Shown piece by piece: positions 1 to 15,022 of a stretch of 15,022 bases of DNA. A program made the position numbers and the translations under genes. Numbering within the stretch: the first letter of the stretch is position 1; each line of letters starts with the position of its first letter. Source of the DNA: Candidatus Hadarchaeales archaeon (GTDB lineage: Archaea; Hadarchaeota; Hadarchaeia; Hadarchaeales; Hadarchaeaceae); assembly GCA_038851565.1 (NCBI GenBank), contig JAWCKV010000023.1:1-15022 (forward strand), read 5' to 3'. The notes below the pieces were generated by a model that saw only the letters and a program-made list of their open reading frames with translations, was not told the origin of the DNA and ran no database searches.

Positions 1-698
1 TATACATTGAAGTGGAAGATGCTTGCGGCCAGCACGGCATCTGCCCGGCCATCTGTTAGGGCCTCAAGGAAGTGCTCAAGCTTCCCTGCGCCGCCGGAGG
101 CTGTGACCGGAATCCTCACGGCATCCCTAATTGCACGCAGACCTTCGATATCATATCCCTGCCTCATACCGTCCGTGTGCACACCCGTGTACAGGATTTC
201 TCCTGCCCCCAGGGATTCTGCACCCTTTGCCCATTCGATCATGTCCATGCCAGTCGGCTGGGTTCCCCCGTTGATGTAGACCTCCCACCCGCCGGCGTTT
301 CTCTTCCCGTCTATCGCGCATATCACACTTTTCGATCCCAGCTCATCGGAAAGCTCTCTAAGGAGATCGGGCCTCTTCACTGCCGCGGTGTTAACGGACA
401 CCTTGTCGGCTCCTGCGTCCATGACCCTCACCGCATCCTCCACGCTCCTTATTCCGCCTCCGACCGAGAGGGGGATGGATATGGCCTCCGAGGCCTTTTT
501 CACCACCTCTATGAAGGTGGGTTTGTTCTCCGGTGTGGCTGTTATGTCCAGGAGCGCGAGCTCGTCAGCCCCGTCGTCCTCGTACTTCGCTGCGAATTTC
601 ACGGGATCTCCCAAGTCCCTCATGTTGCGAAACATGACTCCCTTTACGAGCATGCCGTGCCTGGTGTCGAGACATGGTGTGACGCGCTTGAACATCAT
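1..698 (-). CDS. hisF: Imidazole glycerol phosphate synthase cyclase subunit (3' end runs off the window)
   Basis: Not in the ORF track; translated by hand from ATG at 698, which overlaps the hisB stop (ATGA): MMFKRVTPCLDTRHGMLVKG...GADELALLDITA...VGGGIRS...GADKVSVNTAAV...AIDGK...GAGEILYTGVHTDG...ASGGAG...VLAASIFHF. The HisF motifs and both catalytic Asp positions are present. Confidence 0.96.
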   Translation of the reverse strand, partial: MMFKRVTPCLDTRHGMLVKGVMFRNMRDLGDPVKFAAKYEDDGADELALLDITATPENKPTFIEVVKKASEAISIPLSVGGGIRSVEDAVRVMDAGADKVSVNTAAVKRPDLLRELSDELGSKSVICAIDGKRNAGGWEVYINGGTQPTGMDMIEWAKGAESLGAGEILYTGVHTDGMRQGYDIEGLRAIRDAVRIPVTASGGAGKLEHFLEALTDGRADAVLAASIFHFNV

Positions 699-1270
699 AT
701 CACGCCCTTTGTGCTCGGTATTTCCCCGCTTTTTCTGGACCTTCCGCACGCCTTGGAAAGGGCCACCCCCAGCGCCTTGAATATGGCCTCGGCCTTGTGG
801 TGGTCGTTCTCTCCCCTGAGGACCTCCACATGCAGATTCATCCTGCAGTTAACGGCCAGCGTCTGTAGTAGATGTGCCACGAGATCGGTGCTCAGGTCCT
901 CTATTTTTTTCTTCCAGAACTTGACCTTGATGTCCGCAAAGGCTCTTCCTGAGAGGTCTATTGCGGCCATCACAAGCGCATCGTCCATTGGGACTATGGC
1001 ATCACCCATGCGCGCAATGCCGGCCTTTTTCCCCAGCGCCTCGTCAATGGCCTCGCCCAGCACGATCATGGTATCCTCGGCCACATGGTGGGGAAGGTCT
1101 CCCCTGGAGGTGATCTCTAAGTCAAATGATCCGTGCTTGGCAAACGTTTCTAAAAGGTGGTCCAGGAACTTTATTCCTGTCTCCACCCGGGCCTGCCCAC
1201 TCCCATCGAGGTTTATCCTCACCGTCACGGCGGTTTCCTTGGTTTTTCTGCTCCTCTTAGATGTTCTCAT
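695..1270 (-). CDS. hisB: Imidazoleglycerol-phosphate dehydratase (monofunctional, no phosphatase domain)
   Basis: C-terminal part of track ORF 695..1567. The likely start is ATG 1270, overlapping the hisA stop (ATGA). Motifs: RKTKET, TGIKFLDHLL, HHVAED, PMDDAL, NDHHKAEAIFKA, PSTKG. Confidence 0.97.
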   Translation of the reverse strand: MRTSKRSRKTKETAVTVRINLDGSGQARVETGIKFLDHLLETFAKHGSFDLEITSRGDLPHHVAEDTMIVLGEAIDEALGKKAGIARMGDAIVPMDDALVMAAIDLSGRAFADIKVKFWKKKIEDLSTDLVAHLLQTLAVNCRMNLHVEVLRGENDHHKAEAIFKALGVALSKACGRSRKSGEIPSTKGVI

Positions 1271-1980
1271 GCCTCTGCCACCTCCATCGCCTGTTTTAAT
1301 GTGAACCTTCCCTCGTATAACGCCATCCCCACTATTGCACCCTGCACCCCCACCCTTTTCAGCGCGAGTATGTCGTCCAACCCGCCTATCCCGCCGGATG
1401 CATACACTGGGGTTCTGAGATTTCTCACGAGTTCCCTCACGCTCTCTAGGACCACCCCCTCCATTGTGCCCTCCACGTCCACATTTGTGAACAGAAAGGA
1501 GCCCACCCCCATCCTCTCGAACTCCAGTCCGAGCTCGAGCGGCGTCCTGTTCGATTCCCTTTGCCACCCCTCAATTGTCACCTTTCCGGATCTCGAATCA
1601 AGGGCCACCATCACCCTGTTTCCTCCCGCCTTTTTTACCAGCTCGCGCACCAGTTCTGGGTTTTTAACGGCGGCGGTCCCGATGATCACCCTGTCCGCTC
1701 CCGCCCCCAGTATCTCGTCCGCTCTCTCATAGCTTCTCACTCCTCCTCCCACCTCCACACCAATGCTGACAACCGAGAGTATCTCAACTATCCTCTTGAG
1801 GTTATCTCCCCTGCCCATGGCGGCATCGAGGTCAATCACGTGCAGGTATCTGGCTCCCTTGGCCTCCCACCTCAGTGCCACCTCCACGGGATCGCCGTAT
1901 GTCTTCCCGCTTTCGGGCCTGCCCCCGATTAGCTGCACACATCTTCCCCGCATTAGGTCGATGCTCGGAATCACGATCAA
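1267..1980 (-). CDS. hisA: ProFAR isomerase
   Basis: IPSIDLMRGRCVQL, LHVIDLDAA, VGGGVRS, IIGTAA, VALD, YASGGI, GAIVGMALY; TTG start; his-operon context. Confidence 0.95.
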   Translation of the reverse strand: MIVIPSIDLMRGRCVQLIGGRPESGKTYGDPVEVALRWEAKGARYLHVIDLDAAMGRGDNLKRIVEILSVVSIGVEVGGGVRSYERADEILGAGADRVIIGTAAVKNPELVRELVKKAGGNRVMVALDSRSGKVTIEGWQRESNRTPLELGLEFERMGVGSFLFTNVDVEGTMEGVVLESVRELVRNLRTPVYASGGIGGLDDILALKRVGVQGAIVGMALYEGRFTLKQAMEVAEA

Positions 1981-1990
1981 TCACGACACC

Positions 1991-2857
1991 CTATGGGATT
2001 ATTCGCTCTATTGGCACAACCAGTATGTCCCTGGCTCCTGCTTCTTTGGCCTTTCTTATGACCTCGTAGGTATCCCTCTCGTCAACCACTGCCTGAAGCG
2101 CGAGCATTGGTTCTGCGGCTTCCACGCGGGAAACGGTTGGTCCGGCCATTCCCGGCAGGACCCTCTTCACAATCTCCAGCCTGTCCTCCGGAACATTCAT
2201 GAGCACGAGCTTCTTCCCCCTCGCCATCACAACGCTGCTGAGGGCTGTGACTATCTTCCGTATTTTCTCTCCCTTTTCCTCAAGGCTTTTCCTGTTCGCA
2301 ATCAGGCGCGCTGTGCTCTCCATGATAACGTCAACGATCCTCAGCCCGTGCGCCCTGAGGGTGGTCCCCGTGCTCGTGACGTCCACTATCAGGTCTGCGA
2401 CCCCTATCAGAGGCGAGATCTCCGCTGCCCCGGTTATGCCGACTATCTCTATCTCTATTCCCCTCTGCGAGAAGTACTTCCTCGTGATCCCCGGGAATTC
2501 AGTGGCTACCCTTGATCCCGGCCGTATATCCTTCACAGTTCTTATGTTCGATTTCTCGCTGGCGGCCACAACCATCTTCGTGTAGCCGTATCCGAGGTCT
2601 AGGAGATCAACCACGTCGTCACCGCTTTCACAGACCAGGTCATAGCCGGTTATGCCCAGGTCGGTTGAGCCCTTGGACACAAAGTTCGGTATGTCCTCTG
2701 CCCGAACGAATACCAGCTCCACCTCGGGGTCGTTTGTCCTCGCAAAGAGCTGTCTGCCGTCCCTTCCCATCACCCCTATTCCCGATGCCTGCAGCAGGCC
2801 CACAGTGCTCTCCTCAAGGTGACCCTTTGGAATGGCAATTCTCAGCACCATTTTCAT
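1991..2857 (-). CDS. hisG: ATP phosphoribosyltransferase, long form with C-terminal regulatory domain
   Basis: IAIPKG, VRAEDIP, DLGITGYD, VATEFP, GAAEISP..G.ADLIVDVTSTGTTLRAHGL, and C-terminal PGM.GPTV...GARDILVVPIE. The start overlaps the hisC stop (ATGA). Confidence 0.97.
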   Translation of the reverse strand: MKMVLRIAIPKGHLEESTVGLLQASGIGVMGRDGRQLFARTNDPEVELVFVRAEDIPNFVSKGSTDLGITGYDLVCESGDDVVDLLDLGYGYTKMVVAASEKSNIRTVKDIRPGSRVATEFPGITRKYFSQRGIEIEIVGITGAAEISPLIGVADLIVDVTSTGTTLRAHGLRIVDVIMESTARLIANRKSLEEKGEKIRKIVTALSSVVMARGKKLVLMNVPEDRLEIVKRVLPGMAGPTVSRVEAAEPMLALQAVVDERDTYEVIRKAKEAGARDILVVPIERIIP

Positions 2858-3927
2858 CCCTCCTTCACTTTTTTTATCGCGCTAACGAGAGCAGAGTTCT
2901 GGCGCGGCGTCCCCACGGTGATCCTCACCCACTCCGGGCCAGCGCCCTTGAAGTCTGCCAGTTCTCTTATCATTATCCCCCTCCCCGCAAGATAGCTGCA
3001 CAGCTCTCTCCCATCCATGCCTGATGCCTGAGCGTTTACCATCAGGAAGTTACCCCTGGACTGAAGGACAGTGAAGCCCATGCCCTCCAGCTCCTTTTTC
3101 AACCATTCACGCCCCATCTTTATCTTGGTCACCACATATTTCAGGTATTTCCTATCCCTCAGTGCCTCAGCCGCAGCAGCCTGCGCCATCCTGTTCAGGT
3201 TGAAGGGGGCCCTTATCACATTGATGGCCTCAATGAGCTCTGGGTCGCCCACGGCGTATCCCACCCTCAGCCCAGCGAGACCAAACGCCTTTGAGAGCGT
3301 CCTGAGAACGAGCAGGTTTTTGTATCTCCCTACAAGCGGGACCACCGACTCACCGTCAAATTCTACGTATGCCTCGTCGACGATCAGGAGTCTTCCGGTC
3401 TTCAGAAGCTCTTCGACCTCTGCAACCGAGAGCATGTTCCCTGTCGGGTTGTTTGGGCGTCCGATAAATGCGGCCTTGACCCCCTCAAGCTTCTTTTTCA
3501 TGGCTTCAACCTGCCAGGTGAATCCGGGGAGCACGAAGAACTCCGGCTCTCCCCCGTTGGCCCTGCAGGAAATTTCGTACATGGCAAAGGTTGGAATCGA
3601 GATCAGGACTTTATCACCCGGATCCAGAAATGCCCTGCAGGCCAAGTCCATCAGCTCATCAGATCCGTTTCCCAGAACTATGCATCTCTCATCCACCCCA
3701 ACGTATGCCGATATCTCCCTTTTGAGTTCCTTGGAGTCAGGGTCCGGATAAGTTCCTATTCTCCTCATTTCTTTTCTCAAAGCCGCAATTGCCCTCGGCG
3801 AGGGTCCGTAAGGGTTCTCATTTGAGGCCAGGTTTATGATTCCTGTCCCGACGTTGTACTCCCTCGCGAGGGGATATGAGACCCTCTCCTCCAGTATCTT
3901 TCTAACTTTTTTCGATATCATGTTCAT
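2854..3927 (-). CDS. hisC: Histidinol-phosphate aminotransferase (PLP-dependent)
   Basis: LASNENPYG, GNGSDE, PNNPTG, VDEAY, and the PLP-lysine motif RTLSKAFGLAGLRVGY. Start trimmed to ATG 3927, which overlaps the upstream stop (ATGA) and follows GGTGG. Confidence 0.93.
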   Translation of the reverse strand: MNMISKKVRKILEERVSYPLAREYNVGTGIINLASNENPYGPSPRAIAALRKEMRRIGTYPDPDSKELKREISAYVGVDERCIVLGNGSDELMDLACRAFLDPGDKVLISIPTFAMYEISCRANGGEPEFFVLPGFTWQVEAMKKKLEGVKAAFIGRPNNPTGNMLSVAEVEELLKTGRLLIVDEAYVEFDGESVVPLVGRYKNLLVLRTLSKAFGLAGLRVGYAVGDPELIEAINVIRAPFNLNRMAQAAAAEALRDRKYLKYVVTKIKMGREWLKKELEGMGFTVLQSRGNFLMVNAQASGMDGRELCSYLAGRGIMIRELADFKGAGPEWVRITVGTPRQNSALVSAIKKVKEG

Positions 3928-4877
3928 CCACCAGATCCCAAGTATTTTCTCCATTCACCGCTTCTCTGGAAGGCAAGTTCGCTGGGCAGCCCGGCTTTTC
4001 TGAGTATCTCATCGGCCTCCTCTATCGTCTTTGTGTTCACAAGTTCTCTCGCTATGCCGTTCACCTTTTCAAACACAACAAATGGATCAAGGTAGAACGT
4101 GATGGCGGAGAAAGGGGTGATCAGGGCCTTCCTGTATCCCCCCCGTATCGGTATCAAACCTCTCAATCCCTTCGCTGCCTTTACCGCGAGCGCGCTCGAC
4201 TCGGTTTTAGTTGCAGGGATTACCCTCTCCAGCATGTCTATGTCCTCCGGGGTCAGCCCCCTCGCCCCAAGGAGCCCCCCGTATTCCGCCACAGCGGACA
4301 GGCGTTCAGTGAACTGCTCTAACGTGAGTTCTCCGTCAGTGCAGCACCCGAGTACCCCCAGGATGCTAGGGATATCAATCTTAACCATAGAGGCCAGCAT
4401 CATGCTGTCCGCCAGCATGCTCCTCAATCCCTCTTCTTTACCTGTTGCCAGAACGTCGCCTCCTGTGTCCACGCCCACAAAGAGATCCACCCCCATCTTC
4501 CCCGCCGCGGCGTTTATTCCCTTGACCAGACCCCTCACCCCCTGATTTGGATCTATGAGCAGCACATCCTCCCTGATGACCTCTGCCACCGCTGATTCCG
4601 TGAACCTCACACCTTTGACGGTTCTTGTTGAAGGATTTGCGATCCCCACGGTGTCCGATATCCGGGTTATGTTGACTATCTCGTCCATCCTCCTGGGGCC
4701 TGGCTCTGGGTCATTTACATAGCGTTCCCATGTCAGCCCCCCGAGGACTGTCTCGCAGCCCAGCATCCTCAGGTAGTTGGAGGTGGGGATGGCTCCCACC
4801 ACATCTCCACCTCCCCCTATGCCAACCACCATCGCCTTCTTCGATCTTTTTGCAACCGACTCCAGGGAACCTCTCAT
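3924..4877 (-). CDS. DUF1152-like protein of unknown function (317 aa)
   Basis: GIGGGGDVVG, TWER...DP.PGPR, VDTGGDVLA.G.E.GLRS.LADS and DGEL resemble the DUF1152 family. Start trimmed to ATG 4877 because the track's extension is just the AT-rich intergenic region. Confidence 0.8.
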   Translation of the reverse strand: MRGSLESVAKRSKKAMVVGIGGGGDVVGAIPTSNYLRMLGCETVLGGLTWERYVNDPEPGPRRMDEIVNITRISDTVGIANPSTRTVKGVRFTESAVAEVIREDVLLIDPNQGVRGLVKGINAAAGKMGVDLFVGVDTGGDVLATGKEEGLRSMLADSMMLASMVKIDIPSILGVLGCCTDGELTLEQFTERLSAVAEYGGLLGARGLTPEDIDMLERVIPATKTESSALAVKAAKGLRGLIPIRGGYRKALITPFSAITFYLDPFVVFEKVNGIARELVNTKTIEEADEILRKAGLPSELAFQRSGEWRKYLGSGG

Positions 4878-4904
4878 GACATCCCTTTGATAAATACAAT
4901 GATT

Positions 4905-4985
4905 TTTGTATATAAATTTTATCAAAAAATAAATTTTGTAAATTTTATTTACAAATAACAGAAAAGTATAAATTATGTTTACAGA
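4905..4985. promoter_or_regulatory. Divergent promoter region with a palindromic operator and flanking related boxes
   Basis: Perfect inverted repeat TTTGTAAAT-TTT-ATTTACAAA at 4935-4955. Minus-strand TATA TTTATATA at 4916-4909. Plus-strand purine-rich BRE-like CAGAAAAG plus TATAAA at 4959-4972. Strongly AT-rich against GC-richer flanks. Confidence 0.75.
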
Positions 4986-5008
4986 ATATTGAGTTGGGGG
5001 GTACAAAG

Positions 5009-5476
5009 GTGAAGCCCGGAGTAAAAAATGTTCAACTTGACGAAATCGACAGGGGCATTCTGAACATGCTCCAGGACGATGCGAAGCTCTCCTATGCGGT
5101 TGTGGCGAAGCGATTGGGGATAAGCCCTTCCGGCGTTCACAAGCGCATTAGGCGTCTGATGGAAGCCGGTGTCATAAAAAAGTTCGTAGTCGCCATAGAT
5201 CCCTCGATCTCAGGAAAGAGGCTCAAGGCCTTTATTGGTATCTCCACACTGCCCGGTACGTGCGGCGAGGTCATCTCCAGGCTTTCACAGAGAAATGAGG
5301 TGATGGAAATTCATGAAGTTGCTGGGGAGCATGATCTCTTCGTGAAGATAGTGGTTGAGGACACTCTGAAGCTCAATGACATCCTTCACGAGATGGACAG
5401 AATTCCGGGCGTGAGCAGCACGCGCACGCTGGTCGTGCTGAAGACGGAGAAGGAAACTGGAAAGATTCAGCTCTAA
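5009..5476 (+). CDS. Lrp/AsnC family transcriptional regulator
   Basis: N-terminal HTH LDEIDRGILNMLQDDAKLSY..VAKRLGIS...VHKRIRRL...GVI and RAM domain ..EIHEVAGEHDL...IPGVSSTRT. Start is probably GTG 5009 after a G-run; TTG 4994 is the alternative. Confidence 0.95.
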   Translation: MKPGVKNVQLDEIDRGILNMLQDDAKLSYAVVAKRLGISPSGVHKRIRRLMEAGVIKKFVVAIDPSISGKRLKAFIGISTLPGTCGEVISRLSQRNEVMEIHEVAGEHDLFVKIVVEDTLKLNDILHEMDRIPGVSSTRTLVVLKTEKETGKIQL

Positions 5477-5521
5477 TCGGTGTGGTTTAAACCTCCCGCG
5501 TCGGATATTGTATATGGTTGG

Positions 5522-7054
5522 ATGAAGTCAATCAGGATGAGGGTCAGGCCCCTTGACCTCGAGGCCGGGAGAAGATTCGTTCTGCTTCATGAGTCAGATG
5601 CGGAGCTTCTCGGATATTCGCCGGGAGACAGGGTGAGGCTCACCACCTCAAGAGGAAGCATGGTTGCGATGGCCAGCACCACAGCGAGGCTCGTTGGCAA
5701 GGGTGAGATCGGAAGCTGTGTCGAGACCACAACAGCGCTCGGACTCCGCACAGGGGATGAGATTGAAATATCGCTTGCCCCACGTCCGAGGGGGGTGGAT
5801 GCGATAAGGAAGAAGGTCGACGGAAGGCACCTCTCCTCCGAGGAGATCGGAGAGATAATTCGCGACATTGTGAGCGAGAGCCTGACCTCGGAGGAGATAT
5901 CGGCCTTTGTTGTGGCCGAACACATCCGCGGAATGTCGATGGATGAGATAGTGGCGATGATACATCACATGGTTGAAACAGGGGACAGGCTGGAGCTGGA
6001 TGTGGACTCGGTTTCAGATGTTCACAGCATAGGTGGGGTCCCTGGAAACAAATATGCGTTGGTCACGGTCCCGATCGCCGCTGCGGCGGGATTGGTTGTG
6101 CCCAAGACGAGCAGCAGGGCGATAACCAGCGCGGCAGGCACTGCCGATGTCATGGAGGTCCTCGCGAACGTCAGTTTCAGCTTGGATGAGATGCAGAGGA
6201 TTGTGAAGAAGGTTGGCGCAGTTCTCGCATGGGGCGGATCGGTGAGGCTTGCTCCGGCCGATGACATCCTCATCCAGGTCGAAAGGGTGCTGGGGCTTGA
6301 CCCGAGGTGTCAGCTTTTAGCCAGCGTGATGTCGAAGAAGCTGGCCGTGGGCGCAAACCAAATATTGATAGATATCCCCACAGGCCCAGGTGCCAAGGTT
6401 GAAAGCATGGATGAAGCACGTGCTCTTGCAAGGGATTTCATACAGCTGAGCCACCGGCTTGACGTCAGGCTTGAGGCGGCGATCACGTACGGTGGACAGC
6501 CTGTGGGCTATGCCGTGGGGCCAGCGCTTGAGGCGAGAGAGGCTCTAGAGACGCTGATGGGAAAAGGTCCTGGAAGCCTGATAGAGAAGGCCACAAGCCT
6601 GGCGGGCATAATGCTGGAGCTTGGAGGAGTTGCCAGGCTTGGTGGGGGAAAGGAGGTGGCGGAGGATATATTGAAATCGGGGAGGGCATATCGGAAGATG
6701 CGGGAGATAATAGAGGCTCAGGGAGGAAATCCTGACATTCAGCCCGGGGACGTTCCCGTGGGTGATAAGGTCGAGGTCATCCCCGCTCCAGCGTCGGGCT
6801 ATGTTGCCCAGGTTTTCAACCAGAGGATAAACGAGATAGCGAGGGCGGCAGGTGCTCCGGTGGATAAGGGTGCGGGTCTGAGGATACTGATGAAGGAGGG
6901 CAGAAAGGTTGAGAAGGGGGAGCCGCTGTTGGAGATATACGCGGAGCATGAGGGCAAGCTTGATCATGCGATATCAATAGCAAAGCAGAAGCCGCCGATA
7001 CGGATAGAGGGCATGGTGCTCGAAAAGGTGACAGGCGAACCGAGGCTCAGGTAA
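5522..7054 (+). CDS. deoA: AMP phosphorylase (archaeal thymidine-phosphorylase family, pentose bisphosphate pathway)
   Basis: N-terminal extra domain (VLLHESDAELLG..PGDRV), DVHSIGGVPGNK, PKTSSRAITSAAGTAD, LAPADD, GPALEA, AGAP.DKGAG. Start probably ATG 5522, with TTTAAA at 5486-5491 upstream. Confidence 0.92.
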   Translation: MKSIRMRVRPLDLEAGRRFVLLHESDAELLGYSPGDRVRLTTSRGSMVAMASTTARLVGKGEIGSCVETTTALGLRTGDEIEISLAPRPRGVDAIRKKVDGRHLSSEEIGEIIRDIVSESLTSEEISAFVVAEHIRGMSMDEIVAMIHHMVETGDRLELDVDSVSDVHSIGGVPGNKYALVTVPIAAAAGLVVPKTSSRAITSAAGTADVMEVLANVSFSLDEMQRIVKKVGAVLAWGGSVRLAPADDILIQVERVLGLDPRCQLLASVMSKKLAVGANQILIDIPTGPGAKVESMDEARALARDFIQLSHRLDVRLEAAITYGGQPVGYAVGPALEAREALETLMGKGPGSLIEKATSLAGIMLELGGVARLGGGKEVAEDILKSGRAYRKMREIIEAQGGNPDIQPGDVPVGDKVEVIPAPASGYVAQVFNQRINEIARAAGAPVDKGAGLRILMKEGRKVEKGEPLLEIYAEHEGKLDHAISIAKQKPPIRIEGMVLEKVTGEPRLR

Positions 7055-7058
7055 TTTT

Positions 7059-7814
7059 TCAAAGCATCGCGAGGATACCCCAGTACATATCTCCATAGCA
7101 CACTGAGACAAGAAGTCCGGCCGCCAGAAAGGGACCGAAGGGGACCACCCGTTTTACCCTTATTTCGTTTTCAATTCTCTTCTCGCTCACAAGCCTTTTG
7201 AGCCTGATGATCTGTGCCCTTGTGAGTCCAGAGGCCCTGTTTGGATTAGTATACGTGTTTCCACTGGGCCCGCTGAAGGAAAGGATCGCACTTTTTCTGA
7301 ACAGTTTTCCATTTCTTTCTACAATCCATTCTGCTGGGATCATCCCCTCTTTCAGGTCGGTTATCTTACAACGTTTGTAGAACGCGCCCTCTCCTTTGGC
7401 ATAGGAGAGCAATGCATACGCCAGGATCACCGGGATGGCCACAAGCGCCGTATTGAAAAGTACTGTGAGGGCAAAGAGAGGATATTCCGAGGAGTACGGT
7501 GCCGGTGCGAAGGGCGGGGAAAATGACGGGAGAAGTGCCCCGAATGCGGAGAAGAGCTTCACATCGCCTCCTGCCCACCCACCTGTGATCCAGAGAAGGT
7601 ATCCAATCAGAAAGGCGATGCCGAAACCGATGAAGCCTCTAAGACAAAGCAGCAGGTTAGAGCTGTATATCCCAAGAAATAAATGAAATATAATGCCAAA
7701 GGCTGTTGCAGGATATGTGGCCCTGTTGGGGATTATGCGCCAACGGATGTCAGTGTAGGTAGAAACTAACGCTACAAAGATGGCTATGGCCACGGGCATG
7801 AAATCTACGTTCAT
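7059..7814 (-). CDS. Prepilin/preflagellin peptidase, family A24
   Basis: Multi-transmembrane protein with YTDIRWRIIPN (first Asp), WAGGDVKL (GxGD-type Asp) and C-terminal VPFGPFLAAG. Start trimmed to ATG 7814; the track's extension is antisense to the thermosome gene. Confidence 0.88.
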   Translation of the reverse strand: MNVDFMPVAIAIFVALVSTYTDIRWRIIPNRATYPATAFGIIFHLFLGIYSSNLLLCLRGFIGFGIAFLIGYLLWITGGWAGGDVKLFSAFGALLPSFSPPFAPAPYSSEYPLFALTVLFNTALVAIPVILAYALLSYAKGEGAFYKRCKITDLKEGMIPAEWIVERNGKLFRKSAILSFSGPSGNTYTNPNRASGLTRAQIIRLKRLVSEKRIENEIRVKRVVPFGPFLAAGLLVSVCYGDMYWGILAML

Positions 7815-7865
7815 CGTCTCCGTTATCACTTTCTTCCAACTATTATATTGCTGCCTCCAATTTTC

Positions 7866-7880
7866 CGAAAAAGTTAAATA
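7866..7880 (+). promoter_or_regulatory. Putative BRE plus TATA of the thermosome gene
   Basis: CGAAAAAG followed by TTAAATA about 40 bp upstream of ATG 7920; AGGGTG ribosome-binding site at 7909-7914. Confidence 0.6.
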
Positions 7881-7919
7881 CCCATCAGAAAGTAGATGAA
7901 CATCTGGTAGGGTGTTAAT

Positions 7920-9566
7920 ATGGCTGCTTTGACGGGTAAACCGGTACTGGTGCTTGCGGAGGGTACCCAGAGGACGCTGGGCCGCGATGCCCAGAGGATG
8001 AACATCCTCGCTGCAAGGGTCATCAGCGAGGCGGTCCGCACGACGCTCGGTCCGAGGGGCATGGACAAAATGCTCGTTGACACGCTTGGAGATGTGATAG
8101 TTACAAACGACGGAGTTACCATTCTTAAGGAGATGGAGGTCGAGCACCCAGCTGCCAAAATGCTCGTCGAGGTGGCCAAGACTCAGGACGATGAGGTGGG
8201 CGATGGAACCACGACCGCGGTGATTATAGCGGGAGAACTACTCAAGGAGGCCGAAGGGCTTCTTGATCAGGGAATTCACCCCACGATAATAGCCACCGGG
8301 TACAGAAGGGCGGCTGAGAAGGCGCAGGAGCTTCTTGAGAAGCTGGCAGAGCCAGTTGAGATCAACGATGATGATGTTCTGAAGAAGATAGCAATGACCT
8401 CGATGACAGGGAAGAAGGCGGAGGCATCAAAGGAGAAGCTTGCAGAAATTTCGGTTAAGGCGATCAAGCAGATAGCTGACAGAAAGGACGGCGGATATGT
8501 TGTGGATCTTGATTATGTTGGCATTGAGAAAAAACCGGGAGAAAGCATAGACGACTCTCAGCTCGTTCAGGGAGTTATCCTCGACAAGGAGCGGGTTCAT
8601 CCTGGCATGCCAAAGAGGGTCAAGAACGCCAGGATAGCCCTCCTAGACTGCGCCCTCGAAATAAAGAAGACCGAGACGGATGCCGAGATAAGAGTTACCA
8701 ATCCAGAACAGTTGAGGGCCTTTCTCGACGAAGAGGAAAAAATGCTGAAGAAGATGGCGGACCAGATAGCCCAGACCGGGGCAAACGTGGTGATATGCCA
8801 GAAGGGAATTGACGATATGGTCCAGCACTACCTGGCGAAGGCGGGCATATATGCGGTGAGAAGGGCGAAGAAGACGGACATGGAGCGCCTTGCGCGCGCG
8901 ACTGGGGGCAGGATCGTCACGAGTCTCGACGACCTCACGCCGGCTGATCTCGGAGAGGCAGGCCTGGTGGAGGAGCAGAAGATGGGCGAGGACAAGCTGA
9001 CGTTTGTCAAGGACTGCAAGAACCCAAAGGCCGTCGGCATACTGATAAGGGGGGGGACCGAGCACGTCATAGACGAGATAGAGAGGGGAGTACACGATGC
9101 CCTCAGCGTGGTCGGCACTGCAATAGAGGACGGCAAAATAGTGTACGGTGGAGGTGCTCCTGAAGTGGAGGTGGCAAAGGGGCTCAGGGAGTTCGCCGAG
9201 ACCGTCGGTGGAAGAGAGGCCCTTGCCATAAACAGCTTTGCCAACGCTGTTGAGTCAATTCCGAAGACCCTTGCGGAGAATGCAGGAATGGACAGCATAG
9301 ATATACTCGTTGAGTTAAGGGCAAAGCACGAGAGCCAGGATGGCAGGTGGTTCGGCGTTAACGTTTTCAACGGAAAGGTTGCAGACATGAAGAAGGAGAG
9401 CGTGATAGAGCCGCTCCGCGTGAAGACGCAGGCGATAAAGTCAGCCAGCGATGCAGCGATAATGATATTGAGGATCGACGACGTCATAGCGGCAACTAAG
9501 AAGGAAGCTCCCTCAAAGGGGCCGTCAAAGTCAGAAGAGGAAAGCGAGGAAATAGGCGAGGACTGA
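7920..9566 (+). CDS. ths: Thermosome subunit (group II chaperonin)
   Basis: [57 protein letters not shown]. Confidence 0.98.
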
Positions 9567-9580
9567 AACAGGTTAGTCGG

Positions 9581-10126
9581 ATGAATCTGGTACCCAAATA
9601 TTTCTTTTTGACGAGAGGTGTGGGGCATCATAAGGAGCAGCTCAGGTCGTTTGAGTATGCATTGGAGGATGCGGGGATAGCGAAGTTCAACTTGGTATCG
9701 GTCTCGAGCATAATCCCCCCCAGGTGCAAGTTTATAACAAAGGAAAAAGGATTGAAGATGCTGCATGACGGGCAGATACTTTTCGGGGTCTTCTCCAAGT
9801 GCAGCAGCAATGAGAAGAGGAGGCTCATCTCGGCGAGCATAGGATGTGCCCTCCCGGCGGATGAGCGCACATATGGCTACATAAGCGAGCACCACTCCTT
9901 CGGACAGGACGCTAAAGAGGCAGGGGACTACGCCGAGGATCTGGCGGCATCCATGCTAGCAAGTGCGCTGGGGCTGCCGTTCGACCCCGACAAGAGCTGG
10001 AACGAGAGGAAGCAGATATGGAAGATCTCGGGGAAAATAGTAAGGACGATGAACATCACCCAGACTGCTTTTGTCAAGGAGGATCAGTGGTCGACGGTAT
10101 TCGCGGGAGCGGTTTTTGTCCTGTAG
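9581..10126 (+). CDS. pdaD: Pyruvoyl-dependent arginine decarboxylase
   Basis: SFEYALEDAGIAKFNLVSVSSIIPP with the Ser-Ser self-cleavage site, GYISEH, YAEDLAASMLA. Confidence 0.92.
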   Translation: MNLVPKYFFLTRGVGHHKEQLRSFEYALEDAGIAKFNLVSVSSIIPPRCKFITKEKGLKMLHDGQILFGVFSKCSSNEKRRLISASIGCALPADERTYGYISEHHSFGQDAKEAGDYAEDLAASMLASALGLPFDPDKSWNERKQIWKISGKIVRTMNITQTAFVKEDQWSTVFAGAVFVL

Positions 10127-10129
10127 CCT

Positions 10130-11404
10130 TCAGCCCGAATATCCGATATTGGCTCCCAGTGATTTGAAGGTGGACACGAATTTTGAATATGCGGCCCCGA
10201 TGGCGTCAGCACCTCCCTTTATCAAGGTTTTGCCCTCTGCCCCAAGCCCGGCTACAGTTAGGGCGGCTGCCACTGCGTGGTCCCCCTGCCCGTCCACTTG
10301 GCAGCCTTTTAATTTGCACGGCCCCTTCACTACTATTGAGTCCCCCGCGTCAAGTGCGCTGGCGCCCATCCTCTTCAGTTCGCGCAATATCACTGCAACG
10401 CGGTCGGTTCTCATCCCTCTGGCTTCCGAGGCCCCCTCGATTCTTGTGGTCCCTTTTGCATAGCAGGAGAGAACGGCAATGAACGGGAACAGCTCAGGTG
10501 CCCACGAGATGTCCACCCTCGTGCCTTTCAGAGACCCGCCCTCCACTCTGAGCCAGTTGCCCTTATATCTGATTTTCATTCCAAACGCCCGCAGCGTGTG
10601 TATGAGAAGTTCATCCCTTTCGGAGAAAATCTTGCCCGATTTTACCATGAGCCTTGACCCGGATATGCCGGAGGCGACCAAAAAGGCAATCGTGGAGCAC
10701 AGGTCCTTGGGAATCCTGTAAGTGGCTGCCCTGTAACCTCCCGGCTGAATCGAAATGCCAGACGAACCCTGCCTTACCGTACACCCAGCCCTTTTCATCA
10801 ACTCGAGCATGCTCTTCACGGGGAACATGAATTTATCGTGCCTCAGGAGGAGACAGGCTTTCCTCTGAGAAAATGGAGCTGCGAGAAGCGCGGGTGGGAT
10901 AAATCTGTGTGGAATGTCCCTGAGGTTTATCCTTCCGCCGGACAGGGTTCCACCGAAGTTCATAAAGGGGGGGCTTTCCTCCGGGTTTGCGGAGTGGATT
11001 TTGATGCCGATCCTCCTGAGGGATTCCAGAAGTTCGGGCATGGGACGCCTGCACAGGTTGTGATCTCCCGTTATCACCATCGGCATCTTGGAAAAAGTGG
11101 CAACAGCGCTCATGATGGAGATGGCGGTTTCAGATCCCTTCAGGTCGAGGGCAGGCTGCACCGGCGTGAATCCCCTCTCAACCCCCCAAATCGACCATCT
11201 CCCCTGCGACCTCTTCAGGATGCATCCAATTGTTTCGCAGGCCTTGGCCAGCACAGATGTATCCCTTGAGACAAGCGGCGATTCCAAAACGCTCTTGTTG
11301 GGACAGAGCGATGCCAGCGCGCATGAGAGGAGTGTTAGGTATTTCGACGGCTGGGGCTCTATTTCCCCCTCTATCGTGGAGGATTGGCTTACCACGATGT
11401 CCAA
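10130..11404 (-). CDS. AroA/EPSP-synthase-like protein with a degenerate active site
   Basis: Full length (424 aa) and collinear with EPSPS (PSK, S.DT, RRPM, TDR, GDH), but most substrate-binding and catalytic residues are substituted. TTG start with a GGGTGAG ribosome-binding site at 11415-11409. Confidence 0.85.
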   Translation of the reverse strand: MDIVVSQSSTIEGEIEPQPSKYLTLLSCALASLCPNKSVLESPLVSRDTSVLAKACETIGCILKRSQGRWSIWGVERGFTPVQPALDLKGSETAISIMSAVATFSKMPMVITGDHNLCRRPMPELLESLRRIGIKIHSANPEESPPFMNFGGTLSGGRINLRDIPHRFIPPALLAAPFSQRKACLLLRHDKFMFPVKSMLELMKRAGCTVRQGSSGISIQPGGYRAATYRIPKDLCSTIAFLVASGISGSRLMVKSGKIFSERDELLIHTLRAFGMKIRYKGNWLRVEGGSLKGTRVDISWAPELFPFIAVLSCYAKGTTRIEGASEARGMRTDRVAVILRELKRMGASALDAGDSIVVKGPCKLKGCQVDGQGDHAVAAALTVAGLGAEGKTLIKGGADAIGAAYSKFVSTFKSLGANIGYSG

Positions 11405-11481
11405 TCAGCTCACCCGATAACTTTCTCGTTTCTCTCCTTATGATTTACCCAGCTGAGCAGCTGTCGGTTTAAATGTCGGGC

Positions 11482-12384
11482 CTAGATCAATCCCGCCCTC
11501 CTTGCCAGAGGCCTGATTTCTCCATCAAGGCCCGCAACTGGCCTCAGCACCTGAAGGCCCCACATCTCCACGGCAGCTGCCTCCTCTATTGTTTCTCCCG
11601 TGATGAGAGCCATAATTCCCAGCTTCCTGGCGAGGCGCTCCATAGCACCTGCCAGATTTCCGTCATCACCTGTCTTTAGAATTGATAGTTCCAGATGAGG
11701 GTTCATGCCCTGCAGTCTCCTGACTTGCTTATTGACTTTTTTCATGATCTTCTTGTCGGATTTGGTCCCCCGGTGCACGAAAAGTGGAACCACCACAGCG
11801 CCTCTTTTCATCATGAGATATGCGGCCACTGCGTCCCGGAGTTTACCCTTCATGAGCGCCATGACTTTTCCCTGAGTTCCGGTGGGTAACCCCCCAGCTC
11901 CGCATATAGTTTCACTATAAACGTAAGCTTGCCTGCCCCTGACCTCCACGCTTATCACAACATCTGGTGAGGAGAGGTTTACCCTTGTTTTAGGAAATTT
12001 TTCCAGCACAGCCCTTCCAGCGTTTTTGCATACGTCCATGCTGGTGAAGGGATGTTGCCCAACCCGTGTCGCCCTGATGGCAAAGCTTTTTCCATGGCCA
12101 AGGGATTTCCGCGCTACCCTAACAACGGTTTTCACTATGTCCTCCAGCATGGCGGACGTTGAGATGGCAGGGCTTGTTGACGTCACGCCGGGAAGCATTG
12201 CTATCTTTCTGGCCATCTTATCCGCCATCCTGCACTCGACGAATATCCTGCCCCTCTCGCGGCTTAGGGAGAACCTCCTTCCAAGCATGAGCCTTATTGA
12301 TCTGAGGAGGGCTCCCTCGAACTTTCTGCGCACGGGCTCGCTCTTCAGGGCGAGCTCCCCGTATCTCACGATGATAGTCCGCAT
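11482..12384 (-). CDS. ThiI-like protein (NFLD plus THUMP) with a degenerate PP-loop and truncated C-terminus
   Basis: IIVRYGELALKS, THUMP SFAIRATRVGQHPFTS...VNLSSPD, and GGLP.GTQGKV...AAYLMMKRG, but SGGIDS reads KGKLRD. Start at ATG 12384 or 12396. Confidence 0.85.
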   Translation of the reverse strand: MRTIIVRYGELALKSEPVRRKFEGALLRSIRLMLGRRFSLSRERGRIFVECRMADKMARKIAMLPGVTSTSPAISTSAMLEDIVKTVVRVARKSLGHGKSFAIRATRVGQHPFTSMDVCKNAGRAVLEKFPKTRVNLSSPDVVISVEVRGRQAYVYSETICGAGGLPTGTQGKVMALMKGKLRDAVAAYLMMKRGAVVVPLFVHRGTKSDKKIMKKVNKQVRRLQGMNPHLELSILKTGDDGNLAGAMERLARKLGIMALITGETIEEAAAVEMWGLQVLRPVAGLDGEIRPLARRAGLI

Positions 12385-12420
12385 GCTGTCACACATGATC
12401 TCTGCCGGACAAAAATAAGC

Positions 12421-12957
12421 TCAGTCCTTGAGAAGCTTTGTTATCAGGTCTCCGGCCCTCTTTATGTCCGCCATGCTTTTCGCCCCGGCGCATACTCCCT
12501 TGCCGGAGACGAAGAGGAGGACCACGACCTTTGGATCCTCTACCCTGAACACGAGCCCCGGAAAGACCTCAGGCTCGTATTCAGTGTTCTCAAAACTTCT
12601 CGCTATCCTCTCAAGGTCAAATTCTCTTCCGAAGTCGAATGAGGCCACTATGTTCTGCACCTGTACCTTGGGTTCTGACCTTATCTTGACCCCGGCCTTC
12701 CTGAGCTTGTTCGTGAGCTTTTTTATGGCCAGCTTTGCGTCCTGCATGCTTTTGGCCCCCACGCAGTTCATCTTTCCAGATGCAAATATCAGAAAAGATG
12801 CCGGGGGATCCTCTGACTTGTAGGCTATCCCTGGGAACACCTCCGGGTCATATCGGGCGTTGTCAAGCGACTTTGCGAGCCTTTCAAGGTTGAACTCCAC
12901 CCCTTCGTACGTTACCGAGAGAACAATGTTCTGGACCTGTATCTTCACATTTGCCAT
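12421..12957 (-). CDS. tbp: TATA-box binding protein
   Basis: Two internal repeats: QNIV...YDPEVFPG...LIFASGK...GAKS and QNIVAS...YEPEVFPGLVFR..DPK..LLFVSGK...GAKS. Start trimmed to ATG 12957. Confidence 0.96.
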   Translation of the reverse strand: MANVKIQVQNIVLSVTYEGVEFNLERLAKSLDNARYDPEVFPGIAYKSEDPPASFLIFASGKMNCVGAKSMQDAKLAIKKLTNKLRKAGVKIRSEPKVQVQNIVASFDFGREFDLERIARSFENTEYEPEVFPGLVFRVEDPKVVVLLFVSGKGVCAGAKSMADIKRAGDLITKLLKD

Positions 12958-12983
12958 TAGATCGCCCAAAAATACTAATCGGG

Positions 12984-13012
12984 GAGCCATAAAAATATTG
13001 GTTTTATAGCTC
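12984..13012. promoter_or_regulatory. Back-to-back TATA-like boxes forming an inverted repeat between tbp and moaE
   Basis: GAGCCATAAAA-N7-TTTTATAGCTC, with 11-bp arms and one mismatch. Each arm contains a TTTTAT core about 30 bp from a start codon (12957 and 13038). Confidence 0.6.
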
Positions 13013-13070
13013 GGGAAGAATCAGGGGAACTGGTTGCATGGCAGAGGCAGGGGTTCACAGAAGGGGAGAC

Positions 13071-13457
13071 ATGAAATTCGAGGAAGTCCTAGAAAAGTTC
13101 AGGGAGGGTCTCTCTCGGGAAGTCGGCGGAATAGGATGTTTCATCGGAGTAGTGAGAGGAATTGCCCAAAATGGAAAGAGCGTTAAGATGCTTCATTATG
13201 AGAGCGCGGATGAAGCAGTTGAGGACCTCAGGAGGATAGCGGTGGAGATTGAGAGAATACATGGGGTGGAAAGTGTTGCGATCCATCACTTCGTGGACGA
13301 TCTTCTGCCCGGAGAGGACACGATATACGTGCTGGTCGCGGGGAGGGGGCGAGAGGATGTGTTTCGGGCGCTTCAGGACGTGATGATCAGGGTGAAGAGA
13401 GAGCCCCTTGTGTGGAAGAAGGAGATCACGGAAGATGGTGAGCGCTGGGTGCGGTGA
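13071..13457 (+). CDS. moaE: Molybdopterin synthase large subunit-like protein
   Basis: GIGCFIGVVR, LHYE, IHH....L.PGE, VK...VWKKE, ERWV. Start is 13071 (GGGGAG ribosome-binding site) or 13038. Confidence 0.82.
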   Translation: MKFEEVLEKFREGLSREVGGIGCFIGVVRGIAQNGKSVKMLHYESADEAVEDLRRIAVEIERIHGVESVAIHHFVDDLLPGEDTIYVLVAGRGREDVFRALQDVMIRVKREPLVWKKEITEDGERWVR

Positions 13458-14545
13458 TGTTGAGGAAGATAGTTAGGACCAAGGCCAACTCCCTTCTGCT
13501 CGGGAGGATGCCCAAAGGGTGCAGGCTCTGCATCATCGGCGCAAAGATGGTGCTCTTCATGACTGGAATCTGTTCCAGATCCTGCTTTTACTGTCCCTTA
13601 TCCGATAGGAGGAGGGGAAAAGATGTGGTTTACGCCAACGAGCGTCCCGTCAGGTCAGTGAGGGAGGCCATAGAGGAGGCCAGGCTAATGGATGCTCTTG
13701 GCACTGGAATAACCGGGGGTGACCCAACTTTAAGGTTCGAAAGGACTCTGCGGTATATCAGGGCGCTCAGAAGGGCATTTGGGAAAAAGCACCACGTCCA
13801 CATGTACTGCGCCTCGGAGCTTCCGGAGAGCAAACTCAGGGCACTTAGGTCAGCAGGGCTGGATGAGATAAGGTTTCACGTGTGGAGCGAAAAACCGGTG
13901 AAGGATGCGCTGAAGATTGGCCTCAGCGCAGGCATCGAGATTCCCGCCCTGCCAGGGGAGATCAGAAGGATGAAGGTTTTTCTTGAAAGGCTGGATTCCG
14001 TCGGCTGCGAGTTTGCCAACATCAACGAGCTCGAGTTCTCCGATACGAACGTTTATGAGTTCAGAAGGAGGGGTTTCAGGGTTAAATCGGATGAGTCGAT
14101 GGCCGTCAGGGGCAGCGAGGAAGCTGCGAAGCGGATATTAAAATGGGCGGCATCCCGCCTGTCCATGAGCGTCCACTACTGCCCCAGCTCTTTGAAGGAT
14201 TCGGTTCAGCTTAGAAACAGGCTGGTCAGGAGGGCGAGAAAAATCATGAGGCCGCACGAGGTGATGACCGGGGAAGGGCTGCTTTTCAAGGGCATAGTTC
14301 TGGGTTTGTCCGCTAGAGAGCTGTGGAGGGTGCGGGGCTATCTTGTTGGGAGATATGAAATACCTCCAGAGTTGGTGGTGGTAGACATGGAAAAGAAAAG
14401 GGTTGAACTTCACTGGAAGGTTGCCGAGGAGATAGCACCCATGGAGCCTCACCTAAAATTCGCGCTCGTGGAGGAATATCCGACCCACGACAGGCTGGAG
14501 ACTACACTTATCCCGATCAGCGATAGGAAGCAAGGTACTCCTTAG
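13454..14545 (+). CDS. Uncharacterised archaeal radical SAM protein (COG2108-like)
   Basis: PKGCRLC..GAKMVLFMTGICSRSCFYCPLS (extra CxxC plus CxxxCxxC), ITGGDP, GLDEIRFH, NINELEFS, VHYC...KD.VQLRNR. Overlaps the moaE stop (GTGA). Confidence 0.88.
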   Translation: MMLRKIVRTKANSLLLGRMPKGCRLCIIGAKMVLFMTGICSRSCFYCPLSDRRRGKDVVYANERPVRSVREAIEEARLMDALGTGITGGDPTLRFERTLRYIRALRRAFGKKHHVHMYCASELPESKLRALRSAGLDEIRFHVWSEKPVKDALKIGLSAGIEIPALPGEIRRMKVFLERLDSVGCEFANINELEFSDTNVYEFRRRGFRVKSDESMAVRGSEEAAKRILKWAASRLSMSVHYCPSSLKDSVQLRNRLVRRARKIMRPHEVMTGEGLLFKGIVLGLSARELWRVRGYLVGRYEIPPELVVVDMEKKRVELHWKVAEEIAPMEPHLKFALVEEYPTHDRLETTLIPISDRKQGTP

Positions 14546-15022
14546 CGAGTCTCGCGTAGTTTTCCGCCTGGAGCTTTATGTTCCTCTCTTCCTCCCTCGT
14601 GACTTTCCTGAGCGGTCTGGCCGGGATGCCCACCATCACAGTTCTCCTGGGAACCTCGGCATCCCTGAGGACCACCGCCCCGAGGCCTATCATGGATCCC
14701 CTCCTGATCACCGCACCGTTGAACACCACGGAGCCACCGCCCACCACGCAGTTGTCCTCTATGGTACATCCGTGAACAAGCGCTTGATGCCCGATTACTA
14801 CGTAGTTGCCGATCTTCGCGGGCCTGTATCTCGGTTTACCCCTCGTGATGAAGTCCCCCACGTGTACCACAGCGTTGTCCTGCACGCAGGTGTGGTTCCC
14901 TATTGTTATTTTTCCAAAGTCCCCTCTTATCACGGCCCCCGGCCACACGCTTGAGTGCTTGCCTATTACCACATCGCCTATCACGGTCGCCGAGGGATGC
15001 ACGAGGGCCGTTTTGTGGATGG
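14517..15022 (-). CDS. Gamma carbonic anhydrase family (YrdA/CaiE-like hexapeptide-repeat protein); 5' end lies beyond the window
   Basis: IHKTALVHPSATVIGDVVIG..SSVWPGAVIRGD, VQDNAVVH, IGHQALVHGC (three metal-binding His), GIPAR, and a C-terminal helix ...YARLA. Confidence 0.9.
   Translation of the reverse strand, partial: IHKTALVHPSATVIGDVVIGKHSSVWPGAVIRGDFGKITIGNHTCVQDNAVVHVGDFITRGKPRYRPAKIGNYVVIGHQALVHGCTIEDNCVVGGGSVVFNGAVIRRGSMIGLGAVVLRDAEVPRRTVMVGIPARPLRKVTREEERNIKLQAENYARLAKEYLASYR

Follow-up and report, generated by a model that had tools for sequence, protein, structure and literature searches.

What does a DUF1152 gene do at the head of an archaeal histidine operon, and does its product carry out a step that the pathway requires? 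These questions are raised by the window, a stretch of 15,022 nucleotides that is an entire 15-kb contig of the Candidatus Hadarchaeales genome studied here (G000, an assembly of 0.82 Mb that is 87% complete). Its proteins have their closest named relatives in Hadarchaeota. A sequence-only reading of this DNA had suggested that the DUF1152 protein might fill a missing histidine step such as histidinol-phosphate (Hol-P) phosphatase. We find that DUF1152 is the conserved yet dispensable first gene of an Lrp-linked his operon in this archaeal order, and that it is probably not the missing Hol-P phosphatase.

Layout and promoter of the operon

Pfam and NCBIfam HMMs give the minus-strand gene order as DUF1152, hisC, hisG, hisA, hisB, hisF. 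The place of DUF1152 as first gene, already proposed in the sequence-only reading, is confirmed by this order together with the promoter, and the HMMs agree with that reading that HisB is the monofunctional dehydratase. The features of the locus are as follows:

3..698, minus strand: hisF, operon-embedded type, truncated at the contig end
695..1270, minus strand: hisB, monofunctional IGP dehydratase (IGPD), by HMM matches
1267..1980, minus strand: hisA, by HMM match
1991..2857, minus strand: hisG, ATP phosphoribosyltransferase, long form, by HMM matches
2854..3927, minus strand: hisC, histidinol-phosphate transaminase, above the TIGR01141 cut-off
3924..4877, minus strand: DUF1152 gene (317 aa), which opens the operon, PF06626 match
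4880..4887, minus strand: purine-rich, Shine-Dalgarno-like stretch ahead of the DUF1152 start, with a function presumed from the sequence
4909..4923, minus strand: promoter of the operon (BRE plus TATA box), 32 nt upstream of the DUF1152 ATG
4938..4952, no strand: 15-bp inverted repeat that has a 3-nt A centre and separates the divergent promoters, candidate Lrp site
4961..4972, plus strand: candidate BRE/TATA for the divergent lrp, proposed from the sequence
5009..5476, plus strand: divergent Lrp/AsnC-family regulator, alternative start TTG at 4994

Another contig of the same genome (C28) begins with hisE-hisI, followed by a SpoIIM-family (SpoIIM-like) membrane gene. We were not able to find a hisD match in this 87%-complete assembly; judged by the gene order in relatives, hisD presumably falls in the gap between contigs. 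The operon type of HisF occurs without any hisH partner in several lineages.

The stop codon of DUF1152 overlaps the hisC start in an ATGA at 3927-3924, and the same overlap recurs at hisC/hisG, hisA/hisB and hisB/hisF, as the sequence-only reading had described; hisG/hisA, the remaining one of the five junctions, has no overlap. A second in-frame hisC ATG lies at 3921, and the HisC consensus of relatives begins MISKR; the true hisC start may thus not overlap the DUF1152 stop but lie 2 nt past it, and either spacing falls in the coupling range. Termination-reinitiation needs short spacing, the criterion being a -4 overlap or a very short spacing (PMC10666635), and the ATGA of the DUF1152/hisC pair has the spacing of such a coupled pair. 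DUF1152 and hisC thus appear to be translationally coupled and co-transcribed.

DUF1152 does sit directly behind the operon's TATA box, as had been claimed: the box, TTTATATA, lies at 4916-4909, and a BRE-like GATAAAA precedes it. Across the 30 loci examined, this promoter pattern was present at 21 of the 23 his- or Lrp-linked loci versus none of the 7 unlinked ones, and no TATA-like word occurs in the 174 nt upstream of hisC. AT-centred repeats similar to the one at 4938-4952 are found in relatives, and the architecture of Lrp sites makes this repeat a candidate Lrp binding site. The lrp gene remains with the his genes where DUF1152 has been deleted. Under such control DUF1152 would be expressed together with the histidine pathway under histidine limitation, and its translation would deliver ribosomes to hisC.

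The his-linked DUF1152 copies contain 0.26% histidine (n=24), compared with 1.07% in copies from the genus g11 described below (n=6), 0.72% in other archaeal copies (n=39) and 1.83% in the long ORFs of G000, these copies including kin and hence not being independent. Such low histidine is expected of a protein made under histidine limitation, but any first gene of the operon would face the same pressure.

Linkage, loss and retention among relatives

PF06626 is present in 33 of the 61 genomes searched, directly before hisC in 15 of them, before a PHP gene in 8 (with hisC next on the same contig in 7), as lrp-DUF1152 at a contig end in 3, and unlinked in 7. A control genome, that of Sulfolobus acidocaldarius, carries one DUF1152 gene. 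In 23 of the 33 the gene is therefore immediately ahead of hisC or PHP, usually with the Lrp regulator opposite, and the his linkage, whose recurrence the sequence-only reading had asked about, is not unique to G000. The lrp-DUF1152 layout is also seen at 6 of 80 metagenome loci, with PHP next in 5. The link is direct in two families, and probably in a third, between copies that are just 45-70% identical; the flanking genes past lrp vary freely among linked relatives.

Outside the order, 39 archaeal loci (30 of 82 plus 9 of 9 matches, with 1.5-kb flanks) included one with any his gene nearby, a divergent hisB, and 3 of 73 other metagenome loci had a divergent hisI-hisG past cutA and a NUDIX gene. 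Most archaeal neighbours there are unrelated housekeeping genes, and no theme of histidine-related neighbours was found in the sampled loci. DUF1152 is fused to HisC in 3 sequences, whose 90% cluster also holds 2 split ones; what separates the fused G021 from the unfused G030 is a single A in a poly-A run together with a 3-nt insertion. To judge from these sequences the fusion is recent and weak evidence. Searches for long forms of DUF1152, weak by design, gave 3 fusions only, and a scan of genome contigs returned a single locus. A second DUF1152 copy in one relative (G005), beside arginase-family and amidohydrolase genes, was considered as part of a hut cluster and rejected; these convergent neighbours have agmatinase-like and dihydropyrimidinase-like best matches, below cut-off.

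Seven operons run from the promoter to hisC without DUF1152 or PHP (G006, G008, G015, G022, G027, G031 and G034); the genomes are incomplete MAGs, but these deletions are visible at the junction itself. Six of the seven retain a mini-ORF remnant ending at the hisC start, by an ATGA overlap in 4 and by TAA plus 3 nt in 2, which suggests that the reading frame, not the protein, was preserved. In G027 the remnant consists of DUF1152 nucleotides 1-110 joined to nucleotides 898-966 (E 7e-24 and 1.5e-7), and in G006 the deletion is clean, with no leader ORF. The idea that the remnants are His-sensing leaders was rejected, as they have no His codons in frame.

The 48 hisG-positive genomes comprise 9 with DUF1152 and PHP, 17 with DUF1152 only (including G032, whose his cluster looks unrelated), 10 with PHP only and 12 with neither, so that complementarity between the two genes is absent (Fisher p 0.56). 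No DUF1152 match was found in 22 of these 48, and the gene is present in 7 of 9 hisG-negative relatives. In another archaeal phylum, the one to which G059 belongs, 301 genomes were compared: hisB was found in 64 of the 82 with DUF1152 (78%) versus 173 of the 219 without it (79%), a table (64/18/173/46) that shows no association. A required histidine enzyme would be present and lost with the pathway, and DUF1152 does not follow this pattern. A role as a substitute for HisH was rejected as well, since DUF1152 occurs both with and without hisH.

The converse case is seen in genus g11, where DUF1152 is present in all 6 genomes and hisG, hisF and hisH in one of the 6 (G032 only). Neither hisI nor a close Lrp orthologue (best 37%) was found in the remaining five. 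The g11 DUF1152 adjoins the SpoIIM-like gene, which in ten relatives closes the operon after hisI, and this points to an internal deletion of hisC through hisI; the loss of his genes in g11 counts as one event. The SpoIIM-like gene also persists where DUF1152 is deleted. Divergent genes elsewhere in the five genomes are hisB-like in 3 (28-35%) and hisD-like in 2 (41%), and the hisD-hisB-like pair adjoins SDR and ABC transporter genes. The g11 DUF1152 copies form one clade (96/93) with ordinary branch lengths and all motifs intact, and their dN/dS of 0.045-0.118 (13 of 15 pairs estimable), versus 0.051-0.139 in 12 linked pairs, indicates purifying selection. Since DUF1152 has been deleted from intact operons and kept after loss of the his genes, it is likely to be an accessory clean-up or salvage enzyme, and the DUF1152-his arrangement is real, conserved and probably accessory.

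Family, predicted fold and conserved residues

The family assignment, for which an HMM check had been advised, is firm: PF06626 matches 290 residues at E 2.5e-87 (293 bits versus a cut-off of 27, model positions 1-292 of 295). It is the only Pfam match, NCBIfam gave nothing, and the HAD, PHP and Inositol_P HMMs do not match. The nearest ESM Atlas clusters are all DUF1152, and the family spans 1,411 clusters at 50% identity in archaeal and bacterial genomes; a search for viral or phage relatives found none. The GGGGD, DTGGD, LADS and DGE motifs that the sequence-only reading had pointed out are all present. D25, D137, G139 and D181 never vary across 116 diverse homologues, D141, S153, D157, E183, W50 and E300 hardly vary, and no His is conserved; the G000 copy contains no His whatever.

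When the predicted model (pLDDT 93.5, pTM 0.92) was compared with 48,161 chains, LmbE/PIG-L proteins took all of the top 7 places (Z 8.0-9.8, rmsd 3.4-4.1 Å, 175-193 residues; next Z 6.6), and a second fold comparison agreed, with LmbE/PIG-L at Z up to 10.1; values of 8-10 are middling, and the query is a predicted model. An hhalign comparison with the LmbE/PIG-L profile gave a probability of 6.7% (pairwise E 0.005) with 100 columns in register, in which the HPDD of the LmbE profile lies opposite the GGGGD of DUF1152 and the first catalytic Asp position pairs with D25. DUF1152 lacks the zinc motifs HxDD and DH, neither of which varies among 11 PIG-L proteins. The predicted fold is thus an LmbE-like alpha/beta one in which a putative Asp/Glu cluster (D25, D137, D141, D157, D181 and E183) would replace the His zinc ligands.

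In the predicted model most of the conserved residues sit at strand ends or at the starts of the following helices, a placement that makes a shared metal site likely. That the Asp residues cluster is likewise likely, judged from this strand-end placement rather than from coordinates. Such an Asp/Glu site at the C-terminal ends of strands would be predicted to bind Mg, Mn or Ca together with a ribose diol or phosphate. By prediction, then, DUF1152 would act like a metal hydrolase yet fails the LmbE motif test, and the earlier proposal of a metal-dependent hydrolase-like Asp cluster gains support, at the level of prediction, from the model and from residue conservation.

Other comparisons returned little. 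PDB sequence searches with the DUF1152 protein and with the 116-sequence profile gave nothing significant, and no Foldseek match of the model reached E 0.001; the TcdA/E1-like and TilS-like Foldseek matches were weak, and a PP-loop or adenylation role was therefore set aside. HAD, IMPase, PHP and IU-NH structures were not among the fold matches listed, a kind of search that cannot exclude a family. The DUF1152 profile aligned with PHP at 3.6% over 21 columns, and no Pfam or PDB sequence match to the IU-NH or LOG/PpnN N-ribohydrolases was found.

Readings of DUF1152 function

The sequence-only reading's view that DUF1152 fills a required step does not hold up: the gene co-occurs with a PHP phosphatase candidate, is missing along with PHP from intact operons, is kept without hisG, hisF, hisH and hisI, and is not associated with hisB. 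It could be a Hol-P phosphatase of new fold, made redundant by the PHP enzyme or by HAD phosphatases of broad specificity, given that it adjoins hisC, the gene for the enzyme that forms Hol-P, that 3 sequences join it to HisC, that 15 operons have it without PHP, and that its Asp cluster suits Mg-dependent phosphatase chemistry. An inventory of G000, as had been proposed, found no recognisable Hol-P phosphatase of a known type in this 87%-complete genome: an IMPase, a PRK06361 PHP and a TIGR01656 match above cut-off are all missing, the one PHP protein is unrelated, and a Cof-type protein lacks, by eye, the nmHisN Tyr-Asp fingerprint. This gap is real, but the operons that have neither DUF1152 nor PHP demonstrate that DUF1152 is not needed to close it, and the roughly nine HAD hydrolases encoded in G000 could serve. 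The lack of complementarity with PHP, the retention of DUF1152 without the pathway and the polymorphism of the HisC fusion inside one 90% cluster argue in the same direction, and we consider a phosphatase role improbable.

To judge from sequence and position, the PHP gene of the operon is a better candidate than DUF1152 for the archaeal Hol-P phosphatase. It matches NF004981 (PRK06361, 'histidinol phosphate phosphatase domain-containing protein') far above cut-off. Eight genomes have it between DUF1152 and hisC, and it comes ahead of hisC whether DUF1152 is there or not, directly so in at least 13 relatives; PRK06361 also scores above cut-off in the set of two methanogen-type control genomes. 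According to PMC10804674, an annotated HolPase is missing in two thirds of His-making archaea, and nmHisN, which carries a Tyr-Asp fingerprint, is encoded beside hisC; the PRK06361 gene is a candidate to fill this gap in annotation.

DUF1152 might instead have a general, non-histidine function and be a passenger, captured behind the his promoter in the order's ancestor, where its slot only feeds ribosomes to hisC. Each of the 6 remnants is a short open frame that runs up to the hisC start, his genes outside the order lie near 1 of 39 archaeal and 3 of 73 metagenome loci, all divergent, and the 301 genomes show no tie to hisB; against this, the link has been kept in two and probably three families at 45-70% identity while the flanks past lrp change, and the clean G006 deletion needs no leader ORF. 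We regard a passenger as somewhat unlikely. More doubtful is a histidine salvage amidohydrolase, an enzyme that would act on an N-acyl or peptide derivative to free histidine or an imidazole, perhaps together with the SpoIIM-like protein, and that would help prototrophs when starved and auxotrophs always. The seven best structural matches, mostly N-deacetylases, and the register of the LmbE profile with HPDD opposite GGGGD speak for it, as do one fusion of DUF1152 to a penicillin-amidase domain and the retention beside the SpoIIM-like gene in his-less g11, which salvage predicts. But the LmbE His ligands are missing, the profile probability is just 6.7%, histidine-related neighbours are absent outside the order, and the SpoIIM-like gene stays also where DUF1152 is deleted.

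Salvage or metabolite repair fits better than a required histidine step, and the explanation that we favour, tentatively and at somewhat less than even chances, is that DUF1152 is a metal hydrolase, dispensable and co-regulated, whose hypothetical substrates are likely N-ribosyl(-phosphate) metabolites. Such an enzyme would clear or recycle these metabolites rather than catalyse a pathway step. Early in the histidine pathway the intermediates carry an N-phosphoribosyl group, and a site built of Asp alone is suited to hold a ribose diol through Ca or Mg, in the manner of nucleoside hydrolases. DUF1152 would act on a general nucleoside or nucleotide substrate, and in the his operon its substrates would include PR-ATP, PR-AMP or AICAR-type ribotides accumulating at high flux. 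Nucleotide recycling is hinted at by several contexts: a NUDIX gene immediately upstream at 5 of 80 metagenome loci and also in a haloarchaeal (Halalkalicoccus) cluster for NAD/ADP-ribose salvage that includes NAD kinase, nicotinate phosphoribosyltransferase, a hydrolase of the isochorismatase family and a macro domain, fusions to class II aldolase and SIR2-like domains, and an HD/YfbR-like gene upstream in Halostella. These minority contexts were chosen after the fact and the 5 NUDIX loci are one clade, which weakens the substrate class, and most sampled neighbours show no theme, which makes the substrate a hypothesis. The nucleotide theme is missing at 2 of the 3 annotated plasmid loci, N-ribosyl chemistry has no structural support from nucleoside hydrolases, the closest folds being amide hydrolases and one hydratase, and the HisC fusion and the 15 DUF1152-hisC operons without a known phosphatase fit a phosphatase better than a ribosyl hydrolase.

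It is also conceivable, though on balance unlikely, that DUF1152 is a new Asp-cluster enzyme class on an LmbE-like scaffold with a histidine-pathway metabolite as its substrate, either a fifth Hol-P phosphatase type or a PR-ATP/PR-AMP/AICAR-type ribotide valve, in an Lrp-controlled operon that in several lineages has HisF without hisH.

A search that covered material other than subscription papers and supplementary tables found no literature on DUF1152 or PF06626, and titles and opening lines of abstracts on Hadarchaeota and histidine contained nothing on a DUF1152-headed operon. The present analysis adds the PHP slot, the deletion remnants, the his-less genus, the HisC fusion and the HisF types. 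Because the family is widespread and without literature found, a substrate, whatever it is, would provide an annotation for many genomes of archaea and bacteria; the DUF1152-headed operon narrows the candidates, and the deletions, the his-less g11 and the HisC fusion offer natural controls.

Compared with LmbE/PIG-L proteins (Dbv21 3dfi, diacetylchitobiose deacetylase 3we7, BC1534 2ixd, MshB 1q7t and GalB 5cgz), DUF1152 is alike in predicted fold, at Z 8.0-10.1 and rmsd 3.4-4.1 Å across 175-195 residues, and unlike in its 7-14% identity and in having GGGGD and SxLxD for HxDD and DH. Set beside the features of nucleoside/nucleotide N-ribohydrolases (IU-NH, LOG/PpnN), we propose a likeness in the sense of "works like", not family membership. 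With the known Hol-P phosphatases, namely HAD (HisB-N, toHisN, nmHisN, paHisN), PHP (HisK/HisJ) and IMPase-like HisN, it shares an acidic putative metal site and a place beside hisC, like that of nmHisN (PMC10804674); in contrast to them, it has no HMM match to these families and its occurrence is not tied to the pathway. The slot expected of such a phosphatase is filled in many relatives by the PHP gene. Finally, whereas sampled PF06626 copies elsewhere have variable neighbours, in the order Hadarchaeales the family heads an Lrp-linked his operon.

A PHP gene before hisC

Immediately upstream of hisC, at least 13 relatives carry a PRK06361 PHP gene (NF004981), whether or not DUF1152 is present. 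The gene is absent from the window, and loci of relatives other than the two listed also carry one. This operon PHP protein is a strong candidate for the missing archaeal histidinol-phosphate phosphatase.

L005:2424-3077, PRK06361 PHP gene of a relative
L036:4507-5154, PRK06361 PHP gene of another relative

Regulator and neighbouring genes in the window

The divergent Lrp gene and its conserved intergenic inverted repeat are linked to the his genes rather than to DUF1152, and Lrp is likely a histidine-responsive regulator. Beyond lrp in the window comes an AMP phosphorylase gene (TIGR03327), an order shared by a few relatives, some of them lacking DUF1152. The EPSP-synthase-family gene (PF00275; window 10130-11404) looks divergent.

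Window 4938-4972, intergenic region with inverted repeat
Window 5009-5476, Lrp gene
Window 5519-7054, AMP phosphorylase gene, TIGR03327

DUF1152 remnants and changed contexts

DUF1152 deletions left open frames of 17-58 codons upstream of hisC, ending at the hisC start in all six cases. Elsewhere DUF1152 is fused in frame to HisC (680 aa), a fusion that is polymorphic inside one 90% cluster. On a Halalkalicoccus plasmid (L223:5478-11220), NUDIX-DUF1152 lies amid genes for NAD kinase, an MBL hydrolase, nicotinate phosphoribosyltransferase, an isochorismatase-family protein and a macro-domain protein.

A SpoIIM-family membrane gene lies 3' of hisI in 10 genomes and, in genus g11, immediately after DUF1152. 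Some his-less g11 genomes carry a divergent pair of hisD-like and hisB-like genes beside SDR and ABC transporter genes, perhaps a catabolic pathway built on his paralogues. In the g11 genome G032 the his cluster (L047) has a different gene order and no more than 33-41% identity; this genome probably regained it through transfer.

L045:4770-4950, remnant frame upstream of hisC; also in L035, L076, L077, L032 and L033
L026:379-2418, DUF1152-HisC fusion (P0121, P0271, P0278)
L064:740-1564, SpoIIM-family membrane gene, contig C28 of the window's genome
L218:2451-9568 and L219:1999-10982, hisD-like/hisB-like regions

Two types of HisF

HisF falls into a lower-scoring, operon-embedded type and a higher-scoring type mostly adjoining hisH. 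The former occurs alone, with no hisH match, in 13 genomes including the window's; seven genomes have both types.

Window 3-698, HisF gene
L032:8101-8853 versus L065:1449-2201, HisF genes compared

The hisH-linked type has ADKV where operon-type proteins have ASKV (4/7) or ATRV (1/7). The Asp, presumably equivalent to fD98, is absent from six of the seven and retained in the window's HisF. Operon-type HisF may be an ammonia-using, HisH-independent enzyme; fD98 of HisF contacts HisH (PMC8115485).
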